A stretch of 64,000 nt of DNA, taken from the NCBI GenBank assembly GCA_024679065.1, contig JAGIQG010000009.1, positions 99,882,001 through 99,946,000 of the forward strand. The letters run 5' to 3'. The notes beneath the pieces are model-generated. The model was given only the letters and a program-made list of their open reading frames with translations. It was not told where the DNA came from and did not search any database. Position 1 is the first letter of the stretch. Each line of letters begins with the position of its first letter. Source of the stretch: Sphyrna mokarran. Its lineage: Eukaryota. Shown here piece after piece: positions 1 to 64,000 of this stretch. The translations under genes and the position numbers were made by a program.

Positions 1-324
1 ACCCTAAATTTAAATACAAATAAATGCAGTTGACTTGAAAGAATATTTCTATATTGAAAGAAATCAGATGTTTCCAATGGAATCCATGGAGTTTCAAACC
101 TTTCAGCATTTTTGGAGGTCTTAGAATTTTCAAATAAACCGTGTCGGAATACATTGAGGCTATGTGCATAACTCTGTCAATGGAACAACCCCCTGGTGAA
201 ATTGAATTTCCTCGCCCTCAGAGGATTTCAAAGCTGTCTCTTCACAATTGCACATTCTGACAAAAAGAAAGCGAAATCAGAGGTGCAAAATGGTATTTTC
301 CAGTTATTGAAAAGCCGGTCGTTT

Positions 325-818
325 GGCCGGGAATTTCGGGAGGGTTGGGGATAGGGAGGGCTGAGAAATTAAAGTGACCAGGCACTTAAAATATTTCACA
401 GTCGATAGACAGGAACCGTTTAAAGTTGAAATAATGGAGGCGGTTTTCAGATCTGCTGGGGCGACAAGTGGCAGTCTAGCAAGGCAATCTTAAGTACGGT
501 CGAGTGGCAAGTTGGATCCTTTTGCTGCAGTCTATGCCTTGCCATCTCTTCCCGATTACGGGTTTGGTGAAAAAAAAAGGGTGGCCTGCAGAAAATGGGA
601 CGCCACATCCATTAATCCCATTCCAATTAGCTGTTTTGTATAGATCTCGGCTTACCGGCCATTATGGGCAGGTGGTGCGGAGTACTGTCAGTCTTGACAC
701 TCCGCACCCCTCATGCTGGCAGGACGCTCGGTATTTTGCTACCTCCTCTGCCTGTGACGTTCAAAGGGGCTCGATCGCATTTCAAACTGCCTATCTAAAG
801 AGGTCGAAGATTTCCCCC
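325..818. mobile_element. Degenerate MITE-like TIR element
   Basis: GC-richer block bounded by ggccgggaatttc ... gaagatttccccc, weakly inverted and similar to other TIR-like ends in the window. Confidence 0.3.
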
Positions 819-989
819 TCCTATGAGTTGAAGTCTCTTCATGGTGGAGAAACTCCAAGTCAGCACCATGGAAATAGCATTAACCTGTGTGGATGCAAGA
901 TCTGAAAGATATGGTTGACAGAAGCTTTCCAGTTGTTGCTGAATTGATGTTACTTAAGAGCAAAATGGAATTAATTACCATTGTACTAA

Positions 990-1235
990 CTAGATTTGTA
1001 AGTTATCCTTAAATTTGCTTTTCGGGTATGCATGTGATCTTGTAATGGAGTGCGAGGGAGTGGTGTGGATTCCTTGATCTCTAGAATTACATAGCATCAC
1101 CTGACCATGGTGGCCGATCAAGACATTATGCATCGGCAACGGAAAGTCACATTGCCCAAACCGTCGCATCTTCTCTCCCATTATCCCCACATTAGAACTC
1201 TGTTCCACTAAGTTTATGCCATGTTCAGGCAATCA
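990..1235 (-). mobile_element. Highly degraded CR1 RT fragment
   Basis: Minus strand weakly resembles the CR1 RT segment also seen in the 9310-10168 and 21250-22215 copies. Confidence 0.3.
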
Positions 1236-2597
1236 ATCAGAATGTCTGGTGTGCTCATTTCCGACGGCTGACAAAATTCCCCCAGGGCACCAGGCAAGCC
1301 TGAGGGAACGGGCTGATTGGGGGATCGTGCTCTTTGCCACTGCGCAGTTACAATTTGTGGGGAGAGACGCTGAGTGCTCTGCCGCTCTACAGCAGTGATC
1401 GGCGGGGTGGGGGAGTGGAGACCGCTTTCTTTCTATATTTGCGATCGGTGGGCGGAGGAAGGGGGCCTTTGCCGCTATGCAGTAGCCATCAGTGTGGATC
1501 GGGGGTCAGTTGGAGAGGGCATCTCTGATATTCTGCAGTAGCGATATTTCGGGGACAGAGCGGGGGAATCTGCATTAGTAGCCAGTGGGATGGAGGTATC
1601 AAGAAAACTGATTATAGCAGCAGAGAAACTGACAGTTCTCTTAGAACCTGGAATAACGCGCATTCAAAAATGAGACCCTATAAATTGTGTACATATGTCC
1701 CATTTGCACACTCATTTAGAAGTTCGCACTTTTTGGTAAGATCGTACCTTATATGCCTTCTGCAAAACGTGTTTTCCTATGTCTGTGTTGTCTCCGAATT
1801 TATCTACCTTGGTTGTTTCCCTGAGATAATTATTCCATGTGATCTACAAAATTTTGACACACAAGCTAATTCATGCTTTCTGTGTCAGCCGATCGTCAGT
1901 GCCGATGTTACGACACCCACGTCTGCCTACCCCCCCGCCCCGCCCCCAAAACGAACATATGCCAGAACACTTGCTATAACTTTTGATGTGACATTTATCA
2001 AATGTATGATTTGGGCTCTAGATCTGGACGTTCTTATTTATCCGCTGCACATTATTCCTTCAAATAAAACTAATAGACTTCTTAAAATGTTTTTTTTTTC
2101 CCGAAATCATGCTGAATCTTCCGAATTACATTGAGCTGATCCAAATGCCCAGCTGTAATCGGTCGATTGTAATAACGTCTCATGATAGATATAAGATAAA
2201 TGCCAACAATATTTTTGTTTACGTAGTTGAAAGATTATTGCTCTTGACATTTCAGTCATAACATCCCCCCACCTACCCACCCCTCCATCCCCCACTCCCC
2301 CAATCCCTCATGTAAAACACAGAGTATGATTTCAAAAGGTGATTTTGTTCTTTGTCTCTTCGGATCCTAGAATATGTTAGTCAGTCTGGACGACATTTTG
2401 ACAGCACTATAGTTTGATGCTGTAATTCAATATCATAAATACGACAATTTCAAAATGCAAAGAATGAAAGAGCACGAGCATCAAAATCACCAGAACTCAT
2501 AGCAAAACAATTATTTGAGATCAATGACATCATCTTTGATGACAGTTCTGCACACTTAAAAGCCGATATTCCCGTTAAATTGCACTGGCCAGTGAGG

Positions 2598-2900
2598 AGG
2601 CATGGGAGCACCATTGTCAGTAATGATGCCTCACAGCACCAGGGATCCGGGTTTAATTCCCGCTTGTCTTTTTGTCTGTGTGGAGTTGCAAAATTTCGCG
2701 TGTTTGTCTGGCTTTCCTCGAGGTGTTCTGGTACCCTCCAACAATTTAAAAGACCTGCTAGTTGTGTGTATTGACCATGAAAATTTGTTGGTCAGTGCAC
2801 CCGAGAACGCATTGGAGCATGGCGAATAGGGGGTATTCTCCGTAACGTAATTGTAGTGTTAATGCAAGCCTATAGAAGCAATACATTTAATTTTGAACTT
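2598..2900 (+). mobile_element. tRNA-derived SINE with a non-CR1 3' tail
   Basis: Head 'gcctcacagcaccagggatccgggtttaattcc' (B-box-like), V-SINE-like core 'gtctgtgtggagttgca', tail 'gtaacgtaattgtagtgttaatgcaagccta'. Confidence 0.7.
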
Positions 2901-3144
2901 TAATTATTTAGCAGTAGTTTGTGTAGTACTAGCCAATCTGAATCTTCTGAATCTTTAGCGATTCTTAAATTATCAAGTGCAACGTAAGCCAAATTGTAAC
3001 AATTATATTTCTAAATTGATACATCATTTGACTTGGATGACTGCCTCTGTGGAGTTTGTACTTACCTCCGTGTCTGTGTGTTATTCCTTTGAGTGATGCC
3101 ATTTTTTCTCACGTGAAAGATGTGTAGATTAAACAGGTCGGATT

Positions 3145-3240
3145 CGTGTGCCAAGATGTACAGGTTCGGGGGTCTAGCGGGCAAAACATGTGGGGTTACC
3201 TGGATAGTGTCTGTGCAAGATGACCAGTTGGTCGAACTGC
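3145..3240 (+). mobile_element. SINE 3' fragment
   Basis: 'ctagcgggcaaaacatgtggggttacctggatag' matches the 3' half of the SINE at 26320-26625. Confidence 0.45.
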
Positions 3241-4677
3241 GTATTTCTGTACATTGTTGGTTGTATAACGCCATGTTTTATGAACAAAAATGGAATATTA
3301 AGCAATCTACCTTATCCAAATTAGGGAACGGATCAAACCATTTATGCAAGGCATATATTTTACATCATTTCGTGGGCGACTTTATCTTTTAATTGTTCTG
3401 GAAGTTAAGTATTAGCATTTGGAATATTGTGATCATTATTTAACCTGGTGTGGTATCAGCTTTAAACAAACATCTAAAATTAATTGTACTGATTTTACAA
3501 CACATAATCCTCCAGTTTTAAATCTTAATTCCATTATATTCAATAATCCATGCCACTGTTCTCTCCGCTGTCGTCTCAAACAACATATTCCATTGAATTG
3601 AGGTAATTGAAAAACTTTCTGACCAGTTCTTACATGCACCAAATCCTGCGCATGTACAACAACTTTGCTTGGTAACCTATAGTGGCTCTGTTGAAACAAC
3701 ACTTGAACTTGACAATTCGAATTGGCGTTTTAGGTTTCTCAATAGCCTTGTCCCTTCTTATTTTGGTCATCTCCCCAGACCCACAACCATACTGTTAAAT
3801 GTGTTATCTTCAAATTTTGACTATTTTAGCTTCCATTTTTGAATTATCACGCCATTGATTCGACTACGGGTAGCGTCGAAATCCATAATATCTCACAACA
3901 TATTCACATCGTTCATTTATTATTTATTTTATCATCCAAGTATTTATAGTCCTTCCTAATATTTGCTTTATTTCATATCAGTAACATTCTGTTCAAACAT
4001 TATCTAACTGACGATGGATATATTATTTATGGATATATGGATAACCTTTCCGACAATTAATCTCCTCGGCGTGAACAGTGATGTCGGTTTTTATTGAGAT
4101 GTGATCAGAATAACAAGGCCAAAATTTATTTGTTAATATTTGCACTGTTCATTTGTCGGTTTTTCTGGAACAAAATGGACCTCACCTGATCTAAATGATC
4201 AGCTGAAGACCCATTCCATTTTGTTGGTCTGAGCAGGAGTGCTGACGCATTATCAACGAGATGGATGATCAATTCAAAATGTCTTTCAAACTGCAAATCT
4301 TTAGCAGTTCTAAGTGCAGAATGTTTCTCGCTCAGCCTTATTTGATTCGGAAACATGTTCAATACGCAATTACAGATAGATCACTAAATGAATAGTGAAT
4401 GATGCGGACAGTACACATTGATTGTGTTTCATTCAATGAGGAATCGCTGTTGATTTAAATGCTTAAAGCTGCTTGGTATAGTGGTTATAGTATTCCATCT
4501 GTAATTTACAGAGATCCATATCCTCTGTAGAGGGTCCTGCACCAAATTCACTTTCTCGTCATCACAAATTTCAGTGAAAAATTACTGGAATTATTCTAGG
4601 CAACTGTGATTTTGACGACTTGCTAACGCTTATGGTTGGCCAAGTATTGGTGCAAAATCCTCGGTCTGATATAAATT

Positions 4678-5822
4678 GGGCCCGAATTTGCCGTTGTGAT
4701 TCTAAGGAGGTGATTTTACCGTTTTGATTCTAAGTGTCGCATCTGGGTGTGATTCAGATCCGACTTGTAAAGCTGTTCTCAGGCGCTACCATACTCAGCC
4801 TGAAAAAAATAGCGAATCTGAAAACCCTGTAGATGGGGATAGGCGCCCGAAACGCTGTTGCTCCAAACGGAGCATTCAATTGCGCGCGCGCAGTAAAAGA
4901 AAATTGAAAGACGTTGCCTTCCCACATCGCTCCAGGGCCGCAAAAGGCGAGTAAAGGGGCCAGGATGCGATGGTCCTCAAGACATCGCCACACCTCCACA
5001 ACATGTCTGTTCTTCTTATCCACCTACCACCCCCCTACCCTCCATACCGCGCCCCCTACCCATTTCTCCTCCACCGATTGACTGCACAGTGGCAGCCGAT
5101 TGCCATCCCCCTCCCCCCTCCGCACTGAGTGCCCGCAGAATGGCAGGAGCACCCTGCCTCCCCCTGCCCCTTCCACACTAGAGATCCATCTGAAATTCCT
5201 CCTTCCCCCCTTTCCCAGAGAGCAATCTGACCCGCTTCCTCCTGTCTCCACACTAGATGTACATTAAACCCAACGTCTCCCCCATCATCAACAGATAATC
5301 ATCCCGCCTCCTAGCTCTATTCCTCCCCCCCAACCCATCAAGTGAACCATCATGCCTTTCTCTACCACCCCTCTAGTAGAGAATGACCTGTTCCGCCCCG
5401 TCCACTCCCCCACACACCAGAGAATAATCTTGCCTTCGTTCCCCCAAACCACGCCCCCCCACACCCCGCCTACTCCATTACCACAGATCAGAGGTAGAGA
5501 GCCGCTGGAAGCTCTGAACCTACCTCTTCAGATGCTGGGGCACCCAAAACAGATGTTTGTGGAGCATAGATGTTTGGCCTTCCATCTGGAAGGCCAGCCG
5601 CTATGGTAAAGGGGGTACGTTTTTTGTGTCCAGTCTATTAAGTCAATTTTAAAGTGTCGCTCGCGTTTCGGGCACAGTCCCTGTCGCGCCTATTATGGTG
5701 CCTTGATAAAAGGGGGGAGTAGACACCGAGCCCTGCATAAATCGCGCTATTCGCCAACCCGTGGACTTTACTGAGGTTGTCACGGAAGAAACCGCGTGCA
5801 CCGTTGTGTTAAAATCAGGTCC
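4678..5822. mobile_element. Non-autonomous TIR element (possibly PIF/Harbinger-derived), copy 1
   Basis: Starts gggcccgaattt/ggtgattttacc, ends gttaaaatcaggtcc followed by TAA. Has a C-rich internal minisatellite and is colinear with the adjacent copy 5826-7008. No transposase ORF seen. Confidence 0.6.
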
Positions 5823-5825
5823 TAA

Positions 5826-7008
5826 CTGCGGAATCTGGAGTTTTCAAGTCCAACTTTTAGACCCATTGTTAGAAGCCCCCATATGCACTCTGCCTGAAAA
5901 ACAAAGCGATTCTGAATCGCTGCAGAATCATCTAGGCGGCGCTTATCACATGGTAAATACTATCAGAGCCTTCAGCTGTGCATTTACAGGAAAGTAAACA
6001 TAACCGACCCCCCTGCCACGTCGTTCCCGGGCCTGATAAGACCTGGACCCCAAAGAATTTCCCCCACCAACATAACACAACTGTCCACCTTAACAAACAC
6101 AACTCCCCCAACGTCACCAGCCACTACCCAAATTGATCGCGGCCTTTTTCGCCTTCCTCCTATCTCTTGCACGCAGAGTGGCAGTGATCTCTCACATCAG
6201 ACAGCCATCTGACCCGCCTCCCTCTCCCTACCAGAGAACGATCTGACCCTCCCCCCTTCCCGCCTACCAGAAGACTATCAGGCCCACATTCCTTCTTCCC
6301 CACCAGATAGCGATCCGACTGGCCTCCCTACCCACACGAGAGAGCAATATGATTGACTGCTGCACCTCCATCCAGAGAGCCATCTGACCCGCCTCCCTGC
6401 TGCTACCAGAGAGCGGTCTGACTTGCCCTTCTGCCAACCAGAAGGCCATTTGACCCACGTTCCTTCTCCCTCATCAGAAAGCCATCTGACATACTTCTCT
6501 CCCTACACAAAAGAGCGATATGGCTTGCATGCTGCACCTCCAACCAAAGAAACATCTGACCGCTTTCCTCTGTCCCTTACCTCAGAGCCATCTGACCCGC
6601 CTCCCTCCTCGTCCCCACCGGAGAGCATTCTGTCCAACCTCTCTGTCACCCCCACCAGAGAGTGATCTGACCCGCGTACTCCACCACCCCAACCCACCGC
6701 CGCTCCCAAATTCCAAACCACCGATCTGAGTCAGAGAGCCGTGGCAGGCTCTGAAATTACCTCCTCATAAGATGAACCACCCGAATCACACCTTTGCAGA
6801 CCATGTCTGTTTCGTTCAGAGTTTGGATGGGCGATCGCCGTGTTGAATGGGGGAAATGACAATATCTATGGGTACCTAGCCCATTAGTTCCCGATCGCGG
6901 CAATTTTAGGTCCTTGATAAAGGGGGAAAGGACAAGGAGGCAGTCGTGGATTGCTTTAATTGTCTAACACCTAAGAACCGGCACAAATCGATGGTCAAAT
7001 CAAGCCCC
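5826..7008. mobile_element. Non-autonomous TIR element, copy 2 (left end truncated)
   Basis: Shares 'gcctgaaaa..agcga.tctga', 'agagagccg..gctctgaa..tacctc' and 'ccttgataaaggggg' with copy 1; ends ggtcaaatcaagcccc. Confidence 0.6.
6170..6740 (+). repeat. Degenerate ~35-bp minisatellite (agag(c/a)(c/g)atctgacccgcctccc..cc)
   Basis: Roughly 15 recurrences of 'atctgac'-like cores at about 35-40 bp spacing, inside TIR element copy 2. Confidence 0.85.
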
Positions 7009-7299
7009 AAAAGGCTAAATGCCAGTTTCATGCAATACGATTTCTCAGGTATGCAGGTTCGAAATTCGTCACAAATGTATTACTTTCATTATAACAATTG
7101 TGGAGCAGAACAGCTTTTTGGTCTTCCCAGAAAGGCATATAACAACTGAATCACATAATTTCACTCGATTCATGCGCTGCACAGAAATTTGTATAATGTA
7201 GGTACAGTTCCCGTTGAAGAAATGTAATATTCATCAATGTAATTTTAATATGAAGTTTGGGTGGTATTGAATTACGTTATCACACTCATGGAGAAATAC

Positions 7300-7700
7300 T
7301 GCACGTAAACAAGCCCTTCGACTCACTTGTTAATTGTGATCAGATTTTCCACACTGAACTCGTCCCATTTGTCTGCCTTTGGCCCACATCCCTCGAAACA
7401 TATCCTCGTCATGTGTCAAATGGTTCTGTAATGTTATGATTGTGCCTTCCTTTACAACCTCCTCTGGCATCTCATTCCATGTACACACCATCCTGTTTGT
7501 ATCACGATTGTTTCTCAGGTCCGTTTTAAATAATTATCCTCTGAACATAAAACATTGGGCTTTTAGTTTTGGATTCCACTACACGGGGGTAAATGACTTG
7601 GCTGTTCACTTGCTGGGTGAATCTCATGATTTTATAATTCTCTATAGGGTTACCCAACATCACCCGACTTTCCAGTGAAAAGCCAATTGGATCCCTGATA
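7300..7700 (-). mobile_element. CR1 3' end, degraded
   Basis: 'acaacctcctctggcatctcattccat...caccatcctg' matches the minus-strand CR1 3' region seen at 9450-9500. Confidence 0.6.
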
Positions 7701-7704
7701 ATGA

Positions 7705-8775
7705 GATATACTGGATAACAGGCTTGTTTAGTAACAGGAAACACAAATTATGGTCGATGGATGGAATTTAGTATTGGCCGGTGCTTCGAGTGGCATACCA
7801 CAGGTCTTGGGGTGTTTGGGCTCTAGCTGTTTGTGTTATTTGCTATCATTCTAGATAGGAATCTATGGAGCATCATGAGGAAAATTGCAGCCGACACAAA
7901 AATTGGCCGAGAAGTACCTAGTCTCTTAGGCTCTTATTCTCAACAAAACAACATACTTGATTCGATGATAGAGTATCAAATGAATTTTAACATACAGAAA
8001 TGCGAGGTGATGCGTTCAGGGAGATCAAGAAGTTACAGGGAATGCAAAACAATTAGGAATATATATGAGTGGAAGATGAAGTGAAATCACTTACCGCGCA
8101 AGGTCATAGGTCCCTTAAAGCAGCAGTTGAAAGAGACAAGATTTTACATAAAGGGTAAAAGATATTTTCCTTCATTGGCGCGGGTATAAAAATTAAAAGT
8201 AAGAATAAAATTTTGTAATTGCATAAGTCCTGCTGAGGTCGACACGATAGTACTGTGTGCATTACTGACCAACATTTAACTGGAAGGACGTAGTTTTTTT
8301 TCGCAGAGAACGCAGAGACGGTTTAAAATAATGTTCGTGATACAAATGTGTTCCTGTGAGGGGAGATTAATAGTTTGAGATTGTTTTATTTGGAAACAAA
8401 ATGGCTGAAATTGAACTTTATTGAGGGGTTCAAAAATATGAGGGGAAGAGCCAGCGTGGGCAAGATGATATTGTTTCCCGTGGCGGAGGATTCTAGCATT
8501 AGGGGACATAAATTCAAGATATGTGGTAGAATGTATAACGTGGATACGAGGGAGAACCACAAGGAATTGCGATTCTCAAATTTGCTGCCAGAATTCATGT
8601 ACAGACAGGTTTCCTAAACACTTAAAGTACAACTAGATTTGCACATTAAGCGTCGTGGTCTGGAGACCTACTAGTGCAGAAACTTGGGATTAGAAATTGA
8701 ATAAATTGTCCATCAGGTTACTTGGGCCAGATTAACTTAATTTTGGCCTTCTGTGGTGTGACTTTTCTCATGTCT
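7705..8775 (+). mobile_element. CR1 ORF2 RT/3' fragment, degraded
   Basis: Peptides SGIPQ, KIAADTKIG, MNFNIQKCEVMRSGR and SIRGHKFKI; many frameshifts. Confidence 0.85.
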
Positions 8776-8997
8776 CTCAGCACCAAATTACACTGTGAAT
8801 ACCGCTATGTAAAACTGAGTTGACTTTGACACTCATCGGCCTTATAATCGATATGTGAATCACGCAGAAATGGTTCAAAAGAAGAATTCATAATGAAGCT
8901 TCAAGCATAAGTCTAGCGTCAAGAAAGGCACGTTCCAGAATGTCGACGGAAGAAATTGATCTTTCTCTGATCGGCGTCCTCATACATTGCCATTGAA

Positions 8998-9308
8998 TCA
9001 TAGATAATAGAATTCTTACAGTACAGAAGCAGGCCATTAGGTCCATCGAGTCTACAGCCACCACACCCCATTCCTTCAATCCTACATATTTATTCTGCTA
9101 ATCGCTCTGGCACTGGGTTCCATCTAGCATAGCCAATCAATCAAACCCGCTTATCTTTGGACTGTGGAAGGAAACCGGAGCACCGGAAGGAAACACACTG
9201 AGACGCAGGGAAAATGTGCAAAGTCCACATAGTAATTCAAGGTTGGAATTGAACCTGGGACCCTGGCTCTGTAAGGCAACAGTGCGTACCACTGCGCCAC
9301 CATGCTGT
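8998..9308 (-). mobile_element. HE1-like tRNA-derived SINE
   Basis: Minus strand: head 'gcatggtggcgcagtggta..gggtcccaggttcaattcc' (A/B boxes), core 'ccggtgctccggtttccttccacagtccaaaga', CR1-like tail ending in ttctat repeats. Confidence 0.85.
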
Positions 9309-9309
9309 C

Positions 9310-10168
9310 TTATAGAACATAGAACATTACAGCGCAGTACAGGCCCTTCGGCCCTCGATGTTGCGCCGGCCAGGGGACCCTCTAGCCTAAACTATTCCAA
9401 TATCATCCATATGCCTATCCACCGGCCATTTGAATGCCCCCAAAGTAGGCGAGTCCACAACTGCTGCAGGCAGGGCATTCCACGCCCTCACCACCCTCTG
9501 TGTAAAGAATCTGCCTCTGACATCCGTCCTATTACTACCACCTCTTAATTTAAAATTATGTCCCCTGCTGTTGGTCATCACCATCCGAGGAAAAGGGCTC
9601 TCACTATCCACCCTATCCAGTCCTTTGATCATCTTATACGCCTCAATTAGATCACCGCATAACCTTCTCTCTAATGAAAATAACCTCAGGTCCCTCAGCC
9701 TTTCCTCATAAGGCCTTCTCACCATACCAGGCAACATCCTGGTAAACCTCCTCTGCACCCTTTCCAATGCTTCCACATCTTTCTTATAATGCGGCGACCA
9801 GAACTGTACGCAATACTCCAAGTGCGGCCGCACCAGAGTTTTGTACAGTTGTAACATAACCTCACGGCTCCTAAATTCAATCCCTCTACCAATAAAAGCT
9901 AACACACCGTACGCCTTCTTAACAACTTTATCAACCTGGGTGCCAACTTTCAAAGAGCTATGTACCTGTACCCCAAGATCCCTCTGCTCGACAACACTAT
10001 TAAGGGTCCTTCCATTAGCCCTATATTTCATATGCCTGTTATTCCTACCAAAGTGAATCACCTCACACTTATCCGTATTGAATTCCATTTGCCACCTCAC
10101 GGCCCAGCTCTGCAAACTATCTATGTCCCTCTGCAAACTGTAACATCCATCCTCGCTGTCTACAACAA
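9310..10168 (-). mobile_element. Young 5'-truncated CR1 (HER1-like) LINE
   Basis: Open 249-aa ORF2 C-terminus plus 3'UTR 'agggccgaagggcctgtactgcgctgtaatgttctatgttct'. Confidence 0.95.
9387..10136 (-). pseudogene. CR1 ORF2 C-terminal part (post-RT-core/thumb region), open but truncated
   Basis: WQMEFNTDKCEVIHFG, DLGVQV, LYKTLVRPHLEYCVQFWSP, LERVQRRFTRM, RGHNFKL, FFTQRVVRAWNALP are canonical CR1 ORF2 motifs. Confidence 0.95.
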
Positions 10169-10470
10169 TTATAGAATTACAGAATCCCCAGGGTCATTCG
10201 GCCCATCGATTCTGCATTGCCCGAATCCCATTGAGGCCCTATCCCTGTAATTCCATAAATTTAATCTATTAGTCTGCCTGACAGCAGTTAAGGATAACTT
10301 CACGTGGTCAATACATCTGACCTGACGAAAATCAGAGCACCCTGAGGAAACCTACGCAGATATGGGGAGAAGGAACACAGTCCACACAGACAGTGACCCG
10401 AGGCTGTAATTGGCGCCATGCCCCTGGCGTTGTCAGGCAGTAGTACTAACCAATGTGCCACCATGCTGCG
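10169..10470 (-). mobile_element. HE1-like SINE (internally deleted)
   Basis: Minus head 'gcagcatggtggcacattggttagtactactgcctgacaacgccaggg', core 'cgggtcactgtctgtgtgga', CR1-type tail. Confidence 0.8.
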
Positions 10471-13129
10471 TTATAATGGTTAATCATGCATTGTGCTTTG
10501 TCTAAAATAGAATTGCTCCACGTATACCATCGTAGAAATTTGTTGTTCTGACCACAAACTAAATGGGATGGAAGTTATATGTTTATGTATCACATAATTG
10601 TGTTTGAGCCAGCGAGATGGTTTGATAATTAAGACCTTGAGGCGTTTCACAGGCTTCAGCTCTTAGTGTCGGATTAAGTTAAATACATGCAGCATTAATT
10701 TCAATAATATCTGTCATTATATATTTAATCCACGTGTGAAAATAATTTTATTTTATTTTTTCAAAAAAAACTGTAACAGAGATAGGGGATTACAGACATT
10801 GATTAATAAATGCACAACTATTACTGACGCAGGAATTAACCTGAAAAAACGATTAAAATATTTGATATCACGATTGGTGGGTTTACTGAATGGAGGAACG
10901 GTCGAATGAACTAAAACTTTACCCACATGAGTCCGAATTTCACGTTCCCCTGCTTAACGTGTTTCTTTATTGGATGTCGGGTGATGCATTTGGGGACGGG
11001 TTCGCCATTGGAGAGGGGCGTAAAGTAAAATGAGATTTTTACTCTGCATTCCTGCATCCCAATGATCCAATTGATTATCTTAAATATTCAATCATTGGTT
11101 ATTTAAAGTTTGTTTATACACTCATTTTTCAGACTTGTGGGAGCATATGACAACGCCCCTTATCACACAGATTATGAAACACCTTCAAGCACTACTTTTT
11201 CTATCCACTGTTAGATTGCCCATTTCCACTCTAAGTTTGGATCTTCTCCCCACTGAGCAACAAAGTCTTAACTGTAGCTAAATAAGGCACAATCGGAAAT
11301 GAAATTCCCCTAGATATATCTAATCTGCTGACTGTATTTACCTTCCAATTTTCCAATGTCTGGTCGGCAAAGCACACTATCCGACATATTCAGACCCTGT
11401 TATCAGGGACAGGGTTTGGGGTGGGGAGAAGGGTGGGGAGGTGGAATTTGCAACACATCGAAGTCTGCTGCAAGACAATCAGGTAAAAAGAACTTTCAGG
11501 AGTTAAGTGCGCTTTTTGTCTCACATGTTGATCCGGTGTTGACCAAATGTTAGTTTCACCAAGGCATATGGGTCAGAGCCAGACTCTTAGTTTAATTGCT
11601 TAGGGGCCGAGAGTTAGATGAGGTTTCACTTTTGGAGATATATTGTGCGGTCTACCTGAGATGGAACCAACGCCCTGCTATGTGTCAAACGGACCTGCCA
11701 TTTTTTTAGCTTCTCTGCAACCCATCAATATGGTTTCAAATTGTTTAAGTAATGCAAATTTTGACATTAAAAAAAGCTAGAATAATGCAGTCAAAGAATA
11801 TAAGATAACAACGAAATTCAATTCTAAAGCTTGAGGAAAGATTTGAATTGTGTTTGTGGAAAGCCTGTCGGAAAACACTCCGGAAAGATTTTGGAACACG
11901 ATAGCAATAGATTGAAACACAAATAATATGATGTAATTAATTTCAGATAGCACATCGTTACCTGATTTAAATCAAAACAAATATTTTTGCTTGTACTGTC
12001 CAGATAATTCTGGTCAACTGCTTGCAACGTTTCCAAATTAGTGCCTTCCCTCTTCTGAAATTTCCCATTGCAAGTTATGAATCTCATTGTTATTGAATAA
12101 CGGACGTGAGAGAATCGGGTTCTAGGTTAAAGGAGGATGTTCAGATCGAAAAGTAACATTATTATTCAACTTCATTTTAGAAGTCCTGCGTGCATAGACA
12201 AGACACATCGGAAAAAAAGGGAACAAACTAAACGTCTGAAACCTTTAACATCAGCGGATCATGCATTTACATTGACAAATACGTAATGTTTTGCTCTTCA
12301 AACGACAGTCACGAATGTAAATTACGAAATGTCCCTTCGAGTGACCTCAGTGGAAAGAAAAAAAAAACCGGGGTGCATTCTGAGTGGCAACTTTGGAATT
12401 GTCCGATTTGCATCCTTAGAAAAAGTTAAACTGATTGAACTGCTTGTGAATTGGGGATCAATGTTATTTGAACAGAAGAAATCAGTTCACATTTAACCAG
12501 AACAATACTATGGAGTAGACATTTTTCTTTCTTGCATTAGAACTGCGAGTGCAATATCGATCAATGACCAGTTGATATTTGTCGACATTAACTGCATTGG
12601 AAGGAAGCACAACCGATAATTTGGCAGTATGTTTCCGAAAAAAAAAGATTCTAGATGCATTTATTATTCATCAGATACAACTTAATAATCATTGTCATTA
12701 GAGAGGGTAACTGCAAACCTAACATACTACGGTTACAAGTAGTAACTATTCATTCTGTTCCGGATTGGCTCATCAAGATGAATAGCAGTCGGCCTTGGTA
12801 TTGACACTAACACATATGTAGAACATACAAAATAGACATATTCCATCGTGGTTAAATGCAAATTACATCATTTCGTGAATAGAAAAGCGATAAAATCGAA
12901 AAGCACCAGTCTGTGGTACGCTTTTTTATTTGTGTAGGGCCGGGAACATTTCCAGTTCTTAAGCCCAGTATGTGTGCAGCAAGTGTCTCCATCTGCAGCG
13001 TCTGCAAGCCCAGATTTCGGAGCTAGAAAGGCGGCTAGAAAATCTAGATATATCTGCAAAGCGGATAGTATAATGGATATCACTAGACAGATGTGGATAC
13101 ACCTCAGACTAAGATTCTCCAGGCAAGAA

Positions 13130-13270
13130 GGTAGTGAGAGAACACCAGGCAGAACAAGATGGCGAGATACGCAGGCACAATCCCCTGTTGTCATTCCACT
13201 GAAATCGGTCTTATTGTTTTGAATGCTGTTGAGGTGAACAGCCTTCCAGGAAATGTTGCCATTGCCAAAT
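13130..13270 (+). mobile_element. CR1 ORF1 fragment
   Basis: 'QAQSPVVIPL' resembles the CR1 ORF1 linker also seen near 60405-60440 (QKSSAVIPLSK). Confidence 0.4.
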
Positions 13271-13299
13271 GTGTTGAATTAAGTTGGGTTCGGATGAAA

Positions 13300-14080
13300 C
13301 CAAGAGGAGCTAAAGGTGTGAAAATGCAACACTTCAGTAGCAATAGTAGGAAGGTAGATTATTATTTCAATAAGTGTAAATTCAGAGAGGTTGACACTGA
13401 ACAAGGCCTTGCTGGCCTCCTGATCAATCGTTTAAAGTAAGCAAACAAGTACAGCAGCCAGTAAAGAAGGCAACTGGTATTTTAGTCTTCACAACCAGGG
13501 ACATTGAATGTAACGGATCATTCAGTGCAATTATACGCTGTGTTTTAAGGCCATGGGTGCAGTTTTGGCGTCCATATTTGAGGAAGGATGTTCTTGCTTT
13601 GGAGGCAGTGCAGCGAAGATTTACCAGGCTATTCCCTGGGATTGCAAGTCTGTCATACGTGGAACGACTAAGGATATTATGACTATTTTCATTGCAGTTT
13701 AGAAGAATCAGAAAGATACCATAACAAATTATACATTTCCAGCAGGCTTAGGCAGGGTGGATTCAAAAAGAATGCTCCCAGTGTTGGAGCAGTCCAGAAT
13801 TAGAGGTCATATTTGTGAATGAGCGGTATACCTTTTAGGACTGAGTTGTGGAGAACTTTCTTCAGCCAGACAGTGGTGAATTAGAAAAAAAAACATTCCG
13901 AACGAATGAAGCTGAGGCGACGAAAAAAAAAATGGAGATTTCAAAGATAAATTAGACACACTCTTAGAGCTGAGGAAGGCACCATCAGGATATTGAATTT
14001 GATGGTCAGCCATTAGCAAAATGAATGTCGGAGCAAGATCTATGCGAAGAATGGCCTACTCCTGAACTTAATTTCTATCC
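13300..14080 (+). mobile_element. CR1 ORF2 3' region and 3'UTR, degraded
   Basis: 'gtgcagttttggcgtccatatttgaggaaggatgttcttgctttggaggcagtgcagcgaagatttaccagg' (VQFW.PYLRKDVLALEAVQRRFTR); tail 'gaagaatggcctactcctg'. Confidence 0.85.
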
Positions 14081-17000
14081 CAACGGATATTTACAAGCAA
14101 AGCAGTTTGCGTCCTCGAGGCTGCCATTAACATGAAACGGAACTTTACTGTCCATTAAATACTATCAGGGCAAGACCAAATTAATTGCTAGGAAATAGCA
14201 CGTGGCTCATGCAAGTATGTTCAGCTCCTTCAATGTGCAAGTCAGGAGTCTGGTGAATACCGAAACATTCCCAACCATATCAACTACCAACCTAACTTGA
14301 AAAATTATTCTCGTTCCTTCACTACAATGCTGCAACTTTGCAACTTTTTTGTTTGCACTTGTATCGCATGGAGTGCAGCGCTTCATGAAGCAGTTCAAGG
14401 TCAACTTGGTAATGAAACTTGGACGCGAACAATGATATTTGACACGGACAACAACTCGCCAATCTCAAAAATAAATTTAAAATATGCAGCAACATAACAC
14501 TCCCTTTTCCCGTCTTTATTTGTGAAAATTAGCCACTTCAAATGATGGTATTACATTAGATTGGATATCAATGTTAGTCCCAGTTCAAACGTTGTTGCGG
14601 AACTATTTAATTTTGGTGTTCCCACCATCATAGCTGAAAGAGCACTGAGGCTGGAACAGACATGAGGATGCTATTGGTTTTCCACGTAAGTACTCCAATA
14701 AGCCAAGTGACTCCTAAGACTTTCTTACTGATGGACGGGAAACCGTCAGGTCATGTGTTGCTTTTAGCGCATCCGCATGCCGCCTCTAACCGAGTTCAAC
14801 TCAGAATATGTTTGTCCGAACCCGATGTCTGATAATGGATTCGTTTTCTTTCCAGGGACTGCCAATTGGTTAGTATGAAAGCGGTCTTGCGTCATCTCTG
14901 TCTCTTTTTTGCCGTCGTTCAATCAGAGTCAAAAGTTTATATAAACTAAATCACCCGCCAAATCTGTGGCCAATGCCTATATTGGTGGTAGGAAATAAAA
15001 TCCTGCATAATATGATACTTTGTGTGTTCCATTGCACTGGGAGCCTGCTTTTGCACATGGACTTGTGTAGATATGTCGACGTAAAGATGTGGGGTTATGT
15101 ATAAATACAAGTTGTCCATACTGACTGAATGCTTATATGTATTTATCTGAAACAGAGAAAACAGAACTGAAAGTTGATTCGTATGTAAAATGAAATACAA
15201 TCCATTTCATACTGTGGACGCAAATCTTGACTGCTTGATTCAAATAGGAAAGCAGTTAATGAATAATAACATACATACAAAAGAACAAATGTTTTATAGA
15301 ATCAGGGGAAACAATTCATAAAAGTCGTCAAATGATGCTCGTGACTAGAAAACAGTAGCGCATGTCTATGTAATTATTGCATTTTCGTCGTCACGCAAGT
15401 TCCTTACTGATAACATTCATGTTAAGTCTTCTGGCTTTTTAAAAAAACCAATTGGTGCTCTAAAGTTATTCAGCATAAGGCACAGAATGATTATAAAGTG
15501 TTTGGGAATTAAGCTATGTGCATTTAGCACAATGCAAAGCGTTGCACACAGGGCACATAGCGGTACATTACACACACAAAAAAAATCGCTCATTCTTGGT
15601 TTGCAAGTACAAAGCATAGATATTGCTATATTGCTGTTAAATACGCTACTGTCAAAGCTCGTTACATTGCAATTATTTGGAGAGATTGGCAAGAAGAAAA
15701 AAATGTAAAGATAACTATGAAAAGGCTATACTGCACGAAAAAAAAAATGAATGGCGGTTTTGAATGTGCTCAAGGTCCACCTGCTCAATTCGAACATGAA
15801 TATAAAATGACGCTTATCTATTCTCTGTTGCAGTATCAATGGCAATGGTTCCATCATTCTGTGTTTTAAATTCTGAGCATTCTAATATGGATATGGCAAT
15901 GCTCTCTGTTGTTTTGAAATACACACAATTAGAATATAAACTGAAATAACTTGGAGCAGACAATTCCAGCTGTTAGAAACTGGTTCAATAGATGAGTTAT
16001 TCGCCAAGAAATGCATTGGCTTCACTCTTTCTCTTCTCGTTCATCCTGAAATATACATCATTAAATGGAATTATGTCATTATACAGCAGTCAACTGTAAT
16101 CAATATTTTCTCAGCATCGACTTGTTTTGTTATTTTAAAAATGCAGAAATAAACGATGATGATAGCTCTCAAAATATTTTGTAGTAACTGAGCATATTAG
16201 TTCTGAGTCACCAAATATTTCATCAGGCTTCAGTTTTTTGTCTACACTAGTATAGTATTGCCACTAACTGCAATGTTTTGTTGATGCACTACAAGTTCAG
16301 GACAAAGTCTCTTTGTTCTCCAGTTCGAGAGAAATCATGCATTGATCACATTGGAAGCTCTTCAACATTGGTATATTATGTCCCTTATCTGGGAACATGA
16401 TTCCCAGGGATCTTGATACCAGCAGAAATATCAGGTCGTTATGCATTCATGAACATAAAACCGAAAGAACGTAGGTCATGGCAGAAATCAACTTCCCATG
16501 GAAAAAAGTCTTTATTTTTGTTATTATTTCTGAGTTGTATGATTCAGTTGGTTTAATATGGTGCCATATCTTTCCATCAATTACTGATTTTTCTAGGAGT
16601 GTTCGCCGGGTAGGAAGGAATAGTTATCTCCTGCCTTTGTTACCAATATATTGCAATGCTGGTAATGAAACATGGGATCCTTGTAACATTACGAATCTGG
16701 TTTGATTTTCGAAATTCGCATTTTTCCTAGCATTCATTGAAATTTTGAAAGTAGATCTGAAATAATTTAATCTGTTTCACCTTTATTAAAATTATTTCAA
16801 TTTTAATTTTCCTTTTCAACGTGAACCTAGCTATATGGAAGAAGCGTTCATGACCCCTTCATAGAAAAATTTAACTATGGATACTGAAACAAGTCCCCAA
16901 GGTTCAAATTGTTCGATAACTCTTCGATATGTCTTCCATAAAATGTCATCCATAAAACTCAGTATGGAATTAAATTGACATTCGATATCTTGACAGTGAA

Positions 17001-18379
17001 CTTTCATCTCAGTTGTATAAATATGCTTCCATGTTACTGTTGCAAATGCACTAATGGAAATAGTCTTAATTAGGAACATTAAATGGGGCAGAACTTGTCG
17101 TTAAACTGATGATATCGTGCCAGTTATTCTTTGCCTTCAAACATTCATTTCCATTGTATTAGCTGTGTAGGCGCATTAATATAATGAAGCGGGTCCACAA
17201 ACGAATATGCCGCTAATATTTACCATCCTTTAGCTACCAAAAGAAAATATTAAAATAAACCAAAGGACAATCAATATACCTCTCGGTGTGTAGAATTGGA
17301 GTTTGTAAACTATAATTTTGTGTACAGTTTCCACATTTCTACCTTTAACGATGTACTATTTAAGACAGAATGTCGAGGATTATACTGTCGCTATATAAAA
17401 TTTACTTTAGTCCAATCTGACAGTGTAACACATTCATGCAGAACAATTCAATGCTCTAAATTATTAGCCTTTTTTCAAAAATGAACGATAATTATCCAAC
17501 CTTTACAGTCCGTATATGGCGCCGGAGAATAATGTTAAAGCACGTTATCTTTTCAGATATTACTAAAATGAAATGAATATTCATTCATGCAGGTTTCTTA
17601 TGTTTGAAGTTTGAGCTGAAAATGTATCACTTCAAATTTGTTAGGACATCTTTTGGCTTTTAATCTGTATATGTAAGCAGCCGGAAAATGTAATTGTCTT
17701 CTTTAAATTCATAACTGATTGATTGCAACTTGTATTCCATTGGTTTGTATCTGTTCTGCATTCATGATGTCCGGACATTTAATTCCAAGATTTTGCATTT
17801 TTTTTAGCGATACACATTAGTGCATATAAAATGAAGGGAAGTCGTTTTACATGGGATAGAGGAAGGAAAACAACTTTGCTCATCAAATGAAATGACTTGG
17901 CCTGGAAAGCGTTTGAATAGTGCAGAAAATTAAAGTTCTCATGCTGGAAGGCCTGTTTAAGTAATGCAAACTATGTCAATTTATCTGTTCTGTCTTCTAA
18001 AGAAATCACAACTTTACTGTTTTAGTATAATGCCGCACTTTATTTACAGCAGTGAAATTATATCTTCAGGGTTTCTTTTATTCCATTGATGGATATCTAC
18101 TAAATTAATCTTCTCTGCTGTTGGGAGACCAGCTAATGTTTGCTGAACAATGAACTGACAGTGATTGCCTAACTTGATATATGATGTATTTTTACCATGA
18201 AAATACTGTGAGAAGATATATACTTCTTTATAAGTATCACGTGTTCTCTCTACGTTGCTTATCTGGCATTGGATGTAATGCTGTTTGATTTAGTTTAACA
18301 CAAATGTTATAAGAAAAAAATGAACCCTCGATCGTTCAGTCAAAGTTAGCTAAATAAAGAGAGATTTTATACCTCTGCA

Positions 18380-19260
18380 ACATGTCTCGCACTGTCCTTA
18401 GATCCATTGATATCTAATATCTGAAATTATATCCATCTCCGTCTTCAGCATGCAAAATAACTGAAAATCCATAGTCATCTGAGGTAGAAACTTTAAAGTC
18501 ATCCACGACCATGTGATGATGAAATTCATCCTCTTTGAATTCCTCGTCGCCTGCATCTAATTTTGCACAGAATTTCTAAGGATTAGATGACATCACACAG
18601 GCGGAGGGAATCATTCTTGCCGCATCTAAACTAAATTCATCTATAAATATTTTGCATGCTTATTATTCTTCTCATTCTTTTGAACTCTAGAGAGCATAAG
18701 TGCCACTTCCTCGATCACTGTTGAAATGACAATTCCGCCACTGGACCGTCTCTCGAAGAATCATTTCACTTCATGTCTACCAGGAGCTTCTGCCCTTAAT
18801 TAGGAAGAAGAAACATCACTCTATATTCCATTTTTGTTCTCACCAAGGCACTGTACGATACAGAGCGACTTATTTATCAATGCATTCAAATCCTTTCCAA
18901 AAACAATACTTTTGTCTTCCTAATTTCATTTATATGTTAGGTTTTAGTGATGTACAATAGGACCATGATGTCATTTTGTAAGTAAAAACTTGCTGATGTG
19001 TCATAATTTAAGAAAATTTCTGTTTCGTCTATGGCAGTATGCAACTTCACGCTTTCCATAATACATTCTGATTCTCATGTTCTTCACACTCATTTAGCAT
19101 GCCCATTTCCTCTCCATGTCCTCTTGCAACCTATTTACATACTTGCTTACATTATTTCGACCTCTGTATCAACAATAACTTAGAATATTGTTTTTTAAAC
19201 GCCAAATCCAGAATAGTATACGTTATATAGCTGGTGCAGCCAGTAATCTTTGTGACTCCC
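18380..19260 (-). mobile_element. Old CR1 3' fragment
   Basis: Degenerate resemblance to the CR1 3' region (ttagatccattgatatctaa; tattcttctcattcttttgaactctagag). Confidence 0.5.
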
Positions 19261-19334
19261 AGTTAGTTGCTTTGTCACTTCGTAAGACTGAACAATTTAT
19301 TGATACTTTCTGCTTTTTGTATGGAGACTGACTT

Positions 19335-21245
19335 TCACAGGATCATACAGAAAATAAATGGCCAATGGGGCCATGAGATTCGCAACAACACGTCGGAAAC
19401 AATTTCCATCCCACTTGATCCATTCACAAGCACCGGGCCCACAACTTTTAATGTTATGACGTGCCGAATGCTCAGCTTGATACTTTTCTAGGGATGTCAG
19501 GCAACTCACCTCTACCACCCTCACCGGCAGCACATTCCAGGCTGTCACCTACTTCTATTTATTTTAAGCATTCTGACCCGCACCTTGAGTCCTTAAACTC
19601 TAATGAGTGACCTTCAACCACGTGTAACAGCTGTTCTTTATCGACTGTGTTCAAGCCACTCAGAATCTTGTTCATCTCAATCCTGTGGCGCCCCAGATTT
19701 GTATGTTCCAACGAAAGACTATCAAACTTTCATGATAAGTTCACTGTTGCTCCCCGGATAGCATTCAGCTGAATACAATTTGCATCGCCTCCAGTACAAT
19801 GACAACATTGTTTTAATATGTGATCAGGATTGCACACAACACTCTTGCTGTGGCATCACCAAAATTCAATACAATTCCAAACTGACGTCGCTATTTCCGT
19901 AATCAACGTCTCAATTAATCAGGCAAATGACTTATATGATATTTTCATCATGTAACTAACATGCCCTTCTGTCTTTAGTGACTTTTCTACGAACAAGTTT
20001 TTTTTTTAATACAGAGTTTCCTAAAATGATGCCTTTCATTGATTATTTCCTTGTCAAATTACTCCTAATTTGTATCACCTGAGCCTTTTCAGCGTTAAAT
20101 TCTACCTACTACGTATGTGCCCATTGACCATCCGTCCATCGTCTATGTCTTATTGCAGCTGAAGTCACTTAGCCTCTCTGTGAAACAACTAGTCAACCAT
20201 GAAGTCACCTACTAACATTCTAATATAGCCGCTACCTCCAAATAGCCATCTATAATGTTTATATAAATGAATAATAAAATGGATTCTCTGCTGTATGCAA
20301 CTGAGCAATGATTTCCAGTTACCACGGCAGCCTTTTGTCATCAAACAGTATCTCCTACAACTGAGTTAAGTTTGAATCTACTTAATGAAATTACTCTGTA
20401 TCCCTTATGCATTTGCCTTGTTTAAAGGTCTGCCATGTCGGACGCCGTCTAATTGTTTGCGGAAATCCATGTAGACTACATCGACTGCACTATCTTCATC
20501 TAAATGTCTTGTTAATTCCTCAAAAAAAATCAAGTCGAATTGATCGGCGTACTCTTGTTCAGAAGAAGCAATTATGACCAACACTGATCAAGCATTTTCT
20601 CTGGATGTGGACAGAGATGCTTTCCTTTGGAATATATTTTCACAAATATTTTCTGTAACAGTGATGAGAGGTTCACTGTTCAGTACTTAGCTGATTTATC
20701 TTTACAACCCTTTCTAAACAGCAGGACCATAGCAGATGTCCTCCAGTTTTCTGATACTTTCTATTTTGTCAGAGAATTAATGATCTATATGAGATGATCC
20801 CGCCCTTGCCTCTCACATCATCCTGGCTCATAATTCATCTAGATATGAATTGTGTAGATTTGCCAACTTTTAAGTCAGGGCATCGAATATCTTTTCCTTC
20901 CAGGTTTTAGCAATTTGCAAATAAACCTCGCAGTCCGTCTCCCTCAATTGCATGCATCCATCCCCACCCTCTTGGGTGAAGATAGATCTGAAATTTTCGT
21001 TCAACTTTGTACCCATGTCCTCTCGGTCCACTCACATGTTCTCACCTTGGACCCAATTGTGCGCTACTCTTCCTCTGTTTCTCCACTTCCCATTGATATA
21101 CTGATAAACCATTTTGGAATTGTCTGTACTTTTAACAGCCACTGTTATCACATATGCACTATCTAACATTCATATTGTTTTCTTATCCTCCAATCTGCAC
21201 CTGCCGTTCATCACTAATTCCTCTCTAGATTTGTTCCCATTGTTT
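19335..21245 (-). mobile_element. Older CR1 (3'UTR through RT and upstream ORF2), interrupted by a younger CR1
   Basis: ORF 19297-19548 'AWNVLPVRVVE'; 'aaatccatgtagactacatcgactgc' (AVDVVYMDF on minus) at ~20463-20488. Confidence 0.8.
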
Positions 21246-21249
21246 TTTA

Positions 21250-22215
21250 GAGAACATAGAAAACATACAGGAAAACTATAGCACAAACAAGCCCTTCAGC
21301 CCACAAGTTGTGCCGAGCATGTCCGTACCTACTAGGCTTACTTATCCTCTATCGTACAATGCCCCATGTATTATCCAAAAGTCTCTTAAAAGACCCTATT
21401 GAATCCGCCTCCACCACCACTGCCGGCAGCCGATTCCACGCACCCACCATCCTCGGAGTGAAAAAAAAAATGCTCCTGACATCTCCTCTGTACCTATTCA
21501 CCAGCACACTAAACTTGTGTCTTCTTGTGACAGCCATTTCAGTCTTGGGAAAAAAACCACAGATAATCCAAAAGATCAATACCTCTCAACATCTTATACA
21601 CCTTTATCAGGTCATATTCTATCTCTCATCATTCTTCGTCTATCCACGGAGACAAGACCAAGCTCTTTCAACCTATCCTCATAAGGCAAACCATCTAATT
21701 CAGGCAACATCCTAGTAAATCTCCTCCGCACCCTTTCTATGACTTCCACATCCTTCCTGTAATGAGGCAACCAGAAGTTAGCACAGTATTCCACTTGGGG
21801 TCTGACCAGGGTCTTATACAGCTGCAACATTATCTCCCGACTCCTAAACTCAATTCCTCGATTGATGAAGGCTGGTACACCATATGCTTTCTTAACCAAA
21901 TCCTCTACCTGCGAAGCTGATTTGAGCTTCCTATCACTCTGGACCCCAAGATCCTCCTGATCTTCCACACTTCCAAGAGTCTTCCTCTTAATATTATATT
22001 CCTTCATCCCATTTGACCTGCCAAAATGAATCACCACACACTTAACTGGATTGAAGTCACCCTGCCACTTCTCAGCCCAGTCTTGCATCCTATCTATGTC
22101 TCGTTGCAACTTTGGACATCCCTTGCTCTGGCCACGACGCCTCCAAGCATTGTGTCATCGGCAAACTTCTCAACCCATTCCTTCACTTCCTCATCCAGGT
22201 CATTTATAAAAAAAA
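21250..22215 (-). mobile_element. Younger 5'-truncated CR1 LINE
   Basis: ORF 21612-22109 (LYKTLVRPQVEYC..FW.PHYRKD); 'tgtgtcatcggcaaacttct' = EKFADDT; 3' tail ttctatgttct at ~21252. Confidence 0.93.
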
Positions 22216-22219
22216 ACCT

Positions 22220-22600
22220 TCTCTTGATATCATGAATAAGTCTGGTTATTCAAGACTCTATAGGTGTGTAATGCTATAGAATACATTGGACTTGTATCTT
22301 CCTCTTTTTTATGTTTTCAACCTCCACCGACCCATACATACATTTTTTCCGTAGATTTAATTATTTGTAGCTGTTCCCAACCACCTTAGGCCGATTTTGC
22401 ATTAAGTTATGAAATATACTCTTCACTACTCCAAAGATATTTTTGCAACTCACTATTTCTTTGTTAAAAGCAAACTCATAATGCACTATGGTTATCATCA
22501 TATTGCTTCTCATCAACCTCCTGAAAAATATCGGATATCATTTGGGGCATTGTTCGGGTGAGACCAGAAATTCCCACTGTAGGCCGTTGGGGATTACCTT
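22220..22600 (-). mobile_element. Continuation of the older CR1 ORF2 (endonuclease-proximal part)
   Basis: 'gcactatggttatca' (SDH-like motif on minus) and overall degenerate similarity. Confidence 0.4.
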
Positions 22601-23329
22601 TGTTGAACCCTTGCCCTCTCAATTCTATGGTAGGGGAGACGATAGAATTCCATATTTGTTATCATTTTGAATCAAAATTAAGTGTAAAAAGTATTTTAAA
22701 AAATCATTTATTCTGGACATGCATTGCTCCTCATATGTAGCTGCAGAATATTGAAACGAAGTCTTAAGTAGAAATGACCCGAACCAGGCCACTAAATGAT
22801 ATCCGAGTTGATAAAGAAACAAGATTTATAAATGTATCGAGGAAGATTACAACGCAGAGTATTTTTGAGATACTTGGTTGAACGAGTACTATGAATAGGT
22901 AACCAACGAAATCTGCATTTTTTTTTTAGTTTTGGTCATGTGCATTAGCTAAGACTTCATAGTTAATGTTGGCATACAGAAAACGGTCATTGGTTTGTTG
23001 GTCACATTAATCATATCAGAGAAGTGAGTAGTACTTATAATATTACAGTCAAATTCTCAAAAAGGTGGTAAACATAGCCCAAGCCCTTTATTTTGAATAG
23101 CGAGAGAAATGCAGAAAATGTAAAATACCAGTAAGAACAATGTGATTGGAATTGTTTTGAAAATATAATGAAACGTGGAAACCATAGGCATTTCAATAAA
23201 ACGTTACTTAAAATACAGAGAAGAGTGGTTTGATGGAGGATTGCTGAATTTCGGGAGAAAAGAGACTCCAAACGATATTTCTTCTGCAAGAAACAAAATG
23301 TACGGTCTGGCTGGAAGTCTTTGGAAAAC

Positions 23330-24330
23330 ACCGAAGCCTACATGTGCAGAATGCTGGGTGGCCAGATCTGTTAGGGGGAGAGAAAAAAGCGTGGTTGACG
23401 TATAATATCTGGAAGTTATCAAAGGGCGGACAACGAGAAACTGGAGGAAGAGCTTGCTTTCAGTTTCGGAAAACACACGGTGAGCGGCACGCCCTTCTGC
23501 CGTAAGTTTTCAATAACTTACATGGTGCGTTCCTGTCCAAAGACAGATTGTGTCTGATATTTTTTGAAACAATGATCTTTTCCAGAAAGTTACAAAACGT
23601 CTTGCCAAAACATATCAGTACATGATTTCGCGTTAAGTGCACTTTTAATATCGTATGTTTGAATGAGTACAATGAATCGCCATCTAGGGAATCCTGCCCT
23701 CCCATAATATTTTCGGAGGAAGATTGATTAACTAAACAGAAGTAGAGATCATAGTCGAATCGTCCATTTCCGTGTGAGAAAACTACACCTTCCTGAAAAT
23801 CAGTTTGATCAAGTTGAATTTCGTTAACGTCAATTAAGGGGCCGAAAGTATGGTAGGTAAAGTTTTAGATAAAACAAAGATAGTAGGAAAGTGATTTTTT
23901 TCAAACAACATGAGGAATTTTCAAAGTGATTCAAAGTTTTAGGGAGTGAGTTTTACAATAGCGGAGAGGGCATAACAGACGAAAATAATCTGTTCTTTGA
24001 TGAGAGAGACGGGGAGGAGACACTTCAGGTAGAGAAAGATTTGGTTGTCCTCATGCTTAAAACACACACCCAAAAAATAGTTTATTTCCGTTTCCAGTCA
24101 GAGATTAAGAAGACAAGTTCTTCATTTGCATTTGTTCCGAAAGGCGGCCATTGCCCAACATAAGAGCGTTGCTGCAGTAGCACAACACGTGCGTGAAACG
24201 GTACCTGCAGTGTTATTCGTACTTTTGTTCCCTGCATCTGAGGAAAACAATTGCATTAAAATCAGTTCAAATTTGCATCACTGGACTCATTATTGAATGC
24301 AAAGTTATTTTTTTACTTTCACGCAGAGAG
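23330..24330 (+). mobile_element. Very degraded CR1 RT fragment
   Basis: 'gtggttgacgtataatatctgga' (VDV.YL), 'ggtaaagttttagataaaacaaagatagtagg' (KF.D.TKI), 'gagaaagatttggttgtcctc' (EKDL.VL). Confidence 0.55.
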
Positions 24331-25554
24331 GCTCAGTTTGTTCGAACTCTTTGGATTTTAGAATGATTAATACATATCCTATCAACACAACGTCCTGAAT
24401 GATGCAGTTTATATGTACGCGATTTTTCTGCATTGATGAGGTAACTGCAGTCATGTCTAATTACTGTAGATTTCGTGGTGTTCAATTGAAAATCAAATGA
24501 GATTTTCACGCAAAGTGACTTATTTTCAGCTTCTTCGCAATCAACAACAGTTATGAAACTGCAATTATTTTCCGATTGCTTGATCAAGTTAAGATATGGT
24601 TCATTTCTGATATCCGTATGACCATATGGGCAAAAGATTCCGCTATTTCTTTGCATCAACTATTTTCTATTACCGAACTTGATACTACGAATACATTGGG
24701 ACATTCGTTAGCTACATCCTCCAAGGTTTACATGACGACGACTCTGCTTGCTATATGTCGTGGTTTAATCTACACAAGCGCCAATAACAGTTTTATTTGT
24801 ATATAATGCAAGCGAAATTCGAAAATCCAGGTGTCATTTTATTAGAGGAATATAAAAACTACTCAACAAAATAAATAGTGTAGCTGCCTCATAGTGTACT
24901 AATCAGTATCAAGACAGGAGAAACAGCAATAACTGAAAAAAAAATCGTCGAACAAATGAAATATAGCACGTTAAGTTACAGACAGATTTGCGATTGTTCG
25001 CAGGAATTTTCACAGGCACTAAACGTTTGTCAGTGATCATTGTGAATCAAAAATATCCTCTAAGTTCTTCTCTTCGTCACCTGGAATTATAGTTTATTTT
25101 TCTCCCTTCATGATCAAACACCTAATTTCCCTTCAACAGCAATTCCATCTCCCACTGCTACAAAGGCTGATTGCATCTGCGTGGTTCAGTTTCTTTTGCA
25201 GAGATTACTTCCCAATGGGTTTAAACGTCTGCATCTCAGCAACTGTTGATCAGCATAATCTCAGCTCTGTAGTTCTGCTGACAAGATGAAAACTGCTCAG
25301 GAGTTTTTATTTGCTCCCTGCTTCCAGATTCAGCCTGCAGAGAATCCTCAGCTTCAGTATGCTGGAATTGGCTCATCAACACCACGCACTTCGCACGTCC
25401 ACTCCGTCCGCCCAAAGCCACGTTAAGCGTGGCTATCAGTTGCAGTCCATGGACCCTTTTTCACCGTTACTGAAGCTCTTGATTACATTTAATGAGCTAA
25501 CATTACTTCACTGAGCCGGCCCTTCAGCAGCTTCAACAAGCTGATCCCTAATCC

Positions 25555-25830
25555 ATAACATAGAAACAGAAAATAAATGAATGTTGGCATAGCTACTCTG
25601 TCCTATGTCTTTGTTCTACCTAACAATATGCATAACATCCTTGCACACTTTCCTAATCCGAGCAGTTCCATGTGCAGCCTCCCACCTCATGAATACTACC
25701 TGTTCCTTCGCCAATCTGCAATCATCTGAGAATTTAGCCATCACACTCCCAATCCCTTCATCTCGGTCATTTAAGTTCAGTGTGGCAAATTGGGGCCAGA
25801 ACTTTGAATCCTGCAGATTTTTAATAGTCA
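25555..25830 (-). mobile_element. CR1 RT fragment
   Basis: ORF 25616-25831 'PQFATLNLNDRDEGIGSVMAKFSDD' matches the RT core (IND.....KFADD). Confidence 0.65.
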
Positions 25831-26319
25831 CCGAATGCCAACATAAAATCTCCGTTTATTTGTACTTTCTGCATTCTACCAGTCGGCTTTGTGTGAATGC
25901 TAACATTACAGTAAATATAGGGAGACATGTTTATCATAAATACTTACTGCAAATTTCACGAAGTGTGTAAATTTCTAAAGGGAAACAGCAGAATATATTC
26001 GATATTCATAAGCAAATGAAGTGTGAAGAATGCTCTTATCTAACATTGCATTTGGAAATAGACCATGTGTAAAGTTCGCCATATTTTCATCGACGGCATT
26101 GTCTGCGTTCCCATTGGGTGCCGTCCTTTCGTTTACTGGCATATGGCATGTGTAAATACATACATTCACACTGATAGCGAAATGTTTTATCATCGTTTAA
26201 TTATGTATCAAATGTCAAACTAAAAACTTCCGTTTAAGTGGGAAGTATATATTTATTATTTTTGTGTTAATTCCGAGGAAGCAGTTATAATTTGCACTTA
26301 AATAAAACAGCAAATGTTG

Positions 26320-26625
26320 GGAGTCACGGTAGCACAGTGGATAGCATTGCTATCTTACAGCATTAAAGACCCGAGTTCAATTCCGCCCGTTGTATATTTT
26401 CTGTATGCATGTATCGGGCTCTTCCTGCGTCTGTGTTGGTTTCCTTTGGGTGCTCCGGCTTCCTCCTGCAGGATTAGGCTGATTGGTCATTGAAAATTGT
26501 CGCTCGCGTCAGGATACTAGTCGAGTAAACATGTTGGATCACGGGGCTAAGGCCTGGATGGTATTGAAGTCTCGATCTGCCGAATGTCCTTCTTCTGCAG
26601 TGTATGGATTATATGATTCTATGAT
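26320..26625 (+). mobile_element. HE1-like tRNA-derived SINE
   Basis: 'cacggtagcacagtggatagc' A-box, 'gagttcaattcc' B-box, core 'gggtgctccggcttcctcc', tail 'ccgaatgtccttcttctgcagtgtatggattatatgattctatga'. Confidence 0.85.
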
Positions 26626-26949
26626 GCTATACACTTAATTCAATGAAAATTTTCAACTAAGCATTTGAAACACATTTCATCAACATGACTTCAGCAGTTG
26701 AAAGTGCACTTACTTCGGATGTCACGTGCAGAATGAAAATCAAGGTATGTTGAGGTACTTTACCTGATTCTTTTTCACGCAGTGTTTCCGCTATTAAAAT
26801 GAAATACAGAAATAAATTAAACATTGAATTACTAAAATCCCACAATTTGCTTCAAATAACAATTATTAATCAACATCAGAATTCTCAGCAGGTGGTTATT
26901 TCTCAAGGAAACGTGGAAAAGCGCGCAATTAAATAAAGTTGCTCTTGCG

Positions 26950-27245
26950 TTGTCGTATTACCATTGGACTAATAATTCACAGATCCAATGGATAAGGTTT
27001 GGAATCTCACCACGGCAGATGGTAAAAACTTGAATTCAATAAATATCTGGAATAAAGGTTCAGTGATGACACTTGTGGATTGTCTTACGAAAAATCATTC
27101 ATGGTTGGCAAACTGTTCTCTGGCCTATACATGGTTTCAGGGCCACAGAAATGTGGTTGACAGTTAAATCCAGCAAGGCATTCAATTCTAGAAAAGAAAG
27201 GTGGATGCCAAACATTTCTGGCCCAGCTAGAGACACTGATAGCGC
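26950..27245 (+). mobile_element. Deu-domain-like SINE (SacSINE-like), degraded
   Basis: 'aatctcaccacggcagatggt..tgaattcaataaatatctggaat', 'tggcctatacatg', 'ccacagaaatgtggttgac' recall the Deu-SINE core; family assignment is from memory. Confidence 0.5.
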
Positions 27246-29431
27246 TTTGAAGTGTTTTCAGTGTTCCCTTTCGCTTATTTAGATCTCAACTCCGTTTGAA
27301 AATCCTTGGATGCTAAAGGGGCCCACATGGTCAAGTGCTGAAAATGTATCTTCTTGGACTGGTAAGGGACACATAATGTTTACGCCACACAACGGCTGGT
27401 AAAGACAGTCTGCAATTGGGAGGGCGGTGTGGGGGGTGGGGGGTGGAGGGAGGTGATTAATTAAGTCTAATGACATCAAAATACACTACTCTTGTCCCGA
27501 ACCTCACCATAACATCAAACAACCACAAAAATAGCATATAGCAACCAAACATTTTACGGACGCAACCAATTCAAAAACCAGGCATGTTACAGCAAATACA
27601 TCACATCCGGAGTTTCTTAAGTATTTCCACCGGAGAAAAACTCAGAGGAGAGACTGAATGTTTGGTGTTTGATGAGGCACGTGCGCCTCCAAAAATCAAA
27701 AATCTAGACACGATTCAACTCCATATGGACAGCTGAACTGTCACATCCATTTGAAATAGTTGTCATGATTTCCTCCCGGCATTGATGAACAGGGGCAGCT
27801 CTACCTATTACCTGCACATCTCTTTCAAGACAAACCCATTATAAGCTATAAGAAAGGAACGATCGTTGATCGCCATTGACTTCCTATTAGAAACGGACAT
27901 TGCACTTACAGGAAATTATATACCCGTTTTTGCACTGTATAAGGATTATAAAATCCACCCCCCCCTTCACCACCACGCCCTCCAACCGCCCCCACCTCCC
28001 CTCCCCGTAAACGGGGTGTTTACAGGTACACTACAAACAATATTGCCTTCATGAAATCCCTTTCCACAAATAACTCAGGTGCACAAACTTAAGTTCTTAG
28101 CACAGCGGCTCACACACAATTAATATTACGAATAGCATAAAGCCATTACTGAGGATAGTCATGAATCTGAAATAATAATTTAGCCGAAAACAGCCTGAGT
28201 TCGAAATCACTGTTTGACTAAAACCTTCCATCACGTTGAAACGTATCATTCGTTCTGTAGAATAATTTTACAATGACGTAAACGAACATAAACCTTTCTT
28301 AAAGAGAATTAATTATTTAATACACATGCATTAGGCATGTGTTCCAAGACATTTGGAAGTCATGACGTGAATGTCTAATGAATTTAACTTCTGTTAACTA
28401 TATTGAGTGGCTGTCCGCTCTACGAATTTCACAAACAAAAAGCCAGTTTGCTTTGGAAGCGTGGCAAGTTTAAAATTCTTGTAGGAGAAAATGCATCTCG
28501 AGCACTTAAGAGAGGCAGACAACAGAATGCGAAATCTCCCATCAATGATTTCTCAGAAATAATTATGCTCATAAATACACTCATCAGATTCAAAAACTGG
28601 CAACATAATGATCATCCATGAACAAGCATGAAGTGCAGCAAAACATATACATATAGTAAGTTGTTTCCATACAATGAATGGGCACTCCTTCCACTTTCGT
28701 AAACTGACAGTTCTGAGGTTTGACCACTCCTAATGCCTTGATGAGACATCAACATCTGTGGCTTCTTTTGTGTGTGAGAAGATCTTGACTGCCAATCCTT
28801 GGTGATACGAAGCCTAAGCATTCTAGACTTATGGAAGTCTCCTGCTTCGGTGCACGTGCGCAGCATTTGGCCACACCTTGCGATTGAACCAGAACTACTG
28901 AGTGAAACAAGGAGGAGTGGCAGAGCTCTGCAGAATCATATGGTGTTTGCATACATCTATGGTTTGTTGGATGATCTAATCGCCATCATTGCGCCATCGC
29001 GCAATGGTACATTCACAGACCGGGAAGGAGAACCGGAAGTTAAAGGGGAAGGAGCATGTTTCCTTTCCCATAATCACCGTTCAATACAAGAAGAAAGTTC
29101 CAAACGCATATGCAACAATAAGCCTTGTTGCGTCGGTCATAAAATGAAAATCATCTTGCTGAGATGTTCACGTAATAAGGAGGGTTTTCTGATATTGAAG
29201 TCTTTACAGAACGCACAACTTAGAATTTAAATGTAATAATGTTCTTTCTCGGATACAACAGTTCTTCGAGCGCGCCGTTCTAACGTGCCCGCCAATCTTT
29301 TCCTTATGGTTATGCATGACCCTGGATACTTCTGCTATATAGTCCACTGCCTGTCGTTACATTCCCAGTCGGTTAATTTTGCTTCTTTACAGAGGCACGG
29401 GATCAACATAAAACGTAGCACTTAGCTGGTC

Positions 29432-30384
29432 ATGAACCAGCAGAACTTTGCAACTATTGTCCCGGCAAATTTACTCTAAAAATGTTAAGAGTTCCAGTCA
29501 GGAGTTTTGGGTGCAAACCTCGGCATGAGATGGAACATGTGGACTGCCTATGTTCGAGATATTTTAAGCTTTCAAATTTTAATCAATTTCAGGGCAATGC
29601 ATGCGTCATCCGCTCGAAAAATTGAGTTGTAGTACCTATTCTTAAACCATAGATGACACGTTGAATTACAGTTTTGATGGATAGTGACATGATATTGCAT
29701 GATCATGCAATATCATGTCATGATATTGCAATATCATGTGATATAATCACATGATATTGCATCTCCTGAGAACTTCATATTACCAGCTTCGGATTTGGAA
29801 TGAGAAGTTGTTGACGATTGCCTCTGACATTTACACATCCTTTCCCCATTTCCCTTATCTGTGAGATATGCTTCAGAACAGCATATCCCACTGTCATTCA
29901 GAATTGTTGTTCCCATGAATGTTAGTAGTAATATTCGGGCTGGCAGCATTCTACCTCAGATTGTGTATAATTCTGTTCGCCTCCTCTGCCCATGATTGTT
30001 TTCCTCTCATTCGTGTCATTTGCCAATTTTCTTCCGCGTGGACTGAATATTCTGTTGAGTGGGACTCATCCAAGCATCGTTGATCATCAGCTGATGTGCC
30101 CCTTTGTCCTTCAGGCAGAAAGAAATTTGTGCTTCATCCTACTGGGTGCAGACTTGCTGTTTGCACAATTATGCATATCATCGTTTGTGTGAAATCTGTA
30201 ATAGCTGTTTGACGCATGCATTGCCCTGAAATGTATTAAACTTTGAAAGCTTAAAATATCTCGAACATAGGCAGTCCACATGTTCCATCTCATGCCGAGG
30301 TTTGCACCCCAAACTCCTGACTGGAACTCTACCATTTTTAGAATAAATTTCCCGCGACCATAGTTGCAAAGTTCTACTGGTCAT
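29432..30384. repeat. Long inverted repeat (arms 29432-29608 and 30210-30384, 601-bp spacer)
   Basis: Manual alignment shows about 12 differences in ~177 bp, with a perfectly matching central stretch of ~65 bp. Confidence 0.95.
29685..29761. repeat. Array of overlapping palindromes built from catgatattgca
   Basis: Five alternating-orientation copies of the 12-mer; perfect 36-bp palindrome at 29685-29720. Confidence 0.95.
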
Positions 30385-30524
30385 CCATCCTTTTCTTCCA
30401 TTGCATACAGTGTCACATTGAATCCACATAATTAGGTCCAGGTATAACTTCCATTCAGGCACACTTCATCCGGTGAAAGAGCTTCCTGCTAACATCATGG
30501 TAAAACATGATCATCCGCAGTTGG

Positions 30525-30816
30525 TGTCTATACAAAACGGAAGGAAGTCATTTGCCCCATCAAGCATGCACCGAAAACAATCACACACAAATTCTGCCCC
30601 AAATACCCTATTACACCTGACACAAAGTGGCAATTTGAATGACCTAACATAATCTGCATGTATTTGGACTGTGGGTGAAAACTGGAGCACCTTGAATTAG
30701 CCCCCGGAGTCATGTGGAGAACATACAAACTGCACAGTCACCTGCAGCCGAAATCGAACGTGGGTTCCTGGCACTGTGTGGCCACATTTCTAAACATTGT
30801 GCCAATATGCCGCCCT
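30525..30816 (-). mobile_element. HE1-like SINE
   Basis: Minus head 'gggcggcatattggcacaatgtttag', B-box 'cgttcgatttc', core 'gtgctccagttttcacccacagtccaaa'. Confidence 0.8.
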
Positions 30817-31224
30817 GGATGAGTTCTTGGAGAAGAATGGTAAGCGGCATATTGTTGACCCACGGGGCCACAGCTTACTTGTAGTCTGACTTCTATGACC
30901 TAATCAATGTCATAGCAGGCAATTGTTGTTTGCGGCTTTTCTGGCTGCTACGGATGGTGTTTTCTCTGGCGGATATTGGCGAAAAGCATTACCAGTGATT
31001 CAATGGAATAGTTCTGAGGAAATGCTGAATAATCCTCAGTGATTCAATGGAACAATTCAGACACTAAAATTCCTCTTTATCTGGAAGACTAATTTTGTTT
31101 TGGATGGTGGTGAATAAGAACCCTTTTCGCTCCAGCGTGAATTCGGCACCGTGAACTTGCACTATGGTCAGGAAAGTACTTTTCTGCCTGTCATCCCAAA
31201 ATAATTGACCAAACGTTCATTTTT

Positions 31225-31870
31225 TTTTACGAGGTGTGGGCATTGCTTGTTGTGCGAGTATTGATTAACAATCTCTACTCCCCTCAACTTACTGATAAGT
31301 AAGTTGTCACCGTCTCCTTGCGCCATTGCAGTCCCTGAGACGTTTAGATATCGATAGTGCTGTTCGGAATGGCATTAGTGGATGTGGAGCCAGCGACAGC
31401 GAAGGAATGACGACATATTCTCAACTCATGATTTTGATTGTCTTGGAATAGAACACGAATGTCGTGTTATCCCCAGGTTTCTACTGTCCTTGCCCTTCCA
31501 CGTAGTGGTGATCTGTGATGTGGAAGCTACTGACTAAGATACCTTGTCGATTTCCTGCAGCGCATCATGTGATTGACACAGAATTTTGTCACCGCTTTTG
31601 TGTGTTGGACAGATTCAAAGTGCGTGGAAGTGGTAGAAATTAAATGACCTTCTTGAATATTGTTGCACTCGCACTCATCCGTCGAAGTGGAGAGCACTCA
31701 GGCTGACCTTTGACTTGTGTCTTGTGGATGAGGACAATATGTGCGATAGCCAAAATGGCACGTGCACAAGATTCCTAACCATTAATCTGCTCTTGAAGGC
31801 ATAGTATTTATATGGTTAGTTCAGTTCGTACTCAATTGCCATGCCAGATCAGCCCCAATGTTAGATATTC
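31225..31870 (-). mobile_element. Degraded non-LTR (CR1/L2-group) 3' fragment
   Basis: 'ccagcgacagcgaaggaatgacgacatattctcaactc', 'tgtccttgcccttc' recall a common shark LINE 3' end; assignment is from memory. Confidence 0.5.
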
Positions 31871-33479
31871 CATGCTGTAAGTTATCGTGAGCATCAGAGA
31901 AAGATGATAGGTGTCATTTCCTGCGGATTACTTAAGAGTGTTTTATATCAATTCCAATGAGGGTTGGACGGAACTGGCATAACAGGCAAGTAAAAGCGGG
32001 GCCATGCATCTCATCTGGTCCCCTCCCTCCCGCCCCGATACGTAGATTAACGTTTCAATGTCATAACTTCGATAGGGCTCTCTGGTTAGATCATTGGCAT
32101 GGCATAATTCTGAATGAGCAACAATGCCGGGAGAGCGAATGCATGATCAGCTTAAATGCCACAGTGCAAATGAAACGTGTGTGGAAAGTATCTTGCTTGT
32201 GCACTCGGACACAACATAATAATGTGACGTCAAAATGTGCAAATAACTGTACGAAGGCAAAACGCTTAAGTACTTGCTCGCTTCGCAGTATATCTGCACT
32301 TTGTCCTACCAGACAATCAGACACAGAATGACCACGAGAGGAGATATATCAAACATATGACCGAAATGTGATTAGAATAGGAATTCCTGGTGGACGAAAG
32401 ATGCCCCAGATCTGTCTTCAATATTGCGAGCTGTTTAACTGTATTTCTTATTGCTGACCTCAACACCCCTACAGATTCAAACGAAGAGGGGATGAAATTA
32501 GTTGGAAAATAATGAACACAATTAACCTCAGTCAGAGAGACGGAACTGTCCATGTCGTAACACGAAGGAAACAACGATTCGCCTGAATGCAAATGGCCAA
32601 GTTAGATCTTTGAAATAAATTATGGAACATTCAAACTGCGATGATTATTAAATTCACAACGTTGTTCGCTTCTAAGGAAAGCAAAATTTCAGTCTTCTTC
32701 AGAGCCATGGAAGCAGCGCGCAAACTCCAACTTTGGGTTTGAAGTAGCAATGCTCAAGAAGATATGTTTTCATTCACTTTAGCATGCATTCCAGCTAGCA
32801 CGATTCTAGCAATATACTTCAGCAGGGGATTGCATACCGCTTTATGAGCAGAATCTGGTGAATTCACAAGACATGTCTCAGAATCTAAGGGAGGATTTGA
32901 CAACCTGGTACCTGATCTTTTCGCAGCAAATCCCTGCTCAGCCTTCACTGTTCTGGCTGCGGAGCGATAGCACAGTTGTTCGGAGTGTGCCTCATCACTT
33001 GAGGAATCCCGTTTCAATTACGGTCTCCGGTGATTATCTGATCAGCGCTTGTACATTGTCCTGCAAAGGTTTCCTCCCACAATGCAGTTTAAGTTAATTG
33101 GTCATGTTGTACCCTGCTTTAATGTTAGACAGGATAAGTACGTGGCAGGCTGGCTTGGCCATAGCCTCTTTATGCACTGCAGGGATTGCAAGATTCTGTT
33201 CTATTGTCGGTCTTCTGATTATAGCCCAATAAAACTTGCCAATAATATAGCATGGATACGTCGAAAATATGACAGAAAAGCCAAATATTATGTATAGCTT
33301 TGTGACAACATAAACACACCTCGTATTATGCCATGTTTTAGATATCTGTGAACGTGGCTTCATTCATGTAAATTTTGAACACCGCCATGGAGAGACATGT
33401 TGACTCTTCTACCCGTACGCGCTCTAACTTAAACCTCGCTACTCAGGCAGTGATCATGGTGAACTCGAACCAAAAATTA

Positions 33480-34830
33480 CAGCGCGGTTAGTCTCAGTTC
33501 ACTGGCAAGGAAACTATTCAAGATTCTTCTCAGTGAGGGAATTAATCTTCATTGAGAACGGCATTGGCTCGTCTGGGATAGTCAGCATGGATTTTTGAAA
33601 GACACGTCATTACAAAATATTTGAATTTATGTTTTGAAAATTTGAACGAGTTTCGATGGATTTTGTTATTGATTTTCGCAAAGCTTTTGATACGTCATGC
33701 ATGGAGGGCTAATTGAGAACTTGAAAGCAGATGGAAACTTGGAATAATGTCTCCGAAACTGTCTTAGTAATAGAACACAAAGTGTGATGGTAGAAGGCTC
33801 TTTGCGCGTTGGAAGAACGCAGCACAGTGCCGCACCAATTAAGTTTGGGGTCTCCTACTGTTTGTTATCAGAATAAATGTTATAATTGAGAATGATCAGT
33901 AAATTTACAGATGGTTAATAGCGAAAAAAAATAGATAGGTTGGGCGGATGGTAAATAATGAAAAAGAGTGAAAATATTGCCAGTGCCGTGGCAGATCCCA
34001 TATAAAACTGATAACAGTGAGGTGAATCATTTTGATGAATGTAAGACGACAAGAGAGCATTTATTGAACTGCAAGGTATTGGAAAGCTCAGAGAAACAGA
34101 TTGATCATGAAGTGCTTAGTGACAGATCACAATCCAACAACACAGTTGGTTAGGGTACTTCCGAAAGCAGCACGATTCTAGCAATACACTTCAGCAAGAG
34201 ATTGCAAGCCGCTTTGTGGGAGAATCTTGCTTTTATCAGTCATGACATCAATATAAGAACAATGTGGTAACATTGGAACTGTGCAGAGTGGTGGTTAGGA
34301 CATAGGTGGATCAATCTGTGTAATTCTACTTATCTCAATATAGAAGGATGCAATTGTAGGTAATTAGAAACAAGAGATTCACCAGTGCGTTCACTGGGAG
34401 GAACATTTTAGCTGTATGGAGAGACAGGATCGGCCTAGGTTGCTTTCTTTAAAGCAGAAATGGGTGGGAAGTTAAATGATTGAGGTTTATAAGATTATGA
34501 TCAGTATCGGCAGGGTGTATAAACAACATCTGATCCCCTTCGTTAACTGGCCAATTGCAATATGGCATAGTATTAGGATGAAGGGCAGGAGTGACCTTAA
34601 AAACAAAATCTCAAATGGCTGTCGAAATCTTGAATATACCGCCTGGGGAGTTCACGGAGGCTATAAAACTTGCAACATTTAAAAACTATTTGGATGTTCA
34701 CTTGAAATGGTATGCCATTGATAGATGCGTGACAAGTGCTGCTAGATGAGGTTGTCGCGGCTATCGTCGTTGTTATTGCCTAGAGTGGGTCGATGAGCCT
34801 ATTCTGCACAGTACGACTATCACTCTGTGA
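33480..34830 (+). mobile_element. Degraded CR1 ORF2 RT to 3'UTR
   Basis: SQHGF at ~33580, 'gattttcgcaaagcttttgat' (DFRKAFD), 'MIEVYKIM', tail 'tcgatgagcctattctgcac'. Confidence 0.85.
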
Positions 34831-35422
34831 GTTCAACTGAGCAAGATAATACGGATTCTCAGCAGCAAATATTTTACGCTGGGGAGACATGGAGTTGACT
34901 TTTCTATCCCAGAGAGAGGGGAACCCCTTCCAGTAACCTTGTGGTATTTTTATCTCTGCACATACACATGAATTATGGAGTTGTCTAATTGTTTCAATTA
35001 CTAATGGATGCCACGGGAACAATGGGTGCTACATTACGACTTCGTTTGTTTCGCTGGGGTCAGGTCTAAGGACGGGCGTTCAGGCCGTGGCATGACTGGG
35101 GTGAGAATCACAACTGCAATAGTATAAATAGTGTTATCTGGCGGATAGATTTTTCTGGGGGGCAGCGAAATCCATGGTGCAAGGTATTTAATTCAAATTG
35201 TATGTTTGCATAGTATGTAGTGTATATCATATCCCCAAGTTAACTTTATATTTCTGGAATATTATTGTGCAAACGTTATCTGGGAAACTTCCGACGGGGA
35301 ATTCACCGACATCCTCGGCATTAGCTCACCATCCAACGCTGTATAATTTCGGAGTAAAAGTCTTTTAGTTGTGCATTTCCTTCTGAAGGTGAATAGTCAA
35401 AAAGTAATATTCTGTCAGTTGA

Positions 35423-35695
35423 AGGGCAGCGCGGTGGCACTGCTACCTCAGAACGCCAGGAATTCGGTTTACTTGCGGCCTTCTGGAAGCCTTTGTATAG
35501 ATTTCGAAAGTTTTCCCCAGGGTGCTTTGGCTTTCTTCCACAATTCAAAGATGTGCCAGTTAGGTTCAATGCCTATTTTCTCCTTAATATACTAAATATG
35601 TAACGTTACGACGATAGAGACTGGGGGATTGATGTCGGCGCAAACTCGATGAGGTGAATGACGTCAATTTTCACTTTCTGACGCTATGATTCCAT
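35423..35695 (+). mobile_element. HE1-like SINE, degraded
   Basis: 'ggcagcgcggtggcactgctacctcagaacgccagg' head; tail 'ggcgcaaactcgatg...ctatgattc'. Confidence 0.7.
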
Positions 35696-35989
35696 TAAGT
35701 CACTCGCACGCAATATTTCCTACACTCTAGTCTCCGGTGCAATTCGTTGGATACCAGTTTGCAAAGAACATTCTCTCACCTTGTACTTTAATCACATCTT
35801 TCAATTCCCTCATATCTGAAAGAAACATTCAACGTTATCATGTTAATTGATCATGTCCTGTATGTCCTGTTTTCTTTTTATTTTTATAAATCTAATGTTA
35901 AATTACGCTGGCTATTTAGATAATTACATTGGTGTTGTTTGTGTTAAGTTGGGGTGCATTTCTAAATAAAAGTTCAACGTCAGAAGAAT

Positions 35990-36560
35990 TGAACATAAGG
36001 GATGAAAGCCCGTCACTCACATCTGTTGTCCGATCCAATATGGTCACTTATTTTTAACTCCACTTTTATACCTTTTCCATAAACTCTTTGATTCTCTATG
36101 AGATTAAGTATCCACATTTCACAAAACATCGACATTACAGGGTTAGAAATCCATGGGTGGAACTTCTGCCCACAAGGTTTGTGATTTTTCAAGTATTCGT
36201 AAGACGTTGAGTGGAGATTATCCTCATCATTGTAACAATGGCTTACTCCTCTTCCTCATTTTATGAGTACTGTTCCAACTACTTAAGCCAGAGGAAGAAC
36301 TTGTTGTTCTCTAACATGTCAAGCCCTTTCAAAATCTACATGTTTCAAATAGATTTCCTTTCATTATTCCCATATCCAAGAAAATGTATGTACAATTAGC
36401 TACAGTCTCCGCGTGGGGATACCTTCCTATTGGAGCCAGCAGACTCAGTATCTCCTCAAGCGCAATCTACATGTGCAGAGGCAAATTACAGTGTGGTCTC
36501 GTAATTTAGCCATCACACTATCTGTGTTAAACTATAATCATTAGCAGCACTCTTTCTTTT
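35990..36560 (-). mobile_element. Old CR1 3' fragment
   Basis: 'gaacataagg..aagccc', 'tgtcaagccctttcaaaatctacatgtttcaaatagatttccttcattattc' resemble the minus-strand CR1 3' end. Confidence 0.55.
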
Positions 36561-39189
36561 TATTTTGCATAATGGCCTTTCTGTTGCATTTTACAGAGTG
36601 CGTTTTTGGAATTGCATTACTCAAACAAGGCGATTTATGAGCTATGCTGACAATTGCATTCTTAAAGAGTCTCAAATAACTATTTTAAACTCAATTTTCA
36701 ATTCAATGGAACTATGTTGCTGTTGACTATGCCATTATTTTCGATGTCATCGTCAATATTTTGTTTATGATAGAATCCAGATATTTTTCAAGACAGTATA
36801 TTGGAATAAATAGATTTCATTCTCCATTTTCTCTCTCTGACGAGAGGTGGTGGCAGGTGAGGGAGGATAACGTTTGCGGGATGTCAATGATGGGAGCTGT
36901 TGGATCCTGTGAACAATTGTATTCCACAACCGGTTCTCTATGTTACCTCCTTTCTCCCTCCTTCAAAGCCTGCCGCTGCCCACGCGATGCTACTAACAAT
37001 ATAAAAAAGTGCATGTTGTGCATGTGAAGCACATATGCTTCTGCAGTTGGGAAGGATAAGCATTCGTGAAAATCGCCGCCATATGGAAATGCTGCATAGA
37101 TCCTTGCGATATTGAGGGGTCCACCGTTCCAATAATGAGGTTGTCTATCACTGGGTGGACGCTGACGTTCCTAGGAGTCAGACATTCTCCTGATATCCTT
37201 CCAAACTGCACTTTAGAACAGATAATGGGACGATAAAACAGGGAAGAATCATCGTCAGCAACACCTGCTTGTAAACTCTCCATTACGCTATTACAGATAG
37301 GGGCGAGTTTCGTCTCGAGTCTGGCATTCGCAGGCTGTATGGTTGGAGCTAAATGTTCAGAGCAAAAATAACTTGATGTGAATAGTAACTGGGTCCCAAT
37401 TAGTATCTGACTTTTGTCCAAGGTTTGGGTCATTGTGCTGCTTCAATTCGGAAACAAAGTTCCAGAATCAGAGCTTCAACTGGAATACTTCAGTTAATTA
37501 ACAATATATATGTCTTTGAATAGCTGTGCGAGAAGAGTGATTCGCGTTGGGCAAGGAATGCAGTGATATCGGGGCAGATGGAGAATGCCAAATTCAATGC
37601 AAACATTATAGTCATGATCTTACTGAACGATGGAGCAGACTCAAGGGCCGAATAGCCCATCTCTGATTCTCTTTGACATATTCGCATATTATGAAGATGA
37701 TTGTTGCTCTTTCAGTGTGCGTCGTGTTATAATCAAGGCCGGCATGCCAAAGGTGGTTTATGAAGTCAGCCAAGACAGAAGGAACATGCACTTTGAATTT
37801 GGAACGTGTGATAATACAATGCCCACTTCAGTTATGATTCAATTGTTCAGCCAAGATGGCATGATCAAAAAAAAAATTAAGAATACACTTAGCACATGTT
37901 AAGAAAATTAGCATAACGTTTACTAATTACAAAAAAAATCCATCACATTTTTTGAACCTTAAGAACTAATTGTGCTATCTCAAGCCCCAACAGCCATACA
38001 AACAAGCGTCATTACAGACTTAGTAAAAATAACACATTTATGTTCACCTGGTGATGATTCTAGCCGCATTATGACATCTGTTGTTTGGTAATCCCATAGA
38101 TATGGAATTGAAACGCTGACGCTTTCCCCCACTAAAAGTTTGAGCATATGTCGAGAAAAAAACGACATCATTTGCTCTAGCTTTTAGCTAGCTATCTATC
38201 GGCAGCTGAATTTCCAATAACGGAATGAGCGACAAAACACTGCTTTCAATGTGTTGTCCAAACAGATTCTGCCAACATGAAAATAATTAATTTCTATTTC
38301 TCCTGCGGAAGAAGAAACTGAGCGGCCATAGAGTCACAAACAACGATTTCTTAAAGGAGCCCAATACAAAAAGATGCTGCATTAGAACATATAAAAATTT
38401 CTCATGATAATCTCTCCAACAGTATCCATCGGAAGCCTAGCGAATCTCAAAAGAAGCTTGTGTATAGTTGTTCAAACACCAAAAAATGTAAGAACTCCAG
38501 GTCATGCTCTCAGTTCCTCAAACTCCACACATCCGTTCCGATGGTCTCACTTTCCAAAGTAAAGCTGATTATTTTCCTTCTTTTCCTGATTTGTGGTTAT
38601 CGAGCCATTGCTATTTACAGGGCTCTCAACCGCATCCAACTCATCAATGGACCACTGCTCTCATCCCTTCCCTCCTCCCATAGACAGCCCTCCCTCCAAA
38701 ACCTCATGTTTCACCTCAGTAACTCCGTAGCTCAGTAGATAGCCTTTTGACTTTCCAAACTGTCCTGCCATTTTTTCTTTATTAATTGATTGTCACACTT
38801 TCCCAACAACAAATACTCTGTAACTTTTTACATTTTACATTTCTCCTTTTGTAAATAAGGATTATCATTATCATTTTCACAGTCCATTGGAACCTCCACG
38901 TATCTGGGCAAAAGTCCTCTGCAATCCGTTTAACAATCATTTACCGTAAAGGAATGACATCTAGAAATCTCGTACGCAGCCATTGTTGTCATTAAAACGG
39001 ATTTGCAGAGTAGATTTTTAGGCAGTCCTATGCATTTTGTTAAGACACTTATTAAATTGTCCTCAAATGCCGGAATGGCCATGAAGGATTATTTCCTGGT
39101 ATAGGAATGGCTATTTCCTGGCACATTTGACACGACTGGAAAAATATAGCCACATCGTTATGCGGTCCAGAAAAATAGAATGTGTTCGT

Positions 39190-39680
39190 ATATTGACTCT
39201 ACTTTTCATTTTTCCCGAATGAAGTTCAACTGGAACGTCATGTGCTATCTTCACGATTTGAGTATGGCTCTCGTCTTAACCTGCGACAGAGTTGGTAGAA
39301 CAGTGTGATATGATTGCTAGCATATTAATGGATCTAGCAACTGGAGTCTGGACATTCATGAGGTGCTATGGGCCATCAACAGCAGGGAACTGTAATCCAC
39401 CACAATCTGCAACCCCATGACCAGACATGGCGTCTATTCAAGCATTGCTATCAAGCCCAAGTATCAACACTGGTTCAATGGCGAGTGCAGCAAGGGCCTC
39501 CAGGAGAAGAACCACGCATAACTAAAAATGACGTGTCAATCTGGTGAAATGACTAGTCATGACTACTTGTATAACACGCAGCACGAAGAGGAATTGCTAG
39601 ACAGAGATATTTGATCTCATAATTAACAGGCCACATGAAAGCTCTGCAATCTTGTGAAATGCTGTTGTGAATTATGACTG
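39190..39680 (+). mobile_element. Degraded non-LTR ORF2 fragment (between endonuclease and RT)
   Basis: 'caacactggttcaatggcgagtgc' (Q.WFN.EC, a PWF-type motif); possibly the same family as 31225-31870. Confidence 0.55.
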
Positions 39681-40005
39681 CTACATATGCTAAAGATAAC
39701 AGTGTGTTTTATAGCGAAGTACCTGGAAATACGTACAGATCTACAGAGGGGACGGGCTGCACATAGATTTGCAGGGGAAAAGGCCAATACATAAACATCA
39801 TGAATTATCCTATGTCATGGAAATTTGAACGTACAACATCATTCATGGAAGTATGCAATAAATCGTTTGGTTGAACTACTAAACCTTAAACACTTCGTCC
39901 TGTATTCCTTCTCTTAATGTAGAGATGCCGGCGTTGGACTGGGGTAAACCCAGTAAGAGGTCTGACAACACAGATTTTAAATCCAACCGATTTATTTGAT
40001 TGTAA

Positions 40006-40045
40006 ACTTGCTAGCTTTCGGCCTTTGTGCCTTCGTCAGGCAAAT
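40006..40045 (-). ncRNA. Minimal type I hammerhead ribozyme (PLE-associated)
   Basis: AUUUGC-CUGACGA-A-GGC-acaaag-GCC-GAAA-GC-UA^GCAAGU: intact core, 6-bp stem I, 3-bp stem II, palindromic AGCU in place of stem III. Confidence 0.85.
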
Positions 40046-40261
40046 GAGGTTGTCTGGTTTGCAATAGCACACATATCAGCACAGACAGTTTACAGATTGC
40101 CGATTAGGATGCAAATCCTTACACCTAACCTGCTATTCAAGTCTTAAAGTGGCTAACAATGTTAGTGGAAGGAGCACTGAGCACACGTTAGAGAGATGTG
40201 TATTGTCTCCAGACGGCACACTAAGTGAGGTTTTTTTCCTAACCCAGGCAAGTCATGGGGG

Positions 40262-40770
40262 TTACACATAGTGTGACATCAAGCCAAGATCCCTGTTAAG
40301 ACCGTCTTTATGTGTGCAGAACTTGGCTATCAGTCTCTGCTCAGTGGCTCTGCGCTGTCGTGTGTCGTGAAGGCCCCCGTGAAAAACGTTTACCCGAAGG
40401 TCAGAGACCGAATGCCCGTGACTGCTGAAGTGTTCGCCCATAGGAAGGGAACTGTTTTGCCTGGTGATTGTCGAGCGATGTTCATTCACTCGCTGTCGTA
40501 GTGCCTGCATGGTCTCCCCAATGTACCATGCTTCGGGACATCCTTTTTTGCAACGTATTAGGTAGACAACGTTGGCCGAGTTGCAAGAGTATGTACCGTG
40601 TACCTGGTGAATGGTATTCTCACGTTTGATGATGTCATCCATATCGATGATGCGGCATGTCTTGCAGAGGTTGCTGTGGCAGGGTTGTGTGGTATTGTGC
40701 TCACTGTTCTCCGGAAGGTTGGGTAGTTTGCTGCGAACAATGATCTGTTTGAGGTTGTGCGGTTGTCTGA
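40262..40770 (-). pseudogene. PLE GIY-YIG endonuclease domain (C-terminus of PLE ORF)
   Basis: CHSNLCKTC, NVVYLIRCKKGC..WYIGET, R..EH, E.RLI, GLNRD; frameshift upstream in the poly-C tract. Confidence 0.9.
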
Positions 40771-41134
40771 AGGCAAGACATGGGGGGGTGGGGTGGGGAT
40801 GGCACTAGCGAGATGTTCATCATCATCAATGATATGCTGAATACTCCGGAGAAGATGTCGTAGCTTCTCCGCTCCTGAGAAGTACTGGACAACAAAGGGT
40901 ACTCTGTCCACCGTGTCCCGTTTTCGTCTTTTGAGGTCAGTGCCGTCACCCCCCTTCCCCCCTCCACTTCTTGCCTTCAGATTAGCACAAAGATTACACA
41001 GGATATATATACCTATGTTTTTAGCATGCTGACAATTGGATACAATGTAATTTATTTTCTGCAATCATTCATAATTTTAGATATGTTTTATGACTTGTTA
41101 TATGATCACACTTAAGTGTAATAATAGTTTCTAT

Positions 41135-41240
41135 AAACATGGACAGGGATCGCGGGTAGAGGTGGGAACATCGGGGTGGCGGCACGGGCTCGTTGGGCCG
41201 AAGGGCCTGTTTGCCGTGCTGTTCTGTTCTTTGTTCTTTC
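41135..41240 (+). mobile_element. CR1 3'UTR tail
   Basis: 'gggccgaagggcctgtttgccgtgctgttctgttctttgttct'. Confidence 0.7.
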
Positions 41241-44200
41241 CATGTATGTCACCTATTTCTGGACAGAGGCATATTGGAGTCATAACTGCTAATACTGATA
41301 ATACTGAATTGATTATTTTTTTCTTCATTCGTCCATCAGTTATTGAACACTTATCTGAATTCTTAATTTGGTGTTGGTAACTTTGTGGAACACCAATTGA
41401 ACTTCAGGCACATCTGTGCCTTTCGAAGTATTGAGAAATAATTAATCAAATTCATTCGCCTAAAACAAAAGAAATACTATCGCATGTAATGAAGTAATTG
41501 TAAGCAATCTGCTGGCGCACATTAGTTTTGGAAGGGTAACGGATGCATGGACTTTCACAAACCCTAAATTTCAAGACTGGAAGTTTTCCCGATTGAAAGA
41601 ATCCATGAATCATATTTCATAATATTTCATGTGTCAAAATGTACAGGCAACTCGTGATGGTAAGGTAGCAGTTCAAAGCTTGACCTTCAGATAACTAAAA
41701 TTTTGTATCGATGGTCTTACAAAGACGTCTGTCTTAAAGGAATGTTATGTAAATTAGGTTGTTCATAGTACTCATTTTCTCAAGATTTCTCAGCAGTACT
41801 TCCATCTAGGAAAGACTTACTAAGGTTTTACGCCCTATACCTACTCTGGCAAAACACAATCATCTAATCAGTATCGTAATTCTTCACGCATGAAAAGCTC
41901 ACAAAGAAGAAAAAAAAATGTTTTACGCCCAGGTTGTTCATATTGTGCGCTGTATGGCCTCTCCGAAATACCAATGACAACAACTTTGCTTTGCAGGAAC
42001 ACACGCGACATTCCCTTGCGGGCGTATGCAGTTGGTTAAATTGTTTTCTTTCTCCCACTTACTGGCATCATCGGTAATAAACCTACTTTAGAGATCTTGA
42101 CACAAAATATGATTCTCTCAATTTGGACTGAGCCCATAGAAATAGTTTTGAGCCATGTTTCATGAAAATTATATGGATCGTGATAGGTCCTGCGAGACAA
42201 ATTGAGACCTGAATTGATCGTGTGGTGTTGCCACAAAACAAATGAAAAATAAAGGAGTACAACTAGACTTAATGTACTATCCCTATTGTCTCCTTACAGC
42301 GAGCTTCATTTTAATTATTACAGTGACAGCGTGAGGAAGTGCCATACCACCAAGCACAGCTGCCCTTTTAATCTGATTATCTCCACCGTGATGTGAAATA
42401 ATCAGTGTCATGGATAAATTATCAGTCACCTTTTTCGTCAGGAAACAATTTGTGATAGTATGTGAGATAAAATTCAAACCGTAGCTTGGATACGGCAACT
42501 GCAAGAAAATATCATCATGATGTTTACATCAAGATTACATCATAATCTTGATTACCGCTAACACGGTGTTACCACCAAATCTAGGAGATTGCAAGACTTG
42601 CACAAGAAGGAAAACCATTTCATGATCAGTTTAGGGACATCGTTTCGCCTCTGATTCTCGATTCTTCTCTACTGTCTGTTATTAACTGTCGAATTTTTGC
42701 CAGGTTGTTTGCCGATGTCAATCCCTATGCATACCGCTGATTTCTCTGAATGTCCGGAGCCGGACATGCCTCCTGCTCGTGTGCTTCCCAATTTGATTTG
42801 CTCCATTTCACAGTGTTCCCTCTCCTCTCCCTCTGGCTGCTTCTTGTTTTGTAAAGAGTGGAAGAGCACGCGTTCATTCTTTGAGCCAAATTCCATAACT
42901 CACCTATTTCCCACATTTAATTTTAGTGCTCCATCGAGAGGAAACCCACGCAGCTAGCCGCGTGCCCTGCCAAACAATTTCAATTAATGATGGTAAAAAC
43001 ACATCGGTGTGTTCTGTCTGGGCAAGTATAAGTGTCGTCAATCAACCGACTGAGCATATGAACATTCTGACATATAAAAGTTGAGCAAATGGAATAAGAA
43101 TGGGGGAAGTTGATTCAAACCCTCGATATTTCTCAGCCATTTAGTAAAATAACCAGTTATTTTGTTTATATTTCCAATATTAGATACAAATTAAATACCC
43201 AACAATGACGAATCTGTGACGTTTCTGTTGGCTCATGATGACACCTTTTATAGCCTTTCAAATATGGTTACAAATAATTATCAGCAATAAGACAATTTAC
43301 TATCTATTAACAAATGTAATAAATTAGCTGTATAAATAATTAGCCTCTCACATTATAACAATGTATGCAATCTTCAATTCATACTGTAATTAATGATTAA
43401 ACTAACATATGAAACAACGCTTTAATTAAGCCGGAAAGTTAATAATATGTTATCTTGAAGAGTTTTTTTTTCTAACGATATTCACGAAATAGTTTCATTT
43501 GATTTGGTTTAAAATATAGTGAATTTCAAGTATCCTGAGCTAAGATTTAAATATTTTAAGATCATTACCTGACAAATATTCATTAAAACAATGAATTGCA
43601 TATGGCATAAGTTATGCAAAACAGCATAGAATCGTTGATTGCAGGTTGACTTTATGTACATTTGAGTGTGCTTGCGATGAGAACTTATGCACCGTCGAAG
43701 TAATAAGGTAATGATTTTTTTAAAGGAAAGTGATCGTGAAAATGGCGGGTCTGTTCTTGTCAATAATAATAACGTGTTCTGAAAACATGTTTGTGGTAAA
43801 ATTAGATGCATGTTTTTTGTCCAGGTTAATGACATCTGCCGATGCACTTGAACAACTGAGATAATTTTCCGAACTTGACTAAAGTTTTAAATATAGCACA
43901 TACTAATTATAAATGGAGCAAAAACATTAATGCATGACCAAACGACAGAAAGAATTAGTTATTCGCTGTTGTTTTTTCCTGCTGCTCTCTACCTCTATTA
44001 AGTGAAGAGATTGATGGGAATGGCTCTTCCATTTTTTTTTACTTAAACGCTTTGTAAAACCTTAGAAAGACAAGGGACACTTTTGGAAAGACACATTTCA
44101 GAAGTTGTTGGAATAAAGATGTTTTCAACACTTTACCTATATCTTTCTGGAGTAGTTTCGTTTCTGTTTATTAAAAAAAACCAACCGATTACGTTGTTGA

Positions 44201-46864
44201 AACACAGACTAACTTATTCCAAATACAATTTCTCCAGACTATGGTACCTATATTCATGCCGAGGTATTTGAATCCCATTCATCAATGTTCTATCATGTAC
44301 TTATTGTTATGGCATTGATACAGTAAGTCCTATATGACAATGTTGCATTGAATTGAATAAAAAATGTAATGTTAAAAACAAAACGACCTAATATATTTCA
44401 CAGAGATGACCTTTCTTTTCGACACGATCAGTCCCGCTATGACCTTAGCGACGACGTAAATATATGAACGCATCTGTTTAGAGAAAATAAAGCAAGCTGC
44501 TCAGGTTACCTTAAGACTCCAGGCCAACATGTATCACATAAACTGACTCCAAGTTTCCAGTTCATCTGTAACTCGTCTGCAAGTGTAACTTTTCCATGCG
44601 CAGACCTCAAGAAGCAAACACGCCTATTGAGTGTGCCAAACTTTCACATTTGCGGAGTTCTCAGTAATTTTCCGTCATTTCTCAATTTCCCTTGATTTTC
44701 AGTTGATTGTGGCTCTTTCAACACGTGTGGTTATGATATCTGCATTCCTTCCGTAAGACCTTATGTGTTGCACGCTTTATCACTATTTTCCCGAAATTTC
44801 TCTTGCTTCGGCATTCAGCACCTTCCATCAATTAACGGATAAGGAGCCCATTTTCCTAGAATATATTATCATAATCCAGAACCATGTAGAAGTATAAATC
44901 TGTCAATGGAAAGGATCTTGCGTATGAAATTCCAGATATAAGCTAGAATCAATGAACTCCAAAGGAAGCAAAGTAACCTTGCAAAATTATGATACTTCAC
45001 GCTGCTATACATGTCGGGATTGACAACACGCAAATGTGAATGCAAAATGTTATATTTTTTCCCTAAATTAGCACTTACATATGAAATTAGATTTCTCCAT
45101 ATTTGCAGTTGATTTTTTAGGCAAACATCGAATTTTCCTGCGAACTGGATGATTTTGTAAAGAACAGCTGAAGAAAGTAATAGAGAGATGGGCGCCTAAT
45201 CTACATTCAGGGTTTCATTCATGCCAAGCGTGAAATACCTCAATACTCATGACGGAAATTACGACAAAAATTTGACAGTTGCACATTGTAAAATATGTAT
45301 CATTGAAAAATAATGAAAATTAATGGGGTTACTCCTAATTTTGACGATGTAATAAAATGTGCAAATATCAAGTCAACTAATGGTGAATGGACGCCATTGA
45401 TAGTAAATAGGTGGTGGTAATGTGGACACAAACTATACGATAAATATTGAAATAGCGCACTTTCCCTGTAAGAGGTTTTATATGTTGTCAGTCTACAGGA
45501 AGATCACTAAAATTCAATGTGCTAATTGCTACAATGTTATCTTCATAAAATACTGTGTTATCCCTACCGATAGTTTGCAGTGCTCTTCTTAATTGGCTCG
45601 TTTCTGGAAATTAGAACACATTGACATTTAATGTATTTAATTGATGACTAGGTGCATATATGTCCTCTACTGATTGAATCGTGTTATGACTTTTCATTCA
45701 TTCTGCCCGACCAAGTTAGTTTTGACCATATTTAGAAAGTATGTCGTCAGTAACTATGAATTCATTAGATCGTGCATGCAGTAACCTTCAGAATCAATGA
45801 ATGAACTTGTCACCTCTTCTATCAAATTTTCGAGATCTACAGAACCTATTGGTGCACGTATATAAATAATATTGGTGGATTCTAATATCCTTAAATTATG
45901 TTACAAAATAGAAAACTGTGAGCTATTGTAACATTTGTGATGATATTTGGCTTTATTTGTCAAAATCACAAGTTCTTATATTTGTCTATGGTAAATGGAT
46001 TGAAGAGTGCATTTGAAGAATGCCGTTGTGGCAATGCTGGCTTCGGGACTCTGAAGTGTTTTGAAGTGGCTGTATTTCATTTAGGTGTTACTTATACATT
46101 GTTCCCGCAAAAAAAATCCAATCTGGTCAATAGAGCTGTTAAGCTTATGGTGCATACTTCAAGCGTGGGTTAGCATTTGTTTTGTTTGAAGCAGTTTTAG
46201 ATGCTCATCATTTGTGATGTATTTGTTTCTTTTCTGCCGAGCTGAAAATGTCCGTAAAAAGAAATCAACTAAGACTCATAACAGGTGGTAAGAAAACTGA
46301 GCATCCCAATCTACTACTAGATAGAGGAAAACTCACAGCTCTGATAAAAGTTGATGAGAAATTTGCCAGCTTTCTCATAGGTTCTTGTCATCCGCTTTCC
46401 AATATTTCGCCTGAAAGCAAGGCAGGTGTGCGAGATCTATGACTAGCAATAATGGTGGCCTGGTTGTGAAATTTCTGCCTCAGATTGATTTCTTTAAACT
46501 AATTATTTTGAATATTTTGCGTTTTGAATATATATTCTGCTGTAAATAGAAAAAAAACTGTTCCCAATTGTACAGAAATATAGGATCATTTTGTAAATAA
46601 ATGGTTAAAAATGTATTGCATTAATATTGTACTAAGTTTGCCCCCGGGTTATTTGTGAATCCTATTGAAGTTTCGTGTGTGTCATTGTATGCTGGAATAA
46701 CTGACGTCGACACCACGAGGTCGTGATGGACTTTTACTAAAAGGCCAATATGTCCACTGTCTCCACAGGCCTACCGTAAGCAGTGACGAATATTTAAAAT
46801 GTTCTAAAATGTTCATGTCGTGGAACCAATCTGCAAATATATTTTAATAAATTAAATTATCATT

Positions 46865-47200
46865 AAAATGATCAATCCCCACACTGCAGAAGAGGCCATT
46901 CGACCCGTCAAGTCCCACCATCTGGCCGACAGATTACCATGCCTACCCTTTCCCCACCCTATGCTGTAACCCCACATATTTTCCTTGGCAAATGATCTAA
47001 CCTACACTTCTGGGTGAATGAAGGGACAATTTAGCATAGTCAATTCGGCTAAAATGCACATTGTTAAAAGAGGGGAACTCCAGAACTTGGAGGAGACTCA
47101 GGCAGACACAATGAGAATTGCAGATGGTCAACCAGCGTCGGAATTGATCTCTGGTCCTTGGAGTTTTTAGACAACAGCGCTAACCAGCATTACAACGTGC
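46865..47200 (-). mobile_element. HE1-like SINE, degraded
   Basis: 'acactgcagaagaggccattcgacccgtcaag' tail, 'aatttagcatagtcaat' core, 'agcgctaacca' head. Confidence 0.7.
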
Positions 47201-47647
47201 ATTTAAATGTTGATTGCGTTTCATTTCGAATGTAAATAACAATAAGAAAACAAAAACTAATTCAAAGAAAACCATAGCGTGCCTTCATGAAACGCAAAGT
47301 CAATTCTAGAAAGATTCAATAGCGTTATGTTGTTTATATATAGCTAAAGTTTCTAATGTTCACGCGAAGCGCAAGTACAGACATAAAGTATAAGCTGAAC
47401 GGGTGAATATCTGCAAAATGCAACACGGATGAGACATTTATTTAATTCATGCTAAAAAGACCACAAATTTGGAAGATATGTTATGTCATGAAATGACATC
47501 AGCTCAGATTTTCATGGATTAACATGCTGCTTAACATGATCAGGATAGATAGACTCTTTTCAAAGTGCCTGAACATTAAATTAGAGGAACTCAAATAGCT
47601 ATGGAAACAGACTACTTCCAATAGTTCGAACATTTAACCTATATACG

Positions 47648-47778
47648 TGAATAGCAGGATTTACAGCCTCGCTCAAGCGAGACCGGATAATGCCATCAGG
47701 ATCAGTAGACATTTCAGTTCTCCGTGCCCTGCGCAGTCCGATTCCAGGGTGTGCGAGAAACGGTAGAATTCCAGCGAT
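47648..47778. mobile_element. Short MITE-like remnant
   Basis: 'gcaggatttac' ... 'gtagaattccagc' imperfect inverted ends. Confidence 0.35.
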
Positions 47779-48099
47779 ATCCTCAAATCGAATATTGGGC
47801 TCAGTGTTCGTTTAACATTAATGACTGAAACGGGTGATCATAATCAACTACGGTTACTCTATGTGAAAACAAATTAAATTTCATCAAATACATGCAACGG
47901 TGCTTCGCTGTTGCTCGATTCCAGGACGGACAGAAACAAATGTTTTTCCTCCAACAGACTTTACATTCGGGCATGCAATAGATATGTGCATCTGAATATA
48001 ATTGGTACAAAATTACCCTGTAAGTAAGTGCACCATTTGTTGCTTTCTGTAAAGATGATTTTTTTGGACGCATTAAGCCTTATAGTCCCGTGAAGGGCG

Positions 48100-48830
48100 A
48101 TGATAATGATCGGGCATTTTTAAGCATGAGAGAAAAAAGCACAAAATATATACTTCAATACCATGCTTGCACATAATAATAGAATGATGTTTAAATCCTA
48201 GCCCACTAAACAACTGAACAGATGAGAGAGGTGGAACTGGAGATACTGCTGTCTTCGAAGGTTAATAAATAAGAAGGGACAGGCAGAATGAATTACAGGT
48301 TGCTGGATGCAGGTAGAAAGGGAAAGATGCTTAGCAGATTAGTTTCCATACACACTAGATAACGGTAATATCAGGTTGATCTACAAAAATGCAACTGTTG
48401 TATAATAATTATTTAAGTGCGCCAGGTAGATAAACAAGGCTATAGATCGTCGTTCTAACTTCAGTGGTAAGCAAAATACTGGACATCATTCCGATAAACA
48501 GGATAAACTCACTTAAATAGGCACGAATTGATCAGCAATCGTCAAATTAAGGGAAAACCGTACCTTGATAATTAAAAAAAGGAAAGAACAAAGAGAAGTG
48601 ATCGAGACTGTGCATTGAATATTGACTACATGGATCTCCCTAAGATATTTCACAATGACCTACCAGTCAATAAGGTCATACACATGAGATTTCGATGAAT
48701 ACAGGAGAACGTGGCAAATTGGAAACAATATTAGGTGTCAACGGCCAATGGGTTATTTTAGGAATAAAACACAGTTTCCAATTATGTTCAACGAGGACAA
48801 TTGCTGGTTTTCTTTTATCAATCAATATAT
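48100..48830 (+). mobile_element. Very degraded CR1 ORF2 fragment
   Basis: 'ctatagatcgtcgttctaacttcagtggt' (YR...LTS), 'tacatggatctccctaagatattt' (YMD..K.F). Confidence 0.5.
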
Positions 48831-49294
48831 AACGATAGGACGTGGAGAAAAATATTAGACGCAAACTCGAAGATTATGCACACTGTTTTTTTGCATGTTC
48901 TCCTCGTGTCTGCGTGGATTTCCTCCCCCTCCGGTTCCCTCCCACTTGTTGTTCTTGTGAAAGATCATACTTGGTGAGGTGTTGTTCAGTGGTTTACTCA
49001 TCAATTCCTAAAAAGGTATCTTGAGGACATCAAACTATCTTGTTACCGTTCTGAGCACAGGAACAGTGTCTCATTTTCTGTCCCCAATTGAAAATATGCG
49101 ATCAGCAACCCCCTCTGTTGTTTTAGTTTACACCAGTGAAGCAATAGGCTGCGCACATTTCTTCCCAACTCTAACACATCAATGTCATGCTGACAACACC
49201 ACACCACATGCTGTGGTGTAATTCTTTTACAGGCAGGATCCTGCATCTGCTGTGTAATAGATTTAGCTCTGAAACGCTTTACCACAGAACGCAA

Positions 49295-49510
49295 ACATTG
49301 CATTTTTAATGAACGAGTTAGATATGGTTCTTGGGGCCAAAGGAGTTAGGGATAGGAACGAGGGAATGTGGTGGAAGCTGGGCATAGGGGGAAGGGAGAG
49401 GAATCAGGAACAGCTTGTTGAATTGCATGAACAGCCATGGCCATCAATGGTGGGACAACCTCCAAGGGATATCTGTCCTACTCCTCTTATTTTCTCCTGT
49501 GTCTATGTAA
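49295..49510 (+). mobile_element. CR1 3' end
   Basis: 'gagttagatatggttcttggggccaaagga', 'cctactcctcttattttc'. Confidence 0.6.
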
Positions 49511-51334
49511 ATATTAAAAAAAAACTTTGTTAGTCACCAAACTTTTTGACAATTGTAAACGAATCAGCATACATTCCTTTAAATGGCTTTAAAAGAATCC
49601 TACTTTCACCAAACATCTGACGCCAGTTCATTTGTTTGTATCAATCGTTTCCGCATACAACAATTGATAAGATAATTTCAAATTATTGTTGAGGACCAGT
49701 TTTAATTCTAAGTGTCGTGAATGCATCGTTGTCAAAATAGGAATGGTAGATAGAACAATATTATTCCACAGCATTAGCATAGACCGTACATTGTTGTCAC
49801 TCGTTGCTTTGAAGCAATATCATTTACCTGACGTTCATTAGAAATTTTGCTCAATCTTAGGAAAGATTGACAGCGGTGAATTCCTCCCTGTTTAACCCAC
49901 GCCACAATTTCGTCAGATAGATTGCATCCACAAATTCAGAATAATTGGCGAACAGAGTTGGCGGATTATTGACAACTGACTGAGACAATTGTCATTTTTT
50001 CGAGGTATTATATACGTATAATTGTTAACTTTATTTTCAAATGTCACCTGAGCAGTAGCAAATCCAATGACATCTACGTTCTTTCCTTTTGCAAAATGTT
50101 ATGTAGTCAGATTATATATTTTTTATTCGTAACAATAACTCGGTTCACCTGTTTCTGTTCCTTCCATCTGTTCATCTTCAATGAGAAAAATGCGACATTA
50201 ATTCAAAATGAAGTATTGCAATCGCTATATTTCCAAAGATGTTTTGCTTGTTACCTTCATCTTCTCACACACAAAGCCATATTGTCAAAATCACTGCTAA
50301 AGTGCAACAGTATCATTAAACAGACAGACTGTGCCACCTAAAAGATAATCATTGTTGTTAATAATTACTGTCATATTCGACAGCGGCAGAAAACGCCACT
50401 AACTGTTTTTTCTGCATACACGTGGGCTATAAATATTTCCTTGTTTTCCTGTGAGAGGAACAACAATTTCTTTATGTACACCTCATCAGAAGGGTCATTC
50501 GTACCATGCATTATGTATATATATACGATTAAAAACAACATTTGGCGGAGTCCCGCTTCGATCACAGAAGTAGGAGATTTGATGCAGCTGTGGATGAGTT
50601 AGTCCTCATGTATTTTTTCTTTGAACAAAGGGTGACTGGGAAAAAGAAAATATAACTTGCTCTTGAGTATTTATTTCTGAACATGAGCAGTTCTGAAACA
50701 AAGCTTGCAAAGATGCGGTTCCAATAATGTAATTTCGTTCATCCTAGAGTCACATATTTGAGTATTTCATGATAACAACCGTGTGTTTGGCATGAAACGC
50801 TAATACACGGCATGAAGGCGTGGAGAACAACCTTTGGAATGAATAATTGTGGAACATTAAGTGGAATCGAACATTAAACAAACCATCAATTTAAATTACT
50901 ATATTTTTCTTCTGATTTTGTGATCTGGTATGCTTGTTGCTAGTGAAGCAGGCGTGTTTTGATCATTAGGACTTATTAGCAAAATGTACTGAAGTTATGT
51001 GATAACACAGTTGCAGGTGTGCCAACTGAGAGGTCCATCACAAAAGTCTCACGGAAAGATGTGTTGTCCAACATGTACTGGTCTTGAGAGGGGCGCTGTG
51101 GTGGTTTATTTTGGTTCTGCACAAATCGGTTGTTCATTAATAGCGCATATTTTCTTTACAAAAAAAAAGATGCATTTGGTGAGTCTTTCCTCATTGACAT
51201 CATTTGAGTCAACTTTTAAATGAATTGACACTTTCAGAAAATTGTGGATATATGCGAAAAGATGAAATTTTGTTGCGTATTGCGTGAATTTCAGGCCAAT
51301 TTATCACATTACACCAGCGACACCCTCGGCGAGA

Positions 51335-51745
51335 TTCTCATGTGTGCGCAGGAGATAGACAAAACAACAAGAACTGTGGGGAAATATTGGATGGACTGAA
51401 ACTGTTTTCCATGAAACAGAAAATGCTGAGGGGATGTTTTATTGGGATGCACGCAATTGTGAGAGTACTAGACAAAGTTACTGTGACGGAGCTATTCACC
51501 TCAGACGGACCAGTCGCAATGTTGACAATCAGTCACAATCGAGCGAATGGTTTCAGGGTATAGTTTTCTTACAGATAATCTAGTTCGTTTCTTGAACGCA
51601 CTGTTTGAAAGAGTAGAAGACACAGGTGGCCTTAATTCATTACGTTTTATGTAGATAAGCACCTCAAGTACTGGAAAGCGAAGTGATTTGAGCCATGATC
51701 TGGAAAGTGGAATTTAGCTAGGTGGTTCTCTTTTTTTGGTTGGTG
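51335..51745 (+). mobile_element. CR1 3' fragment
   Basis: ORF 51342 'LKLFSMKQKMLRGCFIGMHAIVRVLDKV' resembles LFSLE.RRLRGDLI...GLDRV. Confidence 0.65.
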
Positions 51746-52689
51746 AAGTGACCACGTCCTTTGCAATAAAACATGCAAAGTATAGTAGAAAAGTGGGAGA
51801 GAGAGAGTTTTATGTACATACAAGTACGTTTTCACGATATCAGGTAGACTGAATTTACGGACAGCAAACGTAGAAAGCACTGAGAGGAACTTTGTATAAT
51901 CTGTTCAGGTTTGGTCTGCTAACATTAGAAATACATATTTCATTTCAGAATGTTAAACATAGGTTGAAATGCCATCAAAATTGTCTTCTGAATAAATTGT
52001 AAGATGATTTTGCCAATAGTATCTGCAGTTTAGCAGGATAAAGGTTAACTACTTGAAGCTGGTTACATTCTGAATTTTCACTGGTTAAATGCTGACAATA
52101 CACTTCATGTCAATACAGGGTGGATGCGGGGTGAGGGGGGCGGGTGTCTCGATCTCAGAAGAATTGTTCGGAGGTTGAGGGTATTTCGTTTAAAACAGAG
52201 ATTTATTGGGGTTTCTTAAATCAGACAGTTGTTAATCATCTGGATTGTCTTGCTCGGGATAGAGTGGGCACTCGTTTATATAACATATTGATTGACCTCT
52301 TTTGATCCACAAAAGAGTCAATGGTTCAGAGACGGGAACGAAAAAAGAAATGATTTTACGGCTATAATGCGATAATCAATGTTTCTAATTTTTTTGTTCT
52401 ATCACATATTTTCATCAACGCTGGTTATGTTTCTCTCTATTTAGCATCCTCCTTTCCCTTTATGCTGTGACGGTAAACTGACTTCTTAAACGTTGCATTC
52501 CAAGCAATTTAAGTGCACCCAGACTTGCTGTTACCAATGGAGATCCACGAAAGTGACCCTGCGAGAATGAAGGAAGAATAGTTCCATGTCAGAGTGGCGT
52601 GTAATTGCAACAGGTCGTGCAAGATATTGGTGTGTCCGTAATCTGTTGCCTTTGTCCTTTAATGTTGTGTGGATCACGACTTTGGAAGA

Positions 52690-52860
52690 TAGTGAAGATC
52701 GCGACTTGATTCGTTGCTGTAAGCCACTTGCAGGTGTGATATACCTCTGACAATGGGCACAAGTGGGGGAGGGGTGAGTATTTAAGGGAGCCAATTGGTT
52801 ACAAAGTGCTGACTCTTTCCTTTCCAGGACAGTATCGAACATGTTGAACGCTGTTACTTC
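52690..52860 (-). mobile_element. Possible RTE-clade LINE 3' remnant
   Basis: Peptide 'PTCAHCQRY...SGL' resembles the C-terminal Zn-finger-like motif of RTE elements; weak. Confidence 0.25.
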
Positions 52861-54399
52861 ATCCGTTGATTTGGAACAAATAGAGACTATTGCGTTACAC
52901 AGGAATTATGTCCAGCAAATGGTTGAGAAGTTTTGGTGATGAATGATTTGTCTAAATACTTCAAGCGTCTAATCGATTATTCTGGCCGCAGTGATTTATT
53001 AGATGATTCTTTCCAATTTCTAGTCAATGGTTATTCTCAAGTTCTGATAAAATCTGGTTAAGCGATGTTTGTTTCATTTTATGAGAAAAAAATATAGTTT
53101 TACGTTCCTTTGGTGGAATCGCTCATTGCCAAACAATTTGCACTGTAGAAGTATATTTCTGCCAGTGACCAAGAGTAACCAGTTAAGAAAAATGGTGAAC
53201 ATTGTTTAATCAGCCGCGAACAATCCCATTTCTGGCCGCATAATGCACGCAGATAACTGAAGAAATCGCCATTTATGATCAGGCTACGGAAGTTACCTTG
53301 TGGAATTATCTTCCGCAGCAAAAGTGATTGACCTCCAAAAGAAATCCTCCTTTCTGCAAAGTAAGAATTCAACTTGGTGAGAGTTTTTTTTTCTTCTTCT
53401 GCTTATTCACGTTGTCTGAAGGTGTGGTCGAGCGTTGCGATTACATAATCTGCCCTCAAATGTCACTTTGATGAGGGAAATCGGCCACATCTCAAAGCAC
53501 AGTTTGCTATTCAATGTTCGGAGAAATACTGACCTGTGGTCAGGAAATGAGTAAGATTCTTGCATAAGCAATAGAGCGACAATGAGCTAATTATTGCTGA
53601 ATTTGTGTTAAATGTTGCATTGATGACAAATCCTTCCACGATATGCTTAATGTCGAAAACAGTCTAATGGAGAACTCACTGGTCGAGCACTTTCGGGAAC
53701 AAATGATATCTGGGCAATTTTCCGCATGGTTCTCTTGTTACTGAGGTTCTACTTGTATGGGAACAACTTGATATCGAATGCAGGGTCCGTGCACTCGTGT
53801 CTTCAATACCGCTGCTGAAAAACTGGCATGGCATGTAACCTTTACAGTATACAGTAGCTTAAGGCATTAATGCAATAATATGGTGTAAACCGAAGCTTGG
53901 ATGCTGCATATACAAGGCATCTTACAAAGAAACTTAGATGAATTGTCGGCTTGGCACTTTGCCAAATCATTGCTGTAAATGTTACAGCTTTGGTATTTAT
54001 TTCTCTGTCCTATTAGTGAAGATGATTATTTCCTTGGAGACAGCTCTTACAGTTAACTTTTGCGCTCTATATTGCAGAGCTATTGTAATCCTAATCGCTT
54101 TCAGTGCCAGTGAGACATTAAATCGGCGGAAGTACAGGAACGAAGTGGGACATTTCGAGGCAAGTTCAGAGTTCAGTAAGTGATGTAGTACCAACGGAAG
54201 CAGTTGATCGGTAAATCTTGGTGGTATTTTGAAATTAAAAGCCATAATTTAAGCAGTGGTCGGGAGTTGTACAGTTTCTTTTTATATTTACAAATGTTCC
54301 AAAATTTGGTTAATTACTGCAGGAAAAGTCAAAGTTCTGCTTTTTTTTTGCACCGTCTGCGAAGCGCGCCACATTTACTGTGCCTGGGAAAAGCATGTG

Positions 54400-57300
54400 A
54401 GCAAGCATTGTATACAGTTGCAGCCTTTATAAATTTAGTTATCATGGCTGGAAGGGAAACAAGGAAGTCTGTGCGCAATCCTTATAGCAGAATGCATAGT
54501 GGATGGTATGGTTAGAAAAAGTGTTCACAACAACTGAAGCATCTTGATGAAGGAAGGGAACCAAGAAAGGGATCACTAGGCAGCCCATAAGAAACATACA
54601 GGTAATTCGGGTGTCCCTGAAGTATCCAGGCACAAATCGATTTTCAAATTTGTGGCTGATTAATGTATTGGTTCATTCAGTGAGTATCGAGAGAGCCAAA
54701 CTGTAGGCAACAGAAGCAGCCTATCCAGCTAGGACAAATGAGGAAAGGAAGAGAAAGAAGTATTAGGGACGTCTATATTCAGTAGGTGCTTGCATGGTAG
54801 TCAACGTAACTCCAGGGTCGTGTTTGGGTCCTTGATGCCAGTGTCTTGAGTATCACTGAACGACAGCAAGGAATCTTGAGCAGGTGAGAGTGATATGGCA
54901 CATTTTCTTATGGATGATAAAAATAGAAATAAGAATGAGTTCTTGCATCAGGACTTCAGATTGTTAGGCAAAAGACTAAAAAAACAGATATCTTATGTTG
55001 CAAGATTGGGATTACGCCTAATAACACGAGTAAGTGTACAAAGAAATAAAGGAGCAGCACAGACGGAAGCCTGGCTTGGGGCCGAGAGGTCCACGGTTTT
55101 CGGCTTCCAGATCTCCAGCAACCTGTCCTGGTCCTCCCATGCCGACAGCAAGGTTAAGAAAGCCCACCAAGGCCTCTTCTTTCTCAGAAAACTAAGGATA
55201 TTTGGCATGTCAGCAATGGCTGTCATCAACATTTACAGATGCACCATAAAAACCATTATTTCTGGTTGCATCATAATTAGGTATGGCTCCTGCTCTGCCC
55301 AAGACTGCAATAAACTACAGAAGGTCGTGAAAGTAGCCCAATCCATCACCGAAACCAGCCTCCCATCCATTGACTATGTCTACAATTCAGCAATGCAGCC
55401 AGCATATTTAAGGATTCCACGCGCCCTGGATATTTTCTCTTCCACTTTCTTTCTTCGGGAAATAGATTCAAATTCTGAGGTCACATATCAACTCACTCAA
55501 GAATAACTTCTTCTCTGCTGCCGTCAGACATTTGCATGGAAATAACTTGCATTAGAGAGAATTGAAATCTTGAAGGGGACATCAAATGACGCTGCATATA
55601 GACTTTAGGGACAAATATGCTGCAGTCATACTGCTAGTTTTTCATTGCATAGCCCCATATTAATTGGGAAATTGAGGAACAATTCGTGGAGGCATGTAAT
55701 AACAAGAGGATTTGATGTTAAGTGGTTTCAATTTTCCTTACATTAATTGGGATAGCAGAGTGTTAAGGACTTGGGTGGAGTGTTTTCGTGAATTGCGCAC
55801 CTAAAAAGCTTTACTGTTAATCTGCCACAGATCCAATGAGGGATTGACAGCATTGGACCTCATTCTGGAGAATGAAGCTGAAAAGGTTGGTGAGGCAGCG
55901 GACGGAAATCATTTTCGCAGTAGCGACCAAAATATGTTGCGATTTTAGCACATTATATCAAAAAAGCAGACAAGTTGCTAAACAATATGTTTGAATTGCG
56001 GAGAACAGATTTTGTAATGCAATGCAATATCAGCCCAAGGTAGATTCGGAACAGCTCCTTATGGGGAAATCTGTAGAACAAAAGTGGTGGTGGGGCACGG
56101 GGAGGAAAGCGTTATGGAGGAAGGGAGAGCGTTCAAAAATGGAAATAGAGAGTACCGCATGTTCCCTCTCGGGTGATTGAAAAGAATAATGAGTTCACAG
56201 AACTATTGATGAGCAGAGGTATTCAGGAATCGGTAAGAAGGAAAGTGAACCTCTGTAGCAGATGCAGGTGAGCAAATAAGAGGGGGCACTAGAGTAATAC
56301 AGGCAGAACAGTGTGATAGTAAAGGAAACAATTACAAAAAGAAAGTAGAGATATGGAATTCTCGGTTGATAAAGTTAGGGAAAATAAAAATATGCTTTAT
56401 ACGCATTTCGATGAGAGGAATATAACAAGGGAGAGAATTGCATCCAAGAAATTCAAAGCAGCTAAGTTTTGACAGGAGGCACAGCACATTGGAAAAGTGT
56501 TGAACAAACACGTCACGTTCGTATTCAACCAACAAGATGAAAATGAAGTATGGAAAATAGGCATAGGGACTGCGAGATTCTTATTGGTCGGCTTAAAGCG
56601 GACAAATCTTCAGGCACAGATCAATTTTCTCCCAGCGGGCTGTGAACTGCAATATAAGACTGGGGCTCTGTTTCAAATTTGGAGTTCTTTCCAGGATACA
56701 GTGGAAGTGCCAGAATCCGAGAGAATGCATCTCTGATATTTAATAAGAGTTCTAAATATAAACTGATTTCGGATGAGCTCGCTTTATGTTAGTTGCAGAA
56801 ACACTATTGGACCATATTGTAAAGGAGAGAAGATGTCTCCAATTTGAGGGCTAGTGTTGACCAGGGATAGTTAGTACGGCATTGTCAGAGGGAGGCCATG
56901 CTTAGTAAATTTGATTGTCTTTTTTTTAAACACCCCGGGGTGTTTGTCGATGGATCACTGAGGACAGAAAAGCCTGTAAATTGCGTGTTTGAAAATGTAT
57001 ATGGGACAATTGTCTTCAAATACGGAGGCGTAAATTAAATAAAAAAGTGACCATTTGGAGTTGAATGAAACTTTTATGTGACTACAGTTGGAGATTTGTG
57101 TACAGTTCTGGTGGCCCCATTGATTTCACAGGAGGGCGGGGAGGCGTGAATGCAAATTCGATTCTTCGATTCACCAGTATATTGCCTGGCATGGCACATT
57201 TAGGTCTTGAAGACATGGAGATGCACTGAGTTGCATTACTTTCTGGACAGAAGAAGACTGGGGACATGCTTGATCAGGATGTACAACATTATGAGAACAG

Positions 57301-57625
57301 GGTGAGGAACAGTTTTTCACTTTAATAGAAGGGGCAAACAGAAGGAGACACAAGATGGAAGTAAAGAGCAGGGCGATTAGAGTATTGCAAGCCAAATTCT
57401 TTTTATTCTGAGAGTGATGACAGTCTTAAATTATTTGCCATAAGTTCGTGGAGCTGAAGTTGACTCACAACTTTATAATTTTCTCACGAAAAACTCACGG
57501 CGGGCCATAAAATTCAAGGCTACAGGCCAAGCACTGCTACATGTGATTATATCGGTACATCGGTTGCTTGTCACATCTTGGTGTAGTGTCGATGAGCCGA
57601 ATGGCATCTTCTGCAACTTGAGTTT
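54400..57625 (+). mobile_element. Old, internally deleted long CR1 (ORF1 esterase remnants, ORF2, 3'UTR)
   Basis: ORF1-like 'NEFLHQDFRLLGKRLK', APE remnants 'ttggacctcattctggagaatgaagct' (LDLILENEA) and SD., RT remnants 'gtacagttctggtggcccc', tail 'gatgagccgaatggcatcttctgc'. Confidence 0.75.
55085..55552 (+). mobile_element. Rex1/Babar-type non-LTR retrotransposon 3' fragment nested in CR1 ORF1
   Basis: ISSNLSWSSH..VKKAHQGLFFLRKLRIFGMS...YRCTI..IISGCI..YGSCSAQD..KLQKVV..AQSI...LPSI is the DUF1891-type post-RT region. Confidence 0.85.
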
Positions 57626-58459
57626 TTGTGAGTTTTTTTTATTTCATATGCCTGATATTTCTCTCTGCCGCGTACAGAACCAGGAATGGAACCAGGGCTC
57701 GCCTTCGTGCGATGGCAATTGTAGAAAGGAGAAACTAAGCTGAAATATTGTGGCTGAATGCAATTATCCTTCTTCAATTGGCCGTTGACACTTCGATGAT
57801 GTGCAGTTTGAGTTGCCGTCCCATCTATGCCCTAGTTAGTAGGTTCTTAATGCTTTCCTCTGTAGAAGCTGGAGTGTACACTTTAATGACGGCGGTCCTC
57901 CATCCTCACAGAGGCGGTACAGTGGTCCTAATTAATTAAAATCTCTATGGATTGTTGCATCTACGGCATTAAGACCGGTGAGAATAAGATCATAAAACTC
58001 ATTTAATCGTTTTTGCTCTCTTGTAACATGCCTTCTCTCCTATATTGCAGCACCGTCATCAAATATTCTTTCTGGATATGACAAACATGTTGTTACCAAG
58101 CTAATCTCCCTGACAGAGTGTGAAATCCAATAGCCAGACTATATTATGCGCCTTTTCAGCTCTTAACAAATCCATCTCGAAGTGTTAAAACGTAAGTGCG
58201 CAGACAATTAGCTGTTGTGGGAGGCGGGAGGAGCATCTGCAGATAATAGCAAGTAGATAATTGTCCAGCTAGATGAAAATCCAGGAGACTGTATGACGTT
58301 GACGATATCTCTTGAGAATTCCAAGATCTACAACTTCCGATTGCATACTGTTCTGCTACAACCGTTGCTCCCACAATCTGAGAGAATTATGGGAAATGTT
58401 AATAATGGCTAACTCATGGTCTCTAATGAATGATGTCAGGAGTACTGACACAACAGTGA

Positions 58460-58800
58460 ACAAAGGACAACACAGAACAGGAACACGGTCAACAGCCCTC
58501 CAAACCTGCACCGATCGTATGGCTGGCTAAGTTAAAACTTCATACAGTTATGAATCCCGATCGTTCTATTCTGATCCAATTCATGTATTCACCTAAATGC
58601 CCCTTAAATGTGTTATGATATTTGTTCCAAACATCTCCGGGGTAGCGTGTTCCAGGTCTTCACCATCATCTGTTCGAAAACCCGCCTCGCACATCTCCTC
58701 TAAATATTTCCCCACACAATCTAAACCAATGTTGACTTTTCTTCTGGAAGAGCACCTGATTATCCACTCTGCTCATGCCACCCATTACCCTGCAAACGGA
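58460..58800 (-). mobile_element. CR1 3' end
   Basis: 'aacaaaggacaacacagaacaggaacacgg..cagccc', 'ggtagcgtgttccagg..caccatc'. Confidence 0.7.
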
Positions 58801-59337
58801 AGTTAAAACAAAACATTTTTCCATCTCTTATCTAAAACAACGTCGGAAACGTTCACAGAAAAGTGATTACGCTTTTTGTTTTATTTACTGCACTTCTCAT
58901 GAACGTGGCCTGATTGTACTGACGTAGCATATTGTTACACATTGCAGAAGCAGAAAATGCAATTAAATGTGTTTCTTTATTTATTGAGCTGAAAGGAAGA
59001 TTATTCGGCAGGAAGCTCATCTCCTGACTCTCCGAAAGAGTGCTCACTTTCGAGAAGCGTAAATGTGAAACCTGAACGGTAATAGGCAATGTTTTCTGAT
59101 GTGTGAGACTCCGATAACGTTCAAAAAGATCTCTGCGCCATCTAGGCCAAACAATTGGATTGATCGCTGCCCCGGCCAACGCTTGAGATTCCCTGCACTA
59201 TTGACGCACAGTTGCAGCAGCGTATAGGAGGCACAATGCCTTTGGCATTGAGCTCCACGTACCAGACTGTCAACTTGTTTTTGTGAAGGATAGATGCAGC
59301 AGATTCTTTTGAATACCATCAGCTGCAGTTTTCCTCG

Positions 59338-59340
59338 TAT

Positions 59341-59372
<32 letters not shown>

Positions 59373-59379
59373 ATATATA
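59338..59379. repeat. (TA)n microsatellite, interrupted
   Basis: Directly visible. Confidence 0.95.
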
Positions 59380-60167
59380 GTTTTCCTCACATATATAGAA
59401 AAAGGATATCTTTCGGGAATTTTACCAACACTGCTGAAAAGATCAATCGTGCGTTTATTTTGTTTTACAATTCACAGCTTCAAAGCATTGCAGTCGCAGT
59501 CGTATTTTCCATTAAATGGATTTCAACTGAAACTCTGCTGCCCATTATAGTTTTTTTTTCTTCAAATTTTTGCATTCGCGCGTGCAAACATTGCCACTAA
59601 TTGAAGAGTGGGCGAAGGGTGATGAGAGGTGGAGCGGGGGGAGTAGATTTGTCAGTTTTGCACAATCCATCATTGCAAATTTTCCCATGGTGACAATCAT
59701 TCTTATCTCTGAAATCTGTTGCCCGAGATTCATCTCCCTATCTGTGTTCCTGAAACGTGGACCTATGGGAAAAGACAGCACTAATTGGTACAATATGTGT
59801 GCCATTCTTTCAACTGTTGCAAGGCCCTACGTTACGGCTTTTTCATTTCTTCATTTGCCTTATCAATCTTTTGGGCAGCAGGACAGCATAGCATCGACGC
59901 TGATTACTTTTTGCGGCAAAGATTTGTATATGCACAGTGACTACCACTGGAAGGTGGAATTCTGGAAGATAACCTCCGTGTTTGAGAGAAAGCAAGCACT
60001 CAACAGAAAAATGTGGTGGAGTTTCTTTGGAAAGGGACAGTTAACCCCCGAACAGGACATCAGTGCTACCGTCCCTAACTGTTCTTCTAACAAAAAAAAA
60101 GTCACGATGGGGGCTACTAAGAATGGAAAAGTGAATGGAGGTTGCATTTCTTCTGCATATGCCTAAA

Positions 60168-61100
60168 ATGGCATTTAGGGAAGTGAGCTGCTCTTCCTGC
60201 CAGATGTGGAATATCAAGGAGCAATCTCGTCTCCCTGGCAACTTTATCTGCAGGAAATGTATCCAGTTGCAACTCCTTACAGGCCACATTGTTCGGCTGG
60301 GGCAGCAGATGTAACACTGGGGAACATACAGGGGCTACAGAGTGCCATAGACAGGAGTAATAAGGAGATTGTTTCACCACCGATTTAATGAGGTAAATGG
60401 ATGTCTACCAGGACAGGCAGACATGTAGTGCAAAAATCTTCTGCGGTTATTCCCCTTTCAAAAACATCTTGGAGGCTGTCGAAGGAGAATAGCTCTCAGG
60501 GGAAGAAATCAGCGGGAGCCACGCCCGTGGCACTACACCTGGTTCTGGTGTTGAGCAGGGTCGGACAAAGATCAAATGAGCAGTAGTAATAGGGGATTCG
60601 CTATTCATAGGCACAGAAAAGCGTTTCAGTGGTCGCGATCAGGCGTCCAGGATGGTGTGTTGCCTCCTTGGTTCCAGAGTCGAGGATATCTCTGAGCGGT
60701 TGCACAACATTCTTATGGGATGGTGAACAGCCAGAGGTCGTTGTTCATATTGGTAGCAATGACATAGATAGGACAAGGGACGAAATCCTAAGGAGTGAAT
60801 ATAGAGATTTAGGAAGAAGATTAATGTGCAAATTTTCGAAGGTAGTAATTTTTGGACTGAAGTCAGTGCCAGCTGCCCGTGAAAGTAGGAAAATAAAGGT
60901 TAAGCAGATGCATGCGAGGCTTGAGAGGGTAGTGCAGTGAACAGGGATTTTGATTTGAGGAACATTGGAATCACTTATAGAGAAGGGGTCACCTGTTCAA
61001 GAAGGACCGTTTACACCTGAGCTGGAGGGAAATTAATATCCAGGTGGGGAGAGTTATAAGAGCCACTTGAGGGGCTTTGAACTAGTTTAACAAGGGATGG
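60168..61100 (+). pseudogene. CR1 ORF1: CxxC-CxxC Zn finger/leucine zipper + SGNH (GDSL) esterase, disrupted
   Basis: MAFREVSCSSCQMW...FICRKCIQLQLL; AVVIGDSL at ~60580; EQPEVVVHIGSNDI; stops and frameshifts present. Confidence 0.88.
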
Positions 61101-61506
61101 GACACAGAATAGTAGGGAGACGGAAGAAAATGCTGGGGACAGCATAGAAGCTAAACAGAACACATTAAATAGTAAAGGCAGAGGCAATAATCCTAGTACC
61201 AGACAGGTCAGGCAAAAGAAGAGCAGAAAGCAAATGCAGTTAAGATTAAACGGCATTCATTTCAATGCAAGAGAGCTGGCTTGCAAGACAGAAAACTCAG
61301 GGCATGAATGGGCGCAATATTATGGCTGTTACTGAAAAATGGCAAAGGGAGGCTGTTACTGAAATATTGCTAAGGGAGCGTCAGGACTGGCAGCTCAATG
61401 ATCCGGGGGGCGGGGGGGGGGGGGGGTACAGAGGCCATTTGAAATATAAACTCAGTAAGAATCCGGCAACACCATTTTTAAATCCAACCGATTTATTTGA
61501 TAGTAA

Positions 61507-61545
61507 ATCTGCGAGCTTTCGACTTTTTGTCTTCATCAGGCAAAT
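61507..61545 (-). ncRNA. Minimal type I hammerhead ribozyme (PLE-associated)
   Basis: AUUUGC-CUGAUGA-A-GAC-aaaaa-GUC-GAAA-GC-UC^GCAGAU; stems covary with copy 1. Confidence 0.87.
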
Positions 61546-61748
61546 ATAGTGTTCTGGTCTGCAATAGCACACATATCAGCACAGACAGTCACAGATTGCT
61601 GATTAGAATGTGAATCCTTACATCTAACCTGCTATTCAAGTCTTAAAGTGGCTAACGATCTGAGGGAAGCATTGGTTAGAGAAATGTGTATTTTCTCCAG
61701 ACAGCGCAGTAAGTGAGGTTTTTTGCTAACCTAGGCAAGTCATGGGGG

Positions 61749-62339
61749 TTACAGATAGTGTGACACGAAGCCAAGATCCCTGTTAAGACCGTCCTTATGA
61801 GTGCGGAACTTGGCTATCAGTCTCTGCTCAGCGACTCTGCGCTGTCGTGTGTCATGAAGGCCCCCTTGAAGAACATTTACCCGAACGTCGGAGGCCGAAT
61901 GCCCGTGACTGCTGAAGTGTTCGCCTACAGGAAGGGAACTATTTTGCCTGGTGATTGTTGAGTGATGTTCATTCATCCGCTGTCGTAGTGTCTGCATGGT
62001 CTCCCCAATGTACCATGCTTCGGGACATCCTTTCTTGCAACGTATTCGGTAGACAACGTTGGCCGAGTTGCAAGAGTATGTACCGTGTACCTGGTGAATG
62101 GTATTCTCACGTTTGATGATGTCGTCCATGTCTATGATCCGGCATGTCTTGCAGAGGTTGCTGTGACAGGGTTGTGTGGTATTGTGCTCACTGTTCTCCG
62201 GAAGGTTGGGTAGTTTGCTGCGAACAATGATCTGTTTGAGGTTGTGCGGTTGTCTGAAAATAAGAAGTGGGGGGGGGTGTGGGGAAGGCTCTAGCGAGAT
62301 GTCCATCATCATCCTCCTCAGAAGACGAACACGGGACAC
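61749..62339 (-). CDS. Open reading frame for the PLE linker + GIY-YIG endonuclease domain (5' end created by the inversion junction)
   Basis: 196 aa without stops: CHSNLCKTC, NVVYRIRCKKGCPEAWYIGET, RMNEH, EQRLI, GLNRD. Expression unknown. Confidence 0.75.
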   Translation of the reverse strand: MSRVRLLRRMMMDISLEPSPHPPPLLIFRQPHNLKQIIVRSKLPNLPENSEHNTTQPCHSNLCKTCRIIDMDDIIKRENTIHQVHGTYSCNSANVVYRIRCKKGCPEAWYIGETMQTLRQRMNEHHSTITRQNSSLPVGEHFSSHGHSASDVRVNVLQGGLHDTRQRRVAEQRLIAKFRTHKDGLNRDLGFVSHYL

Positions 62340-64000
62340 GGTGGACAGAGTACCCTTTTTTGTCCAGTACTTCCCCAGAGCGGAGAAGCTACGACATCTT
62401 CTCCAGAGTCTTCAACATATCATTGATATGTTGGCTAGGTTGGCTAGGGGGTGGGGATGGCTAGGGCCATCACCCCCCCCCCCCCCCCCCCCGCACCACT
62501 TCTTGCTTTCAGACAACCGCACAACCTCAAACAGATCATTGTTCGCAGATTTACTATCAAATAAACCTGTTGGATTTAAAATTGGTGTTGCCAGATTCTT
62601 ACTGAGTTTACCCTAGTCCAACACCGGCATCTCTACGTTTGAAAGATAACACAGGAGATAGGAGAAGTGGGTTTGCTACATTTTTCATTTGGGCAAACAT
62701 CTGAGCAGTACTGAGAGGGGATATATCTAAGTGTTCGCCCACTGAGTCTATATAGGGAGAACTGAGAAATAAAGAGGGAGAGGTCACGTTCATAGATTGT
62801 TCTATAGGCCTGTAACTAGTGAGCAAAAAAGTTGAGGAACAGATATATATTACAGATAACGCCAAGAAAACTAGGATGGTAATCGTAGGGAATTTTAACT
62901 TTCCCAGCACTGATTGGGACAGACATTGTATTGAAGGCTTGGATGGAGGAAACGAAATGTTGAATGCATTCAGGAGCAATGTTTCATTCAGTATGTGATT
63001 GGTCCGACTAGAGAAGGGGCAAAATGTGACCTCCTCTTGGGCCATAAGGAAGCTGGGTGACAGAAGCGGTATTGAGGGATAACTCTTGGAACAATGACCA
63101 TAATCCCATTAATTCTAAGAAAGTTATAGAGAACAATAAGTCTGACCCAAAAATCAAAATTCTGAACTCGGAAAAGGCCCATTTTGACGATATCAGGCAA
63201 TGACATTCAACAAGTAATTGGGGATTCCACTGGCAAGCAAAGGGACGTGTGGTGAGTGAGAGACTTTCAAACTTGTGTCAATCAGATTAAGGGTAAATGC
63301 ACTTCCCTTAGAATGAAGGGCAACATTGGTAGAAGAACGGGACCTGACTGACTCGGGTGTTGAGTCCTGGTTAAGAAGAAGAGAGAGGATCATGGTATGC
63401 AGTTGGTATCAAATAGATTCCTTAACAAGTATAGAGGGTGCAGAAGGAGAGTTAAGAGAAAAATTGGAAAGGCAAAAAGGGGACACGAGATTCCTTTAGT
63501 AGATAAGGCAAAGTAGAATCCAAAGAAATTAAACAAATACATAAATGGCAAAATAGTAACTAGAGACTGAATATGACCTTTAAAGGATTTAGTGAGATCC
63601 TAAATGAATATTTCTCATCCGTATTTACTGTTGAGAAAAGTATGGATGATAGGGAACTTGGGGAAATAAATAGTGATGTCCTGAAAAGTGTACAAATAAC
63701 AAAGAAGGAGGTGCTGAAAGTCTTAAAGCGCACCAAGATAAATAAATCACAGGGACCTGATGAAGTGGTCCGAGGACATTGTGAGAAGCTAGGGTTGAAA
63801 ATGAGAGTTCCCCTAACAGAGATATTTGGATCATCGACAGTCACAGGTGGGATGCCTGAAGAATAGAGGGTGACAAATTTTATGCCTCTGTTTAGAAAGG
63901 GCTGCAGGGAAAAGCAACAACAGGTCGGTGAGGCTCACATTTGTAGGGGGGAAATTATTTGAAGGTTTTCTGAGAGACAGGATCTACAGCATCTAGAGGG

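What the first reader, a model, noticed from the sequence alone, without database searches (positions are those of the whole stretch)
40006..40045. Hammerhead ribozyme in PLE copy 1, supported by covariation with copy 2
About 217 nt downstream of the GIY-YIG stop lies a complete core (CUGAnGA...GAAA..UH). Between the two copies the stem II middle pair switches G-C to A-U, the stem I G.U wobble changes position, and only permissive core positions vary (C/U at position 7, A/C at position 17). Minimal hammerheads with a palindromic stem III that cleave as dimers are established for Penelope-like elements. Predicted cut lies between 40012 and 40011.
Basis: partly seen in the sequence, partly recalled or inferred. 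Interest (0 to 1): 0.7.

Follow-up and report, generated by a model that had tools for sequence, protein, structure and literature searches.

The report
Minimal hammerhead of a Penelope retroelement
This is an intact copy of the small hammerhead RNA motif already known from Penelope-type jumping genes, sitting in a cut-off copy of a family with tens of thousands of copies in what is likely a shark genome; it is predicted to cut RNA only when two copies pair, so this lone copy is likely idle.

Summary
Observation confirmed. Window 40045-40006 (minus strand) holds a complete minimal type I hammerhead: core CUGACGA plus one extra A, stem II of 3 bp, GAA, palindrome AGCU, A17, predicted cut 40012/40011. 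It lies 217 nt after the GIY-YIG stop of a 1,020-bp, 5'-truncated Neptune-type Penelope-like element. The genome has 10,759 exact matches to one core pattern (control 1) and 39,762 to the downstream anchor. Across 95 copies, stem II pairs 2 and 3 and stem I pair 2 change on both sides. This is a new member of a known kind (Cervera and De la Pena 2014), and the scan has noted such motifs in other genomes. Side results: inserted copies do not pile up at the cut site, so templates were mostly uncut RNA; and a sub-lineage with G8A in the catalytic core was copied about 700 times. Cleavage itself was not tested.

The parts
40006..40045 (-). Minimal type I hammerhead, copy 1: stem I 40045-40040 with 40011-40006; core 40039-40033 and 40019-40017; extra A 40032; stem II 40031-40029 with 40022-40020; palindrome AGCU 40016-40013; A17 40012
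40011..40012 (-). Predicted cleavage site, after A17 (not tested)
   Evidence: hammerhead numbering applied; inference
39917..40936 (-). 5'-truncated Penelope-like element, copy 1 (1,020 bp): end of the ORF, pLTR, long 3' end; about 88-89% identical to longer copies
40262..40804 (-). Open frame of 180 aa: CX4CxxC linker and GIY-YIG endonuclease (Pfam PF01541, E 1e-4); no RT
39982..40005 (-). Conserved 24-nt stretch just after the ribozyme (39,762 exact matches of the family form; copy 1 has one change)
39917..39950 (-). 34-nt tail between the two preferred 3' ends (39951 and 39917); the long end stops just before the ORF start codon of tandem copies
40949..40981 (+). 33-nt inverted piece of the element's own ORF at the 5' junction of copy 1
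61507..61545 (-). Minimal hammerhead, copy 2 (another subfamily: stem II GAC/GUC, U7, C17)
61447..62313 (-). Copy 2, short-ended arm with GIY-YIG frame; 89% identical to copy 1
62316..62639 (+). Inverted arm of copy 2: an ORF piece (62316-62548) joined through a 6-nt microhomology that spans the cut site to a long-ended pLTR piece lacking the ribozyme core

Best explanation
The motif is a minimal type I hammerhead in the terminal repeat (pLTR) of a very abundant Penelope-like retroelement, likely of the Neptune clade, and it is predicted to cut RNA after position 17 only when two copies pair through their AGCU palindromes, so this lone, truncated copy is likely idle. Shown: the anatomy; the place 217 nt after the ORF stop and, in tandem copies, 123-130 nt (C3) before the next ORF start; covariation and core conservation across subfamilies; no RT in this copy. 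Inferred: in a tandem element the two pLTR copies on one RNA form a double hammerhead in which each core cuts the partner's site; cleavage is slow and probably helped by the element's own protein, as reported for the anole element; selection acted on the master elements, while copy 1 has drifted neutrally (16 of 344 positions differ from the majority of its relatives) and kept its core by chance.
For: Anatomy and position. 10,759 pattern matches against 1 control. In 95 copies whose stem II interior was left free: pair 10.2-11.2 paired in 95 of 95 (A-U 42, G-C 35, G-U 18, A-C 0), pair 10.3-11.3 C-G 65 and G-C 15, stem I pair 2 G-C 55 and A-U 26, each above all 2000 shuffles. On 49 hand-picked distinct haplotypes: 92% of cells paired against 84% shuffled and 17-40% for slid partners. 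In 41 copies found by the downstream anchor, not by the core: 7 of 525 non-CpG core letters deviate, against 312 of 3818 in flanks and 99 of 406 in the stem II/loop II interior. Position 17 is U, C or A in 92 of 95. U7, a permitted change, outnumbers G8A 18,601 to 8,202 although CpG decay would make them equally. Extra A, G10.1-C11.1 and palindrome match the published consensus (PMC4209133).
Against: No cleavage was measured. The shuffle tests ignore relatedness; on a tree of flanking sequence (79 rows, 6 starred branches) only 1-2 independent pairs were available and no sign test reached significance. Within copy 1's own subfamily the core is not better kept than the flanks (8 of 442 against 190 of 6589, p 0.23). 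Stem I pairs 3-6 do not covary, and RNAalifold predicts only stem II. The double-hammerhead fold of copy 1 (-17.3 kcal/mol) is less stable than an alternative dimer (-25.0), and in 130-190 nt of context a rival hairpin replaces stems I and II. The most uniform copies often have G10.1.U11.1 (13 of 19) and only 2-3 pairs in stem I. A G8A sub-lineage was amplified. No excess of insert ends at the cut site.
Confidence: 0.8

Rival explanations
1. The fold is kept mainly as a clasp or protein-binding structure that pairs the two ends of the element's RNA; cleavage is rare or dispensable, and in some lineages lost.
For: G8A in 22 of the 29 listed copies of one haplotype, against 1 with the mirror change C7U (binomial p 6e-6); other CpGs in those copies mostly intact, and both arms carry G8A in 3 of 4 two-armed insertions. 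No pile-up of 5' ends at the cut site. In the anole element, core mutants did not affect insertion in vitro and no reads ended at the cut site (PMC11167929).
Against: Non-CpG core letters stay nearly invariant across subfamilies while loops turn over; G17, which blocks cleavage (recalled), is rare (3 of 95); a G8A copy could still be cut by an intact partner in a dimer (inference).
Confidence: 0.14
2. Copy 1 is an active or co-opted ribozyme in a host transcript, pairing with copy 2 (same strand, 21.5 kb away, same palindrome) or with other copies in trans.
For: All core positions intact and six possible stem I pairs in both window copies; tens of thousands of potential partners.
Against: Copy 1 differs from its relatives at about 5% of sites throughout, with no sign of extra constraint; single motifs showed no cleavage and dimers little in vitro (PMC4209133); no RNA run holds the stretch at more than 0.09 of its words. 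Whether a host gene spans the locus was not tested.
Confidence: 0.05
3. Chance resemblance to a hammerhead core.
For: A loose core pattern occurs about 3 times per shuffled window; Rfam finds nothing.
Against: 10,759 matches against 1 control, at a fixed place in the element, with compensatory changes.
Confidence: 0.01

Closest known systems
Minimal hammerheads (min-HHR) of metazoan Penelope-like elements, including fish Xena, Poseidon and Neptune (Cervera and De la Pena 2014, PMC4209133; parts 1-2 of 4 read)
   Same: Type I, no stem III loop, palindromic 15.2-16.2, extra nucleotide between 9 and 10.1, G10.1-C11.1, place in the pLTR, thousands of mostly single copies, many sequence families per genome, pairs on opposite strands.
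   Different: Stem II is only 3 bp here (7-8 bp in the Schistosoma families described). Copy number is at least 10,759 for one pattern, against about 4,000 and 9,000 reported for coelacanth and Xenopus. No cartilaginous fish is named in the text read; the supplement was not read.
Poseidon element PAc of the green anole (Frangieh et al. 2024, PMC11167929; parts 1-2 of 4 read)
   Same: Hammerhead in the pLTR; two preferred 3' ends about 34 nt apart (the tail) downstream of the ribozyme; inserts made from uncut RNA.
   Different: In PAc the ORF starts in stem II and the tail lies 111-118 nt and more into the ORF; here the ribozyme and the tail both lie before the start codon. This element has the Neptune-type CX4CxxC linker that Penelope/Poseidon lack.
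Neptune clade of EN+ Penelope-like elements (PMC8557442; passages read)
   Same: One ORF with RT then GIY-YIG, CX2-5CxxC linker, CCHH-type residues, pLTRs, inverted 5'-truncated arms, 30-40 bp tail.
   Different: Clade assigned from motifs only; no RT tree with reference elements was built, and Nematis (reduced linker) was not excluded by test.
Non-LTR retrozymes (bioRxiv 10.64898/2026.07.22.740005; part 1 of 5 and passages read)
   Same: Type I hammerhead, shared origin with PLE pLTRs, present in one cartilaginous fish.
   Different: Retrozymes are non-coding tandem repeats with a ribozyme in each unit; this copy is a single truncated piece of the coding element.

Membership tests
PLE minimal type I hammerhead | Core CUGANGA ... 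GAAA ... UH in order, stem I open | tested here: met
PLE minimal type I hammerhead | Extra nucleotide between 9 and 10.1; G10.1-C11.1 | tested here: met
   A at 40032, G40031-C40020; feature list from PMC4209133
PLE minimal type I hammerhead | Palindromic 15.1-16.1 with no loop III | tested here: met
   AGCU at 40016-40013; 93-100% per column in 41 copies not selected on it (1.0, 1.0, 0.95, 1.0)
PLE minimal type I hammerhead | Compensatory changes in stems I and II across sequence families | tested here: met
   Stem II pairs 2-3 and stem I pair 2; not stem I pairs 3-6; the tree-aware test lacked power
PLE minimal type I hammerhead | Located in the pLTR of a PLE, both after the ORF and before the next ORF | tested here: met
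   217 nt after the stop; intact motif before the ORF start in 19 of 29 loci, G8A form in 1 more
PLE minimal type I hammerhead | Self-cleavage as a dimer | not testable with these tools
   needs an assay; no RNA reads usable
Rfam hammerhead families | Reaches a curated covariance-model score | tested here: not met
   no match; the motif lacks helix III and is shorter than canonical forms
EN+ Penelope-like element | Single ORF with RT then GIY-YIG | tested here: met
   874- and 945-aa frames in other copies with RVT_1 and, for one, GIY-YIG; copy 1 holds only the endonuclease end
EN+ Penelope-like element | Inverted 5'-truncated arms and a 30-40 bp optional tail | tested here: met
   3' ends peak at 39917 (31) and 39951 (17) of 95 alignment ends; inverted arms in many loci
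Neptune clade | CX2-5CxxC linker before the endonuclease | tested here: met
   CX4CxxC; definition from PMC8557442
Neptune clade | Placement in an RT phylogeny with reference elements | not tested
   no named reference sequences were fetched
Non-LTR retrozyme | Non-coding tandem units, each with a hammerhead | tested here: not met
   single motif attached to GIY-YIG coding sequence

The most novel reading that the evidence does not exclude
This family is a natural mutational scan of the Penelope hammerhead in a living genome. The core is kept over long lineages, yet a master element with G8A at the general-acid position made roughly 700 new insertions, and inserts do not start at the cut site. 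The ribozyme would then not make the template for copying; it would act as a brake or timer on the element's RNA, which a lineage can drop and still spread.
Probability: 0.3. Interest if true: 0.55.

Novelty: new member of a known kind. Interest (0 to 1): 0.27.

Why it matters
The motif itself is expected in such elements and changes nothing in what is known. Its value is as material: what the hammerhead does for Penelope-like elements is still open (PMC8557442 says its function is unclear), and a genome with tens of thousands of copies in many subfamilies records which changes a working element tolerated. The G8A sub-lineage and the lack of insert ends at the cut site are genomic support for the in vitro result that uncut RNA is the template.

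Tried and rejected
Rfam scans gave no hammerhead match. The search for RNA runs gave four contig sets holding at most 0.09 of the words; none was laid, so expression and cut ends are untested. A cleavage footprint was sought: a pattern for inserts starting at the cut site gave 661 matches; by my reading 17 of 30 loci are true junctions, the rest a subfamily with a 2-nt insertion or small deletions, so about 375, against about 360 expected from the local break rate (16 junctions over 31 positions in 82 anchor hits, after I set aside 6 rows that were intact or internally deleted). This estimate is rough and microhomology blurs junctions. Two of 24 hits in ORF-start loci began at or next to the cut site, but only 1 of 63 hits in 62 follow-up loci ran on into the ORF, and that one is a small deletion; rejected. 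The tree-aware covariation test was underpowered. Stem I wobble shift as covariation: rejected. G8A as mere CpG decay: fits most subfamilies, rejected for one haplotype. Lunse et al. (RNA Biol 14:1499) was not held; I saw only its title and a review's summary. Searches for papers on G8A in hammerheads found nothing relevant, so its inactivating effect is recalled and inferred.

Full report
Observation. The minus strand at 40045-40006 carries every element of a minimal type I hammerhead: a 6-nt stem I strand, CUGACGA, one extra A, a 3-bp stem II with a 6-nt loop, GAA, the palindrome AGCU in place of helix III, A17 and the second stem I strand. The predicted cut is between 40012 and 40011. The GIY-YIG frame (Pfam PF01541) stops at 40264-40262, 217 nt before the motif. 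Rfam does not detect the motif, and a loose core pattern is only mildly above chance in the window.

The element. Copy 1 spans 40936-39917, lacks the RT and has a short inverted piece at its 5' junction. Other copies in the genome carry frames of up to 945 aa with RT and GIY-YIG domains; their closest named relatives are shark proteins at 83-88% identity, so the host is likely a cartilaginous fish. The CX4CxxC linker points to the Neptune clade (no tree built). Insert 3' ends peak at two places 34 nt apart, 39951 and 39917 (17 and 31 of 95 alignment ends), the known PLE tail. In 19 of 29 loci found through the ORF start, an intact motif lies 123-130 nt (C3) before the start codon, and the long end stops just before that codon. 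So the motif belongs to the pLTR, which is both the 3' end of one unit and the leader of the next.

Family evidence. One core pattern with a free 10-nt interior has 10,759 exact matches, against 1 for the reversed control; the 24-nt stretch after the ribozyme has 39,762. I fetched 90 loci covering most of the first 100 listed matches (all from the start of contig C1) and recovered 95 motifs. Pair 10.2-11.2 is paired in 95 of 95 with no A-C; pair 10.3-11.3 switches between C-G (65) and G-C (15); stem I pair 2 between G-C (55) and A-U (26); pairs 3-6 of stem I show no excess over shuffles. The pair-count tool on 49 hand-picked distinct haplotypes agrees; RNAalifold predicts stem II only. These counts ignore relatedness; a tree of the flanks gave 7-10 changes of state per pair but too few supported branches for a test. 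For core conservation I used copies found by the downstream anchor (82 hits, 41 kept that still had upstream flank): non-CpG core letters deviate in 7 of 525 cells, flanks in 312 of 3818, the stem II and loop II interior in 99 of 406. Within copy 1's subfamily, found by an upstream query, core and flank do not differ (8 of 442, 190 of 6589), as expected if selection acts on master elements and not on inserted copies.

The U at 40042 that completes stem I pair 3 is C in 30 of 34 relatives; it sits in a CpG and is likely a later deamination. The wobble shift is a one-sided A/G change opposite U. Folding gives stems I and II as the best fold of the 40-mer (-9.6 kcal/mol), but the double-hammerhead form (-17.3) is less stable than another dimer (-25.0), and longer context favours a rival hairpin. 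That fits the low activity reported for these motifs.

Mechanism. From PMC4209133 (parts 1-2 of 4 read): single min-HHRs did not cleave and dimers cleaved weakly. From PMC11167929 (parts 1-2 of 4 read): the anole element's hammerhead cleaved only with protein present, G8C and C3G abolished cleavage, core mutants did not affect insertion, and reverse transcription started at two sites that match the tail. I infer the same here: on a tandem transcript the two pLTR motifs pair by AGCU and each core cuts the partner's site. Copy 1 has no RT and its nearest same-strand partner is 21.5 kb away, so it is likely idle. Transcription of the locus was not testable.

Two side results. First, no cleavage footprint: inserts starting at the cut site number about 375, near the roughly 360 expected from the local junction rate, and they do not run into the ORF; junctions cluster instead 3-31 nt before C3 (25 of 82), perhaps near the transcription start. 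Second, core variants: CGA 21,299, UGA 18,601, CAA (G8A) 8,202 matches, patterns that also catch a related family. For one stem II haplotype (3,333 matches), the first 100 listed, counted by hand, give among C11.1 copies 22 G8A, 6 intact and 1 C7U; among U11.1 copies 52 G7, 13 intact, 3 C7U, 2 G8A and 1 other. The 22:1 asymmetry cannot be CpG decay (p 6e-6); other CpGs in these copies are mostly intact (23 of 27, 21 of 27), 3 of 4 two-armed insertions have G8A in both arms, and one G8A motif precedes an ORF. So a template with G8A was copied about 700 times (22% of 3,333). G8 supplies the general acid (PMC6155905, passage); that C3.A8 is inactive is recalled, not shown, and an intact partner could still cut such a copy.

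Novelty. The motif type, its place and its abundance in fish are published. My searches found no paper describing it in a shark Penelope element: the one hit for 'shark' referred to the ribozyme's shape, and the 2026 preprint reports retrozymes in one cartilaginous fish. The library lacks most subscription papers, Lunse et al. was not held, the supplement of PMC4209133 was not read and bioRxiv supplements are closed; any of these may list shark motifs or core variants. Other papers seen: PMC6765202 and PMC8557442 as passages; the rest as search listings only. The scan's own notes record the same kind of motif in other genomes, none near this window. Verdict: real, correctly read, a new member of a known kind; interest 0.27.

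Noticed in passing
G000 genome-wide; L325, L447, L452, L264, L445-L460: A sub-lineage with G8A in the ribozyme core, about 700 exact-pattern copies, fixed in the template rather than caused by CpG decay.
   Followed up: yes
L259-L286; listing: The most uniform subfamilies carry G10.1.U11.1 (53 of 53 listed G7 copies of one haplotype) and often only 2-3 stem I pairs: a weakened ribozyme in what look like the youngest lineages.
   Followed up: partly
L227-L326: 5' junctions of inserts cluster 3-31 nt before C3 (25 of 82 anchor hits) and are sparse further upstream; may mark the transcription start. Many inserts are short fold-back pairs.
   Followed up: partly
window 62316-62639: The inverted arm of copy 2 switches from ORF sequence to pLTR sequence through a 6-nt microhomology that spans the cut site.
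   Followed up: partly
L300, L405: Fold-back junctions that fall on or next to the AGCU palindrome or the cut site.
   Followed up: no
listings, e.g. L332, L333, L343: A second abundant family with the same core but another stem II (4-5 bp, GGAGC/GCUCC type); not characterised.
   Followed up: no
window 29436-30381: Long inverted repeat (arms of about 170 nt, 601 nt apart), like a non-autonomous DNA transposon.
   Followed up: no
window 6198-6643; 9728-9938 and 21701-21911; 54880-55506: A degenerate tandem repeat of 63-106 nt; a second dispersed repeat; a frame with Pfam ALKBH8_N, typical of LINE C-termini (recalled).
   Followed up: no
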